Assembly: GCA_000182565.2 (NCBI GenBank)
Contig: KQ257457.1
From: Spizellomyces punctatus DAOM BR117
Taxonomy: Eukaryota
Length of the DNA: 64,000 bases
Reading direction: 5' to 3' (one strand)
In this document: positions 1-64,000 of the stretch, piece after piece
Position numbering within the stretch: the stretch's first letter is position 1
Layout: every line of letters begins with the position of its first letter
Program-made: the position numbers and the translations under genes
The notes under the pieces: model-generated
What the model was told of the DNA's origin: nothing
What the model saw: only the letters and a program-made list of their open reading frames with translations
Database searches by the model: none

Positions 1-112
1 GCCCCACAATCCACTGGCGGACATCGTCGAAAGGCCGTCAGAAACCAGAAATGCAGATGCGGAGGAGCTCTGTAAACACCTCGGCGACCTAAACATCCTT
101 ATCCGAGATCTG

Positions 113-1771
113 ATGATCGAAGCCCAGGATTCGCAGAAAAGATATTACGATTTATCGCGACGACATTTGGAGTTCCGGAGAGGAGATAAGGTGCTTCTGA
201 GCACGAAAAACCTAGCAGGGTATGAGTCCAAGATCGCTCCGAAATGGCTGGGACCAGTCACGGTGACCGACTGTAACCCTCTCCGCGACAACTACGAGTT
301 AAAACTGCCAGACAAGATGAGACGACTTCATCCATGGTTTCACATATCGAAATTACGTCCGTACCAGAAGCCTGTCGACGCCGAAACTGAGGAAAAGGTC
401 GCGGAAGCACAAGCGGAGGATTCCGACGCTTCAGATGGCGAGTTTGAAGTGGAAGCGATAGTAGACCATCGAACCAGGCGCGGAAAACGTCAATTTCGAA
501 TACGTTGGTCCGGATACCCACCCCATGAGGATACCTGGGAACCAGAGGAAGCCCTAACAGAGGCTTCCGAAGCCTTAGAAGAGTACTGGAGATCCAGAGC
601 TCCCACTAGCGCGCTAGTAGAGGACTCTTTGGTAGTCAGCCTTGCAGGCGACGCCCCGGAAGATACGGCTTATGCTTCCGACCACCAATGCTTCGCGGTT
701 TATCCGGACGATAGCTCACGTGATAATCACGCCCTCTCACCAGAAAGAAAACCAGTTTCGCGTGGCTTACCTCACCAGTCGAGAACGCCACACCAAGCCT
801 CCCGATCACGCTTACGCGCGTCCGAGCTGTCAAAATCAGCCGGCGACGACCTTAAAAGGACGCCCCTGCACGCTCCCCCTCTTTTTTCTTCTTCAACCGC
901 CCACGACCTACTTCCCTTACACACTCACTCTGCTTCGCAAACCCCTTCTATCGACACCGAAACTAAAACTTCCATTTCTAACACAATGAACACCGATCTC
1001 AGAGGACAAGCAGGAGTGAGCGTACCCTCCACGTACATGTCCGGCTACCCTTGGGAGGAAGACTCGGGCGACTTCGAGGCCGAGGGCGTGCTGGATCGCC
1101 TTGGGGTTGCGATCGCTACCTGGGTTCACTCCTGGGTTCATCAGCTTCGGACCAACCCCAACGCGCCGCTGCAGACTCCAGGGCATGAGTTTTGGCTGGG
1201 AGTCGACGCTCCGAAACCTTACGCGGTGGGCCAGCCCCTCACAAACCACATCGCGGACCCCTACAGCAAGGCCACCGATGGTGGTGAAGCAGCGGTCGGA
1301 ATAGTTGCTGACGCGAAAAAACCCGGAAAAAGAGGGCGCCCAGCTCCGTGCGCCGCTTGGCTCGACCGCGGGGTTCCCCAACACGAGGCGGGAAGCCGAA
1401 AAACGGCTCCGTTCACCGATTGGCCGAACGACGACGCCCACGAGTTTGCGTCCGCCGTCATTGAAGCAGCTAGGACGGTGCTCCTAAGGACGGCGAACGC
1501 AGCGGAAGCCTCTGCAAGGCTCACCAGACCCCGACATCACGAGCACGCGGAGTACCATTTCCGCGCGACAAACCTGAAAAGGGCCGCGGAGACCTTTACG
1601 GCCCTCTACGTAACCAGAACTGGCCCCGACGTGACCCCGGGTACCATCGTTCGTACCGCAACAGATCAAATCTGGTTTTGTTGCAACGTCAGTGGCCGTG
1701 CCAGTATCATCTGGGTCGTGAACCAAGATGCAGATGAAGCGGACCCCACAGATCCGGTACCGACCTGGTAA
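113..1771 (+). CDS. Retrotransposon Pol C-terminus (integrase SH3-like tail + chromodomain) with a ~390 aa in-frame extension; the reading frame begins upstream of the window
   Basis: 552 aa open frame; chromodomain at about 437-595; unrecognised sequence after it; stop about 50 nt before the PPT. Confidence 0.85.
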   Translation: MIEAQDSQKRYYDLSRRHLEFRRGDKVLLSTKNLAGYESKIAPKWLGPVTVTDCNPLRDNYELKLPDKMRRLHPWFHISKLRPYQKPVDAETEEKVAEAQAEDSDASDGEFEVEAIVDHRTRRGKRQFRIRWSGYPPHEDTWEPEEALTEASEALEEYWRSRAPTSALVEDSLVVSLAGDAPEDTAYASDHQCFAVYPDDSSRDNHALSPERKPVSRGLPHQSRTPHQASRSRLRASELSKSAGDDLKRTPLHAPPLFSSSTAHDLLPLHTHSASQTPSIDTETKTSISNTMNTDLRGQAGVSVPSTYMSGYPWEEDSGDFEAEGVLDRLGVAIATWVHSWVHQLRTNPNAPLQTPGHEFWLGVDAPKPYAVGQPLTNHIADPYSKATDGGEAAVGIVADAKKPGKRGRPAPCAAWLDRGVPQHEAGSRKTAPFTDWPNDDAHEFASAVIEAARTVLLRTANAAEASARLTRPRHHEHAEYHFRATNLKRAAETFTALYVTRTGPDVTPGTIVRTATDQIWFCCNVSGRASIIWVVNQDADEADPTDPVPTW

Positions 1772-1818
1772 TTGACGTCCCAACACCCCCGCTCGGAGCG
1801 CCGGTGCGTTGGCTCTTC

Positions 1819-1828
1819 AAAGGGGGGA
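1819..1828 (+). promoter_or_regulatory. Polypurine tract (PPT)
   Basis: AAAGGGGGGA directly abutting the TG of the LTR. Confidence 0.9.
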
Positions 1829-2428
1829 TGTAACGACGAGGACGTCTTCGAGAGATCGCGAGTAAGCCCAAATCGGACGCGGGAAGCACGAATCGCGTGA
1901 CCAACTCCACCGATTGGGTTACCGCGACCGAAAAAACCGGTTCGGAGAATGGCAATTGGCGCATTAGATTTCAGCGTGCCTCGTACAACCTGTGGAGGCC
2001 CGAGCCAGTGCGGAAAAGGAAGAGATCGGTACCGCCACCAATAAATCAGTTGCGGTGCAGCGACACCCATTAGTTTAGTTTAGTTTAACAGTTTATCCAA
2101 GAATCTTGTATAAAAAGGATGTATTCAATAAAATAAGTCGGGGGCAGAAGCCGTAGCGACAAAAAATCCCCATAACTCGCTTCTCAACTCCAATCTTAGG
2201 TTAACAGGAACCTAACAGAGCGCTTCAACGGCCTGATCACCCGTACCGAAGCCTCTAAATCCTGCTCGGTTCACAACTAACCGACTCTCCTTGCCTCTCG
2301 CCCCCAAGTCGCTACCGACGCCCAAAGAAAGGATTCGGAGACTATGATTCCTAGTACGGCCACCCACATAACCTGCTAGGAGACCCAAGTCGTCTTTACC
2401 GTAGTCTACCAACAAAAAATCCGTTACA
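1829..2428 (+). repeat. 3' LTR (600 bp)
   Basis: Starts TGTAACG and ends CGTTACA (7 bp terminal inverted repeat). Internal TATAAAAA near 2110 and AATAAA near 2127. Colinear with the copy at 61371-61976. Confidence 0.95.
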
Positions 2429-2944
2429 GGTTGGCCTCTGTCATGGACCCGGAAAAGCATGGACTATGCCAATAGCACTTTGACCCTCCAGTGGTGGAAG
2501 GACAGCGGCCTGGAATGCCGGTGGTCAGCGACGTCAATGGACATTGCAACGAGACGGAACAGGGTCGACATGTTGCAGTGGTGGAAGGACAGCGGTCTGG
2601 AATGCCGCTACTCATGGCGTGGCATGGCAGAGGCGACGAACAATTGTCCCATGCCCAGTGTGGACGCCCTCCACTGGTGGAAAGACAGTGGCTTTGAACT
2701 CAAATACGAGGACGAATACCACAAAATTTACGAAGGCCTCCAGGACGTCGCGCATCGTGGGTACGACGATTTCGACCGTCTTCGACGGTTTTTGCCGGTC
2801 TGGCGCTTTTGGAAGCAAAGTGGGTTGCCCTGGGAACACAGTCATCGGTCGTGGGATGACCCGTTTTGGTACAAGCGCTGGCCGCTCGAGCTTACCGCTG
2901 AGCTGAAGGAAAGGGTCGAGAGGGAGTTTCTGCAGGGATTATAA
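2429..2944 (+). pseudogene. 5'-truncated ankyrin-like repeat protein (WWKDSG repeats), interrupted by the Gypsy insertion
   Basis: Three to four LxWWKxSG(L/F) repeats. The frame is open right up to the LTR end (GWPLSWTRKSMDYA aligns with the repeat unit GLECRWSATSMDIA). Confidence 0.6.
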
Positions 2945-3765
2945 CGATATGGACTGGGAAGAACTGAAATTGCGTGGCGAAAACGTCCAACCTTGCGAAA
3001 GGGTAAGGTGACATGTGGAAGCAATAAATAGCATTTGATATTTAGGGAAATTCGTATTATGATTAAAGTAATTTCTCCTTTGATCTTGCCTCGCCCAGAA
3101 AATCTTCACCTGCAACAATGTTTTGCGGAAATTTCCGGTGATGAGCAATGAACTGACGTCCATAAAATTCTTTGCCATAAACGATATAGTGGAGGGCAGC
3201 TGTTGAGAAGGTAACCGCCATTTCCGCCGATACTACTATTCAGCTATCTCACGAGTGCAACAACAAAGTGTCGAAAAATTGATCATATCACGTCTGTTGG
3301 TCCTCATTGCGACAATCCCCAGGGCTCCCGTAAGGGATTCACGCCTGAGCTAAAGCTACGTGATAAAACTATTACCAGTGCGTGAATATAGATGGGAGTG
3401 TATGCAATGGAAATGCATGTCAAGCAGCACGACAATTTCATAAAAGTTGGTCCATATTGATAAAGCACCCCTATACTTGCTGTCCCTGGATCCCCTTTCC
3501 CTGGTTGCCTTTCTGGTTGGACAGGCTGGCTGATTGTAAATTAGAACCGGCTATCGTGGGTTGGAGGGAGGATTTGTCCCTAGTCTACCACCTGCACACG
3601 AGTATGGAACTTGATCACGTATGAATATCGCCCACAATCACTATCCAAGGGACATTTACTAGACAACAGCATCTATTTTACTGAACATGACCAATACAGA
3701 CGATCTTAATGAAGAGACCTACATGATGCTCAAAAAACCTAAGCAAACCTATATCCTAACCTTGG

Positions 3766-4632
3766 TTATTCTGCCTTCTTCCCCTTCACCAAGCTTCCAT
3801 TGCCTTTGTCCGCTCCTAGTAGTACCTTAACCCAGCCAATTCCCCCATACCTTTCTCTAAACGCATGATCTGTCCCATGCAGCAAATCCAACGCACCCAT
3901 AACCCCAAAACAACTCGTGAATTTCTCATGATGCATGTCATGGAACCTAGCGATCCCGCGATGAAGAGGCGAATCATACCCAGCATGGACTGTTACAGTG
4001 GTAAAGAGCGCCATAGAAAGCCAGAGCCACATAGTCACCAGGTGCGAACCCATCAAGATCGGACCGACGACCACAGGGACAATGTTGGAAAGGATATGCT
4101 CAATTGGATGGGCATACTCGGCCGACATGCCCACGGGTGCCGTGAACTGGTGGTGAAGCTTGTGAATATACTTGTAAATTGGTCGTGCGTGAAGTAGCCG
4201 ATGACTGTAGTAAAATAAAATCTCTTCCGCGATCAAGGATATCGTAAAATCCCGCATGATTTCCAGGGGCGACGGAAGTGTAGGTGAGACATGGACGCCA
4301 CGTTGTAGCATGAGCGGATATGTCAGCCATAACAGGGGCCCAGCAACAAAGAACTGGTTAAACAGCACCAAAAGAGCGCACCGACGTAGAAGCTTGGGTG
4401 GGGGATGAACTTCTGGCTGGATTTTGTAGCGATGAAGGAATGAGGGCCGGTACACGTCAACGAGGAGGTAGAGGAGGGACGGGATCCAGAAGACAAGGAA
4501 CTGGACCGAGAAAGTCCCATATAGAAATAGGCTCCTGTCCGAAAACTTGTTTGTAATAGATGTCCATGCTGGTGCCAGCAGAGATCCTCCTAGAGGAGCA
4601 TTCAGAAATGATACAGTATGGTTGCCGGGCAT
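3766..4632 (-). CDS. Fatty acid hydroxylase / sterol desaturase family protein (FAXDC2/ERG25-like)
   Basis: His boxes HRLLH, HKLHH, HxxxH (TVHAG) and HDMHH; YAHPIE motif; hydrophobic segments; single exon. Confidence 0.9.
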
Positions 4633-5427
4633 CTTTTCGCAGTCTTTAGTTGCCAATGTCGGTATGCGGAAGGGAAACGTTTTTCCTCGTCCGCTCTCCT
4701 TCTTATAAAAGAATGGCTGGACATTGGATAAAAAGTTGAGATGAGTTGGCTTACCTCACCATCACAAATGTATTCGTGAACCAGTCGTGTTGATGCACGA
4801 AACGCGACATGACCTCTATCCCCTTATGCCTACCCGCTTCCGCTTCCGCCCATTTTAGCACTATAATCTGTGCTGGTTGAACGTACAGGACAGCCGAACA
4901 GGGCTTGTCTGTGGGCGGAAGGGAAGAGCTGTGCGCGAAGGTCTATGGGCCGCTTAGCGGATCATCTTATAATGCATAGTGTGAGTAGACCCTTCTTTGC
5001 GGATGCTTACAGATCCGCTCAGCGGACGCAATCCCAATGATGGGCCAATAGCAAGTCTCAAAATCCTCGCCCGCGAACACCGTACGATGGTACATGATTA
5101 ACGTTCGCATCCGTACAAATGCAAGCTGTACAAAGTACGGCGATTAGAAACCACTCGAAACATTATTGAGGCAGTTATGATCCATGGGCTTTTTTCTTTG
5201 ACAAAAACTTTAAACATTTAAGAAACAGGTTTTATTGTGGTGTAGAACACTGCACTCTAGTCTATACTTTTCTACTACACTCTTAATTTCTATTCTATTC
5301 TATCTCTATGTGCTCTATTGTGATTCTATAAGATATTAGTACTAGATGAGCTATTATAGCGATTGCAATGGTTATCAATATGAGTCCATCAAGGACGGCA
5401 TACAGTATACATTCAATATTCCGCTAC

Positions 5428-7734
5428 TTAACCGTGGAACTCACGGATTTGTTTGAAAACATAGTGGCCATTTTCAAGGTACTTGACCTCCAAATCCAGT
5501 GCGCCCTCCTTTGTTTCTACAGGCTCAAAAGGAACGTCTTCACATGCGCCAATCCTGTTGCCACCGGCCTTTGCAGCACAGTAGGTGATTTCGAGCTTTT
5601 GGGTGATTTTGACAGTGTCGGTGAGTTGCTGGTCGGTGAGCACACGGCTGGTGCGAGCCGGTCCGCCGGGTTTTGGGACGGCTTGACGGAGGGTGTTGAA
5701 TGCAACAGGTCGGCCACGGATTGCTTGGATGGCCCATGTCATTTCAGAGAGCGTCCCTGGTTCTGGGTTGGTGACCAAACCGTTCAATTCTTGCGACCCG
5801 ATTGTGTATCCAGCCAAGTCGCGCTGAGTAGCATCTTGAATTTTGGTGACAACCACAGAGTTCGCCAACACGGGGGATTCACGCGCATATTTGGGCACGA
5901 CAGCGATACCCATAGTGATTCCTCCCTCGATGCGGGCAAAGCGACGCTCTTCGATACCTCGGACGTTGTAAAGAGACGCGTAGACTCCGCGAAGAGCACA
6001 GTCGATTCGTTTGGGGTTCATTTCATCCTCAACGGGGTCGTAGGTGCAGGGACTGGTGGTATCTTTTTCATGTATCTTGGCAGAGAAGGACGAGTAGAGA
6101 CCCGCGCCGTCAAATCCTTCAATGTCCTCTGCAGAAGCTGAAGAACGGAACTTGAGCTTGAGCTTTGGGTCCCCAATTTTTGTTGCCAGAGCGGCTGCGG
6201 CTGCGTTAACCTTGTCCAGGACAGCCTGAGGAATTTTGGCAGCGTAGAAGAGCTTTTGCAGGTCAGCGACGGCTTTGGTCAACTCTGCCTTGGCAAGCTT
6301 GTCTTGATTAACGGAAGCCTGCAGGCTCTCAATCGCCTTCTTCAGGTTGGCATTCTCTGGTAAATTCACGAGATCGTCATAACTACAAAAAAAAGAAAAT
6401 ACATGAGTCCATACGTTCATACGTAGACATGTGGTTAGTAACTAGATATTACTTACAACTTGAACGGAATACCAAAGCCCTCAGGTGAGAGATCGTAGCC
6501 GTATTGTTCGGAAAGAGTGCCTTTCTCGGTTGCTCGACCAAGAGCGGTCGGGTGGGCGAGGAAGGCCAAATTCGCAGCCTTGGATCCAAAAATGTTTTTT
6601 TTTGCCATACAAGCGGCGGCAGCAACGAAAGTGTTAGAACGGGGGCACATTGTGTCGTAAGAGACAACCTGATCAAATGTCTTGTCGTAATTCATGACGA
6701 TTGGTTGTCTCTTTGCATTGAGAGCCTCGTGGTAATCGTCCACCTCTTCCTGGGTGGCCGCCTCAATCGTAGCTTTCGACGGACCAACCGTGAATTTCAC
6801 AGGCTTGCCAACAAGAGCCAATATGGCAGGATCTGTGGACGCAGATTTAAGGTAGCAGTCTGGCGTGCCTCGTTCCCGAGATTTTAGGGAGACGTGTGAA
6901 TTGGCGTCCTGGAATTGGGTAGTAATAACTCCCGAAAGAACAGAGAGGTACAGTGGGAGCACGTCCAGGATTACAATGTCGCGGGGCGTGGTCGCATCTT
7001 CCGCGGGCCGCAGACGAAGAATGCCATAGGAGGTTCCCTGCACAATCGGAGCGTAGGTCACGTCTCCAAGGATTGCGTCAAATTGCAAGGCTGGAACCTT
7101 AATTTCATCGAGTTGTTGCTTGATCGTCGCAACTGTTTGGTGAGAGCCGGTGGCGACGAACCGAAGATCAAGTGTCGGTGCAGCGTTCCTCACAACGCGA
7201 GCGGCATGCAAGATCGTCTGCTCTTTCAAGACATCCTGTGGGTAAAACTGGAATCCCACGAACGTCTGATTCTGCAGAGTGTAGGCACGCACGACACCTG
7301 CATAAAAGCTTTTCTCTTGGGAAAAGTAAGTTTTATCGTTAAAGACGTCCAGATCGTTGAAATCGCGGTTGAAATTCTAGGGAGAGCAAAGACAGAAGGA
7401 TATTAGTTTCACCTACAGTGACCCACAGGTTGTAGAGTGTTCTTACCTTTAAGTATTTTGCGGCGAAATAATAGTGATATTGGTGCTCGTCGCCTGCACC
7501 ATTGGCATTGATAAAATAGATGACTGGGGCCTGGGCATTTCGGTTGTCAATCAGGAACTTTGTTGCTTTTCCAAAATTGGAGTTGGAACTCCCGCTGTCG
7601 ACATTCGTAGCGATGCTATCAAAGTCCTCGAGGCTGTTTAGTTTGGAGAGATAGCCCGTGGATTCTGGCAACGGAGCCGCAAGGGCGTACGTGCACAGGG
7701 CGACCAGCAGTAGAAAGGGTTGTGCCAGTCTCAT
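5428..7734 (-). CDS. Secreted PEP/pyruvate-binding (PPDK-type ATP-grasp) domain protein with phospho-His-like motif; 3 exons (7734-7447, 7376-6457, 6382-5428)
   Basis: Signal peptide MRLAQPFLLLVALCTYALA; NSHVSLKSRERGTP; FGSKAANLA; GFGIPF; RSSASAEDIEGFDGAGLYSS; DLEVK...FKQIR. The two GT-AG introns join the ORFs in frame. Confidence 0.8.
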
Positions 7735-8606
7735 GCTTATGCTGTGAGTGCTGGTATCTAGTCTATGAGATGATTTTGATGGAAGGAGACTGGGATGCTG
7801 CTCTTTATAGCCCTTTTATTCCAGATCTGTTTTTTTTTTTTTTTTTTTTTTTGGAACTTCAACGTCTTTGCGGTATCAAGGACCCTGCCCTTCGGAATTA
7901 TCTCTGCCGCATTAGAGCGACCCAAAGACTGCAGAATTGCTCACTTTCTTCATATAGCATATGGATTTTTTTTGCCGACTACAGCTTACGCAAAGTTATG
8001 AGCTCCTAACAGCGGATAATGGGGGAACCCATTGGTTAACTCGAATCACAACATGCTTTTTTAAAAGTTGGGAGAGAAACCATCGCTCTACACAACATTT
8101 TTGTCACTGCTTTGAGAAAACTGGTGGCAAACATTTTGAGGCGCCTACTCATCTGTTTTTTTGTAGGCGTTTTAGCAGCAAAATGAAGTCTACCACAAAA
8201 ATAAAGCAATGCCGGTGCTGGCGCAGCTCCGACGGGCGCATCTTCAAAGTTAAAAAAAAAACGTGAAGCAGAAAATGCATATGGAATTGCCGACTGCCCA
8301 TAAGTAATAAAGTTAGGCAAAAAATCCAAAATATGCCTGCTGGGGACTTTTGCATTTACAAATCACGTGGCTTTACTCTGTGTCATGTGACTGTGATCGG
8401 TTAATGCAGCTAGAGGTTTCTTGATGATACCTTCAGAAATCGCAAGCAATAGCCAATAACAATCTGTCGATTAGGATTCCAGACTTTATTCCATACGGTT
8501 GGGTATTTTATAATGCATTTTTCTTTTTTAAAATGATACTTTGATAAGACAGATGTTTCGCTATGGAGACTACATCCTTGTTATTGCTATGAATATATTG
8601 TGTGTA

Positions 8607-9400
8607 TTATAGTTTTTTCTCAATTTCTGCGCCAACGGAATCCACGTTGGTCCAAAAAGCGTTATCAGCTGTGCAAAAAAGGGTTAAAGATGACATAGAT
8701 CGCCTTTTGCAGGAGGCAGAACACTTACCAACAACCATATTCAAACAACCCCCATCAAATGTCACATCATGATAATATTCGACGGAGCCAAACTTCCAGA
8801 CCACTTTTTTATTTGGTGTCTTTTCCAGAATGGCCTTGCGTGTCTGGTCATCTTTTGAGGCAATGTTGTCTACCAGGGCCTTGAGATATGAGCCGTAGAT
8901 AATTTCTCCCAGCCTGCGAGTAGTCGATGAGTGTTAAACACCTCATATTTGGCGAAAAACTGGAGCGCAAAAAGTTCTAACCTGTCACCCCGGTCTCCAT
9001 CATTCTGCACCTTTTCCCAAATCTTTGCAAATTCCGGTTCAGGGAACGTAAAAGGCGCTCCCAAAGCGTTGCTCAATTTTTGCAAGAGTCGATCACGCTC
9101 GTCCTCATAGATCCGAATGTTTTTTATGGTGACCAGCGGGACGTTGGGATGCACAACATTGTCAACAGTGCGCAAGCACCCATCTGCGCAAAGACCCCAC
9201 GCAAAAGCCTTGACACCCATATACTCTAATCTAATCGTTTGAATAAGATGCGATATCTTTGGCGGATCCCACCGAAATCGGAGGCATGCACTCTATAAAT
9301 CTTTTCTTTTAAGTCCGGATCCTCTCAAACTCAGCGACGCCTCATTCAAAAAGTCAATGGAAAGATCCATACATTCCGTCTGAGCTCTAGAAATTCAGGA
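8607..9400 (-). pseudogene. Degenerate coding remnant of unknown family
   Basis: Protein-like 116 aa frame (8870-9220) flanked by further protein-like text broken by stops and frameshifts; no family recognised. Confidence 0.25.
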
Positions 9401-9649
9401 AATCGTAAACTGAATGATGATGTTTACGGGTGCGTATTTTCCTGGAAGATATCAGCACGTGATTCGGGTTGGAATGTACAAAACACAAAGAAATATGCTG
9501 ATGAACATTCAGACGAGTAGGAATTGGGTGAGTGGGCCGAGGAAATAACAAAAGCAAATGAAAGTGGCAGTCTTTATGTAAAAAAAATGCATGAGCTTGA
9601 CAAACATATACTACAAAAATGGGCTTTCCCTACAACTGAAGCAAAGATT

Positions 9650-11116
9650 TTACAAAACAGCTTTCTCTCCCTTCTCTATCCGCCTCTTCTTCTTGTCCTT
9701 CTTGTCCTGCTTTGCATAGTTTTCCCTCTTTCCCACAGGCTTCTTCACCCACTCTCCGTCAGGCCCCATAATCCACATCTCAGCTTGACGGTTGCGAAAT
9801 CTTGCATCCCCGACCATCCGCTCAAGCTTCTCGGCGATCCGTTGCACAGGATCTGTTTGGTCAACCTGTTCTTCGGGCTCTTGCTGCTGAGGTGCCATTT
9901 CTTCAAGTGCTTTATAAATGGCGTCTGTGAGTTTTTGCGAGAGTGTCCCCTTCTGAGCCTGTTCGCCATTGGCTGGTGCTTCCCAGTCCGACAAGACGGC
10001 TTCAGCCAAGTCCGTTATAGATAAACCTTCTCCCAACTGTTTTATCACTGCCTTCACATCTGGGATCAAAGGCTTCTCGTTCTCCTCCTTGGGAACCTCC
10101 TGCTTGACAGCTGGTCGACTTTTCTGTGAAATAGTCCGGACGGTCGTTGGGTGAGAAAAGCCTGAATCGAGCATGTGAGGGGTTGAAATAGGATTGCAGT
10201 GGATGATGGATTGTGTGCTGTGAGGATTGAAAAGCGGATCTGCACATAGGCGGGGAGTGTGGACGGTGAGTAGATATTTGCAAGTGGACGTTTCTTGGAT
10301 CTGGGAGATATGATCATACGGGGTTGCTGGGTTGCAAAACACCTAGCGCCAAATGAAACTCGGATTAAGCGGAATCGATTTGACGCCACTACAATGCTAC
10401 CCACCTCAATTACAACCTCCCTACGTACACCACTCAATTCGCAAATGGTGCCGCCTCTCCATCGCATCCTCAGAAAGGCCTTGTGGCGTCCTCCACTCTC
10501 ATATTTGACCACCTCTACATCGCTTGATGACGAAGAACCATCAAACAAACCGATAACATAATTGTGGTTTGCAATTTCAGTCCTTTGAGCGGGCGTCAGA
10601 GCGGATTCTTCTTGGGCTGTTACTGCGTGATATTGTCGCACCCATTTTTGTGGACAGAATTCGTATGACCAGTATCCCGTCATCTTTGGAGAGATTTGAT
10701 ACATTTGTTTGATTCCTCAAAAATGCGGTGTATAGCAAAAAGGAACCTACATAGTGCAAACATTTCCCCCCGAGTCCGTTCAGTACAGCACCCACATCTC
10801 TTGCGTCCTGAGGAATGTCTTCCTTCTCAGTGGTCCGCGGCAGAGAGCAGACATATTCCTTTCCTTGTAGAATCAACGTTTCTGCCTGTGCGTCAGTGGC
10901 ATGTTGTGTATCAGCGGGAAAGAGCTGTTCGGAATGTGCTCCAATAAGGATCTGGTACTGAGGCTCCGCAAACAAGTCATGGTAAACGTCGGCGGTTGAG
11001 AGAGCCTGTGTAGGAGGAGGTGTGAGGAGGAGGAGGAGGAGGAGAAGGATACCCAACCCACTCTTGCAGGCGCTCATGCAGGCAATCCTGCAGGCGGTCC
11101 GCAAGGATGTGCTCAT
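9650..11116 (-). CDS. YOS9: ER lectin OS-9/Yos9 (MRH/PRKCSH domain), multi-exon
   Basis: Signal peptide; GYWSYEFCP..VRQYH; GTICELSGVRREVVIE; ISQIQETSTCKYLLTVHTPRLC. Confidence 0.85.
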
Positions 11117-11728
11117 GAGGAAGTGTTAAAAGTCAGCAGCAAACAAAACACTCGAACGCTTTGTCAAAACGCCAAGTTGATCACCCAACCAAAAAAGGAT
11201 AAATGAGGTTGGCACAGTCACGTTGTCTGTGCAAGGCACGTAACTTTCGTAATGCTCATCGCCTCACCGCGTCTCCCCTCCTGATTTTGACCCCCCTGCC
11301 CTTTTGCCTGCCCGCGATTCAACTGAAAAGCAGGGTCATCGCGCCAAGATCATCTTGACTTTTTTTTTTGTTTTTCCTCGTCGTTACGCTGCTTACTGCC
11401 TTTTGGACAAGCTTCCTTTATATCGTTTCGCATCGCTTTTCTGTTGTTTCTCGCGTTTTTCGTGTCGGTTGCTCCCACCGTACTGTCAGACCTGGGAGAT
11501 ATAACAATTCTTTGAGAAACAACACTTTCGGACGCCGTCTCGGCGACGTGCAAATTCCTAAAGGACGATATTGTTTTCAGTACGTTGCTTTGGTTTTCAT
11601 TGATCGGACATTGCATTTGGATGTAATCGTTGATGTCGCCTACTTTTGTCTTGGTGTAGTTTGACCGTGTTTTCCAGTCCTGCAAAGTACCGACTGTTTT
11701 GCCCTCTTCACTGATCAGCCCAAGAGTC

Positions 11729-14305
11729 ATGCCACAAGCTGCCACAATGAGTCCTCCCAAGGCCACGCCTGGATGGCTAGCAGATCTAGACACGCTGCGC
11801 AAATCTTCCAGGTCTCTCTTTCCAAAAGCGACCTCAACCTCGCAGCCTCGTTCAAAGCCGTCAAATGGGTACACTACGTCTGCGGGTGCTATCTGTCATG
11901 GGAGAGTGAACGATCTGGAATCCATGGTTCCCCCTCAGTGGTGGCAAACCGTTTTTGCGGATGCAATGTACCTGAAGACTGATGGAGATGTTGTTGAAGA
12001 TCCGGACATCACGAAAGAAGAGGTGGGACTCCTTGAAGCTGACAAGGGAATACAAAGCATCCTCCTGAGGGGGTCTGGAAAGGCGCATGAAGGTGAGCAG
12101 CGGAACACCATGCATTGGACAAATGACGAATTAGACTGGCATGCGACTAGTTTTGCGCCGCGTCGTCGATCATCGCTTCGCTCAAATACATATCAACCAA
12201 CTCTCTTCCGTTGCCTATCCGCTTCTCGTTACAACTCGTCTAGGTCGACCTGCACGGATTCTCGATCTATGCTGTGGACAAGGGCGACACGTGCTTCAAC
12301 TCGCCAAGGATTACCCACACCTTTCACTACACGGCCACGATCAGTCGTCATACCTGATATCCCTGGCTCAAGAACGGGCCGCTTCGCAGGGTTTGGCTGC
12401 AAAAACTGTTTTCACGGTTGGAGATTGTCGCCAGATTCCATATGCGGATGAGAGTTTTGACCTAGTCGTGGTGATGGGTAACTCATTTGGCTACTTTTCC
12501 GATGAAGATGGCGATCGCGTCGTTTTGAGGGAGATATTTCGTGTATTGGCTCCCGAAGGCCGGATGGTACTAGACTTAACGGACGGTGACTATATGAGAC
12601 AGAATTTTGCAGAGAGGAGTTGGGAATGGATTGATGACACAACTTTCGTCTGCCGAGAAAGGCAGCTCAGTAAGGATGGGCTAAGGTTGAGCTCAAGAGA
12701 AGTGGTCACATTGACCACCAAGGGAGTCATTCGGGATCAGTTTTACCGAGAGAGGCTCTACGGAAAGAAAGAGGTAGAAACGCTGGTGCAAGATATAGGA
12801 TTTAGCATCGTCGTCGATGAGAAGGAATCGGATCCAATCACGCTGGGGAAAGAGCTCAGCAAGCGAAAGGAGGACCTCGGCATGATGGAGCAGCGGGTGC
12901 TGGTAACTGCCGTCAAGCCTGCTCGCCAACTTAATGGGGACACACATGTGCTTCACTTGACCAATGGCACGCACCCTGTAATGGCAAAGTCGAATGGACT
13001 CCACCACCATAGTCATGGATTTTCAAATGGCCTAAGGACCAACGGCGAGCATACGAACCTGCCTGTTGACACTGCGGTGGCAAGTGGGTACCCGCATGGT
13101 NNNNNNNNNNNNNNNNNNNNNNNNNNNNNNNNNNNNNNNNNNNNNNNNNNNNNNNNNNNNNNNNNNNNNNNNNNNNNNNNNNNNNNNNNNNNNNNNNNNN
13201 AAGTCAACGCTGTTTTGGGAAACTTAACAATACTTGGAATCCCGAGGATATTGATACCCGTCGCAAGCTCCTTGTAGCTCTAAACGACCTTGGATACCCC
13301 CCAAGTGCGGTGAAGGTTTTGGACCGCCACGACCTTTACATACGCGAACTAAGTCAACGGCCTCCACAATTTGTTTTCAACCTTTGTGATGAGGGTTTCG
13401 ACAATGATGCTCTGAAGGAGCTTCATGTTCCAGCACTCCTCGATATGCTTAAAATTCCGTATTCTGGTGCAGGTCCGAACTGTCTAGCTTATTGCTACGA
13501 CAAAGGTCTCGTAAACCGAACTGCTGCCGCAATCGGAGTTCCAACCCCCAAGGAAACCTTTTATTTTGCGGACACAGCAACACCGGCTGTCCATGACATC
13601 TCGAACTTGCATGCGGTTATATCTAGAGAGATTGGCTACCCCGCTTTCATCAAGCCAGTGAAAGGTGACAATTCTCTGGGTATTACCGGCCGCTCGATCG
13701 TTAACAATGAGAAAGAATTGGATGCCTATATGGCCGAGCTGCGGTCAATTGGTATACGAGACGTCCTCGTACAAGAGTATCTGCAGGGTCCCGAATATGG
13801 AGTTGGAATGATCGGTAATCGCGAGACTGGATTCCATTTCTTTCCGATTCTCGAAGTAGACTATAGCCAGATAACGGCCAGGTCCCTTCCCCCAATCCTG
13901 GGATATGAGAGCAAATGGGACCCAAGCTCCCCCTACTGGACTGACATCACGTACAAGGAGGCGACGACGCTGTCAGCAAAATCGGTGTCAGACTTGCACG
14001 AATGGTGCATCGCTCTCTGGGATCGCTTCGAGTGCCGAGATTATGCAAGGTTTGACTTCCGGTCGGACAAACCGAATGGAACCATCAAACTACTTGAAGT
14101 CAATCCAAACCCTGGGTGGTGCTGGGACGGAAAATTAGCATATATGGGTAAGCTAGAGGGATTAGCGTATCGAGATGTCGTGGGAATGGTGCTTAAATCA
14201 GCTTGGGAGAGATTGAATGGGACTCCAACAAGCTCGAAAGCAAACGCGAATGGTCAGACGCATTCGGAAAATGGGGAGACTTGCGCATTGGTTGATGCAG
14301 CATAA
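11729..14305 (+). CDS. Class I SAM methyltransferase fused to a D-Ala-D-Ala ligase-like ATP-grasp domain (spans the N gap)
   Basis: WWQTVFADAMYLKTDGDVVED; ILDLCCGQGRH; VMGNSFGYF; then FVFNLCDEG, LDMLKIPYSG, YPAFIKP, VLVQEYL, RDYARFDFR and LLEVNPNPG. Confidence 0.85.
13101..13200. other. Assembly gap (100 N)
   Basis: Run of N. Confidence 1.
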
Positions 14306-15702
14306 TCTGGAATACACTTTGGAGAAAATCTCCACTGAAACTGTAGTGGATAAAGAAACAATGGACTTGAATACGGACTTTGTACTCTTATCATAGTTAC
14401 TATGATTAAATACAACTGCTGCCAGATAGATATTTTGGATTCTACCTGAAGATTGCTTTGGGCTTTTTGTTTGATTTGCATTTATGCTTACTTAAGCAGA
14501 CTTGTCTTGACTCCGCTCATATCTTTTAGTTAAACATGATCTTGACAGTTTACCAACCGGATCGTAAGCCTTAACTTTTGAGGGTACACTTGGACAACTG
14601 TCCTCATGCGTGTTAGACCTTCGCGCCATTTGAATCGAACCCTCAGAAAATGGAATTATTCCATACGCGATCTCTATATCTTTAATAAATTGCGGAAATC
14701 TCAAGAAAAACAATAACGCTTTGACCAGATCTAGTACATCCCAGAACGTTCATTGGTCGATATCCACATACCACGCACGATAGGAAGCTTTCCATTCATA
14801 CCCACCTGCCATTGTCCTTGTATACATGTTTGCATTTGCTTCCGCGATTTGCGATTTGCCAAGAGTAGGCCCAGCCGGCAGGCAGTATAGTGCTCTGGTG
14901 TGCCGAGAATCGAATCGATAAACCCATTCTTTACCGGAGGTTGAGTGTGTCTTGCTTTTTGTTTTTTCACGCGCTCGCCCGCTCGGGCCGCTGTGATCAT
15001 CGCATCAATTACATCATCGGTGCCCTGGGTGAAGGATATAGGACGATGAGCCCTTTCCAATGTCGCAGTCTGCATTTTGCATTTTTTTTCTGCATATGGA
15101 GATGGTATTTGAAAATGTGTCTCTAGTATCCATTCAAGCATATAAGCGGTAGCTCATTAGTTTGGATACGCGGAACCTTGCAGATTGAACTTTAATGGAC
15201 ATTGGCCAACAACATCCATGAACTGCCTGCATTTCCGATGAGAGGCAGTCGCGAGTCCAAGTTGGCCCGGATGGAAGACATTTTGTCACCCTCCATGGAA
15301 CAAAAACAAATGAAAGACCTGCATAAAGGATGAGGGAACGTGTAAGAATGATGCGATGTCTTAACTGATAATCCCTTCTTTCCATGGATTACTGCCTTGT
15401 TTGCGATCTGTAACTACATCAGTTTTGCCAACGTGCGACTACAAGCCGTCCTAGCCCGTCTGGAACAATATCGATATGAGTTAGCCCAGATCGTGCCGGT
15501 AAATCCAATGTTTGCTGGCCAAGACTGGCCAAGACTGGGCGCCCAGCATAAAAAGACATGGGCTCGGACGGCTCCCTCCTTCCACCTCACTCCCCAACCT
15601 CATATTTTCACTCTCTCTGTACATTAATCTATCCCGCGTAGTCTGTACAATTTAGTAGTATCATATTCCATCGTTTTCAATTTGCTGCTTACCGAACGGA
15701 AA

Positions 15703-16730
15703 ATGAAGGCTCAACTTCTCGCACTGGCGATGGCCGGATCGGCCCTTGCAATTCCTCAAGGCGCGATACCAGCAGTTCTCGACACGATCCTGTCTGAACT
15801 TGAAACAACCACAACAACAGGCACTACGGCCACGGCGACTGCGACTGCCACCAGCGCTATCGGCGATGTTTTGCCTCTTGCACGACACCGCCTGAGAAAC
15901 AGACACTTTGGTCCCTGGGCATCTGTTAACGCGAGTAAAACAGCTCCCGCGTGGGGAGATTGGGTTGCAACAACCGCAGCAACAGCTACAGCCACTGCCA
16001 CGATCGAGGCAACCACAACCGGAACCGCGACTGCCATCGCCCCTGTTGCTCCTATCCCAGTCGTCCGTCGCAACTGGAAGTTCCATCGCGCCCCTTTGAA
16101 GCAAGCTGTTGCTTTTAAGCGCACCGACGACGGTGATGATGACAAAGATTGGGAGGACGATAAGAAGGACCGTCCTCATCATCGTCACCACAGGAGGACA
16201 ACCACGGAAACTGCTACGGAGACTGCCACGGAAACAGCTACCGAGACTGCAACTACCGAGACTGCCACAGAAACAGCTACTGAGACTGCAACTACCGAGA
16301 CTGCAACCACCGCAACGGCCACTCTGTTTGATGCCACTGAGACCGGAATAGAAGTCATTCCAGTCAAACGTTTCCGTCGTCACAACACTCCCCAACAAGA
16401 CAGGGACCATGACCATGGCTTTGAAGTAACGACAACGACCACGGAGACCGCAACCGCTACTGAAACCGCGACTGAAACCGCGACTGCAACCACCACGACA
16501 ACTGCCCTATTTGATGTCCTAGCTACCGAAGTCCCCTTTGTTCCAATCAAGGCTCGTCATTTCGATGACGAAGACGATGACCACGATGATGATTGTGAAG
16601 ACGGTGAAGAAACGACTACGGACACGGCCATAGTCACAGCCACGACGGAAACTGTTACGGTAACGGAAACGGTCGCAGCAAGCACAACTACCATTGACTG
16701 GTTGGAGATCTTGAAGACCGAGCTCCCCAA
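15703..16730 (+). CDS. Secreted Thr-rich repeat (mucin-like) protein; 3' end lost in the gap
   Basis: Signal peptide MKAQLLALAMAGSALA; (TETA)n tracts alternating with basic and His/Asp-rich segments. Confidence 0.8.
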
Positions 16731-17688
16731 NNNNNNNNNNNNNNNNNNNNNNNNNNNNNNNNNNNNNNNNNNNNNNNNNNNNNNNNNNNNNNNNNNNNNN
16801 NNNNNNNNNNNNNNNNNNNNNNNNNNNNNNNNNNNNNNNNNNNNNNNNNNNNNNNNNNNNNNNNNNNNNNNNNNNNNNNNNNNNNNNNNNNNNNNNNNNN
16901 NNNNNNNNNNNNNNNNNNNNNNNNNNNNNNNNNNNNNNNNNNNNNNNNNNNNNNNNNNNNNNNNNNNNNNNNNNNNNNNNNNNNNNNNNNNNNNNNNNNN
17001 NNNNNNNNNNNNNNNNNNNNNNNNNNNNNNNNNNNNNNNNNNNNNNNNNNNNNNNNNNNNNNNNNNNNNNNNNNNNNNNNNNNNNNNNNNNNNNNNNNNN
17101 NNNNNNNNNNNNNNNNNNNNNNNNNNNNNNNNNNNNNNNNNNNNNNNNNNNNNNNNNNNNNNNNNNNNNNNNNNNNNNNNNNNNNNNNNNNNNNNNNNNN
17201 NNNNNNNNNNNNNNNNNNNNNNNNNNNNNNNNNNNNNNNNNNNNNNNNNNNNNNNNNNNNNNNNNNNNNNNNNNNNNNNNNNNNNNNNNNNNNNNNNNNN
17301 NNNNNNNNNNNNNNNNNNNNNNNNNNNNNNNNNNNNNNNNNNNNNNNNNNNNNNNNNNNNNNNNNNNNNNNNNNNNNNNNNNNNNNNNNNNNNNNNNNNN
17401 NNNNNNNNNNNNNNNNNNNNNNNNNNNNNNNNNNNNNNNNNNNNNNNNNNNNNNNNNNNNNNNNNNNNNNNNNNNNNNNNNNNNNNNNNNNNNNNNNNNN
17501 NNNNNNNNNNNNNNNNNNNNNNNNNNNNNNNNNNNNNNNNNNNNNNNNNNNNNNNNNNNNNNNNNNNNNNNNNNNNNNNNNNNNNNNNNNNNNNNNNNNN
17601 NNNNNNNNNNNNNNNNNNNNNNNNNNNNNNNNNNNNNNNNNNNNNNNNNNNNNNNNNNNNNNNNNNNNNNNNNNNNNNNNNNNNNNNN
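16731..17688. other. Assembly gap (958 N)
   Basis: Run of N. Confidence 1.
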
Positions 17689-17749
17689 TTCTATTTAATG
17701 CCGTCCCCTTGATCCTCACCCGCCTGTGAGTTGATTCCTGCCAACGGCT

Positions 17750-19589
17750 TTAGTGTTCCATAGACTTGCCACGAACTCTTCTAGTTGTCGTAGATCCTTG
17801 GATGGCTGCACCTTCCGTCACCGATATCGGTGAAATGAGGTCATCAACGCCGGCACGTTGTTGTACTCGAACTTCCGGAGCTATTTTTTTAGGTGGTCCG
17901 GGAGCAAAGGTCATAACCAGCACAACCAACGCTCCCATTGCAAATGCTGCACCACTATAGGCTGCGGAACTGCCCAATATCCAGTAATTGGTGCACGCAA
18001 AGATTGGTCCCAGAGATCGCCCCAGCTGTCCGACACTACGGAACTTTCCGAGAACTTGCCCTCGATCACTGTTGTCTTCCGCGGTCGCATCTACTGTCTT
18101 TTCCCCAGCTCCGGTTTCATAGCTCACAAGGGACGTCAATCCAGTAACAACGGTCCCGCTTGTGAAGGCCAGAAATGCAGCGCCCAGATATAGCCAACCT
18201 AAGCTATACGCTTGAACTCCTAGTACTGCTAGCCCGATCCCGCAAGCCGCAATGCCCTGAGCTACGAGGGTCCGTTCATGAACGCGTTTATGAGCCACAC
18301 GACGCGTATATCCACCCTGCACCAAGGCAGATAACACGCCAATAAACGCTAAAAGCCGGCCCTGTTGCCCGTGTGAGAAACCAAACCGATCATGGGTCAG
18401 GAAGGTCAGAGTGAACTCCATTCCAGAGAAGAAGAACAGGAAAAGAAAATGAATGAGACTGAGCGCCCACAGTTTCCGATCCGACTTTGACATTGCCTTT
18501 CCTGCACTAGCCACCGCAGGATTGGCTTTGTTGGCCAAGCGTGCCGAGCGTCGGGGACTTGCGGCGGCATCAGAGGATCGTTTGTCACTTGAAGATCTGA
18601 AGTTGATGGTTTCCGGTAGAGAAACTCCCAAATAGATAGTTTCAATTACGATCAGGATGAACGCGAACAGAGCCGGGCTTGAGTATCGGTTGATCGGCAA
18701 ACCTTCCAGAGCGGGAATCAATTCTATCAGATCAAAGGACGTGAAGTATGCGCCTAGTGGGGGGCCAACGGTGAACCCCAAGGAAAACGCTATTCCAACC
18801 AAAGCCTGCAAGTAGAAAGTTCATGTAAGTCCTTCAGGGGATGTTGGCGTGGCTTCACCCACCAATCCGCGAGATCTTGTTTCAGGCGTAGTGACATCCG
18901 AGATCATTGCGATCGACATTTGCACATTTCCTTCAGTCAGCCCTCCAATTATTCTTGACCATACAAACGTAGTAAATGAGCCAGAAAAAATCCATAGCAG
19001 CATCGATACCCCATTTCCAAGCTGCAAACTACCCATTAGCCCCTCCTCTAATTCACACGACAAAAGACAGATTACTGACCATGCTTAGCAATAAGACGCT
19101 TCGTCGTCCATATTTGTCACTCAACCGCCCAATAATGGGACTGCTGATAAATTGGAGGAAGGAGAAGAGAGACCCAAGGGCACCGCCAAAGAGAATGATA
19201 TCAAGCCGCGATCCCGAGACTCCCAGCATGTCGCGGAAGGACTGAATTACCGTACGCATGCGAAAGTACGTTGAAGACTATAACATTGAATAGCCATGAG
19301 GAGACAAGTTTATCGATCTACACACAAGATACGACTACGCTGCTGGCATCTCGTTCACCAGCACTCTCGCCAGTCATGCCCAAATGCGCACAACCATCTC
19401 ACATACCTCGTTCGCACCGTCCACCTGCTCATAATGCTCCAACAACCGCGGAAACAGGGGTAGTATGATGGTAAACGCTAGGATATCGATCAAGAGAGCA
19501 CAAAAGACCGTCGTCAACGTTTTGCGAACAAATTGTTGCCGTTCAGGCGAATTCGCTGGGAGCTCCTTCCAGCTGACGCGATGGCCCAT
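17750..19589 (-). CDS. MFS transporter, MFSD10/tetracycline-efflux-like, multi-exon
   Basis: LLIDILAFTIILPLFP; MFS motif A GRLSDKYGRR; RIIGGLTEGNVQMSIAMISDVT; GFTVGPPLG. Confidence 0.9.
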
Positions 19590-19917
19590 GTTTGCTTGTA
19601 CAATGTTTGCAAATGGTGGCCTGGATGTTTGGGCAGATGCCAAGAGAGCACACCAGCCGAGACCGTCCTATACCACTGAGTTTCATTATGATTCAAATGC
19701 ACTGGAACCTGTCAAAACAAGCCAAGTGCTTCGAATGGCCAACCGAGTAAAGGCTCAGGTAAATAGAAAGTTATATAATGTATTTCCATTCTTCTTGCTA
19801 TTTATTACGTTTACCACCACCACTTCAAAGTACAAGATTCATCATCACCGTTCCATTCCTTTCAAATACAGTCTACTATCCAGTCATCCTGGCCGATCAT
19901 CAGTCAGGCCCGAGGGT

Positions 19918-21467
19918 TTAATGTCCGACAGTGTCAGCGCGAGAGAAGGCTGCTGCAGCCGGTGCGGCTACAGGGGTTTCTGGCTTCCGAACGAGAAAGA
20001 AAAACATGGGAGTAAATATCTCCTGCTGACCAGCCTTGACGAGAGCATCCGCAGCAAGGTTGAGCAGGGAAGACACCTTGCGCGTTCCCGAGGGTGCCAT
20101 GCGAAGGGTCTCCAGAGTCAGCACCATTTTGTCAGTCATCCTGTGGGAAAAGTAATATTAGAGAAGCCAAAACATTCGAGTTTAGAGGATGCTTACCATC
20201 GACCAAGTGGAGTCATTCTCCAGCGGTGCAGCTGTTCCAGGTTCAAAGAGTAGCTTCCTTGTAGGGGAAGGTACCAGGGATCTTGTGCCTCTTGGAGAGG
20301 TGCCTCAGAAGAGGCCAAATCGCAGTACTCTATGATCTCAAAGCCCAAGGTCTTCAATACCGTTAGGCATTGGGGGACAGTGTACAGCTTGGAAATTGAG
20401 TTACCCTCCTGTATAATCGGCAGAACGGTATAAGATGATGAAAATCACTTTGATGCACCGCTCTTGCATACCTCTACATCGTGGATAATCTTTTTCTGTG
20501 CTGGGTTGGTTTCATCATAGCGGTCGGTTGTTAGCCATTCGTAGCAGGCAAACATGCCACCAGGCTTAAGCACACGGAAGACCTCGCCGTACACGTTCTC
20601 AAGGCGAGATGCGTGGCAGCAGGCTTCAATAGCATATGCAGCATCAAGAGAGTTTGATGGGAAGGGCATGTTTTGGAAATCTCCCTAGGAAACCATCATT
20701 TGTGTTAAAAATGCATGCGCTAGTAGTAGCTATGAGTTAATCAATTTCTAGGTTACCTTTACGGCTTTGCAGAGGCTAGATAGGCCAGCCTCCTTTGCCA
20801 AATGCCTGCAACGCTCGACTTGATACGCATTGTTGTTGAGACCAGTTACATATGCGCCGCTGAACTTTGCAATCTCTCGCAAAGGACCACCTAAGAAATT
20901 CTGACGTTAGAAGAAAGGGTTGCAATGTAATTTAGTGCGAGCCAAACACTCACCAACACCACAGCCGACATCCACACACTCCATTCCGGGCTTCAGACCC
21001 AGTTTCAACGCGAGGTAGTGCTCATGCTGAGAGATGCATTGTTTGAAACTCGACTCACGGAACATACGGGCAAAGTGGAAGGACGTTCCCCAACCTACAA
21101 ACAGTTCGCGAGCATATTAGAGAATGTTGAGTAAGCGTCGCATGGCGCTATGATGGCACCAGATGCGCACCAAGTGAGCAACTATATGGAGAGACTGAGT
21201 CTACTCACCATATTCGTAAAAGTCCGTCACCAAATCGTAAAAGTGATTTGTAAGTTTATCCGAGTTCGACCGCCGCTCCGCAACCGAGTTTTCAGTGTTT
21301 TCAAGGGACTTGCGATCAGAGTCCCAGTACTGATAATATGAGTCTACGGTAAGCTTGTGCGAGCTGGTGTCGGTGTTCTTCTTGCGAAGGCGAAGAAGGA
21401 AAGAGCCGAGCTCGGGATCTTGGACAGGAGTTGGGAGGGTCCCGTTGGTGGTAGCGGTTCGGGTCAT
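19918..21467 (-). CDS. ERG6: Sterol 24-C-methyltransferase, multi-exon
   Basis: FYDLVTDFYEYGWGTSFHFA; DVGCGVGGP; GLNNNAYQ; AYAIEACCHA; YGEVFRVLKPGG; EIFTPMFFFLVRKP. Confidence 0.95.
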
Positions 21468-21873
21468 GGTTGTGATGGTCTAAAAAGCTGTAAACCAAAA
21501 GTCAGGAATTGTTCCTGATAGTCCAATTGCAGACAGCACATGGATTACCAATAGATGACAATGTTCGTCGACTATCGTCAAACGTTGTAGGGCAGATAGA
21601 TAAACAAGTGGGCAGCAAAAGTCAGTACTGCCTGCTAAAAAGCAGAAGAAAGGAAGGGAGGATGATTGAACGAGCTGCAAAGCAACAGTAATCAACCTCT
21701 ATATACTACGTAGCTGAAACCATCGTTATTATCGTACGTTTGATTAGAAGGGCAGTCCACACCAATCCCCTGCAGGAGGCTCCTGGTTGGTTGGATACCA
21801 TTCTCGCAACTGCCTTATTAAAAATGCTCATGGTTCCACGCTCACCCTGAGTGCCTTTCCCCTGCACACTCTT

Positions 21874-23356
21874 TTACCCCAAAGTGCTAGAATTACAAGC
21901 AGCGTGCAATGGCCGCGTCGTGCCATAGCACGCGTCAGCCCATCGCTCTATCGGACCACTCGCCCCTTGGCCTCCTCTGCCCAACAACAGCTCGTTAGTC
22001 ACCGCCATTCGGACAACGGCCAAGAACCCGAGAGTGGTCGACAGCGTTTTTTGCACAGCTCCCTCGGAAGAATTTAGCCGTTTGTAGCTATGGCCCTGAA
22101 TCTACGAATGTACGATGAAATGCTTTGGCGAGTGCATTGGAGACGTCAATTGTAATTGACTTTTTAACTGGTAACCCCAAGCTTTGCATAGATAAAGGTA
22201 CCATGATGTCCTTCGCTATGTATGGACATTGGAAGTCTGCCCATCAAAGGGTATCAAGAAAGGTCAAGAACGACATTGGTGACGTGATTTCAAAGCGATC
22301 AACGCACCGACAAACGATACAACAGGTAAATTGCTGTAATCAAAGAATTGTTGAGCGTTTGAACAAACCGCTTCCTGGGATTCCGGGCGGTAATCCATTG
22401 CAGAATTTGAACATGTCTCCAAGCAATAACTGCATGCTCATAAGAACCCCTCGCATTCAATCCCCCGCAAGCTTCTCGGCTCACTGAACGTTCGGTTCGT
22501 GTCACATGGCACGATCGTCCTGCGCAACACAGCGGTGGAACTCGTCATCAAGCCCAAGCAGCGTTTTCGACCGGAAGGAGCACCAACTTCATCTGAAAAA
22601 TGGTCACTTAGCCTACTGGCGTATGCCTTAGATACGTTGCGTTCAGAGACGAGCCAAGCAGAAGGCTAATCAGTCCCAAACCTCACTCATGATTAGGGTT
22701 AGGGTCGAAAACTACAAAATTGTGATGCAGCGGAAAGACTGCAGTGCTACCTATGAAAGCCTTACCGCAACCAGCGGTAGGCACCTGACACAGTTTTTTA
22801 AGATTTAGGACAATTGGGTTGGGTTCTATCGACTTAGAAATCCAGCATGAAGTTTCAAAACTGTATTGCAATCCGGACAAGAAGGTTTACTTTGCTATAT
22901 GCCCATATCCATAAGCTTTAGGAGAAAACCACCATCCTACCAAGTCCAGCCCACCTTTTGCCCTTCTTCAAGTGCTTGGGTGATCAGTTTCCAGGAGTGT
23001 ATATATTTGAGAATCTCGCATTGCGATTTACTGCGACCTGCTAGTAGGTAGCCCAACCGATCCAGATAGCACAACCGAATACCATGTGGTAAACATATGG
23101 TACGACGGTCTATTCTTGTGATATACGTAGATGAACATTCGTGAGGATGCATCGCAAGCTCTCGGAACGTATTCTGTGCTTCAAACACCGCAATTTCGTG
23201 ACTTATTGTACTTGATGTCTCAGGAAGCACATTTGCAAACGCAATCCTTAATCGATCAGCACTTGCTATGTCGTTTATCGAACGTATTATCAGTGCGATA
23301 ACTTCCGCTGGAAGATTTGACATACATGGCCCTTCCTTGGTGGCCAGATCTGGCAT
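21874..23356 (-). CDS. Hypothetical protein with an F-box-like N-terminal segment (gene model uncertain)
   Basis: SNLPAEVIALII resembles an F-box start; downstream exons not resolved. Confidence 0.3.
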
Positions 23357-23973
23357 TGCTTTCTGTCATTGGTAGGGTAAGAAAATAAAAAATAAAGTAA
23401 CATGTATTAGGCAATATAGGCATTACCTTTACACCAAAGGTTGTTTGTACGGTAAATCTAGTTGATCATGAACAAGTCGGCAACCTGTGGCTGACGTAAA
23501 GCCGATCAACTCCGCTGACTGTCCAGGCATCTTATAACATTAGCAGCCATTTTGGTTATTGTGTCGACTTTGCACATATCGTGCAGCAAAATATGGAAAA
23601 CATGAATATTTCGTTCCTAGCCAGAATGGTTCTTATCGAACATGAATAGTGTCATTCTAAGGCCGCCGTAAAAGTTGACGACACTACAGGACTTGAATCA
23701 TTTATGCTTGAGCGTAGCAAATGCGTGGAGCGTTTCTTCCGTTCTCAGGGTGATTTTGTCTGCCATCATACCAGCACTCTTGCCCAGCGGCCCTTCGGCC
23801 CTTCGCACAACCTTGTTTGGTGTCTTAAGTATATGCCCCTACCTCAGATCAGTGACGAACAGAAGCTGGCGTTTATTTTCCATGTGGTCTACATACAAAC
23901 TATAACTATGTAAACGACTACCTAGATCAGTATAGTTGACTTGAACTAGTGTAAACAGGCGGTTTACACTTTT

Positions 23974-25431
23974 TCACGTTTCACTTGACGGCCGCAGACC
24001 CAATAACGGTCGCATGCTCTCAAGCACTAGCCGCATCGTTTCTACACTTCTCAAAGTATCTGAAAGAGATCTATAATGAACGTCAGATTCATCTGAGCCT
24101 AATCTAGAAGGCACGACGTCTAACGACTGCTGGCTGTCAGTAATCGCTGCTAAACGCAGAAGTGGATACGGAATAAAGGAGGTATATTTCCCGGCTCCAG
24201 TCCCTAAGAAACTTGTTGCGATACTTGCCAACCTTCTTTGAGATGGGTCTAATACCATAGTGAGGAAAGGATCGTCTGAACCTGGCATCGTGGCATAGCC
24301 GAAAGGATGTGCAGCCTTGAAAGGCGCGGCGTAAACTGGAAACGAGGACGCTGATGATAGTGGTGGGAGACTCGGAACTAGAAAGGATGCGCACAACCTC
24401 CCGTCAACAGGCTCAGCCTGCGTGCGAACGGTTTTCAAGTCACCTCTTGGGTTCGCTCGTAAACTAGATGCTGTATCGGTATTCACATCCTGCATCTCAC
24501 TCAGAACAATCTCCGGATGACGACGGATCCGCGATCCCCATGGCCGGACCACCACATACATTGATCCCAAGGAACTCTCCTGGTCGCCGGAAGCGTGATC
24601 ATTTGATATCGATCTGTACATATCCGTCCTCCGGTAATGACTTGACTCTGTATCCCGCGATTGTGCGGAATCAGAGGATTGTCGGTTGTCCCAACCAGGT
24701 ATTTCTGCGGCTGCTGCGGTGCCATCTTCATCTAGTGTATCATTCGATTGGTGTATGAGCGGCAAACGCTCGCCGTCAAGGCGTCTTAATCCTGCCTGTT
24801 CTCTTCGGATGTCTCCCCTGTCATCATGATGGTCTCTGTTAAGCTTGCGGTCCCTTCCTACAGGTGCGACCTCATGAGCTCTGGGAGGGAGCAAACGGCG
24901 TCTTCTCAATCTCGTTGTTTCTGACAAGTCTCCATTGCTGCGAATCACACTAATCGCTTGCGGGTCGGTTCGTTTTCCGTGCCATCTTGCGTTCTCGCCT
25001 TGACCGAGTAGTCCCTGCGATTGACTGGGAATGGCAATTTCAGTCTGATCCCTATCTGCAGGAATACTCCCCCTTCGAGTACAAGATAATTGGCTGTCTC
25101 GTGTATTCACGGCGTCCGATGTTGACGGACCTTCATCGCGACACCACCATTCCCTGGAGCACGAACGACTACTGGCCCTACAGGAAGCGGAATATGGGCG
25201 CGAAATATTGATACTGGGGAGAGAAACGGCATGGCGTGAATACGTCCTTCTTGCGTGTTCTTCACAAGCTGATGGAAGCTCTGTGTACATATCGTTACAG
25301 CCGATCCCTTTGTAATCACCCCTATTATCATTCGCTCTATACTTGAGAAAGTTGGATGAGAACCCTGAAAATGGTGAATATGTCGAGACACGGGTGTAGT
25401 TGGGGGTACCGTTTGCTGTTCGGTTATTCAC
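23974..25431 (-). CDS. Hypothetical disordered Ser/Arg/Asp-rich protein
   Basis: 485 aa open frame with no recognisable domain; start uncertain. Confidence 0.4.
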   Translation of the reverse strand: MNNRTANGTPNYTRVSTYSPFSGFSSNFLKYRANDNRGDYKGIGCNDMYTELPSACEEHARRTYSRHAVSLPSINISRPYSASCRASSRSCSREWWCRDEGPSTSDAVNTRDSQLSCTRRGSIPADRDQTEIAIPSQSQGLLGQGENARWHGKRTDPQAISVIRSNGDLSETTRLRRRRLLPPRAHEVAPVGRDRKLNRDHHDDRGDIRREQAGLRRLDGERLPLIHQSNDTLDEDGTAAAAEIPGWDNRQSSDSAQSRDTESSHYRRTDMYRSISNDHASGDQESSLGSMYVVVRPWGSRIRRHPEIVLSEMQDVNTDTASSLRANPRGDLKTVRTQAEPVDGRLCASFLVPSLPPLSSASSFPVYAAPFKAAHPFGYATMPGSDDPFLTMVLDPSQRRLASIATSFLGTGAGKYTSFIPYPLLRLAAITDSQQSLDVVPSRLGSDESDVHYRSLSDTLRSVETMRLVLESMRPLLGLRPSSET

Positions 25432-25495
25432 AGTTTACTACACAACAAAACTAACTATATTTACTAAGTAGTGACTTCTTTTTCATGTAATTACA

Positions 25496-28400
25496 TCACA
25501 AGTCTTTAGGATCAAGGACAATATAGCTGGCCATCTTGCGGGTAAAGAGAAGAATGAGCGACAGGATATAAAAGCATGCGCCCGATGATAACCAACCTCC
25601 AATGTAGCATCATGAGGCAAATTATAGTAGTCAATCTTTCCCTGGGTGTTTCTCGACAAGGTATCATATAATGCTCGCCGAATGCGATCCAGCCATCGTG
25701 CTTTTTCTCCGGATTGAATGAGTTCCCTACCGACGATAAACACAACTTTATCGTCTTTTGCCATTCGAAGACCCCGCTTTTTGGCACGCTCCATTGCACT
25801 GACCACATTGATAGATCGTTCAGCGTACCCTACGAGAAGTGGATCATCAATAACGGTCTCACTATTGCACCTCGACACATCGATTTAAATTACCGTAAGA
25901 AATGACCAGTCTATAAATCCCCGCCATGGCATCAATGGTTCGGAAGACCGTCTTTTCCTCGTCTGCAACAAACGGAGCTGGTTGACTGACTGCAGTCATG
26001 CAGACGATATTCATCGGTAGACTGTTGAGTCTTCTGGCGCAAATATTAAGGACGTTGGGGACATCCTCGTCCGTGTTGCTGACAAACACAACGGTGCCGT
26101 GGGTTCTAGTGATGGCCTTCACATGCTGTCTCAGCTCGCTCATAGCAAGCAGCCGATCATGGAGCCAGTCGTTGACTTCGCGCGTGGTTACGTACCAGGT
26201 GTACATCAATAGAAAGATGAACATGGCAATTAGAAGCGATACCCAGCCCATAGAGGTAACTTTACGCATAGAGGAAGCGAAAAGGAGGAGATCTATACTC
26301 CAAAACACAATAGCGTATAGAGCTACTTTCCACCGGGGAAGATTCCACCCGTACAACATGACAAGTCCGTACAGGAAGGAGGTTACTGTCATTGATCCAC
26401 TAATACAGATACCTACCCGTAGAAGAGCGACATAAGGTGCAATGATCCTTCCGAAAACAATTCAACTACCTACCAGCAATATTCGCCAGCCCTTCTGAGC
26501 TTTGGAATGCCAAAGTTAAAGAGATGGATCCTATCCAAAGAAGAAAATTGACAAATGGAATGTAAACTTCGCTGCCATTGTCGATGCTAGGATGCTTGGT
26601 TTTGATGTTTGGGAACGCGTTAAACGATATCTTTTGGCAATGTCCAGGAGGCAGTGTAAGTCAATCGTACGAGACAGCGACGTTCCAACTTTACATACGG
26701 ATTGATCAATCAAGGTAACGCAACCGGTGATCGCTCCTTGGGCAGCCAAGATGGCTGAGAAAATGAGTGGACCCAGTTAGTTGAAGATTTCTCACAGTCT
26801 CGGACGGTTTACGGGTATGTGACTTGCCTGCCATCGTTGCAATGACTAGAACAGGCCATTTGACAGCGCTAGGATTCAAGGGAACATGTAAACTGTAATG
26901 TCGGCACACCCGAATCAATGAGGAAGCGTACCTTGGAACCGAATGGAAAAAGGGGTCCCGAGCTGCTTCCGGATGTAGGATAACATATGCCGCTTGGCTA
27001 AATCACATCATCTAGGTCAAGCAGATGCAAATTGTACAGGCAAAAGGAGCGTCATACCCTATGTAACTCAACATGATGGAAGGATAGACGACACCTAAAA
27101 ATGACAGCCGGATGGGAAGAGCCGAAAAGTGTCCCAGATCCGCATACAGAGCCTCTACTCCAGCCATGGCTAATACGCTAGATTACAATACAGTCAGCAC
27201 CATTGCAATCATATGAGGATTCCAACTTGGCAAACCACCTACTTACACATGACTCAGCAAGAAAAAGCCTGTCAACGGTTCATCTTGGATATACAGTCCA
27301 AGATAATGCGGACTGATAGCTGCAAAAACTTTGGGATATTGAGAAATGTTGTAGAGTCCGATCATCGCTATTGTGAGGAACCACACGACAAATATAGGTC
27401 CGTAAAACTTCTGGGTAGAGGAAGTTCCAAACCGTTGCACATAGAAAACAAGTGTGAGGATGGCACATGTGCAGCCAACTCCCCCCCAAGCGCTAAATGA
27501 ACTATGAAAAGAAGGAAATGTTACCAACTTGATCCTCTTGCTGGACGTTTGAGTTGTTCACACTTACCTAGCGTACTCTTTGACTCCTTCAAAAGCGGCC
27601 AGTACGGTTATTGCCGGTGCTATTACGGCATCAGCGACAATGAAACTGGCAGCAAGTAATCCAAGTACATAGATATATTTCCGATATTTCGCCAAAACCG
27701 AATCATCGCCTTCCGTGGGCAACAACGAAATTAACGCCCAAGTGCCCCCCTCCCCGTTTTTGTCCGCTGTAAACGAATATGCACCAATTTCAATACATGC
27801 AACCGGATTCGAGGTTTTTGGGTTATACCTTTCAGTATCAACCAAATGTACTTCACACAGCACACTAGAGTGACAATCCAGATCAAGAACGACAGAGCCC
27901 CGAGGACGTGCTCATCGCCGTGCTCCGTACTTGCGGAATGGTCCTCCCCCGAAAAAATGGTCTTAAGGACAAAGAGCGGGCTGACAGCAATGTCGCCGTA
28001 TATGATACCTGGCACGCCAGCGACAGTCAATCGATTGCTTTGGGCACGTTGTGCTTACAAGAAATATGTGGAACGTACCAAGTGCACCCAAACTGAGCTT
28101 TAACACTTTTCTCGCGCTCATGTTGTGATCTATTCGAGGCGGTGGTGGAATACAAAGCGCGGCACCCAGCGACATTCGTCTTCCACCCTGAGCCAATGGT
28201 GTTCCGGATCTTTTCTTCCGTTGCGTTAGAGTTGCGCCATCATTGAACGGGTTGTGGAAAGGATCGGCACCCTGCGCATTGACCGGATTAGGACTAGTTG
28301 AAGCTGATGAGATGGGTTTAAAATCTGGTAAAGGGGACATCAAAGCCGTTTTGATGATTTCGGGTGCGGGCACAAGCAATGATATGTTATTCTTTTGAGA

Positions 28401-28964
28401 CGCTTTCATATCGATTTCCAAATTGGAAGGCTGGGTCAATAGGACCGTGGGTTGAGGCATTGGCCGAGTATCTGTTTCATCAGAGGCCTTCTTCAAACTT
28501 TCCGTGTCTGGCGTGTTGTCTTGTTTGCTTTCCACAGGCCGATGTCCGCCTTCCAGATCCTGCGACCATCGCACAGATTGCTTTGATGCAGTTATTGAAT
28601 TGCTTGCAAGCATAAGAGATGACGTCCGATGAGAAGATGGAGACGGTGGTATAGAGGCTGGTCCGCTGGATTTTCTCCGGTGGGAGCGTGGCCGAGCATG
28701 AGTCAAATCAAGATTGGATTCTCTACTTGATGGCAAAGGAACATCAAGACCTGCAGTGGATCGGCCGATGCGGGATACAGCAAGACTGCCGGATTCAAGA
28801 TCCTCTTCCGTGGTCATTTCTAGAGGACTGAGGTGGGTGTCAGAGGCTGAATTATGAGGAATTTGGAGCGTTGGATTCGAATATCTCGGGTCCCTCTCCA
28901 AATCCTCCAACCTTCCCTCTTCCGGAAACAATCCAATTTCTTCTATCACACCGTCATGGGACAT
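25496..28964 (-). CDS. HAK1: KUP/HAK/KT potassium transporter with a long disordered N-terminus, multi-exon
   Basis: [60 protein letters not shown]; last exon predicted as [12 protein letters not shown]. Confidence 0.9.
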
Positions 28965-29304
28965 GATAGCCAGATGCAGCCAACACTTCTCGGGTAGAGT
29001 TCACCACGAAAGTAATCGGACGGTTTTGTAGGCAGTACATATATGATTGACCATTGAGATAAAAATAGCACTTGGGTCTAGCACCTTATGTCATGGAGCC
29101 GGAAGGGTTTTTTAAGGATATCTTAGAATGTCTGGGTCGGCATGTGTGCGTTACCGTCTATTGAATTTATGGTCCAGCATAACTATAAATCGGTTACACA
29201 CCTGGGCCCGCTTCCGTCCATAGCTGAGTCAATTCCGATATCGCATTGTTATTTATTACAAAGTAGTACGGTCTAAAATATGCGCTTTCTGATTGTTACT
29301 TCCG

Positions 29305-30361
29305 CTATTGACTCTTTTTTAAGTCTCGGCCCGTGCGAATCGATACAATAGGAACTAGAACTAGTCCAAATACAACCGTGTGCCCCACTGCGAACCCCAC
29401 CAAAGGTGCATATTTTCCAGCCCATCCATGCTCAAAGTAAGATATATCATCAACGTAATGAGTATTCATCGCAAGTCCCCATGCACAGCTAATGGCGATA
29501 AAGTCAACAACGGCCGTTCTTAAAATGTATGAAAGAACGTTTTTCTTAATTTGGCCAGCAGAGATAGATACGTTGCCTGCTGCGTGCCGCTTCGACAACT
29601 CCTGAAAGGTTTCCGACGCCAAGGTGTACATGAGATAGTAAATCACAGGCACAAAGATGGTACCCATGGCAAGTAGTGTGTTGAATACTGGGGAGAAGAC
29701 GAATTGCGTCATCTGGAAAGTGATGCCAGCTTTCCAATCCCTATATGTACCGGGGTATGTGAACCGATAGTATCTGAAACAGGTTGGTCAACATAAAAAT
29801 ACTTTTTGATATGACACTTTGGTATACTGACCCCATACCCAAAATCGCTGTGAAGCACGAGTAAGCGTGAATCCAGTATTTGTGGTAGGAAGGATCACGA
29901 GCTAGATTGTCTCGGTGCGCGCGAATGTGATTGTAAGTAACGTAAAAGCCGAGAATTCCCAAGGCGGAATTAGTGAGAGTAAACGTTGTTGTCAGGAGGG
30001 GTGGAATGGCATCCCTTCCGGACGTGAATATGAACATTGATTCCTTGGGTTGTCTGGGTTAGAGGGCCGCCAAAGTGAACGTCAACAATCTCTTACCCAT
30101 CCAGGAAACCTGTCAAGCAAATAGGTACCAGACGGAACAAACAGGAGTGAAAGGAAAAGCAGCGTCAAAACGAATGGACGGTTCACAAACGGGGAAGGAG
30201 AGACGGAAAGCGTGGAGGCAGCACAGGCTGCAAACGACGCGCCAAATGCTGTTGGAGCAGGGGTGTAGGATATAATCCGTAAACCTTTCAACGAAGAGTA
30301 AAGCGGCAGTGAAAGAAGGTAGTAGCTCACCGAAAGACCAGAAAACGTCGACTTCAATCAT
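29305..30361 (-). CDS. Uncharacterised multi-pass membrane protein, multi-exon
   Basis: Spliced model MIEVDVFWSF/AFGASFAACAA...LLFLSLLFVPSGTYLL..FPGW/ESMF...TNSALGILGFYV; several TM helices. Confidence 0.7.
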
Positions 30362-31111
30362 GATGTTGCGGAAGTATAAATTCACAGAGAAAATGAGGCT
30401 AGCTTTATTTTTTCGACAAGGAAATGTATGCAGAACTACAGCTTTTTAAAAGAACAGGTTTGCCAAGAAACCAAGGTTGGCGGGAAGCAAAGTTGTTGTG
30501 TGTTTCCACAAGGCATAAGCTAAACTCAAAAGCATGTCCCCTTTCCGTCACCTGTGCACACATGCCAGGTGTTACTATGTTGTATGATTGTTTGGGTTTT
30601 GGCGAGTTTAAGACAACCAGCCTACAGCTGGGAGAGATGCCTTCCTTTCACCTACTTAGTTAGTTACCTGCACACTGCGTACTCCTTTTGTATGTAACAG
30701 TACCCCATTGACACCCGGCAGAGTGTTCCAACCTTTGCAAACGGCGGGATGTTGGACAACTTGCTTACTCATGCACTGCAACCGCACTAATTCAAGCGCG
30801 TGATCGACAAGGTTTGTGAGCAAACGACAACTCCGACCAAACTTCCTAGTCCTCCAAACTCACCGGTAAAAGAAACTTTCTGCTTGCTCTCCGCCTTTTT
30901 GTTGTTAGGCTACCTTTTAACGATTCGCCACCATGAGGTACGGCGCCGAGAATACCTGGCTGCGGAATCTATCCTACTTGTGCTAATGTTTTTCGAATAG
31001 TTTGGTGCAGCTGTTGGACGACTCGTATGACTCCACAACGGATGACGACGACTTTTCGCCTCCTGAGAACGCATTGCAAGATATGTCCTCCAGTGAAGGT
31101 TAGACAAATAT

Positions 31112-31942
31112 TTGCAGACATCTTTAAATCTTTTGCCCACACTTTCTGCATCATTGACAGATCTACAAAGTGATGATACTACCAAGTATCTCCCATCACC
31201 AATAAGCACCAAAAAGCGGAGAAAGCGGCGTGCATCATCATTGGAAATTCACGCATATCCTAAGAAGAGGCTAAAGTCATCACCCAGTGAGCGGTTCACC
31301 AATGGTACCGCGTTTGATCTGTGTGGTCAATTTAGCGATTCCGAGGAAGAGGGGGATGGAGATTTTCTGCCAGGCGATGATGAGATGGATAGCGACAATG
31401 GAAACAGTGACGATGACGAAAGCGACACACTGGACGATGACGAAGATACCCAGTCGGACTCTACATTTCCCACATTAAAAATGACTAATCACTCCCCGCA
31501 TTACAATGAACAACGGTCCCTTCGGTCAGCCAACCTCGACATTCCAGTTTTTACCTCAGATTTTGACGCATTTGCAATATCCCGAATGAAAGCTCACCAG
31601 GAGGCTCAGGAGACTCTGTCAAGTACCGTCGTGGACACCACGGAGAAAGCGAAAGCCCACGCATCCGTGAAAGATAAATATGACAAAAGCAAGAAGACCC
31701 TAACACGGATAGAAGCACAGGTTGAAGCATCTAGACAGAAATTATGGGGTGTCAAAGGTGGCCTGGCCGATGTTTTCAAGGGCGTCTATGAGGGAGTTGT
31801 TAAAAGAATGATTGCACGAGCTGCTGTCGACAAGTCTGGAATGGTAGAATGGGATCACCGCGATGGAAGGACATTGGCAAGCTCCCAAGTCTCTCACTTT
31901 GTGCGGGTCCTCGCAAAGGAAATTCGAGAAGCAAGGTGTTGA
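31112..31942 (+). CDS. Hypothetical nuclear protein (NLS, acidic tract, coiled coil); may be the 5' part of the F-box gene
   Basis: KKRRKRR and PKKRLK motifs, Asp/Glu tract, 276 aa frame. Confidence 0.5.
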   Translation: MQTSLNLLPTLSASLTDLQSDDTTKYLPSPISTKKRRKRRASSLEIHAYPKKRLKSSPSERFTNGTAFDLCGQFSDSEEEGDGDFLPGDDEMDSDNGNSDDDESDTLDDDEDTQSDSTFPTLKMTNHSPHYNEQRSLRSANLDIPVFTSDFDAFAISRMKAHQEAQETLSSTVVDTTEKAKAHASVKDKYDKSKKTLTRIEAQVEASRQKLWGVKGGLADVFKGVYEGVVKRMIARAAVDKSGMVEWDHRDGRTLASSQVSHFVRVLAKEIREARC

Positions 31943-32066
31943 ATAGATTCAAAACATCGCTTGCGCAGGTGTGGCACAGTATGCTTGCTAAGCAAGGCTG
32001 ATGACTTGAACAAGTTGCCTGGCCAGATTGTTATCTCTACCTGAACCTTGCATGTCCTGCTGCAAA

Positions 32067-33707
32067 ATGAAATCCCTTCCACCAACTCCACTGCCGACTT
32101 TGGGCTGCTCTCTCGTCTCTTTACCTCTAGAGCTTCAGATACCTATCTTTGCATTTCTAGAGCTTGAAGCCCTTGCGAATCTTTCAGCGACCTGTAAAAC
32201 TCTCCACACACTCATTTCTGAATGTGAGCATATATGGCGCAGTGTTTGCAGGGCCCGTTGGCGGGATTTGGATCACTTCCTGCCAGAGGATGGACAAGGG
32301 TGGAGGAAGTTGTACGTACGAAGGATGCATCGAGATAGAGAGATTACCACTGGACGGATAAGAATCGGAGAATTGCGAAGAAGAGTACGAGCGGGAGAAG
32401 CACAGGTGTGTATTCTATATGTGAATAACCAATGGAATACAATGCCATATCTGTGCCTGATGCTTCATGACTCTGTTGCTCTCAGCTTTACCATAACAAG
32501 ATGGTAGTCAGCGGAAGCATCCGTGGTACAGTCTTGAAAGCCCATCTCCGTGGCGGATCGGATGGACCATGTACAACTGCGACAGTTGCAGAGCCAGCTG
32601 CTGGAATATCTGTTTTGTATCGGTATGTCCTGCCTCTTATTGACCAGCCATACTTTGATGCTTTATTCTAATCGGACTCGACTTAGGGGAGCGATCAATT
32701 GCCTCCAGGTCCATCGCGGTATCATTGCTACCGGATGGGAGGTAAGAAAAGCGTTGTTTTATTAATACTTCATACAATGACTTATTACTTGCGTGCTCAG
32801 AACTACACAACGTTGACCTCTCGTCAGTCAGACGGCACCATTAAAATTTACGATCTTGAATCCCTTCGTCCACTGACAGTACTGTCTTGTACGGGGATGT
32901 CGGCCGTAACAGCTCTCCGCTTCAACTCTCGCCGCCTCGTTGCAGGCGATAAATCAGGCGTGCTACGCAGCTGGACATTGGCGCCAAGAGGAGAAGGTGG
33001 ATCTTTGGAGAAAGTCATGTGGCCGCAATTTCGACGACCAAGTGGGAGCATGGCAAGAAATGGATCAGATGCAGATACCATGATACTTGATGTACAGGTG
33101 AGCATGCAAAAGATCCTTTGAAAAACCTCATATGTTAACATTTACTGTTTTCAAGTTTACATCAACCCACGCTATATCGCGGACCAAGGACGCACTTCAT
33201 GTGTACAATATCCAAACAGGGACACCCATTCAGATTCTTCCCACCAGTCGATCCACCCGGCCAACAGCAACACATATAACACCCACGCACCTTGCAATGG
33301 GTGGATCTGACTTTGGGCTCCGCGTATACTCCCTACGCACAGGGCTGCGACGTACAGCAGTTTTACCACATGACTCACAAATAACTTGCGTTCAATTCGC
33401 TCCAGAGAATGGAATTATGGTCAGCGGTGATGATAGGGGCATGGTCCGGGCTTGGGAAATTGGAAGTTGGACATGTATTGGACGATATGCTGTTGGAGGA
33501 TCTGTTGGTGCTGTCGAGATTAGAGGTTTGGGGAATGGTGGTGGAAAACCTGGCGAGTATGTCATCATTGTTGTAGGAGTCGATGGGAAGGTGCAAGTAT
33601 GCGGGAATGAAGGTTTTGTGCGACTGGCAGAAGCGGAGGTGGAGTCCATGGAATATGCTTTGAATAAGCTGAACAGCGCAATTCCGTGTATGTCTGTGGC
33701 AGGATGA
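32067..33707 (+). CDS. F-box/WD40 repeat protein, multi-exon
   Basis: F-box LVSLPLELQIPIFAFL...LSATCKTL; WD-like repeats DGTIKIYD, GDKSGVLRSW and VSGDDRGMVRAWE. Confidence 0.85.
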
Positions 33708-33978
33708 ATAGTGCTCGTCCTGTGTTATCATTTTGTCATCTTCCACAAATTTGTATATACAATTTATCATCCAGCTAGATTCTGAATAAGAGTTTTGGTA
33801 CTTTGAACACTGGATCCGGATACACATGCAGCTGTCAATCGAAAAGAAATGGTCTGATCCTGTCCATAGTGGTCAGCGGAGCAATTTTAGCAGGATTATG
33901 AACAGGTACGACAATGGCTCACCTTATGATCATAGACTCGAACAATGCTTCCTTCTATTTCTTTCCCTATAATCGCAT

Positions 33979-36760
33979 CTAGGACCTCACGTTGCTCATC
34001 CAAAGCGAGCCGCACAAACTCTGAGGGTGTGACTGCCAGAATATCCTATAATCCGAAAACTTAAGACTTTGCATGGCTGTTTTCACGGTGCTAGTGTTCC
34101 ACATTCCTACCTCAGCAACACCCAATCCGACATCAACCTCACAACATCCTGTTGCATCGTCCAACACGAAGCGGAGGGTATACGTGACTTTGCACTCTTC
34201 AATAAACTGAGCGCAGAACGGGCAGTAAAGTACTGCCTCATCAGTGGTTTCTACGGGACGGTTGCACCGCGGGTCTTCAGAATCAAGTTAGCATCGCTGA
34301 AACGAGGTACGACAGGGTATGCCTCCAAAATGTCTACGCACGGATTGAAATCGTGGTCCGGCCACATTTTCCTTCCGCCCAGGTGGAGATAACCGCGCGA
34401 CAGTAGAAATTATGCCGCTTTTCCGCCAGGGCCGCTGATACTCGCATGATGTTGCGAAGAAACGGGGAGCACAGAAAGCCAGTTGATGAGCTAACTAAAG
34501 CGTTTGCCTGGTGCATGAATACAAATTTCCGCGCATGACCGAGTGTTGACAGGTCATCCTCACCATTCCACGCTTTTGTACCCAACTCCACCTTTCCAAA
34601 GACGTCAAAACGCTTCTTCACTAACTTCCCCGGTTGCCCTCTTGCAACACGTTCCGTTGTCGCGAGCCCTTCAAGGAGCAGCCAGTCCCCAACAAATGCA
34701 TTTGACGTGGCGGCTTGCCCAATATCATCCCATAAGGTGATATCACAGTACCCTATTCGGAGACAAAGGACCATGGTTATAAATTGCGACGTCACATGCA
34801 GATTTCAGCACAATGCTCACCGGACTCATCTGTTAGCCGGATTCCATACCGACTTACTTTGATTCCCTCGTTTTCAAAGGGCATCTGATATGGACGACAT
34901 ATTTGTAACCTCATCACTGCCGTCGCTTTCTCGCATACGCATCCGCAGCACTCACATTGGCTATCACTTCCAAGACTTTGCCAAAGATGGTAATGTTTAT
35001 CATCTTAGGGGCAAGCTCCGTGATAAGTAACCGGTTGGGATACCATTTGAAATCCAAAATGCCCTGCGATCCGACAATGTTGACTGCTCAAATACGGCAT
35101 AATCTTTCAAACTGACACATAATATGCATACCTGTGCATCTCGTGGAACAGCATGTTGACTTGGCTGACTCGCCATGCTACACATTAGTTCCATTTCCTA
35201 CTGGGCAGGAGAAAACAGAGGTCACTTGTCTCCGAATACATTACGGCATGAGGCTACCGGCTGTACCTTCGTAGGGTCCATAGGAATTACAAATATCACG
35301 GTTTGGGACCCATATTCGAGCGTTATCGAACGCTTATCATCCCTCCCGGCTTGCCGCTCAACCGTCACGTAAGGCCGCCATATCGCTAACCAATCGCCCT
35401 GAGCGTACTCGCGATTTATTGCCATGAAAATAAACAACGACTGCGTTTCACGACTCACCTTTCGGAAAAGGGATGCCAACCCAATTTGCTCATCCCACAA
35501 GACCAGACATGCGTTCTCTTCCACGGAAGTGTCATTCACGTACACATGAAGCCTCTGAGACGACCGTGAGATCGGGCAGCGTGAACTGTTCCTATTTGAT
35601 GAACCTGCCAGCGGATTGAACAGGGGAACGTACGTCCTCGTTAGCTTGAGTCAAAGGCCAAAACAGTTGCGTCGACGATTTTGGATCCATTTACGCAATA
35701 CCATACCAGGTACCTTGACTAGAAAAGCAAAGCTCCTTTCTTCCTCCACATCGGCCGCAGCAACGTGGGACAAGCTTTCATCAAATCTGTCGCTTAGAAA
35801 CTTTTTGTCCTGATCATCGGATTCCGACAACAGAAACACCATGTGCTCGGTTGGCAAAAGTCGCGTACCACCAACAGGAGTAGTTACAGAGCGTGTGCCT
35901 GTAATGCGGACCTGACGATGCTAAGGAGCAAGGTTGGTGAATTCCTTCGCTTAGCGCAAAACTAGAAATGCTAGGACACCTTTTCGAGAAAGTCTCCAGC
36001 GCATTCATCAGCCAAGAAGCAGAACTTTTGGTGGAGATACATGTCGATACTCCGACGAGATCCAGGATCAGATAGAGTTACCATGTGTGCACATCATAGT
36101 TAATGATAATTAGATTGGACATGACTGAACGCGCAAAGTCCCAACGGAAAGGATATGAGTTCTGGTTCCTGGCAACACTTGCACTTTCAATGTCACGACT
36201 TCAAACATTGCTTCCGGAGGCACCGCTTTCCCATCTACAAAGGCATCAAGTGTCTCAAACCCTAGAGCAACGGCCAGAAGGCTTTGTTCGTTGGGGCACT
36301 GCGACGAATATGCAAATGTGCACAATTAACTCACGTTTCGACACTCCTCTTCTGACTTCAGCGCTACATTCATCCCACTAGCAACCAAAGACAAACCGTA
36401 AGATGCACACTTATGTGAAGTTGCGACACGGTGCGCTTCCCCTCACCTGCACTTCCAATTCTGCATTCACAATTGCTTCGGTTAATCCTGACGGATACTG
36501 GCCAAGGAGAACCAGCAGCCGGGTGAACACCCAACTCCTATAATAGTGCACTATTCAGTTCACACCACAATTGGGAGACAGAGAACGTAATGCAAAATGT
36601 CCGCGAACCAAGGCACAACATCGCTGTCCTGCTCTCCGTTCTTTGATACATTGTCTTTCTGGTCTAATCTTTGCAGTTGCCTTCGCGTCTCCCGTTCTGT
36701 CAACCGCTTGCGTAGCTTGGTCACTGCCTGTTCAAAGTCATTTATCATACTCATAGGACA
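33979..36760 (-). CDS. Multi-OB-fold ssDNA-binding protein, Cdc24 OB-domain-like, with C-terminal Zn ribbon; multi-exon
   Basis: VPW/SWVFTRLL..YPSGLTEAI; CLVLWDEQIGLASLFRKGDWLAIWRPY...LEYGSQT; DITLWDD; YCPFC...LRFVLDDATG. Confidence 0.6.
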
Positions 36761-37076
36761 GAAGATAGAAGATCTCAAATGTAGATCGTTCAGTCATGAT
36801 GATCGAGGTGGCGCAGCATCAACCAGACATGGCAGCAAACCCTAACCCTAACCCTAGCACTATCTATATCCCTCAGAACGTTTGGAACGCCATGAAAATA
36901 TAGCATCTGGAAAATCGGCAACGGGTGCATACCCGGGGCGGCTTAAAGAACTTCAAGCAGAAAGGAACACCACCACAGAAGCCTGCACTTCAAGTGAACG
37001 AAAGTCTGCATATGAACATAGTGGCTGGCAAATGCGTCGTTATAGGTGACAAGGAGGAGGGCCATTAAATTAATCC

Positions 37077-38977
37077 CTACACATCGACTTCTGAATCCAA
37101 ATCCATCTCTCCATCGTCTACACTGGGTGGGAGTACGTCCGAGCCCTTGTCATCATCCTCTATGTCACCTATCCCGGAAACTCCGTCATCGCTCAGTACA
37201 CTGCTTGTCCCTAGCGTGTCTGTGGGATAAAATAATGCCGATTTTTCATCGTCAATCACCGCAGATCCATTCTCGGACCAATCTGGAATATCTGAAGCCT
37301 TTGGTGATGACGCGTGAGTGTGATGGGTGTGAGGGGCAGGAAGGAGATGACCATTTGGAAGGTGTTGCGTGGGTGTGGCTGACGCTAGTGGTGATGCAGA
37401 GGGCAGTGCAAGCCCTGCCTTTTCCACTTTGGGGTTGACTCGCTTAGTTCCTCTGCCTTTAATTTCCTCAAACTGGAAAGTTTGAAAAGTCAGCATCGTG
37501 ATGAAGATATGGATGAGAATATACATACCCGCTGCCAGACATAATTTTCGCATTTGTCCGCGTTTGGGAGGTCTTGGATAAGTTTGGATACCGTAGGATG
37601 TGAAAACCCAAAGTAGTCTGGGCCTGACGCGCTGTTACTGTGTTCCCGTTTACGCACAGCATTGGCAACTGGTAGTACAGACAAAAAAGATATCAGAATC
37701 AAGACGGCTGAAAGGAACAAATTCACTGTGCAGTACCTCGGATGACAGATGTCCAAGCGCCAGTTGCCGTTACAGCAGTTACACCTTTGTCTGGAGCATC
37801 CTCAGGTGTGACATGGAAGCGTGGTCCATCCACACCATCCGTCACAGTGCAGGTGTAAGTTACTGTTTTCTCTGCGTCGATCATGCTTGCATATGGTCTG
37901 CAATATAAAGCATGAAGTGAGAACTCATGAATGATTTGATTGCAGCAAATCACGATGCAGGTGAGAAAAGGCCATACCGTGTAATAGTATAACCAACGGG
38001 ATAAATATAGCGTTCGCTATGGAATTGCTTGCGATCATAGACAACCTCGCCCAAATTATATATGGTCAGAATTCCGACCTGGAGGGGTAAAATTGGCTTT
38101 CCAGAGTCATCCACAGGTATATGCTGTATTTTGCGGAGTTTTGCTTTCACAGGAGGTCGCTTTACGGCAGGCTCCTTGCGGGCACGCTTTGCTCCTGCCT
38201 TGTTAGGTGTAGGCTCGCGGGATGATGGTAGTTGCTGTATATTTATATGTGGTGGATAAACTGCATGGTAATCAGCCTGTGATTTGAAGACTGTCGACCT
38301 CTGGGGTCCGTGGGGTGAGAGGTGCGACTCGTCTATATCAAAGAAAGAGTCCGGTATGAGTATGGCCAGATGGCATTTTTGGTAGCAGATCTGTCCGATC
38401 TCTTGCTTGACGATGGTTTACCTGAGGGAACTGAAGAAACGTCCGATTCCGACTCACTACTGCTTGAGGTGAGGTCTGTATCGCTTTCTGACGAACTTGG
38501 CCGTTCATATCGCTCTAGACGATCTAGCAGCAATCTACAGATGATTGTAAAAACATGAATTTTGGCAAGATGCGACGGAAACCACCGCTAATAACATACT
38601 CTTTTTCCCGTTTGAGCTGCATAATCTTTGTACGGGCTTTCTTTAGGCGAGAGGTCATTCGGTCATGTTCCTGAAAAAAGACCAAAAGGTGCAGGTTTCA
38701 GTACCAGGCATGATACCGTCAATACAGGACCTTTTGAGGCTAATCGAGGCCCGACGCTTCCTCTCGGTCGCTGGATACTCACCTCCAAAACCTCCTTTAG
38801 CTACGAGGATAGTGGTAAAAATAAAGGTAAAACACACGCCATAAGCAAACCTTTCAAACACGAGAACTGGCGCACTACATTGTGGACATGTACCTTTCGC
38901 TTCAACTGTTTATATTTCTCCTCACTGGGGCCGGAACTCTTGTCCTTTCTGCTCTTGGGTGTGGCCGAAGGTGCCAT
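37077..38977 (-). CDS. FYRN/FYRC domain protein with an INO80E-like N-terminal coiled coil (TBRG1-like), multi-exon
   Basis: EEKYKQLKRK...LLLDRL; LTIYNLGEVVYDRKQFHSERYIYPVGY (FYRN); SGPDYFGFSHPTVSKLIQDLPNADKCENY (FYRC). Confidence 0.85.
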
Positions 38978-39677
38978 TTAGCCAGCAATGTGTGTGATGG
39001 GAATTCTTTGTAGTTGGGAATGGACAAGACTGCGCTCCTTTTGGTAAACGCTAGAATCTGGATTTACCCAGCGTCCCACGTTCCTTTGTTTCCGAAATGT
39101 TCCTTGCGACAAAAGCTGGGGGACTGCGCCTTGAATGTATTTTTCAAAACGGTTGCTAAATGAGGGAACGGTTTTATGTGCGGGGGAGGCGGTGTGTGTG
39201 GTTCTCGCAGGGCCAGCGTCCTTTGTGACTCGCTAGGGTTCAGAAGCAGAGATTCTATTGTGTACTTTATGTAAAACAAGATGAATGCGAGATGATGATG
39301 AAAAGTCCTACTCCTACTCTTTACAAAAGAAAACCAATTCTCCAAGAAAAAAAAAAAAGTTCCTTTTATAAACGCGTCCCGTTGCGTTCCTTTTTTTCAA
39401 AACCTTTGAGCCTAATAACCCTTCTTCCAACTTGCCCCCCTCCAACAAACCTCCCAACGGGCAAAAAGGCAACAAAAAGCGCAGAGTTCAAAACAACTTT
39501 AGAAAATCAACACAACGAATCCAAGAGATTGGTAACAAATATTTGGATCATTTGGATCTGTGGGTTCGAAACTGGATGCCCACACTCAGTTTTCTTGTTT
39601 TTTTATTTCAAGTTACAAGATTATTTAATTGCAGCAGGTTTACTGCGCATTATGTTACCAGTAAATAAAGAGATAGA

Positions 39678-43533
<3,856 letters not shown>

Positions 43534-44001
43534 GCTGTGGATGTGAGTTTCAAGGTGCAAAGGAGGGCGAGAATAGGACGAGGTGTCGTTGCTCGCAGTT
43601 TGTAAACCCCGCTGATCGTTGATACAGTGACGTTGAGAGCTCACTGACGAGCAATGGCAACGCGCGCAAAAGAAAGCTCGGTAGCCCCTATTGATGCTTA
43701 CGCTTGTGCCCTCTAACGTATCCCATCGCCCGTCAGAAGGGAGGAAATCCGGTGGTTGAACACAGCGTTGGGTAACTTGCGAAGCGGTCCACATCTTGCC
43801 TTGTGCACGTGATAATGTGGCATTGTTCACATAGGCCTCCCTACCTGGACTTTCGGCAGAAGGTATTGTGTAAATAATACTGCAGTGATGACAACAACAG
43901 CGCTGTTAATAGGGGTAGCTCTACATTGACGGATAGGAGAAAGCTCTGCACCGTGGTGGGTAGCCTCTAGTTGAGCTCACAATGGGGTTGAATATATCTT
44001 A

Positions 44002-44074
44002 TAGTGTAGAGGTGACAGAAACTGGCACTAGCTACTACACCAGGGAATAAACCGGCGACAACCGGTTCGGAAAA
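44002..44074 (-). ncRNA. Fanzor omegaRNA-like scaffold (stand-alone, ghost-type locus); predicted guide continues into about 43987-44001
   Basis: Minus strand reads TTTTCCGAACCGGTTGTCGCCGGTTTATTCCCTGGTGTAGTAGCTAGTGCCAGTTTCTGTCACCTCTACACTA. It closely parallels the SpuFz1 omegaRNA as recalled (TTTTCCG..CCGGTTGTCG..CGGTT..TCCCTGGTG...GCTAGTGCCA...CACTA). Stems AACCGG/CCGGTT and TGGTGTAG/CTACACTA are directly visible. Confidence 0.75.
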
Positions 44075-44083
44075 GCTAACTAA

Positions 44084-44590
44084 CTAAGCTACTACTAGGC
44101 AATTATACACGCAATACGTAACGGTTGGTTTTAACCGGATAACTGCCCACCACCACACGCGGTCGCCTTGATCCAGAACTCTTGATGGCATTGAAGCCAG
44201 ACTCTTGCATCCAGGAGCGAATCGACTGGGCAGCGTCACAAGCTGGAGGATTTTCAGTGACAAGGCTTGGAGACTAAAACTGCATGTCAGAAGATGACCT
44301 GATGACAAGAAATGCAAGAAATGCCATCGATACATACCAACCAAGCTCAACTAATGTGGCAGCATAATAGTAGGTTTTGTTATCGGATCCGATTGGTTGC
44401 CACTGGTTCTGATCACGGTTGCTGTCGGGCGGTCGAGGTCTTCGGCACCACCACATCTGCATGCTCATGGGTGACCGAGTTGCAATGAGGTTGCAATGTG
44501 GGTCGCAATGAGCATTTGTGCAGATGGAGAGTCAAGGATGGGTAAAGAGGAAAGAGGGAAGAGGCAGCAAAAGGCCCCCTTTTATAGACC
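44084..44590 (-). other. Putative short spliced Pol II transcription unit directly upstream of the omegaRNA-like scaffold
   Basis: TATAAAA at about 44580-44586, a pyrimidine-rich leader, and a GTATGT...CTGAC...TAG intron (44337-44274). Splicing joins two short ORFs into one of about 106 aa that ends 10 nt before the scaffold. Confidence 0.45.
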
Positions 44591-45224
44591 TTCGGCATGC
44601 GCCTCACCGCAGTTTAAAAAAAAAACATTACATGCATGCCACACTGCAGTTTGGAGAACATTAGCATGCATCCTTACCGCTTTGAGCGATAGATGGGGGT
44701 GCTGATTATGCGATATGATTAACCAGATTATCCGGATAATAATGGGTCTTAGTGCCATTTTCACCCGCGCAAAAGGCCATATTTACATGAAAAAGGTTTG
44801 TGTGAATACACAATGAATTGTGGTGTGCTACGATTGTGAGAGCCTGAACAAAGAACTGGAGCAGTGTATTCTCTTGTCATCAGATTTAGACATAGGCCAA
44901 CTGTCCAATTTCGCCTCGGGTATCAACAAGTTTATATTCCGTTGCAGATCCACTTCTATTTACACCTTTTACAAGGAAGGCACGGAACAAAACGTATACA
45001 GGTGAATGAATATGATGTGTAAGACTTTAACGCTCGCAAACCCCATGGTCTTGTCCAGACAACTGCGGGCGCACTGCTGGAGATTAATCAAGGAACAACC
45101 GTGCTCGTCGCACGGAAATTCTCCACAGGTGTAGTGCCACCAATGGTATTACCATCGCTCATAAGAGCGAGTCCTATCCGGAAAGCAGGCAAACTTGGTC
45201 CATATATACGCCGGCACACAACAC

Positions 45225-48200
45225 TCAGTCCAACTTGTTTACGTGTATTCCTCCCCGTGTATAGGGATGGTCCAACGACCAAATATTGCACCGCGAGATA
45301 CTGACCAGACGATGCGTCGAGTTATTGAACGGAACGGGTTGATCTCCTCCTTCCATACCTGCGCAATCCACACCATCTGCTGGTAAAGGGATAGAAATTG
45401 GGGTAGTTGTCAATGTCCTCAAGGTCTCAAAAAACTGCGCGGCGTCATCGGCAAATCTCGAACAATAGACGTGGTCCAGCCGACGAAACCGTTCACTCAC
45501 GGACCACGTCTCTACTGGAAAATCCGGTAATAAGCTTTTCAAAACATCTGGGCTCTTGGTCTCGCCGTTGGAAATCTCCTCTCCAGGTATAGGAATCATC
45601 GTAATTTGCTGACCACGGACGGGTATTTTGCCTCCGGCAGATGGAGACTCTACAATGGGGAGTACGGCGGTCTGCCTTGTAGTAGAGGCATCCTTTATAG
45701 CTGCAGCTGCGATTAGAACCTCGCAAGTACTGCCGCGGACTACCTCACCGCCCCCCACCCCTTCCCCCTGTTGATTACAGGGAAAAGACATGTTTTGTTC
45801 GACCAGTTGCCCAGCGTCATCCTTAACATTGGTAGACTGGTGAGATCTTGGCACTAATTTGGTCATCGCCAGTCCATCGCTTACATCGAGGGAGCCGTCC
45901 ACCTTTTCCACCGGTATCTTCACACTAGCATTTGAGCATCTCCGTTTGCTGCTTCGCTCCTCTCCGGGCTGTTCACTTGAATCCCGCTGCCGTTTATATG
46001 AACTGCTGGTCATTTCATTTACATTAGGTTCCATAGCCAATTCGGCCGTCAACGACAGTTTCGACTCTTTCTCAAAAGTAGAGTAGCTTGCAGCACTTGA
46101 AAATGAATCTCTGCGACTGTCCCCGCGACTTTGACTGCCGACTCCGGGTGACCGGCTCCGGCTCCGACGTGCTGCGTGCTGATAGCGGCGGTCGTGTGAA
46201 CGGTCACGAGAACCACTACGGCTGCGAGAACCTTCCCGAGACCTCGCGCGTCTGGCCCGGTCTCTATATGTATAGGAATTGCGCTCCCTGGATCGACTGT
46301 GCTCATAGCTATGGCGACGCCGAGTTCTGCTCCAACTTCTGTCTCTACTATGGTCGCGCCTATCACCCCGTCTCCGGTCCCGATCGCGCCCGCGGTCTCT
46401 TTCCCAGTCTTTCCTACGGTCGTGGACCTTCCCTTGTCCCTTGTCGGCGTCGTAATGAGTGTCACCGTCCGCGCTGTGCCGCTCGGCGTCGGCAATGCCA
46501 ATCAACTCACGGGAAGGTTCCATTTTTCTCACTGTTTCACCAACGGCATCGGACGAACGCCTCACGCGGCTCCTATCCCCGTACCCGTACATATCGTTGG
46601 ATTGTGCGGCATTTTCAGTTGCTAGTACCTCACGAATACTGTAAGGCTCCTTGAAAACAGCTTGTATCAGGACGTCATGGGAGCGGACATCTCGATCGCT
46701 CACTGATGATATATCAGAATAATGCGACCGCTTCATCGACAAGCCACTAAGGCCCACCGTGTGCGCTACATCGGATCCAATCTCAGAGTGCGTCTGGGTA
46801 TCATCTGTGTGGCTGCGATTCGCTGTTGAGTCGACGGGCCCGGGTATAGGACGTCTGTCCCCCTTAAAGGTTTCCTGGGATTTGCGCAAAAATCTGCCCG
46901 ATGAGACAATGCTGCTTTCAGTACTACCGATGTCATTCTCATCTCTACGCCTCAATCGATCGGAGCCGGGTGCTTCTGGATCGGGAGGTTGAGATGCATC
47001 ATGGCGGCTTGAAACATCGCTCCAAGCTGGAACAGAGGTCGACTGTCCTGGGTGCCGGGCGTCCCCATTGACTCCTCTAGAAGAACGCGCATATAGCGGT
47101 GACTCTCGCGGAGGGGCCCAGTAGGTTCGTTGGCGGTCTCCGTGAGCTCCATATGGGTGGTACTTCTCAAAATTGTCATATGCCCGACGTGGTGTGTTGT
47201 ACCGGACGTCATGTCCGGGATGAGCCCGCCCGTCGCCAAAGTGTGGTGCAGTCCACGAATGATTCGAATAGTGTCGTCGGTCAAACTCATGGAGGGGTAC
47301 CCACCTGTCTTGGTCCCAAAGACTATCAGATATAGGGTCCCACCAAGTTTGACGTGGTTCATCCCAGACACTCCGGTCGTCTGCAGCTCCTACGTCGGCG
47401 GAGGAAGGGTCACGTCCTGTCACAGCCGCTGAGGACTGGGAATCTTGTGTAGAGTCCATTCCGGATTTTGAAGCGGTTGGTGCCGACTTTGCACCGGTCA
47501 CAAGAAAATTGGTCTCCGACTTTCTACCTCCTTTTTGCTGCTTTATTCTCTCCTTGCATTCATATTCATGCCATGATCCTTCTACGACTGGTAAACTATA
47601 GAGAATACTCAGCATACCCGATAGAACATAAAATACCAAGATAACTCACTCCTTTGGAAGGCATGGGGTCGGTGTCTCTGTTTTGAAGAATGGATGATCC
47701 AACGCCTCCTTCGCGCTCGGTCTCTGCGATGGATCATAGGAGAGAAGGCGGGAGATGAGATCCACAGCCATTGGTGTAACCGGAGTGACGGCTCTAACAG
47801 ACATTATGAACTGTTAGCGACCAGTAACATCGCTGACAATGTGTTCAGCCTACTTTTCATTCAGATAGGTTTCCAGCCGCCTTGGATACTTTTGCTTTGG
47901 TTTCAACCACATCTTGGACCAACTGTGGTCCATTTTGCGATAAAGCTGCCAGTTCTCGTCCGTAGGATGACCACAAATGCTGAAGATGCGTTTCACTTGT
48001 TCGGTGTCCCGGCCCCGAGAGGTGTGGAAGATGGGATACTTTATAAACATCTCTGCAAGAATGCACCTATCGAGTGAAGAATAACTTGGTAATTAGTGCA
48101 CGCCCAAGATCTTTCAGAAAGAATCATACATACCCCGCACCCCACATATCAATTTCATATCCATAGTGCAACTGGCCGAGTAGCACCTCAAGAGGTCGAT

Positions 48201-50328
48201 ACCAGACGGTACACACGCGATTAGTATATCCTTTTTCATCATAAACATCCTTCTCCCTGGCAAAGCCAAAGTCCGCAATTTTCAACTCTCCGCGATTATT
48301 CAACAGAAGATTCCCCACTGACGATACAAAAATGAATGCAAAGAGAATAAGGCAGCCGAGTTGAGAACAATATCGTCTTCTGCGAGACTAGCGAAAACTA
48401 ACCTTTCAGGTCCCGGTGCATGACGCCTTTAGAATGCATATAATGCATTCCTTCGAACATTTGCTTTGCTATGCATTTCAAATGATTGAGTTTATACAGT
48501 TGCTTGTCGGGATGGTGCTGCATAAGGCCAGCAAGGTCATGATCCATGTATTCCAGAATCATATACTCATGCACCTCCTGTCCGAATGCTTGTGCTGTAA
48601 TAATCGGATTACTAAGACAATCTACCGTGTTGGCGACTAGAGAGCTTGTCCTTGATGCGATCCTCACTTACGCTTATCATATGATACCATCCCAATACAT
48701 TGGAGGATATTCCGGTGTCGATATTTCATGAGAAACCGAAACTCTCGCATGTTGGGCACAGTGAACTTGCGGACGGGATGAGTTTTGATAAGCATATTGA
48801 GGAACAAAAGGACAGTTGCTCCGATCAGACTCACGATATTATTCTTTCCTTTCTTGTCGATAATTTGTTTAAGTGCCACAATTTGACCGTTATGTTTGAT
48901 TCGTGCCTTGAATACAGTGCTGCAAATTGTATGTGCAATTTTTGGGGCGTCAAGCGGATGAATGGATCCAAGTTCGGACAATAACCAACATACCCAAAAG
49001 TCCCCTGGCCAATCTGCTCCAGGTTTTGAAAATGTGCTTCAATGCTTCGGTAAATTTTGAATTTGTCGAATTTAGGAGGGCTTTTCAAATCCCTCGGGAC
49101 GGCATTTGGCTGTCTCTCTTTGACCACTGCCGCGTTAACCTTGCGTAGCTCCTTTCCTGCCGATGAACGACCAGTAAGTAGGGTAGTCTGTGTGGATACC
49201 AGTAGGTCATGCTCCGGAGATTGGCGAGAAATAGAGGCCGCTTCCGATGTGGCACCATGTTGCGCTACAGACCCAGGCGACTTTTTTTCTTCAAAAGATC
49301 TCTTCCTGATGGCCTGACTCCTGAGTCTCTCGTGCTTCCCGCCCGGATGAGTAGACTCAATTTGTGTATTGGACGAAACAGATTGGCGAGCAGATGGTAA
49401 TGAATCGGCCATTCCAATGATTGGCCCATTCGCAGATGGTGATGGTCGCGGCGGCTCTACATCCTCATGAGGAGCCAGCTGATCGTCGTAATGTGACAAT
49501 AACACCCCTGATAGAGGGACGCTCGCTCCTGATTCAGTATTGCTCTCCCGTTTTGAGGTTTCCAACCCTGATGACCGCGATACCCTTCCTGATCCTGCTA
49601 CGGAGGACAGAAATGGGGTACTCTTGGCGCCCATTTTTGGCTGGCTATCGCCTGAGCGCGATGTCTCTGCTTCCAATTGTGACAAAGTAATCCTCTTGTG
49701 AGCTCGACTCCGTCCAGGCGTTGCACCGATTGCAAAAGAGAGCTTCTTTGATTTCTCCGTGGCCTTCACGTTAGTCTCGGAGACATTTTTGGCGCTGCCC
49801 AACGGCTGTTTCACTGTGGGGCGAGGGCTTGTTGAGTTGGGATCTACATCCATATTCTGGATATCGTCATAATGAGTGACATGCACTGGCAGCACATGAT
49901 CGGGAGTGTCGCTGCTTTTGAACTCTAATCCATTTGCTGTTTTAATTGATGGATTGTTGAAGAATAATCACGAAAAAACAAAATGCAGCAGGCATAGTGA
50001 ACGAACCAGCCTCCTTCTCTTGGCCCGAAACCATTATGATTTGATTTGTGGCTCGCTGTTGTGACTGAGACGATTGGAGAGGAATTGTCCCTTCAACGAG
50101 ACACGATCCGCTCCGTCCTTCTTCGTCCATTGGGAGATCCTGCACAGATGTATCACTTCCATTTGGATCCCGGGAGTGCAGAGTACGAGTACTCCTTTCC
50201 AAGCCCTTCAGTCCTTCGGCATTCGCAACTTCGGGCGCTGTAGGCTGTACAGGATGAGGAGTAGGGTGCTCAAAATGAATTTCTGCAGGGACCAGTGTCT
50301 CAAGGTCTTCGGGATAGACGCCTGCCAT
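45225..50328 (-). CDS. Transcriptional cyclin-dependent kinase (CTK1/CDK12-like) with a long RS-rich C-terminal tail, multi-exon; start uncertain
   Basis: [67 protein letters not shown] dipeptide tract at about 46150-46400. Confidence 0.85.
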
Positions 50329-50718
50329 AATGAGCACACTAAAAATAATAAAGCTCTCTGCCTCAGTATCGTCCTAAACTGTCCAGAGAAGTAGAGCTCT
50401 GCAGGAACTTTGCCCCTACCTCGCAAGACAACAGAACTTATAGCCCTAGATAAGAGCGAAATCCGACGACGTCCAATAAGGCAAGTAAGGTAACATCTAC
50501 TTCGTTCCCATGGAATCGATGACGAGTTCTGATTGGTGAAGCGTCCAGTGCGTGGACAGCGATGCCAGTGTGCAAAAGTAAACCTGTCAGATGGTGAGCG
50601 TCAAGGACGTGTCACATGAGATGCGGCGCAGTGGTGACTAAGCACCTAAGCGTTTTCTCCCTCATATGAAGAGTTACGTTGCAGAGATCTTGGACAAGGC
50701 CAAGTCATTTTTTGCACA

Positions 50719-51603
50719 ATGCCGTCCGTAGAAGAGGAACAATATGAGGCTCCTGGATCTCCCGTACCGAATGGCTTTGGGATACCCTCACCTGCCGCCC
50801 CTTGCCCACCTAACCGACCAGAGGATGTGAGTTATCATTGATTTGTTTTTGCGGATAGTAAGCAGATCCGCTGACAGCCCAGACAGATTCATCGCATAGT
50901 CGAAACAGTAGATAGGTACGACCTTTTATGACTTTCTTGGTGTCATTACGCAGCTGAGATATGCTGACCTGAGAAACTTTCTAGATACAATCCGCAAAAT
51001 ATCCCCGTTCTGGAAAGTTATGTGGAGGAGCAAATGGAACGTGACGTTTACGACCGCGATGCGTGCCTCGCTGTTTTGAAACTTTACCAGTTCAATCCAA
51101 CATTCAACAACATCGAAGTAGTGACCAACATTCTTGGTCTTGCACTTGGCGCTCTGCCCGACCCAGACTTCAACTTATGTCTTTACATGCTGAACGAAGA
51201 TATACTCACCGACAATAGCGTAGAAAAACTTATACACTTGCATCATTTGTTGGAGCAAGCAAAGTTCCAAGAGTTTTGGGCGTATCTAAACACAACGGAA
51301 GGCGCGCGAGACCTAGTGGCAAAGTACTTACATTTCGATCGAAGGATTCGAGAGTATGCATCTGTCACTGTTGGGATTGCCTACCAAGCGATTGAGAAAG
51401 AAAGGCTCGGCGAATATCTGGCGTTGGAAGGAGTGGATCTTGACCAATGGATTGCGGAAAAGGGATGGAATGTGGACAAAGACTCGAAGCTTGTCAACCT
51501 ACCAATCAGCAAGGAGAACCAAGCGAGACCAGTGATTGTGCAGGAGAGTATCAAGTTCGAACAGCTTACCAAGATTATCGGCTATGGGCGACTCACGCAA
51601 TAG
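50719..51603 (+). CDS. EIF3K: Translation initiation factor 3 subunit K, 3 exons
   Basis: RPE...VDRYNPQNIPVLESYVEEQ...YDRDACLAVLKLYQFNP...LGALPDPDFNLCL; ESIKFEQLTKII. Confidence 0.92.
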
Positions 51604-51859
51604 GGTGGCAGCCCTGTCTGAAGTGCATTTGTATAGACCCCTTTTCAATAGTCTATGTATAGTAGGGTAGCGAGGCTGACGACACTAAATTCCGGGACAG
51701 CACGTAAAGCAGTTGCTAAAGGAGCTTCACAAGCACGGGCCTGACTTTGAAAACAAGAATGTTTCTGGCGGGGAATCAGGCAAACCATTACATCTTGTTA
51801 GAGCAGGAAAGCGTAACTACAGTCATTGCACATCGCGTAAAGTCGCAGAGAAAAAGGTC

Positions 51860-52670
51860 CTAATCTTCGTCTTCCTCGTCATCGGGGCCAAACTGCGTGT
51901 AATCGATCTTCTTCCCGCGAGTACGACGGCCACCTTGTATAATGTTGCTGGTGTCCAGGAAGTCCATTTCGGCCCCTGCGGCGACTGTGATTAAAAAAAA
52001 AACCAACAACAGAAAGCCATAATGGTGCCCCTTGCAGTACATACCTAGATCGTCGTCACTCTCATCATTACCAACATCCCCCTCGTCATCGTTGTCAGCC
52101 TTCTTCTTTTTTTTGGGCGGTTCCTTAGATCTTCGGCTTGGCAATGAGCCCTTTTCCTTCATTTTTGTGACGCTTTTCTTTTTAGGACGTGTCTCCATTT
52201 CCTCTTCGCTGGTATCTTCAGATTGTTCGGATCCAGATCCTTCCTCTGCACACCGACAAACTTGCATAAGACCTCGTCTCATATACAATGGAGCTGTCAT
52301 TGAGCAGGATACTCACGCTCAATATCTTCATCGTCTACAATAAATCCGTCACCTTGGTCATATTCGTCGAGGTTCTTGCGTTTGCTTAGTTCTCTCTCCT
52401 TCTTCTCGAATTCCTCCTCCCGTAATGTTGCTGTTTTCTCGGACCCCCGAGAGATTTTTGTTTGCGGTTTTGATGCCACAGAAGACTTCGGCTTTGACTT
52501 CCTTTACACGTGAAGCAGGCGCCAAGTAAAATGAGATCAAACGGTCGGTTAAGTGTGGCAATTTGGATTTCGAGATCTAGTTCAATCGCGCCTTACGTGC
52601 TGACTTCATCCTCAGCTTCAGCCTTGCGCTTCGCTGCAAGAGCAGCGAGCTTGCTCTTATTATCTGTCAT
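51860..52670 (-). CDS. CHZ-domain histone chaperone (Chz1-like), multi-exon
   Basis: Acidic/basic protein ending in LDTSNIIQGGRRTRGKKIDY (CHZ motif). Confidence 0.75.
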
Positions 52671-52815
52671 CTTGGCTGGTCGTGGTGGTTAGATTGGGGG
52701 TGATGTCCGAGGGATGCAAACCCCCCTTCAAGAGCAAATGGCGCACGTGATCTGACAGTCCACAGCAATCCCAACCCGAACTGCCTGTGGGGAATGCCGT
52801 TCACTCAAGTACGAT

Positions 52816-54810
52816 ATGCTCTCCGCACGGCAAAACGTGCCAAAGGCGCTAACCGTAGCTGGTTCAGATTCCGGCGGAGGTGCCGGAATTCAAGCCGATC
52901 TTAAGACTTTCAACACCTTATCAGTGTATGGTGCTTCCGTTTTAACTGCCATCACAGCACAAAATACAGTTGGAGTACAAGGAATATATGCTCTTCCTGT
53001 CGACTTTGTGGAGCAGCAAATGGAAAGTGTCTTGGACGACATAACGTTCGACGCAGTCAAGACCGGTACGTATGTTGAATTTATGGATAACTGGGGAACG
53101 AGGTTTAAACATGGGCTTCCCGAGATGTCCAGGAATGCTGCTGAACGCTGAGATCATCGAAAATGTTTCCAGACTGTTTAAATCCCGTTCCATAAATCAT
53201 CTGGTTGTTGACCCTGTAATGGTCTCTACATCCGGTTCTCGCCTCCTTGCCGAAAATGCTATATTTGCGCTTCGCAAGCATCTCCTGCCCCTCGCTGAAA
53301 TTGTAACTCCGAATATTTCGGAAGCTGAGGTTCTAGCCGAAATGAAGATAAAATCTCTTATGGATGCGCGTGACGCCGCAAGGAAGCTGCATACTTTAGG
53401 ATGTAAAAATGTGCTGGTGAAAGGGGGCCATATGCCGGTTGATGGCAGAGGCAACCCTGTCGATGTTCAGCTGGCTGATGGAAATTCATGGGTAGTGGAC
53501 ACTCTCTTCGATGGTGACGAATTTGTGGAATTCCGAAATCGGTTTGTCGCGACCGAAAACACTCATGGAACTGGCTGCACATTGTCTGCAGCCATCACGG
53601 CGGGGCTGGCAAAGGGACTCAAAGGTGAGATGGCCATTGTGAACGCGTCGAATGATACACCGCTTCTCATACAGGGACTTTCCGTTCCGTTTAAGTGAGA
53701 GACTCCGTGGAGAAAGCGATGCTCTGTGTTTCTAAAGGTCTTGCGTCCAGTTTCTCCATCGGGAAGGGGGGTGGGCCTCTCAATCACTTTCCACCTGTGA
53801 TGAATCTCTCAAGTGAACCATCTTACCGCGGTGGAAGCTTTGTTCAACTCCTCAAATCTGCTTACCCACAAGAATGGAGTGATTATGTCAACCATGAATT
53901 TGTTAGAAAGCTGGCGGATGGGAGTCTTCCAATCGAATGCTTCAAGCACTACATAAGGCAAGACTACATCTTCCTTCGACACTATGCTCGTGCCAATGCG
54001 CTGGCGAGCTACCGTGAGCATGACATGGACGACATTATCAAAGCCGCTCAAATAGTAACCTATATTGGAATGGAATGTCAAATGCATGTGAAGGTAAAGA
54101 GTATCAGGATACCCGAAATATTACTCATTGTCTAAAGCCGCTTAGTACTGTGCGGATTGGGGTATATCTGTAGATGACCTTGAGGCTACCCGGGAAGCGA
54201 CGCCAAATTTGGCATATACGCGATATGTACTGGATAGAGGTAAGCGGCCTGTGGTATGGGCCGTTATGGACCAACTCTCCAGAGTAAACAATCAATTCTC
54301 TGCACAGGAATGAGCGGCGATCGATTAGACTTGCGGGTCGCACTTGCGCCTTGCTTATTGGGTTACGGTGAGGTTGGCGTCCGTTTGGCGAATGACCCAG
54401 CGACAAAACGAGGTGGGTGTGAAGACTTGGCTCCTAGGACCACATACATCTGATGACTATGTCTCTAGAGGGCAATCCATACTGGACGTGGATTCAAAAT
54501 TACGCTAAAGATGAGTTCCAGGCTGCTGTTCGGGAAGGAGAAGGTGAGTGATACGCTGTGATGTTAATCAGTGCCGTACACAAGTGCTGTAATTGTTCTA
54601 ACTGACAAATTCAGAACTACTGGAAAAGTTGTTTGATGATATGGTCCCACCTACAAATCATCGACGCATCAAGCAGCTCTGCGACACATTCCGCCAAGCA
54701 ACCATTTTGGAGAGAAACTTTTGGGAAAGTACGTGCTTTGCTTTAAAATATGGTCTATGGGCTTCTTGCTGAATTGATTCGTTATAGTGGGCCTGTCTCT
54801 GGTTCCGTAA
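52816..54810 (+). CDS. THI20: Hydroxymethylpyrimidine(-phosphate) kinase / thiaminase II fusion (ThiD-TenA), multi-exon
   Basis: [43 protein letters not shown]; then TenA motifs [24 protein letters not shown] and LERNFWEMG. Confidence 0.95.
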
Positions 54811-54974
54811 ACACTTTAGCATAGAATAGTTACGATGTTGGTTATTTAGAAGTCGGCATCGGAGGTAGAAACCAACCCAATTGATGGTCCAAAAGAGATG
54901 GGCCTACGAGCAGTCCTCGACAGATAGCATTTAATTTTTTTCACGGTTAAAGCATTCGCAACAGAACAATGAAA

Positions 54975-57900
54975 CTACCCTCTCGTTCTACCCACGCTTC
55001 CCTTCAGACCCTGCCAGGCATCAAGCCTCATCATTGGCTCCCCACCTATGGGCGGCTTCTCTAGAAATCCAATCTCCACGAAGTATCCTAAATACAGTCC
55101 CATCAGCTCATTCATACTCTTGCATACCACCCCGCCGGGCCTCTCTTCCAGTACTTGTTTCACGTGGCTATCATCCAGCTCCGCGCTCTTGGTACTCGTA
55201 GGCAAATCATCCAAAACAAAATGCAAAAGGGGATACAGTGCATTGTCAGCAGTTGAAAGTGTAAGGTCCATCAATGCAGTTCGCCAATGGATGTAGTCCA
55301 CAGGCACGAGAGTGTAACCTTTGCGCACCAAATGACCAAACATGTCATCGTATTTGAAGCGGTCTGAATTATGCATGTGGAAGACACCTAGAGCGAGTGA
55401 AGTCGGTGTCGACGCTACTTCAGCGATTGCACCCGCAACGTAGTCCACTGGGCACATGTTGACAAGATTTGCAATACGTGGCACTTTACCGAGTTGAATG
55501 CAGCCTTTGACCAGTCGCCACAAGAAATCATCGGTGTTTCCAACTCCGGTAGTAGAGTCACCCACAATATACCCTGGTCGGATGATAGTCGCCGGCACAC
55601 CTCGTTCGCGTGCTATCATAATCAGCTTTTCGGACACCCACTTAGTCTGACCGTAACCACTACGCAATCCTTTTCTCGAGCCTTCGAGATCGTCAGTTTC
55701 AAGAACCTTCCCTTTTTCTCCGAGCTCAAGCTTGCGCATATAATGCTCGGTATCCAATACGGCGGTGGAAGATACAAAGTGGAGAGGCTTAAGGTGATGC
55801 CGTGTAGCCAGTCGTAAAGATTCCAACGTGCCGAGGACATTGGGTGCTCGGAGTTTATGATAGGGGTACACCCAGTGAACTAGCGCTCCATTGTGAACAA
55901 TCACGTCTACGTCCGTGGACAGATATTCCCATTGCTCTTCTGACACACCCAGGCGCGACAACGCAAGGTCACCACAGATAGCCTCCACCCGGTCGGCTGT
56001 CAACCACTGGTCTTCCCATACAAGGTGCCGTTCGCCATTGTCTCGTATTCTTGCCAATGCGTCCTGAGGGGTTTTAGCTCTGACAAGAGCAATCACTCGA
56101 CTATTAGGGAATCGCCTCAACAGCGCACCGAGAATGAAAGCACCCAAAAATCCTGTCGCCCCAGTCAAAAAAAACACCGGACGGCCAACGGGCAGTCCCT
56201 CCTTAATCGGAAAATCAAACTGCGGTAGGCCAGTTGCGGAGATCGCCGGATCATCCAGCGCATCCAAATCAGCAGCGTAATCTACCTCTTCCTCCTCCTC
56301 AACCGCTACCTGCTCACCGGCTCCTCTTTCGGTCTTCCCACTCTCATTACCAATCATCCGCAAGTCGCCACCACGAATGAAATCTACTTCCTTTGCCATC
56401 CCTCTAACTGTGGGCTCTCTATATACAATGCTAAGAGGGACTTCGACCGCCAGTGTCTTACGAACTTCGAAAACAAGCCGTGTCGCTAAAATAGAATGTC
56501 CGCCCAAATCAAAGAAATTATCATCAATTGGAATGCTCGTGGATGGTCTTCCAAGTACGTTTGACCAGATATCACGAATGCCCAGCTGAATGGGCGTGAG
56601 TATATTGTCTTCACCAGTTGCAGGAGCGGCCGCAGTAAGAGCGGTGTCTGGGAAAGGAAGAGCGTTCTTGTCGACTTTACCGTTGGGCGTCAAAGGCATT
56701 CGCTTCAACGGAAATATCACTTTGCAACGAATGGTCCATTAAAATCCGTCGCCAATTTAGACTGCTACTATGCGTACTCACCTTTCGGTACAGCATATCC
56801 CGGTAGCTTTGTCTTGAGGTATTCTCGCACGTCCTTGATAAACGCTGCCACATCAACATCTGCATCCAGTGGAACGATGTAACTGACCAGAGTCTTTTCC
56901 TCATCCTTGTCACGTCTGACTAATGTCACATTCTCACGAACATTGGAATGTTGACTAAGATGAGTGTCAATCTCCTTTAACTCGATCCTGAATCCTCGAA
57001 TTTTGACTTGATCGTCAGCACGTCCTGTGCACTCTACAGAACCGTCAGGGCGGTACCTCCCAAGATCGCCAGAACGATACATCCTGTCACGTGGTCCCTT
57101 GTAATAAGGCAGGTTACGGTCAGGTTCAGGTCCCGATGGATTGAAAGGATTTGGGACAAATTTTTGGGCGCTGGCTTCGAGGTCAAGATATCCTTCTGCT
57201 AAGCCTCCGCTGCGGACATAGATTTCGCCGACCTCTCCAATACCACAAAGTAATCCTGAGTTATTGACTACCAGTAGCTGGACATTTTTCATGCCCTTTC
57301 CTGCCGGCATAATATCTTTCTGCTCAGAAAGGAACCCGGGGTTCAACGACGTAGGTGGAATGTCAAGATACGATACAGCACGCTGGGTCTCGGTCGTGCC
57401 GTACATGTTGATAACATGGGTATTCGGTGCCAAGTACTGGAGACGGAGGACATCTCGCTTCGTCAGAACGTCCCCCACAAAGAACGCATTGCGAAGCGTA
57501 GGAATTGGGTGGGTTGCGTTAGCGGACAATAGCTGACCCATGGCAGGGGTGAGATGAGTGACCGTAATCCCATGGTGAGCCATCCATTCTGCCAACCGGC
57601 CAGGCGTGCCAATGTCTTCCGCTGTTGGGATTCGCAGCTGTGCACCGAGGAATAATGGTGTAAAGACTTAGCACTCCGTTAGCAATGCTTTGCACTTCAG
57701 TAGCAAAGTAAATTTGTCGCTACTTACTATCGCGTTGAATTGGGTCATGTGCAATCCCACTCAACATTGTGAAGCGTTCATGCTCAGTTAATCCAAATTC
57801 GTGCCTCATCCAGGGATAAAAATGCGTCAATGAAAAATGACGACCTTTGACGCCTGAAAATGAAATCGCGTTATTCAAGGGAAATCAGAATCATGTGCGG

Positions 57901-59477
57901 GAATGTGTCCCAACAAACCTTTCGGTATGCCAGTACTTCCACTTGTGAAGCTCAACGTGCAGCCGCTGTCGGGGCCTAGCACTACAGCTGGTTCGATACT
58001 GGCATTGTTCTGATGGGGTGCTAGAACATCGGTGCCAGTGGAGCTGCCACCGACTAGAAGTCCATCGTCAAGAATCTCCAATGCAGGCACCTCACACTTG
58101 ATGTCAAGATTATCCTTAATATATCCACGGACATCTTCATGAAGCTCGCCAGCCTTACGTAGAATGACCAATCCGCGAGGTTTTGCGACCGAAAGGTAAA
58201 TATTCTGGCGAGACGGAGGATACGCTGGATCTATTTCACAGTCATTATGATGTCCATCCTTCAGCCAAGGGTCAACTATCCACCTACCAATGACACTGAA
58301 AATCGCTCCGGCTTTAAGGACACCCATGACGGCCACCACCAAGTCTACTCCTCTGTACGAATACAGCACTACAACATCCTCTCTCTCGATACCATTTGCA
58401 ATCAAATGGTGTGCAAGGACGTTCGAAGCTTCGTTAATCTGCTTGAAAGAGAACTCCCGCAGGTCTCCAAAAGTACTTCCTTGTGCCTCCCTACTTTCTA
58501 CGACGCATGTACGATCAGGGTGGCTTTTGGCGTTTCGGGCAAAAATATCGGTGATTGCTCCCTCAAATCTGTCCCATTCGAGATCAGCAGTGGGATCTGG
58601 GAGCAATGTTCTGCTTCGCGCAGTTAGGAGAGAAATGCGGCCAATTGTTGCCTGAGGATCTTCCGCAGCCGATTGGAGAACAAGTTGCAGTTGATCCAGC
58701 ATGTCCGTAATACGACTGTTCGAGAACAAGACAGTATTGTACACGACTCGGATCTCAATGGGAAGAAGACGGCGAAGGGTTGGGGCCTGGGAAATGAAAA
58801 TGGTGATGTCACATGTGGATGAAGTGGTCGTCGAAGATAAAGTGTCAGGAGTAGTGTCTGTCAGGTTGAAAAATCGGACTTTGAAGAGCGACTGCTGTTG
58901 TCCAGATTCGGGTCGGACGGAGGACGGTGCGAGCAAGTCATTCAATAACGCAGCAAATGGGATTTCGTCGGCTAAAGCATCCTCCTCGGCCTAAAACAGA
59001 TGTGCCATCAATGCAAGGCTGAAAGTTACTGGAAGCTCTGCGACTTTCTACCTTGAGAACAGTCTGCACTGCTGTTGCAATTGTATCATTATCAGTTAGT
59101 GGAAATCTTAATACTAAAGGATTTGAAGATCGAGAACTAGATCCAACGGTAATATCCTCCTCGCCAGTGTATTTGTGTAAAAGAATGGAGAAAGCAGCGA
59201 GCAAGATGGTGAAAGGGGAAATTGTCGACGACGATCCATGAGCGGCATGTTCTTCAGATACTGCTCCGTAGTTAGGCTTGATATTCAGCGAAAGCTTGAG
59301 AATCGCAAGAGAGATGGCCTCTGGAACTTGTAAGACCTGCTCCGCTTCCACAATGCGGTGTGGGATGGGCCGAGGATAGTCTGTTGGAAGTACAAGTTCG
59401 GTCAAGCTTGAAAGGCGCTCTTTCCATCGCGATATGAGGGTAGGACTGACGGGTTCGTCGGGTAGCGTCGCTCCCAT
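54975..59477 (-). CDS. LYS2: Alpha-aminoadipate reductase (adenylation-PCP-reductase), multi-exon
   Basis: [87 protein letters not shown]. Confidence 0.97.
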
Positions 59478-60548
59478 GTCGTGCCAACGGATGCGGTGTT
59501 GAAAAGGTGGCTACGGAAGAGGAAACGAGCAACTAAAGCAAGTCAAAAGGGCGGAGACGCTGCTGGAGAGTGCACTGCTGATGGTGAGGAGATCTTGATC
59601 CAGATCAAACCTCGTTTATCCATATAGGGTTACATGAAACTCCACGTGATCTTGGTTCGTGCTCTGCGAAGGTACAGTAAGCAGGCTGGAGATCGAAGGA
59701 AAACGCAAGAGATTTCTGCAGTGAATGCCCATTAAAATGCTGCTCTGCAACCGTAGATGAGCAACGAGTGTTGCAATTCATAAGCAACACAAGTTAATTC
59801 ATATTTCTTCACCAAAAAGTGACTGCTACCGGCACTTGAGCGAACCTGTTACAGAAATCCTTTGAAGGAGGATACAGATATAGATATTATAAAACTGTAA
59901 ATAATCACCTCTCTATCATTCACTCGCGTTGGATATCATATGTGCGTACAGAGTATGGAGCGACGGGCTTGTCTAAATGTGTTGAATGAGCATCTTATAA
60001 TACAATAGAATAACTCGGCGTGACCTGAAAATCACATGACCACGTGTCGAAAATACGTGTCGGAATGGCTGCTTGATTGCTGTCGGGAATGCCCCAGACT
60101 GCTTTATTTTAAAGACCTCAACTAATCTTATGAGGATTGGTGCATCTTTTTTCTGGGGCATCTTTGTGGATATTACAAGGGACAGTGCTGCTTACTTTCG
60201 GGTCTTTTTTGCTTTATATGCCTTTTCCTGACTCTCTGTAAAAGCATACCCATTCTGCAGCTTTCCCCATACCAAATCTACACCCTGCAATTCATCAACA
60301 TGCCCAGAGCCAGGTCCAGCAGCTGAAAAGGTGACTTCTACAGGCCCTATGAGACTTCCCATCTGCGCCCTAAAAACAAACCGGTTCCAACCCATGAAAC
60401 CATGGCATCGATATAGAAGATGTCCCAGCCCCATAATCTGCTGCATAAATAGCTGTGAACCCAACAGTGATTCCAACCAATTGAATCATAATTTTACTCG
60501 ATTTAGACTCATGAACTATGATTTGATAATGGTTCGATGCACAAACGA

Positions 60549-60643
60549 TGCTCCACCATTGAAAAACGGGTCCAATATGTGCGGCAATGAACGGATTGAT
60601 TGAATATTCTGCAGTTGCTCCACCATTGAAAAACGGGTCCAAT
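60549..60643 (+). repeat. 28 bp perfect direct repeat upstream of the Fanzor ORF
   Basis: TGCTCCACCATTGAAAAACGGGTCCAAT at 60549-60576 and 60616-60643. Confidence 0.9.
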
Positions 60644-60724
60644 GCGCAGTTGTCATATCTCTATATAAACCCGCCTTCTCTGCCCATTTCCCAGGTTTTC
60701 ATCCATTTTTCTATTCCAATCATC

Positions 60725-61370
60725 ATGCCGCCAAAGAAAAAGCAAAAGCTTGAAAAACTTGACAAACCCACCTTACATACCTGCAACAAAACTTCCTTTG
60801 CAAAAGCTTTCCTGCCTAATGAGACCTACCACCAATGGCTTCTAGATTACATCGCCATCATCCATCAACTTGCCGACCATGCTTCCCACGCGCTGAAATT
60901 CTATCTCCTTTCATCAGCGCCAGTTTTTCCCACAGTAAATCAAGAGAGGATTGAAGCCATCCTCTATCTTCTCAACAAAGGTGAATCATGGCAACCAAAA
61001 ACCGGTGCAAAGAAGGCATTATGTGAATCCTTGTTGCCATACATTTGTCAGTACTGCCACATCATCAGCTTTGTTCATCCAAATCTACAAAAAGAGCAGC
61101 AATCAGTCAATTACCTGACAGTGAGTATGATGGCGAATCTGAAGGTCAACATCCAGGAACACTTCATGACGATGCTGCTCCGGTACATTAATCTGCAGCT
61201 TGACGTGAAGGGACAGAAGCAGTGACTGCCACTGAAAAGCGATGCGCGGAAAGCTTTCTTTGCTCGTCTTCACTACTTGAAGTCGGTTTTCCTTTTCGAA
61301 ACCATGCCAGAATCACTGGATGACTTGACTGCTGAAGAGAGTGAACTTCTAGAAGAGATTTGGTCCCTTA
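60725..61370 (+). pseudogene. Fz1: Fanzor1 (eukaryotic TnpB-like RNA-guided nuclease, SpuFz1-like), N-terminal third; premature stop and Gypsy insertion
   Basis: MPPKKKQKLEKLDKPTLHTCNKTSFAKAFLPNETY..LLDYIAIIHQLADHASHALKFY...EQQSVNYLTVSMMANLKVNIQEHF..MLLRYINL..DVKGQKQ*LPLKSDARKAFF...EEIWSL parallels the SpuFz1 N-terminus as recalled. TATATAAA at 60662; in-frame TGA at 61223-61225. Confidence 0.88.
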
Positions 61371-61976
61371 TGTAACGATGAGGACATCTTTGAGAGATCG
61401 CGAGTAAGCCCAAATCGGATGCGGGAAGCATGAATCACATGACCAACTCCACCGATTAGGTTACCGTGACCGAAAAAACCGGTTTGGAGAATGGCAATCA
61501 GCGCATTAGATTTCAGCGTGCCTCGTACAACCTGTGGAGGCCCGAGCCAGTGCGAAAAAGGAAGAAATTGGTACCGCCACCAATAAATCAGTTGCGGTGC
61601 AGTGGCACCCATTAGTTTAGTTTAGTTTAACAGTTTATCCAAGAATCTTGTATAAAAAGGATGTATTCAATAGAAAAAACAGGCGGGGGGGCAGAAGCCG
61701 TAGCGACACTAAAATCCCCACAACTAGCTTCTCAACTCCAATCTTAGGTTAACAGGAACCCAACAGAGCGCTTCAACGGCCTGATCACCCACACTGAAGC
61801 CTCTAAATCCTGCTCAGTTCACAACTAACCGATTCTCCTTGCCTCTTGCCCCCAATTCACTACCGACGCCCAAAGAAAGGATTTGGAGACTACGATTCCT
61901 AGTACAGACATCCATCTAACCTGCTAGGAGACCCAAGTTGTCTTTACCATAGTTAACCAACAAAAAATCCATTACA
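61371..61976 (+). repeat. 5' LTR (about 606 bp)
   Basis: TGTAACG...CATTACA, colinear with 1829-2428. Confidence 0.95.
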
Positions 61977-61990
61977 TGGTGGAGAAGCAC
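61977..61990 (+). promoter_or_regulatory. Primer binding site, complementary to a tRNA 3' end (tRNA-Ala-like, ...CUCCACCA)
   Basis: TGGTGGAGAAGCAC directly after the LTR terminal CA. Confidence 0.75.
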
Positions 61991-62119
61991 GATGAACTGC
62001 CTTCCCCTCTCAAATTCAGCTGAAAACCTTATTCAGTCATACCAAAAACTCTTGCGCAAACCAAGATCTGCTCAGGTAGCTACTCGGAAACCTTTTCTCT
62101 TGTTTCAGAAACAGACTTC

Positions 62120-64000
62120 ATGAAACTGAGAATGATGCCAGTCGAATGCTCTCCAACACGAGGCTGCTCACCTGTGATCCAGACTCATAGTCAGGGTCCT
62201 GTGGAGGACATCGAAGTCCCTCCCGCAACATGCCCGAGGCATTCGGGGACCACTTCCATCGAACTGGAAGCCCCTAACTTGGCCATGATGGCCTCTGAAG
62301 TGGCAGCGTTGAAAGAAGACATTGCCCGCTCGACTGCTGCAATGCAGTTGGCAACTCAAAATCTTATGGAACAGCTTCATAGGCTTTCTGAACGTCAGAC
62401 AGTGGCGGATGAGTGCCTTGCATGAGCCTTAGAAGCCCTAGCACATCGCCCGCTGCCTGAACAACCTCTCATAGCACGAGCTACAAGAGAGTGGTCCGCA
62501 ACCCCATGGGAAACATCGGACACACCAAGGGAGCATACCGAACCAAGTCTTTCAGGTCCGGTGCCTCCAATCCAAGTGCCAGCAGCCCCGTGGGCCAGCA
62601 ACACCAAGGTCGATTCCTTGAAAGCAAAGGACATACCCAGGTTTATGGGCAAAAGAAACCAAGACGTTGAAGAATGGCTTAACAAAGTCCAACTTCTTCA
62701 AAACATTAGCACAACATTGGATGCCAGGATGGTACAGCTCCTACCAGCCATGATAGCCGAGAAAACTCCTGCTGATGCTTGGTTTTACACTCTGGAAGCC
62801 CAGGAAACTCACTTGTGGACTTGGAAAAGGTGGAAAGAAGAACTGCTTCAAGAGTTCCGAGACCCCCTAACCGAGTCCAAGTGCAAAGCTGAATATGTGT
62901 GCTGTCATGTGAACTCCAAAGAATTTCACAGCTTTCTCATGTTCATTGACCACAAAACTCATCTCCGGCGCCTCACATATGGCAACTGGGCAAACATAGA
63001 ATGTCCTGCTGACCAGCATTTCGACCTAATAGTCGAACAATTGCCCAGTGACATCCAAATCATGGTCAAATCCTGTAACGTCACAAACCTGACCAAATTA
63101 AAAGACTTCCTGCGCCTTTATTTCAGCTCTGATGACACCAGAAAATGAGACCCTTGCTACAGTGGTGCTGCAGAAGCCCAGAAGAAGTCACAAAAGACCG
63201 GAACCAACAAAGGCCCTAAGCAGATGGCTCAACATAAAACCAGAAACCCCGAAAAGGGTCGCAATGGTCCTCAGAAGATGGTTCTGGACCCCAACAAGGA
63301 ACCACTGGCACCCTGCAAATTCTGTCAGAAAAAGCATTGGAATGTTTTCTGCTGGCAGAACCCGAACTGAAAAGATCCTGAAGATGGAAAGAAGGGACCA
63401 TATGGAGCACCCATGCCCGCAGGTTGGAAACCCAAACAGGAGTCCAAGAAGTCGTACATAGTGGAGCTGGACTCGACATCCGCTACCACCAAGACTCTTT
63501 TTTCGGCTTCGGAACTGGAAAGGACAGCCACTGCTAATCAAGGATTCCACACCATTGGATTCTTTCATTCACCCAAGCACTCGGAATCAACAATTTTGAT
63601 GACTGCACCTCTTTCTGAGGTCACGGAGACTAAGGAAGAGGACCCCCGCATGCCCACGCAGGGCTGGGACCGAGTCTGGGACAACATAGCCATCATCTGG
63701 GGCACCCCGAAAGTGGCTCTGATGATGGGCGACAACCCCCGCGTGCTCAGCTTCTTTGCCAAAGAACCGAAGCAAGGTGCTGGGCACCTTGGGAATGACC
63801 CCTACACAGTCGCGTGGAGTTCCCACCACCTCTACATTGCTGCTGCAACTGAAGCTGACAAGGATTGAATCCTGCGAAAAGTCCAAGAAGACAGTACCCC
63901 TCATTTGATTCTCCTTGCCTGGATAAGGCTCGACAAATGCAAGAAATTCTTGATGTGGAGCTCTGAAGATCCTGTTATCTTTGATTCTTATGCCAACCTG
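62120..64000 (+). pseudogene. Decayed gag(-pol) of the Gypsy element
   Basis: ORF fragments 62120-62425, 62561-63148 and 63413-63868 separated by TGA stops; capsid-like and Zn-knuckle motifs. Confidence 0.85.

Follow-up and report, generated by a model that had tools for sequence, protein, structure and literature searches.

A Fanzor omegaRNA scaffold at the right end of a very probable left-end-truncated ghost Spu-1 element upstream of PIK1 in Spizellomyces punctatus

Upstream of PIK1 in Spizellomyces punctatus lies a short minus-strand segment which an initial annotation described as a stand-alone, 73-nt scaffold of a Fanzor (Fz) guide RNA. The question raised by this locus is whether the segment is such a scaffold and, if so, what carries it. 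In the 64-kb stretch of DNA that was analysed (the window), the segment very probably forms the omegaRNA module at the right end of a ghost Spu-1 element that is truncated on its left side (44002-44763, minus strand). Such elements are non-autonomous, Fanzor-less relatives of the Spu-1 DNA transposon of this fungus. The class of element is already known, as ghost Spu-1 loci have been published and functionally tested.

In the published account (Saito et al. 2023, PMC10432273), the SpuFz1 omegaRNA combines a 15-nt guide with a scaffold of 75 nt in which a 6-nt linker (A29 to C34) connects two stems, and the SpuFz1 structure was deposited as PDB 8GKH. The same paper reports 134 ghost loci in S. 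punctatus that have homologues of both terminal repeats and no Fz ORF. In these loci, an inner region of about 550 nt is conserved, a CA precedes the left repeat, and the 75-nt region at the right end resembles the region downstream of Fz. Scaffolds from four ghost loci edited with SpuFz1 in human cells, giving indels comparable to those of the extended canonical RNA. The unique ghost scaffolds number 126 (gst1 to gst126, 74-76 nt), and a 2026 study tested representatives of them (PMC13434818). The element itself was described as SPu-1 by Bao and Jurka (2013), who gave its repeats as 33 bp long and its TA duplications as putative, and no Spu-1 transposase has been found according to PMC10432273.

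The scaffold was delimited from its minimum free energy (MFE) fold, from the nucleotides named in Saito et al. 2023, and from contigs of two public runs (X10 and X13):

44002-44076, minus strand: omegaRNA scaffold, 75 nt, numbered from 44076

All of the motifs that had been listed for the segment are present on the minus strand, and the scaffold, read from 44076 to 44002, ends at 44002 in CACTA. Its 5' end lies at 44075/44076 rather than at 44074 as first proposed, since contigs with an identical scaffold extend to 44076 (X10) and 44079 (X13). Three stretches of the segment (14, 21 and 23 nt) occur once each in the 64-kb window, with chance expectations of 0.23, 0.00 and 0.00. In the MFE fold, which is a prediction from one sequence, stem 1 occupies nt 9-28, an unpaired 6-nt linker occupies nt 29-34, and stem 2 occupies nt 35-75 and contains a 3-nt bulge. 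In the published comparison, the distal part of stem 2 is where ghost and canonical omegaRNAs differ, and a 3-nt bulge marks the ghost forms (PMC10432273). The MFE of the 88-nt stretch that was folded was -24.1 kcal/mol, compared with a mean of -15.1 (sd 2.9) for dinucleotide shuffles (z = -3.10), and only 1 of 200 shuffles folded as well.

Searches of the general RNA collections did not assign the scaffold to a family. Rfam, applied to 43000-45200, left it unmatched and gave two weak matches elsewhere, far under their gathering scores, and ARAGORN found no tRNA. The scaffold strings had no match in the main texts of Saito 2023, Xu 2024 and PMC13434818, and a literature search with scaffold fragments matched no Fanzor paper.

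The comparison with the canonical SpuFz1 scaffold was limited to the 18 nucleotides that are named in the text of PMC10432273. These were used as a template at every position on both strands of the window, either unshifted or shifted by 1 nt after position 20 or 22 (639,200 placements in all). The top score, 15 of 18, was reached at the 44002-44076 locus alone. Position 1 then falls at 44075, and a single 1-nt gap is needed because the stretch between nt 20 and nt 29 is shorter by one nucleotide. The nucleotides in agreement are U5, C6, C7, U16-G20, A29, C32, C34, U35, G37, A72 and A75, and the locus also shares with the canonical RNA the 75-nt length, the two stems and the linker at nt 29-34. 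The locus departs from the canonical RNA in having C in place of G22, a region between nt 20 and 29 that is 1 nt shorter, and U40 and A70 in place of C40 and G70. As a window-wide test the template is weak, with 14 of 18 reached at two unrelated loci and about 0.2 chance placements scoring at least 15 by our binomial estimate (0.25 per position). The score is still informative at a locus that was chosen beforehand.

The exchange at nt 40 and 70 had been described as part of a change in both arms of a helix that keeps the pairing. For nt 40/70 this agrees with the published nucleotides, and U40 and A70 are paired in the predicted fold, whereas the accompanying change at nt 41/69 is one proposed in the initial annotation. 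Two facing CpG steps that both decayed to TpA would also explain the paired change. The 40/70 change is in any case a single historical event of a lineage, and is not evidence on this particular copy.

The scaffold does not stand alone. Contigs of four public runs (X1, X4, X10 and X13, of which X1 and X4 are DNA-like) were placed on 43300-45300, and they show the segment to be the right end of a repeat of about 762 nt:

44002-44763, minus strand: left-truncated, high-copy, non-autonomous element of the ghost Spu-1 type (contig depth and boundary)
44002-44031, minus strand: right terminal inverted repeat, about 30 nt, within the scaffold (repeat boundary; complementarity to the left remnant)
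44750-44763, minus strand: inner remnant of the left inverted repeat, with a 13-nt arm that is 92% complementary to 44018-44030
44274-44337, minus strand: inner segment of 64 nt that is missing in many sibling copies, a subfamily indel (contig joints)

A total of 204 X1 contigs and 365 X4 contigs were placed, and short contigs pile up by the hundreds between 44002 and 44763. The summed X1 contig depth was 75-368 per bin inside the element, compared with about 2 (X1) and 33-37 (X4) in the flanks, where four records of single-copy contigs showed no difference from the window. Over the scaffold, these depths would correspond to about 160 (X1) and about 3000 (X4) copy-equivalents, although summed depths are not copy numbers. 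The inner region (44077-44763, about 690 nt) was likewise covered by many multi-copy contigs. The right boundary of the repeat is sharp and falls exactly at 44002. An 88-nt X10 contig is identical to the window over 44002-44076, the 75-nt scaffold, and then continues into 13 letters of another flank; the RNA label of this run is guessed. A 131-nt contig of X13, a soil metatranscriptome, is identical over 44002-44079 and then continues into 53 unrelated letters.

The X13 contig, with its identical scaffold and different 53-nt flank, also indicates that the family is present in environmental RNA libraries.

These contig results already contradict one alternative, namely that two hairpins unrelated to Fanzor arose by chance upstream of PIK1. 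The missing Rfam family and the two unrelated places scoring 14 of 18 in the window agree with such a reading. On the other hand, chance hairpins would not be expected to sit at the sharp 44002 boundary of a high-copy repeat that has an inverted-repeat partner, to place the linker at exactly nt 29-34, to agree at 15 of 18 named nucleotides, and to fold with a z of -3.1. We consider a chance origin extremely improbable, and the omegaRNA module of a ghost Spu-1 element remains the preferred reading.

The left end of the element is incomplete. Seven X1 contigs from sibling copies continue past 44763 into a 15-nt motif, the outer part of the left repeat, and then into TG, read as CA on the minus strand. 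The sibling motif and 44750-44762 together make up the inverted counterpart of the right end. In the copy described here, 12 of the 13 nt of the left remnant are complementary to 44018-44030, and the right terminal repeat differs from the sibling left-end tip by 2 mismatches in 15. When the outer left 15-mer was searched for with up to 3 mismatches, the window gave three matches (1.46 expected). One was the right end itself, with 2 mismatches, and the others were at two unrelated sites; none lay near 44763. Because only the inner 13 nt are found and the outer 15-mer is absent near 44763, this copy appears to be truncated at its left end. Measured against the two repeats by which the published ghost loci were defined, the right repeat is complete and only half of the left repeat is present, so that the locus may fall outside that definition; the conserved CA is readable in the sibling consensus, and the left tip that would carry it is absent from this copy. 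The TA at both element ends, and a CATA target-adjacent motif (TAM) that spans the CA plus TA, fit the TA duplications described by Bao and Jurka (2013).

Sibling copies differ from this one in their interior. Joints that drop the inner segment run from 44273 to 44338 in three X4 contigs and from 44273 to 44342 in one X4 contig, and one X10 contig joins 44263 to 44342 with 11 letters between; siblings also vary by small indels inside the element. A blastn search of 43900-45300 against the window returned the self match and matches of 28 nt or less, and hence no second copy in the window. No joint skipping 44002-44763, as an empty site would give, was found in the four runs, which is not evidence of absence.

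Two stretches beside the element had their own coverage patterns. Beyond the truncated left end, 44764-44949 (186 nt) had no contig in X1 or X4, and single-copy depth resumed at 44950; this gap could reflect another repeat, a filter effect, or a difference of assembly or strain. On the other side, 43770-44001 had no X4 contig; neither this hole nor the one at 44774-44949 (X1 and X4) is interpretable.

The state of this copy raises the possibility that it is an inert transposon fossil, in which the scaffold is intact merely because the insertion is young, and which yields no stable small RNA and is not used by any Fanzor. The missing tip of the left repeat is in keeping with this. Furthermore, all placed X1 contigs differ from the window at seven inner sites (44131, 44441, 44471, 44527, 44528, 44593 and 44675), none of them in the scaffold. 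As a divergence of about 1% gives zero changes in 75 nt by chance, the intact scaffold is no sign of selection on this copy. Among the sibling contigs, the only variable scaffold site listed is 44054 (nt 23), where the variant changes a G-C pair to a G-U pair. We regard an inert fossil as a serious possibility, somewhat short of an even chance, and the evidence from RNA-labelled libraries that bears on it is given with the expression data below.

Fanzor coding content was sought both inside the element and across the window. In five inner frames of the element, Pfam gave no family at E<=0.001, and the two matches below E=1 were unrelated and under their cut-offs. PDB searches with four inner frames returned nothing SpuFz1-like, although that collection includes the SpuFz1 structure (8GKH) according to PMC10432273. 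Of the 27 window ORFs of at least 250 aa, 21 were scanned and none had a TnpB/Fanzor-type domain; the other six lie in or beside the run of N at 16731-17688. These results agree with the first description, in which no Fanzor ORF was near. The identification of the element as a left-end-truncated ghost Spu-1 rests in part on this absence of a Fanzor coding remnant in the element and of Fanzor-type domains in the 21 of 27 ORFs. Together with the fold layout, the 15 of 18 nucleotides and the high-copy, Fz-less repeat that ends at 44002, it bears out the original proposal that this is a ghost locus for the SpuFz1 omegaRNA, lacking Fanzor and taking its guide from the flank. Full-length Spu-1 loci have the Fanzor ORF upstream of the scaffold, whereas this locus has none. 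We conclude that the locus is a member of the published and tested ghost class, and probably a truncated member.

The neighbouring genes had been given as PIK1 and a CDK gene. PIK1 lies downstream on the same strand and was recognized by Pfam (PI4KB-PIK1_PIK, 5.3e-07; Pik1, 1.4e-08), with the likely ATG at 43533, 469 nt from the end of the element. The CDK gene was not recovered as the neighbour. The adjacent upstream frame, an 806-aa arginine/serine-rich ORF at 45225-47645 (minus strand), has no Pfam domain and no kinase domain, and the CDK label is supported only by a sub-threshold Pkinase match at 48664-49038 (E 0.0067; 16.3 bits, cut-off 31.7), 3.9 kb away. The RS-rich ORF and this match could be parts of a single kinase gene whose tail is RS-rich.

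The proximity to PIK1 suggests another alternative, in which the copy has been domesticated by the host as a guide-RNA or regulatory element for PIK1, immobilised upstream of an essential gene and supplying a promoter, or else a guide that serves the host. The shared strand, the 469-nt distance to the ATG and an internal TATA box (described below) agree with this idea, as does the truncated left end, which would leave the copy fixed in place. However, the scaffold has no differences from its siblings, and any transposon copy would show insertion between genes. Domestication is in our judgement very unlikely, and the locus is better read as a truncated ghost Spu-1 copy.

Other features of the window were recorded in passing. 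A frame cut off by the start of the window (2-1771, plus strand) is the integrase end of a Ty3/Gypsy retrotransposon, with Chromo and Tf2-1-like SH3 domains; Ty3 insertions are reported at some Fz loci (PMC10432273). The window contains N runs of 958 (16731-17688) and 100 (13101-13200). At 12135-14305 (plus strand), an ORF for a SAM-methyltransferase and one for a D-Ala-D-Ala-ligase-type ATP-grasp protein overlap or adjoin each other across the 100-N gap, a combination that is unusual in a fungus. At 54975-58990 (minus strand), AMP-binding, PP-binding and NAD_binding_4 (reductase) domains occur in consecutive frames, in what looks like an aminoadipate-reductase-like or NRPS-like gene.

The guide of the ghost RNA is expected in the flank just outside the right end:

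43987-44001, minus strand: predicted guide, 15 nt (sequence; published guide length)

SpuFz1 takes a guide of 14-15 nt from the flank and has a strict CATA TAM, any mutation of which abolishes cleavage (PMC10432273). At this locus the four nucleotides that precede the predicted guide are ACTA, not CATA. Within the window the guide 15-mer is unique at 0 mismatches and has three matches at up to 3 mismatches, compared with 1.51 expected.

Searches for guide targets in the window and in viral contigs gave nothing beyond chance. The window holds no other exact guide match. Viral contigs contained two exact matches to CATA plus the guide, at 29-31% G+C, and these likely come from the same or closely related viruses, as the 139 nt compared around each match do not differ between the two. 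We estimate 5-15 chance matches per 1e11 bases at 30-40% G+C, and the two viral candidates were set aside as being at chance level. The scaffold pattern itself had 0 matches in the viral contigs. In metagenomes, a two-motif scaffold pattern was found at eight loci; blastn at E<=1 against 43980-44800 returned nothing for seven of them and a 27-nt match at the pattern site for the eighth (L002), and all eight were taken as chance.

A possible internal promoter was noted in the sequence of the element:

44579-44586, minus strand: TATAAAAG box (TATA box), followed by a pyrimidine-rich tract

The canonical TATAAAAG box is internal to the element and stands some 500 nt upstream of the scaffold, for whose RNA it may be the promoter; the part of Saito 2023 cited here makes no mention of a promoter in ghost elements. 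A scan for bacterial-type promoters and terminators was discarded as irrelevant to a eukaryote. The X10 contigs cover only 44002-44507, which is downstream of the TATA box; such coverage would fit an internal start site, although the uncovered part proves nothing and the RNA label of X10 is guessed.

The same libraries bear on the possibility of an inert fossil. None of the placed contigs from RNA libraries joins the scaffold to the flank of this locus, so that its own junction is not represented, which is what an inert copy would give; contigs cannot show RNA ends, however, and absent contig cover proves nothing. Against inertness, the scaffold is letter-for-letter the same as in sibling contigs of the RNA-labelled libraries (X10 and X13), ghost scaffolds are reported to be active with SpuFz1 (PMC10432273, PMC13434818), and the TATA box has been kept in the element. 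For comparison, RNA species of 88-90 nt were reported at four Fz loci (PMC10432273).

If the truncated ghost copy is expressed, the published family suggests how it might work. The element would be transcribed, perhaps from its own TATA box (44586-44579), and the RNA would be trimmed to about 89 nt, comprising the 75-nt scaffold and 14-15 nt of flank (44001 to 43987). SpuFz1 made at a full-length locus could take up this RNA in trans, and the complex would cut DNA in which CATA is followed by the guide sequence, which describes the insertion site in its unoccupied state. Once occupied, the locus would be spared, because ACTA rather than CATA precedes the guide match there and any TAM mutation abolishes cleavage (PMC10432273). 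In a genome in which the site is occupied, the guide most likely has no target. The copy is probably unable to transpose, since the tip of its left repeat is gone.

A more far-reaching possibility is that this transposition-dead copy still makes a working omegaRNA from its internal TATA promoter, with a guide that matches only the empty site upstream of PIK1, and that it spreads or persists without a transposase, with Fanzor guided to cut the empty alleles, which are then repaired from the occupied allele. We consider this unlikely, if worth stating; were it true, the locus would be a small homing element that depends on a nuclease supplied in trans.

The recognition of this locus indicates that a true Fanzor guide-RNA scaffold can be identified from sequence alone by a reader without tools. 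To the published ghost class it adds a copy that lacks its left end and yet carries the same scaffold as its siblings, and a TATA box upstream of a scaffold. Both additions bear on a question raised by the authors who described the ghost loci, namely what role the ghost guides have in the fungus.

Among known systems, the IS200/IS605 TnpB omegaRNA overlaps the right end of its transposon and takes its guide from the flank, and as the TAM lies beside the left end, the RNA targets the empty site. The locus described here resembles this RNA, and the gene-less derivatives of such elements, in having a guide RNA at the right end with a flank-derived guide. It differs in that its element is eukaryotic, is bounded by terminal inverted repeats and has putative TA duplications (Bao and Jurka 2013), and the SpuFz1 omegaRNA has no pseudoknot (PMC10432273). 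The closest relatives are the ghost Spu-1 loci (PMC10432273, PMC13434818), which share with it a Fanzor-less repeat with terminal inverted repeats, a right-end scaffold of 74-76 nt with a 3-nt bulge in stem 2, a guide from the flank and, in its sibling copies, the CA before the left repeat. Unlike those loci, this copy has a left repeat from which the outer 15 nt, and with them the CA, are missing, and it measures about 762 nt, compared with roughly 610 nt (about 550 nt plus two 30-nt repeats) in PMC10432273. It also carries the 64-nt inner segment that many of its siblings are missing.

Follow-up and report, generated by a model that had tools for sequence, protein, structure and literature searches.

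A probable ghost Spu-1 copy upstream of PIK1 in Spizellomyces punctatus and the apparent spliced carrier of its family's guide RNA

The locus and its features

The window examined in this study is a single stretch of 64 kb of Spizellomyces punctatus DNA, and the segment of interest occupies 762 nt of its minus strand (44763..44002). It lies between the stop of an 806-aa ORF (45225), the RNA contig of this upstream gene extending to 44950, and a gene identified as PIK1 by the Pfam domains PF21245, PF11522 and PF00454. PIK1 is in the same orientation, with its ATG at 43533, and its RNA contig in a public sequencing run (X2) extends to 43769, so that 233 nt separate the right end of the segment from the apparent start of the PIK1 mRNA, which lies downstream. 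The PIK1 frame is open for ~100 codons upstream of the likely start ATG (43534-43830, minus strand) and contains an in-frame ATG at 43830, which is probably not part of the PIK1 mRNA because the X2 RNA contig begins at 43769.

Two further regions of the window were noted in passing. Direct copies of ~600 nt at 1828-2434 and 61370-61982 are separated by 59.5 kb and share 88-94 % identity; they probably represent LTRs, or solo LTRs, from a single retrotransposon family. A long ORF at 15628-17712 contains periodic repeats of 12, 15 and 39 nt; several of its frames, on both strands, are open, and it is the gene of a low-complexity repeat protein.

A preliminary description of the segment had drawn attention to a TATAAAA motif, a CT-rich leader, a 64-nt intron with the signals GTATGT, CTGAC and TAG, a frame of 106 aa and an omegaRNA-like scaffold behind its stop. 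All of these were confirmed by script and by reading, and they are listed with the other features of the segment in Table 1. The CTGAC motif is at intron position 47 (about 44290), and the stop codon is followed by TTAGTTAG and then by the scaffold, from 44075 on the minus strand. The longest frames in the segment are of 64 and 88 aa (106 aa when spliced), and no Fanzor ORF lies between its repeats.

Table 1. Features of the segment 44763..44002 and its right flank, from left end to right end
Feature	Position in window	Strand	Basis
Left inverted repeat, inner half, TGAAAATGGCACTAA	44749..44763	-	Repeat pair 44018-44030 vs 44750-44762; script
Extra 33-50-nt segment, duplicated 'GCATGC..TAATGTT..AAACTGC' block	44643..44694	-	Absent from some copies (contig joints, by eye)
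TATA box TATAAAA, context GGTCTATAAAAGG	44580..44586	-	Script and reading
Pyrimidine-rich leader	44469..44579	-	Script and reading
Exon 1, 131 nt, with ATG (44468) and 43 2/3 codons	44338..44468	-	Script
Spliceosomal intron, 64 nt, GTATGT...CTGAC...TAG	44274..44337	-	Script; contig joint 44273->44338
Exon 2 to scaffold, remaining frame, stop TAG 44086..44084	44076..44273	-	Script
Ghost-type omegaRNA scaffold, 74 nt, two hairpins	44002..44075	-	Sequence identity; fold
Right inverted repeat, 30 nt, CTAGTGCCAGTTTCTGTCACCTCTACACTA, within scaffold	44002..44031	-	Script; published copies
Predicted guide TAAGATATATTCAA, first 14 nt of unique flank past right end	43988..44001	-	Analogy with Saito et al.

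Relationship to the ghost Spu-1 family

Here and below, PMC10432273 and PMC13434818 are cited for the accessible portions of their text and supplementary files. Saito et al. (2023, Nature, PMC10432273) reported 134 ghost Spu-1 loci in S. punctatus, each with ~550 nt of conserved interior flanked by 30-nt inverted repeats, with CA preceding the left repeat and without a Fanzor ORF. The repeats of ghost and canonical Spu-1 differ at 7 positions (PMC10432273). In the SpuFz1 system described there, the guide RNA consists of a 75-nt scaffold and a 14-15-nt guide, and the main text gives a length of 88-90 nt for the native omegaRNA, for Fanzor loci only. Ghost scaffolds are active with SpuFz1 in human cells (PMC10432273, PMC13434818).

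In the ghost-scaffold catalogue of PMC13434818 (2026; Supplementary Data 1), row 7 matches the scaffold of the window copy in all 74 of its 74 nt, and at least 19 entries of the accessible portion have the same first 40 nt. The window scaffold is also identical at 71 of 74 positions to the 75-nt scaffolds of the 'SpuFz1 Ghost1' and 'Ghost2' omegaRNAs (PMC10432273), and two of the three differences form both sides of a single stem 1 pair (CCGG/CCGG here, CCAG/CTGG there). The predicted fold has an energy of -24.1 kcal/mol and a z-score of -3.39, with 1 of 200 shuffles equally good, and both hairpins hold when the fold is predicted in a context of 286 nt. Stem 2 is predicted to carry a 3-nt bulge, as in the ghost scaffolds, and not the canonical 8-nt hairpin loop. 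The right inverted repeat matches the annotated 'end' of the published copies R3/R4 at 30 of 30 positions and that of copy R2 at 29 of 30.

These published copies come from Supplementary Data 2 of PMC10432273, in which R1, R2 and R3/R4 could be used complete and four further copies in part. A by-eye comparison with six distinct copies (6 of the 134 loci) found the segment to be colinear with them from end to end, in the order of the inner half of the left repeat, GGTCTATAAAAGG, the CT-rich leader, ATGAG..ATGTGGTGGTG, the GTATGT intron, exon 2, the scaffold and the right repeat. The intron is 59, 60, 63, 69 or 70 nt long in other copies, and its signals are preserved. Differences in length were also seen outside the intron. 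The extra block of 33-50 nt is present in R3/R4 but not in R1 or R2 (by eye), and contigs of two of the four public runs described below step over it, with a joint 44642->44676 that skips 33 nt (X1 and X3) and a joint 44644->44695 that skips 50 nt (X3). The window copy has a private deletion of 8 nt between 44165 and 44164, at which contigs of all four runs have loose ends; other copies have the 8 additional letters CTAGTAGG (minus strand) at this point, R2, R3, R7 and R8 among them.

The flanks vary among the published ghost copies, and four different guides occur among those compared. R3 and R4 lie ~37 kb apart on one supercontig and have in common the element, the guide and flanking paralogous CDSs for an 'uncharacterized protein'; this copy was multiplied through segmental duplication, not transposition.

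The left end is where the window copy departs from the family. The preliminary description had found no convincing left-end inverted repeat, and this held for the outer 15 nt only: no match to the canonical outer half (TAGTGTGGAGGTGAT, with CA before it) was found near 44763, and the sequence upstream of 44763 is unrelated to the element. The inner 15 nt are present, with 14 of 15 positions identical to R2 and 15 of 15 to partly available published copies (by eye). In contigs from other copies, 44763 is followed by ATCACCTCCACACTATG, which is the canonical outer half with its CA in reverse complement. The complete 30-nt left repeat preceded by CA that characterizes ghost Spu-1 is thus lacking at 44763, and every other family feature tested is present. 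We read the incomplete repeat, as seen in the assembly, as a truncation of a family member and not as a sign of non-membership. No contig of the four runs (X1, X2, X3 and X14) spans the left junction 44763/44764. With the outer 15 nt of the left repeat lost, the copy is probably no longer mobile.

The public runs were available as contigs only, and their contig depths cannot rank the parts of a gene. X1 and X3 behave as low-cover DNA, as cover is equal upstream of the TATA box, the intron is crossed unspliced and no intron joints occur. In these two runs, summed contig depth is 24-607 over the element compared to 2-4.6 on its flanks, and four contigs carry on beyond 44763, first through the canonical outer half of the left repeat with its CA and then through dissimilar sequence. 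At the right end, one contig of X1 (43453-44029) and one of X3 (43300-44029) read across into the flank with no mismatch. The depth excess, the other flanks and another guide in the contigs of the public runs reveal an element that is multi-copy with variable flanks.

Searches directed at other families and at further copies were negative within their scope. Neither frame piece of the element matched a Pfam family, and in Rfam (E up to 1) the region 42500-46000 had no match beyond one to SNORD95, which at 19.7 bits is below the gathering score of 55 and is put down to chance. A second copy in the 64-kb window was not found by repeat search or by blastn, in which no match of the element elsewhere in the window exceeded 23 nt. 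A metagenome scan with a 23-nt stretch of the scaffold returned 0 loci. The terms 'phosphatidylinositol', '4-kinase' and 'PIK1' are absent from the accessible portion of the ghost-locus file of PMC10432273, in which matches to 'kinase' and 'CMGC' belong to other loci.

Taken together, this evidence identifies 44763..44002, with high confidence and inclusive of the mechanism proposed below, as a copy of ghost Spu-1, a nuclease-less, non-autonomous relative of the Fanzor1 (SpuFz1) transposon. It shares with the described family (PMC10432273, PMC13434818) a catalogued scaffold, the 30-nt right repeat, the interior, the lack of a Fanzor ORF, a guide derived from the flank, multiple copies and variable flanks; it differs in lacking the outer 15 nt of the left repeat, and hence the CA/TAM context, and in its private 8-nt deletion. 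The locus is of a known kind, and its scaffold sequence itself is already catalogued.

Promoter, intron and RNA evidence

The TATA context, the ATG and the splice signals are common to all six published copies compared, as is the homologous ATGAG..ATGTGGTGGTG of exon 1. Because they are common to copies at other sites, the promoter, intron and frame of 44763..44002 are sequence of the element and not of the host. The 10-mer GGTCTATAAA from the TATA context and the 10-mer GGTTGGTATG from the donor site each have 17 matches in the accessible portion of the ghost-locus file and 0 in that of the Fanzor-locus file (PMC10432273); ~13 matches would be expected if all 134 loci carried a given 10-mer, as the files are set in ten-letter blocks and only 1 register in 10 can be matched. 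The promoter and intron anatomy is therefore a property of the whole ghost family, a valid observation that has apparently gone unremarked. An internal TATA box, an intron and a small frame are not mentioned in the accessible main texts of PMC10432273 and PMC13434818, and no paper on the interior of ghost elements was among the literature matches listed.

Splicing was seen in run X2, where the stretch missing from three contigs (depth 204) is precisely 44274-44337, bounded by GT..AG (CT..AC on the plus strand); no contig of X1 or X3 shows it. This exact joint, together with the conservation among the published copies, sets the signals apart from a chance occurrence. One X2 contig uses an alternative donor 4 nt upstream and skips 68 nt; this joint also occurs in X14 and is again absent from X1 and X3. 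X14, labelled 'RNA?', covers 44002-44507 only, with 14 loose letters at 44507. X2 is labelled 'DNA?', and we considered whether it might be DNA that includes an intron-less copy of the element. This was rejected, as its 3549-nt PIK1 contig ceases to match at 43337, right before a GT and so exactly at an exon boundary, and as the unique intergenic flanks, covered in X1 and X3, are missing from X2.

Summed contig depth in X2 is 2,000-139,000 over the body of the element and 2155 in the bin 44507-44577; upstream of the TATA box it is 296 in the next bin and then 41-134, and no such fall is seen in X1 or X3. This may hint at a transcription start within ~44577-44510, contig depth being flat along each contig. 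For the ghost element in general, that its promoter is active, that it depends on Pol II and where transcription starts are inferred from the sequence and from these flat contig depths.

The RefSeq model XM_016755973.1, which lies in the published copy R1, is an independent line of evidence for splicing in the ghost family beside the RNA contigs. Its first position is the ghost ATG; the homologous intron (953..1012) is spliced out, and the model extends beyond the right end of R1 (1157) into exportin CRM1. In R1, a ghost element is annotated as the promoter and 5' exon of a host gene. At the window locus, no RNA contig links the element to PIK1, and X2 has no cover from the right end of the element to 43769.

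The contigs of the element do not appear to derive from the window copy. The window has T at 44441, whereas every contig that covers this position in all four runs reads C, and the RNA matched to the element therefore comes from sister copies. The splice junction 44337-44274 of the preliminary description is accordingly present to the nucleotide in X2 RNA contigs, but as a junction of those sister copies. No RNA contig in X2 or X14 contains the guide of the window copy (44001-43988). In X14, an 88-nt contig consists of the scaffold found in the window and 13 nt of the R3/R4 guide. Its length agrees with the 88-90 nt given for native omegaRNAs, and it fits a mature ghost omegaRNA that is expressed natively, bearing in mind that contigs may merge copies.

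These observations raise the question of whether the window copy is an inert relic, with inherited parts that are neither transcribed nor used, and amounts only to a 762-nt insertion upstream of PIK1. We regard this as a serious possibility, albeit a tentative one. Half of its left repeat is gone, its private T is in no contig of the four runs, and X2 has zero depth at 43797-43938 and 44791-44932. However, contigs lose rare variants, and a hole in coverage proves no absence; X1 and X3 also have no cover over 44791-45074. Furthermore, the copy retains, in intact and family-like form, its TATA context, ATG, donor and acceptor sites, branch site and scaffold, and the observed/expected CpG ratio of 0.72 in the element argues against heavy CpG decay.

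Coding capacity and proposed working of the element

The spliced frame encodes 106 aa (MSMQMWW...LVVA*), against 64 aa without splicing. The spliced mRNA might be translated into a genuine small protein of ~93 aa (106 aa in the window copy) and hold the omegaRNA in its 3' UTR, as is the case behind a Fanzor ORF. The ATG and the open frame across the splice junction are indeed kept in all seven copies compared (the window copy and six published ones), and the 2-nt and 4-nt indels in exon 1 of R1 restore the frame (by eye). However, nearly all substitutions are replacements. Over 80 codons, the window copy differs from R2 by 11 replacement codons to 1 silent codon, and from R3 by 5 to 0 (both by eye). 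Indels also change what is read: the 8-nt deletion gives the window copy a different C-terminal third of the frame, R2, R3, R7 and R8 stop earlier at GGT-TAA/TAG after ~93 aa, R1 reads 21 homologous nt in another frame, and a deletion makes the R1 frame continue into scaffold sequence. Use of the alternative donor, observed in X2 and X14, truncates the frame to 48 aa. No proteins of 34-109 aa that share words with the exon peptides were found among 5.8 billion clusters, and PDB yielded nothing for the exon peptides up to E 10. Only four matches (E 6e-7 to 6e-4) were obtained from 1.84 billion representatives, and the two inspected were repeat proteins that matched in a short motif. The replacement excess, the frame-changing indels and the want of a credible homologue leave neither purifying selection nor homology to indicate a protein, and we consider one unlikely; the frame is most likely an untranslated by-product of a carrier RNA.

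The preliminary description had offered two readings of the locus. It proposed either that a non-Fanzor carrier expresses the guide from an immobilized, host-controlled locus, or that the segment is a heavily eroded Fanzor element. The carrier itself stands: a non-Fanzor transcript unit, spliced and apparently non-coding, lies upstream of the scaffold on the same strand. The copy may also well be immobile, as half of its left repeat is missing. Host control does not follow, as the interior is element sequence, and what had been called a host-type transcript is the conserved promoter, leader, intron and frame of the ghost Spu-1 interior.

The second reading, in which a full-length Fanzor (Spu-1) has decayed until only small frames are left, is very improbable. 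The right end and scaffold do resemble those of Fanzor loci (PMC10432273), but the length and content of the element fit the ghost family instead, the 10-mer of its TATA context was matched only in the ghost-locus file, and neither the blastn search of the window nor the PDB search of the exon peptides gave any trace of a nuclease gene.

A single-copy, immobilized guide-RNA gene, domesticated by the host under a host-type promoter, is hardly credible, for all that the left repeat is incomplete and the element sits between two conserved host genes with no second copy in the window, since the same promoter, intron and frame occur in many copies at other sites with other flanks, the scaffold is a listed ghost scaffold, and the contigs of the four runs show no sign of conservation or expression specific to this locus. 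The preliminary description had listed, among the outcomes that would refute domestication, a non-autonomous element present in many copies, with ordinary inverted repeats and flanks that vary, and such an element is what was found. The segment is an ordinary further copy of a catalogued family and cannot serve as a case of an OMEGA guide gene domesticated by its host.

The ghost family instead appears to carry its own spliced Pol II transcript as the carrier of its guide RNA. In the working that we propose, transcription would begin from the element's own TATA-box Pol II promoter, the sequence of which is conserved. An RNA of ~0.5 kb would be made and lose its short spliceosomal intron, as the RNA contigs of the family and the RefSeq model show, and the transcript would pass the right inverted repeat into the flanking DNA, as is annotated in one other copy (R1). 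The last 74 nt and ~14 nt of the flank would then be released as the omegaRNA, a processing step with which the 88-nt RNA contig is compatible, and SpuFz1 supplied by full-length copies elsewhere would use this omegaRNA in trans.

On balance, we lean towards the broader view that ghost Spu-1 elements are self-contained mobile Pol II genes for guide RNA, composed of a conserved TATA box, a conserved intron and a non-coding carrier whose 3' end runs on into the flank and becomes the omegaRNA, and that through this read-through they also act as portable promoters and 5' exons for genes downstream, as annotated for CRM1 and possible for PIK1. Such an anatomy would explain how loci without a nuclease can express guide RNAs unaided, and it bears on the upkeep and regulation of the pool of >100 guides available to SpuFz1. 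A ghost element would be a testable native omegaRNA expression cassette in a eukaryote, and ghost elements would be able to donate promoters and 5' exons to adjacent host genes.

This arrangement can be compared with three known systems. As in canonical Spu-1 (SpuFz1), the transcription unit ends in the guide RNA, which overlaps with the right inverted repeat and combines a 75-nt scaffold with a 14-15-nt guide derived from the flank (PMC10432273). The upstream unit there is the gene of a 638-aa nuclease, whereas in the ghost element it is a short, spliced and apparently non-coding RNA, and stem 2 of the ghost scaffold differs in its 3-nt bulge, which is predicted for the window copy too.

Bacterial IS200/IS605 elements have non-autonomous derivatives that keep the ends and the guide-RNA region and lack tnpB. 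These are likewise short elements with ends and a guide-RNA template that depend on proteins supplied in trans, but the ghost element is eukaryotic and has its own Pol II-type promoter and a spliceosomal intron. snoRNA host genes are similar in that a spliced, TATA-driven and apparently non-coding Pol II transcript delivers a small structured RNA. In such host genes, which are single-copy, the small RNA is intronic, whereas in the ghost element, which is mobile, it forms the 3' end of the last exon.

One further structure was observed just upstream of the scaffold. At 44098-44146 (minus strand), a branched hairpin (GGCAGUUAUCCGG...AUAAUUGCC) is predicted and retained in the centroid structure, and it could form a 5' extension of the omegaRNA structure.

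What the first reader, a model, noticed from the sequence alone, without database searches (positions are those of the whole stretch)
60662..61370. Fanzor1 RNA-guided nuclease gene, inactivated by CpG decay and a nested chromovirus insertion
Seen: a TATA box, an ORF with an N-terminal NLS (PPKKKQK), an in-frame TGA after KGQKQ with the protein-like frame continuing about 48 codons, and an abrupt break at the LTR. Established (recalled): this matches the SpuFz1 N-terminal WED/REC region. The TGA falls where SpuFz1 has Arg, and other Arg positions read His/Trp/Gln (YHQW, RLHY, NLQL), as expected from CpG deamination. Some segments (SSAPVFPTVNQER, SWQPKTGAKK) differ more from the recalled sequence, so this may be a distinct subfamily. 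The RuvC half and cis omegaRNA should lie beyond the Gypsy element, outside the window.
Basis: partly seen in the sequence, partly recalled or inferred. Interest (0 to 1): 0.8.

Follow-up and report, generated by a model that had tools for sequence, protein, structure and literature searches.

The report
Dead Fanzor1 gene stub, retrotransposon-interrupted
This is the first third of a copy of the already well-studied SpuFz1 (Fanzor1) RNA-guided nuclease gene of the chytrid fungus Spizellomyces punctatus, killed by a stop codon, loss of its transposon end, CpG mutation decay and an inserted LTR retrotransposon; it is an ordinary genomic relic.

Summary
Window 60725-61369 (+) encodes 215 codons that match SpuFz1 residues 1-221 of 638 (PDB 8GKH, E=1.4e-104). 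They are 86% identical to the paralogue SPPG_09210. An in-frame TGA at 61223 sits where SpuFz1 has Arg. The frame runs on 48 codons and stops at 61370/61371, where a 606-bp LTR begins (TGTAAC...ATTACA, 61371-61976).

That LTR is 91.5% identical to the 3' LTR of a second element at the window start, whose integrase tail carries a chromodomain. The gag-like frame behind it resembles the gag of a chromodomain Ty3/Gypsy polyprotein.

CpG decay is shown at DNA level. CpG observed/expected is 0.47-0.55 here against 0.90 for the window. At 27 of the 40 listed read differences the window has TpG/CpA where other copies have CpG, including three of the five TGA stops.

The RuvC half and omegaRNA are not in the window. 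The family and its partial copies in this genome are published, so interest is low.

The parts
60469..60724 (+). 5' non-coding part of an SPu-1 (Fanzor1) transposon copy, running from just inside where the left inverted repeat should be up to the ATG. The IR itself is absent.
   Evidence: By eye, 60470-60527 matches positions 36-93 of the published SPu-1 consensus (56 of 58; sequence seen) and the SpuFz1 locus. In the RNA run, 48 reads have loose ends just before 60469 that carry the tail of the IR of other copies. The 30-nt IR motif has 0 matches in the window at <=3 mismatches. Its best local score in 60200-60480 is 8, and 184 of 300 shuffles reach that.
60549..60643 (+). Two exact copies of a 28-bp module (60549-60576 and 60616-60643), 67 bp apart. 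The module occurs once in the SpuFz1 locus and is missing from the SPu-1 consensus.
   Evidence: blastn self-hit, 28 of 28. Compared by eye with the sequences shown.
60662..60669 (+). TATA-like motif TATATAAA, 63 bp upstream of the ATG.
   Evidence: The same motif stands at the same relative place in the SPu-1 consensus and the SpuFz1 locus, by eye. Promoter function is inferred.
60725..61370 (+). Fanzor1 pseudogene fragment of 215 codons, equal to SpuFz1 residues 1-221 of 638 (REC-lobe part, with the PPKKKQK basic motif at residues 2-8).
   Evidence: REC-domain residues Q152 and N159 of SpuFz1 (PMC11423790, passages) fall within the aligned range.
61223..61225 (+). In-frame TGA where SpuFz1 and SPPG_09210 have Arg.
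   Evidence: At 61223, 49 of 50 reads of DNA run X20 read C, meaning other copies have CGA.
61371..61976 (+). 5' LTR (606 bp, TGTAAC...ATTACA) of the inserted Ty3/Gypsy-type element.
   Evidence: 91.5% identity over 613 columns to 1828-2434. Boundaries come from the alignment.
61977..61994 (+). Primer-binding-site-like stretch directly after the LTR, beginning with TGG.
   Evidence: Read. No tRNA match was tested, and 0 tRNA genes were found in the window.
62120..64000 (+). Single gag-like frame running off the window end, with four in-frame TGA codons (62423, 63146, 63368, 63866).
   Evidence: It is 89% identical (300 of 337) to P0022. BLASTP against P0043 gives E=1e-16; P0043 is a 1773-aa polyprotein with zf-CCHC, RVT_1, RNase H, integrase, SH3_Tf2-1 and Chromo domains.
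2..2434 (+). Sister element of the same LTR family: integrase C-terminus with SH3_Tf2-1 and Chromo domains (ORF 2-1768), a polypurine tract, and the 3' LTR (1828-2434).
   Evidence: CpG observed/expected is 1.11-1.23.

Best explanation
The locus is a dead 5' stub of one copy of the SPu-1 transposon, which carries the Fanzor1 (SpuFz1-family) omegaRNA-guided nuclease gene, in Spizellomyces punctatus.

What is left is the sub-terminal 5' region with its TATA motif and the first 215 codons (REC-lobe part). The copy is disabled in four ways:
- The 30-33-nt left inverted repeat is gone.
- A CGA Arg codon has become TGA at codon 167.
- Several further Arg codons have become Trp, Cys, Gln or His by single transitions.
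- The ORF is cut after codon 215 by the 5' LTR of a Ty3/Gypsy retrotransposon of a chromodomain-bearing family.

That retrotransposon is itself decayed, with four in-frame TGA codons in gag.

The mutation pattern is the one left by deamination of 5-methylcytosine at CpG. In this species 5mC is reported to be confined to transposons. The inferred history is: silencing and methylation of the SPu-1 copy, insertion of the retroelement into the silenced copy, then joint CpG decay.

Shown here: homology, the breaks, and the direction and context of the substitutions. Inferred: methylation as the cause, the order of events, and that the stub makes no functional product.
For: - Homology: E=1.4e-104 to 8gkh_P. 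Nineteen homologues were found, 16 of them named S. punctatus DAOM BR117, the best at 86% identity. In tblastn all 19 hit only 60725-61372.
- LTR and family.
- Missing left IR: and the RNA loose ends at 60469.
- CpG observed/expected: 0.55 for the Fz fragment and 0.47 for the retroelement interior, against 0.90 for the rest of the window and 1.11-1.23 for the sister element.
- LTR pair: 21 of 46 substitutions are CpG in the sister copy against TpG/CpA here, and 1 goes the other way.
- Conserved Arg columns: 3 of 10 are kept, 6 are one transition from CGN, and 1 is a Lys shared with SPPG_09210.
- Against the closest paralogues: 6 of 25 Fanzor differences and 11 of 37 gag differences are Arg to Q/W/C/H/stop in the window. 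None is the reverse change to Arg from those residues.
- Reads: run X20 shows 64 places where the window has A/T and reads have G/C, against 23 the other way, of 99 places. Of the 40 listed places, 32 are window T/A against read C/G, and 27 of those 32 are in CpG context.
- Stops: all 5 in-frame stops are TGA.
- Literature: 5mC is confined to transposons in Spizellomyces (PMC12695648, section 9 passage). The SPu-1 and SpuFz1 family descriptions are in PMC3627910 and PMC10432273 (passages).
Against: - The 3' LTR, the target-site duplication and any continuation of the Fanzor ORF lie outside the window. A simple insertion therefore cannot be told apart from an insertion followed by deletion or rearrangement.
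- No methylation data for this locus were examined.
- The reads used are short (38 nt for X20) and were laid at >=97% likeness. The 'other letters' come from unidentified paralogous copies, not from a defined ancestor.
- 24 of the 46 LTR differences and 13 of the 40 listed read differences are not CpG decay of the window copy.
- No read or contig was shown to bridge 61370/61371. The tables list only part of the records.
- I could not find this locus in Supplementary Data 1 of PMC10432273 by three term searches. Whether it is one of the 42 published loci is open.
Confidence: 0.9

Rival explanations
1. The Fanzor 3' half no longer exists beyond the retroelement. The stub would then have arisen by insertion followed by deletion or ectopic recombination, or the retroelement landed next to an already truncated copy.
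For: The copy has already lost its left IR, so it has suffered at least one deletion or rearrangement. Partial Fz loci are reported in this genome (PMC10432273, passage).
Against: The break coincides to the base with the LTR's TG start. That is what a plain integration gives.
Confidence: 0.25
2. The C-to-T bias comes from a repeat-directed mutator (RIP-like) or from general transition bias, not from 5mC deamination.
For: Fungi have RID/Dim-2-type enzymes (named in the PMC12695648 discussion passage). Both decayed elements are repeats.
Against: 27 of the 32 listed C/G-to-T/A differences are in CpG context. In the LTR pair, 21 changes go one way against 1 the other, all at CpG. From my own recall, classical RIP prefers CpA. 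The sister copy of the same family in the same window is CpG-rich (observed/expected 1.11-1.23), so being a repeat is not enough on its own.
Confidence: 0.07
3. The stub is still a working gene for a short nuclear REC-lobe protein (166 residues up to the TGA), made from its own TATA promoter.
For: The TATA motif, the ATG and the basic PPKKKQK motif are intact.
Against: - Six conserved Arg codons are lost and there is a premature stop.
- CpG decay is equal to that of the neighbouring dead retroelement.
- RNA reads lying on 60469-60977 carry the letters of other copies. At 60483, 93 of 103 reads differ from the window; at 60790, 24 of 27 do.
- Depth over 60978-61445 is at most 0.76. However, the neighbouring control gene is equally low, so this run cannot decide.
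Confidence: 0.03
4. The Fanzor-LTR junction is an assembly artefact that joins two repeats.
For: Both sides are multi-copy. Logan contigs of run X1 break at the repeat borders, and no listed piece spans 61370.
Against: DNA run X20 covers the bin 61212-61445 at about 23 reads per strand, and none of the listed pile-ups of read ends or loose ends is at 61370. Only part of those tables is shown.
Confidence: 0.03

Closest known systems
SpuFz1 (SPPG_07727, 638 aa; PDB 8GKH and 9CEU-9CEZ), the characterised Fanzor1 omegaRNA-guided endonuclease of S. punctatus
   Same: Residues 1-221 align without large gaps at 76% identity. The N-terminal basic motif, the TATA-containing 5' region and the 28-bp upstream module are the same (by eye).
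   Different: Only 35% of the protein is present. There is one premature TGA and six conserved Arg are lost. No RuvC or zinc-finger part, right IR or omegaRNA lies in the window, and the left IR is missing.
SPPG_09210 (P0001), an annotated S. punctatus paralogue
   Same: Closest relative, at 86% identity over 221 residues. It shares the segments SSAPVFPTVNQE, ESWQPKTGAKKAL and NLQKEQQ, which set this sub-lineage apart from SpuFz1.
   Different: SPPG_09210 is a full-length locus flanked by both IR 'end' features in Supplementary Data 1 of PMC10432273. The window copy is a stub, and 6 of its 25 differences from SPPG_09210 are Arg losses.
SPu-1 transposon family (Bao and Jurka 2013, PMC3627910) and its partial or 'ghost' copies (Saito et al. 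2023, PMC10432273)
   Same: Same element: about 2.1 kb, a single Fanzor ORF, 30-33-nt terminal IRs and TA duplication. The papers report 25 copies, or 42 full (19) or partial Fz loci plus 134 ghost loci (passages).
   Different: Ghost elements keep both IRs and the omegaRNA but lack the ORF. This copy is the opposite: ORF start without the left IR. I found no mention of retroelement-interrupted or CpG-decayed copies in the passages I read.
Chromoviruses (Ty3/Gypsy LTR retrotransposons with an integrase chromodomain)
   Same: TG...CA LTRs, and a gag with a Cys-His knuckle related to P0043. P0043 carries zf-CCHC, RVT_1, RNase H, integrase, SH3_Tf2-1 and Chromo. A sister copy with a 91.5% identical LTR has SH3_Tf2-1 plus Chromo.
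   Different: For the inserted copy itself, only the LTR, gag and the first codons beyond are in the window. Its pol and chromodomain are unseen. It has four in-frame stops.

Membership tests
Fanzor1 (SPu-1 / SpuFz1 family) | N-terminal REC-lobe sequence homologous to SpuFz1 | tested here: met
   E=1.4e-104 to 8gkh_P, query 2-215. 76-86% identity to 14 S. punctatus paralogues.
Fanzor1 (SPu-1 / SpuFz1 family) | TnpB-like RuvC domain with catalytic Asp-Glu-Asp | tested here: not met
   tblastn of 19 family proteins finds nothing in the window beyond residue about 221. The DNA past the window end could not be read.
Fanzor1 (SPu-1 / SpuFz1 family) | C-terminal zinc-finger (TNB/NUC) domain | tested here: not met
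   Same tblastn result: absent from the window.
Fanzor1 (SPu-1 / SpuFz1 family) | Uninterrupted ORF | tested here: not met
   TGA at 61223, and the frame is cut by the LTR at 61371.
Fanzor1 (SPu-1 / SpuFz1 family) | 30-33-nt terminal inverted repeats (left end) | tested here: not met
   0 matches at <=3 mismatches on either strand. The local alignment is no better than shuffles, with 184 of 300 reaching the observed score.
Fanzor1 (SPu-1 / SpuFz1 family) | omegaRNA encoded at the right IR | not testable with these tools
   It would lie beyond the window. There is no right IR in the window and no Rfam match.
Ty3/Gypsy chromovirus | LTR with TG...CA ends | tested here: met
   61371-61976, TGTAAC...ATTACA. 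Boundaries are fixed by alignment to 1828-2434.
Ty3/Gypsy chromovirus | gag related to Ty3/Gypsy gag, with a Cys-His knuckle | tested here: met
   60 relatives at E<=0.001. I scanned 11 of the 60: 3 have Retrotrans_gag, and P0043 is a full Ty3/Gypsy polyprotein with Chromo. BLASTP to P0043 gives E=1e-16, and the knuckle aligns. Pfam finds nothing in the window's own gag.
Ty3/Gypsy chromovirus | pol order protease-RT-RNase H-integrase | not testable with these tools
   It lies beyond the window end.
Ty3/Gypsy chromovirus | Chromodomain at the integrase C-terminus | tested here: inconclusive
   Unseen for this copy. Present in the sister copy with a 91.5% identical LTR (Chromo E=1.4e-16).
Ty3/Gypsy chromovirus | Short target-site duplication flanking both LTRs | not testable with these tools
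   The 3' LTR is outside the window. The 5 bases before the LTR are CCTTA (61366-61370).

The most novel reading that the evidence does not exclude
The other half of this split copy survives beyond the retroelement with its right inverted repeat. It would then still supply an omegaRNA with its own guide, used in trans by intact SpuFz1 proteins in the way proposed for 'ghost' Spu-1 elements. In that case retroelement-split, CpG-decayed copies would still add to the guide repertoire even though their nuclease gene is dead.
Probability: 0.08. Interest if true: 0.3.

Novelty: already known. Interest (0 to 1): 0.12.

Why it matters
It matters little. SPu-1 was the founding Fanzor element (2013), and SpuFz1 has since been characterised biochemically and structurally. 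The same genome is already reported to hold 42 full or partial Fz loci.

The locus is a clean small example of how such copies die in a chytrid: loss of a terminal repeat, nested LTR insertion, and CpG-to-TpG decay. That decay fits the transposon-restricted 5mC reported for this species.

The one mildly useful point is that several conserved Arg codons of the family are CGN, so they are mutational hot spots. A few annotated paralogues also show substitutions there. Anyone counting 'intact' Fanzor genes should check these sites.

Tried and rejected
- Whole-genome search: no genome is held for this window, so the DNA past 64000 could not be read.
- Pfam on the fragment gave 0 families. Full-length P0001 and P0007 also gave 0 in this Pfam copy, although PF26935 is precomputed for them. 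Pfam silence therefore means nothing here.
- Pfam on the window's gag gave 0 families, at E<=0.01 on the pieces and at E<=10 on the read-through.
- The word-indexed search of gag against longer proteins gave no hit among 4656 candidates. The full HMMER search then found relatives.
- tRNA scan: 0 genes. The primer tRNA was not identified.
- Rfam: 0 matches in the window.
- Tandem Repeats Finder did not report the 67-bp-spaced module. It is an interspersed duplicate, not a clean tandem array.
- Locating this locus in Supplementary Data 1 of PMC10432273:
  - Three peptides of the neighbouring gene and one of the stub gave 0 hits.
  - The range labels 1_213 to 1_223 hit no fz feature.
  - I read 1 of the 83 parts of that file, so absence is not shown.
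- Sequencing runs: no RNA holder was listed.
- Laid RNA run X19, of which about 6 in 100 was read:
  - Reads on the stretch are mostly from other copies. 1223 of 1257 lie only partly on it, and the letters are those of other copies at 60483, 60790, 61555 and 61761.
  - The neighbouring single-copy gene has depth <=0.48. Nothing can therefore be said about expression of this copy.
- RNA contig run X23 laid nothing.
- The ChIP target of X20 is unknown, so its depth profile was not interpreted.
Intact paralogues exist and have been assayed, so it would add nothing.

Full report
**The observation**

- The region reads as the first-stage reader described. TATATAAA lies at 60662-60669.
- An ATG at 60725 opens MPPKKKQKLEKLDKP....
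- One in-frame TGA stands at 61223-61225, directly after KGQKQ. The same frame stays open for exactly 48 more codons, to 61369.
- On the minus strand and in the other frames of 60662-61370, only short ORFs occur, of 56 aa or less.

**Identity of the ORF**

- Read through with X at the stop, the 216 residues hit one PDB sequence at E<=10: 8gkh_P, the MBP fusion of Spizellomyces punctatus Fanzor1. The match has E=1.4e-104, with query 2-215 on chain 396-615.
- A search for longer proteins gave 19 homologues among 1141 candidates. Sixteen are named S. punctatus DAOM BR117 proteins and three come from unnamed sources.
- The best is SPPG_09210 at 86% identity. P0007 (SPPG_07727, 638 aa) is SpuFz1 itself, as its translation in Supplementary Data 1 of PMC10432273 shows.
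- In tblastn against the window, each of the 19 gave a single hit, all inside 60725-61372. For SpuFz1 these are residues 1-221. The window therefore holds the first 35% of one copy and no other Fanzor fragment.
- REC-domain residues Q152 and N159 of SpuFz1 (PMC11423790, passages) lie in the aligned part. The RuvC and zinc-finger parts do not.
- Pfam gave nothing for the fragment. It also gave nothing for full-length SpuFz1 in this Pfam copy, so that silence carries no weight.

**Which genome**

- Of eight window ORFs looked up by exact sequence, one (3769-4632, minus strand) is in the collection, on a contig of 1,427,627 bp.
- That is the contig length recorded for SPPG_04925 of S. punctatus DAOM BR117.
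- With the 76-86% identical paralogues, this places the window in that genome. It is the genome in which the family was first described.

**What is already published**

- Bao and Jurka (PMC3627910; passages and supplement passages) defined SPu-1. It is a 2149-bp element with 33-bp terminal inverted repeats, TA duplications, 25 copies and a 633-aa single-exon Fanzor protein.
- Saito et al. (PMC10432273; passages, part 1 of 83 of Supplementary Data 1, and term searches) report 42 loci with full-length (19) or partial Fz genes and 134 'ghost' loci. They describe 30-nt IRs with CA upstream and an omegaRNA transcribed from the 3' IR.
- I could not find this particular locus in their Supplementary Data 1. 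Peptides of the neighbouring gene gave 0 hits, and range labels 1_213 to 1_223 hit no fz feature.
- Since I read only one part of that file, this stays open. Their figures and PDF supplements were not available to me.

**The 5' side**

- By eye, window 60470-60527 matches positions 36-93 of the SPu-1 consensus (56 of 58) and the corresponding part of the SpuFz1 locus. The stretch from the TATA motif to the ATG also matches.
- Upstream of 60469 the similarity stops exactly where the left IR should be.
- The 30-nt IR of the SpuFz1 locus has no match in the window at up to 3 mismatches, on either strand. Its best local alignment in 60200-60480 scores 8, and 184 of 300 shuffles reach that.
- Independent support comes from laid reads. 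Forty-eight RNA reads that fit from 60469 onward carry, just before it, letters that end like the IR of other copies. A single-copy Logan contig of run X1 covers 59506-60459 and stops there.
- This copy has therefore lost its left terminal repeat.
- Between 60528 and 60657 the window carries about 130 bp that the consensus lacks. It includes a 28-bp module present twice (60549-60576 and 60616-60643, 28 of 28). The SpuFz1 locus has the module once. This is a family variant with a local duplication.

**The 3' break and the inserted element**

- Homology to Fanzor ends at 61369-61372.
- From 61370, the sequence matches 1828-2434 of the same window at 91.5% over 613 columns.
- The alignment sets the LTR at 61371-61976 (606 bp, TGTAAC...ATTACA). 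In the other copy it is preceded by a purine run (AAAGGGGGGA), as expected for a 3' LTR. Here it is followed by TGGTGG..., as expected for a primer-binding site.
- The ORF upstream of the other LTR (2-1768) has SH3_Tf2-1 (E=4.9e-9) and Chromo (E=1.4e-16) domains. That copy is therefore a chromovirus.
- Behind the LTR at the Fanzor side, one frame runs from 62120 to the window end with four in-frame TGA codons.
- Pfam finds nothing in that frame, and a word-indexed search for longer proteins found nothing. A full HMMER search found 60 relatives at E<=0.001, 12 of them at E<=1e-10.
- I scanned 11 of the 60 against Pfam. Three carry Retrotrans_gag. P0043 (1773 aa) carries zf-CCHC, RVT_1, RNase H, integrase, SH3_Tf2-1 and Chromo. 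Seven have no family.
- BLASTP of the window frame to P0043 gives E=1e-16 over its gag, with the Cys-His knuckle aligned.
- The inserted element is thus a Ty3/Gypsy-type retrotransposon of a chromodomain-bearing family. Its own pol and chromodomain lie beyond the window.

**CpG decay**

Four lines of evidence agree.

1. Composition:

| Region | CpG observed/expected |
|---|---|
| Fanzor fragment | 0.55 |
| Retroelement interior | 0.47 |
| Window 2500-59500 | 0.90 |
| Sister element at the window start | 1.11-1.23 |

   The last two 2-kb bins are the lowest of the 32 in the window.

2. LTR pair. Of 46 substitutions, 21 are CpG in the sister copy against TpG/CpA in the Fanzor-side copy. One goes the other way, and 24 are of other kinds.

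3. Codons.
   - Of 10 columns where at least 60% of 14 S. punctatus paralogues have Arg, the window keeps 3 (CGG, CGG, CGT). Six read TGG, TGT, CAG, CAA, CAG and CAC, each one transition from CGN. One is Lys, shared with SPPG_09210.
   - Against SPPG_09210, 6 of the 25 differences in 215 aligned residues are Arg to Q, Q, W, C, H or stop.
   - Against the gag paralogue P0022 (89% identical), 11 of the 37 differences in 337 residues are Arg to H (4), C (3), W (2), Q (1) or stop (1).
   - In neither comparison does the window have Arg where the relative has one of those residues.

4. Reads.
   - DNA run X20 (raw 38-nt reads at 97% likeness) shows 99 places of difference. At 64 the window has A or T and the reads have G or C. 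At 23 it is the reverse, and 12 are transversions.
   - Of the 40 places listed (62 more were not shown), 32 are window T/A against read C/G. Of those 32, 27 restore a CpG.
   - These include 61223 (the Fanzor TGA, 49 of 50 reads carry C) and the gag stops at 63146 and 63368.
   - All five in-frame stops are TGA.

The reads must come from paralogous copies, so they give the family's usual letter, not a defined ancestor.

A published passage states that in Spizellomyces 5mC is confined to transposons (PMC12695648, section 9). This supplies a plausible cause, but I did not see methylation data for this locus.

**Expression**

- No RNA holder was listed for the stretch.
- In the one raw RNA run laid (X19, about 6 in 100 read), 1223 of 1257 reads fit only partly and carry the letters of other copies.
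- Depth over the copy-specific part 60978-61445 is at most 0.76. The neighbouring single-copy gene is no higher.
- Nothing follows about this copy's transcription.

**Interpretation**

- This is a relic. An SPu-1 copy lost its left IR, was hit by an LTR retrotransposon after codon 215, and decayed together with that retrotransposon by CpG transitions.
- The order of events, and methylation as the cause, are inferences.
An insertion followed by deletion cannot be excluded; I give that about one chance in four.
- The kind of element, the family, and the existence of partial copies in this genome are all in print, so I rate the finding as already known and of low interest.

Noticed in passing
window 2-2434: A second copy of the same LTR-retrotransposon family runs off the window start. 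It is CpG-rich (observed/expected 1.11-1.23) and has an uninterrupted 589-codon frame. After the chromodomain (residues 148-197) the frame stays open for about 390 more codons with no Pfam match. It may be a young copy with an unusual C-terminal extension, or just an open GC-rich frame.
   Followed up: partly
window 63146 and protein P0022: The gene model of the gag paralogue P0022 ends exactly one residue before the window's TGA at 63146, while most X20 reads (32 of 43) carry C there. The same CGA codon therefore seems to be a stop in at least two copies, either by recurrent hits at one CpG or by shared descent.
   Followed up: partly
window 60725-61369, alignment: A few annotated S. punctatus Fanzor paralogues also show W, Q, H or C at otherwise conserved Arg columns. 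Examples are the columns aligned to window codons 109, 175 and 183. Some 'genes' of the family may therefore be decaying in the same way.
   Followed up: no
window 54978-59510 (-): The upstream neighbour, head to head with the stub, is a large multi-domain gene with Condensation-like, AMP-binding, PP-binding and NAD_binding_4 domains. It resembles an alpha-aminoadipate-reductase or NRPS-like enzyme.
   Followed up: partly
window 58404-59807: ChIP run X20 has a sharp depth peak of up to about 145 per strand, against 2-4 in the flanks. It lies over the 5' end of that neighbouring gene. The antibody is unknown, so it was not interpreted.
   Followed up: no
window 13.1-13.2 kb and 16.5-17.7 kb: The window holds 1058 N in two runs (100 and 958 by 2-kb bins). 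These are assembly gaps or masked stretches.
   Followed up: no
window 60527: 44 RNA reads that fit up to 60527 continue with letters like the short form of the SPu-1 5' region (CCAAAAAATCC...). This suggests that copies or ghost elements lacking the 130-bp module are the transcribed ones in run X19.
   Followed up: no
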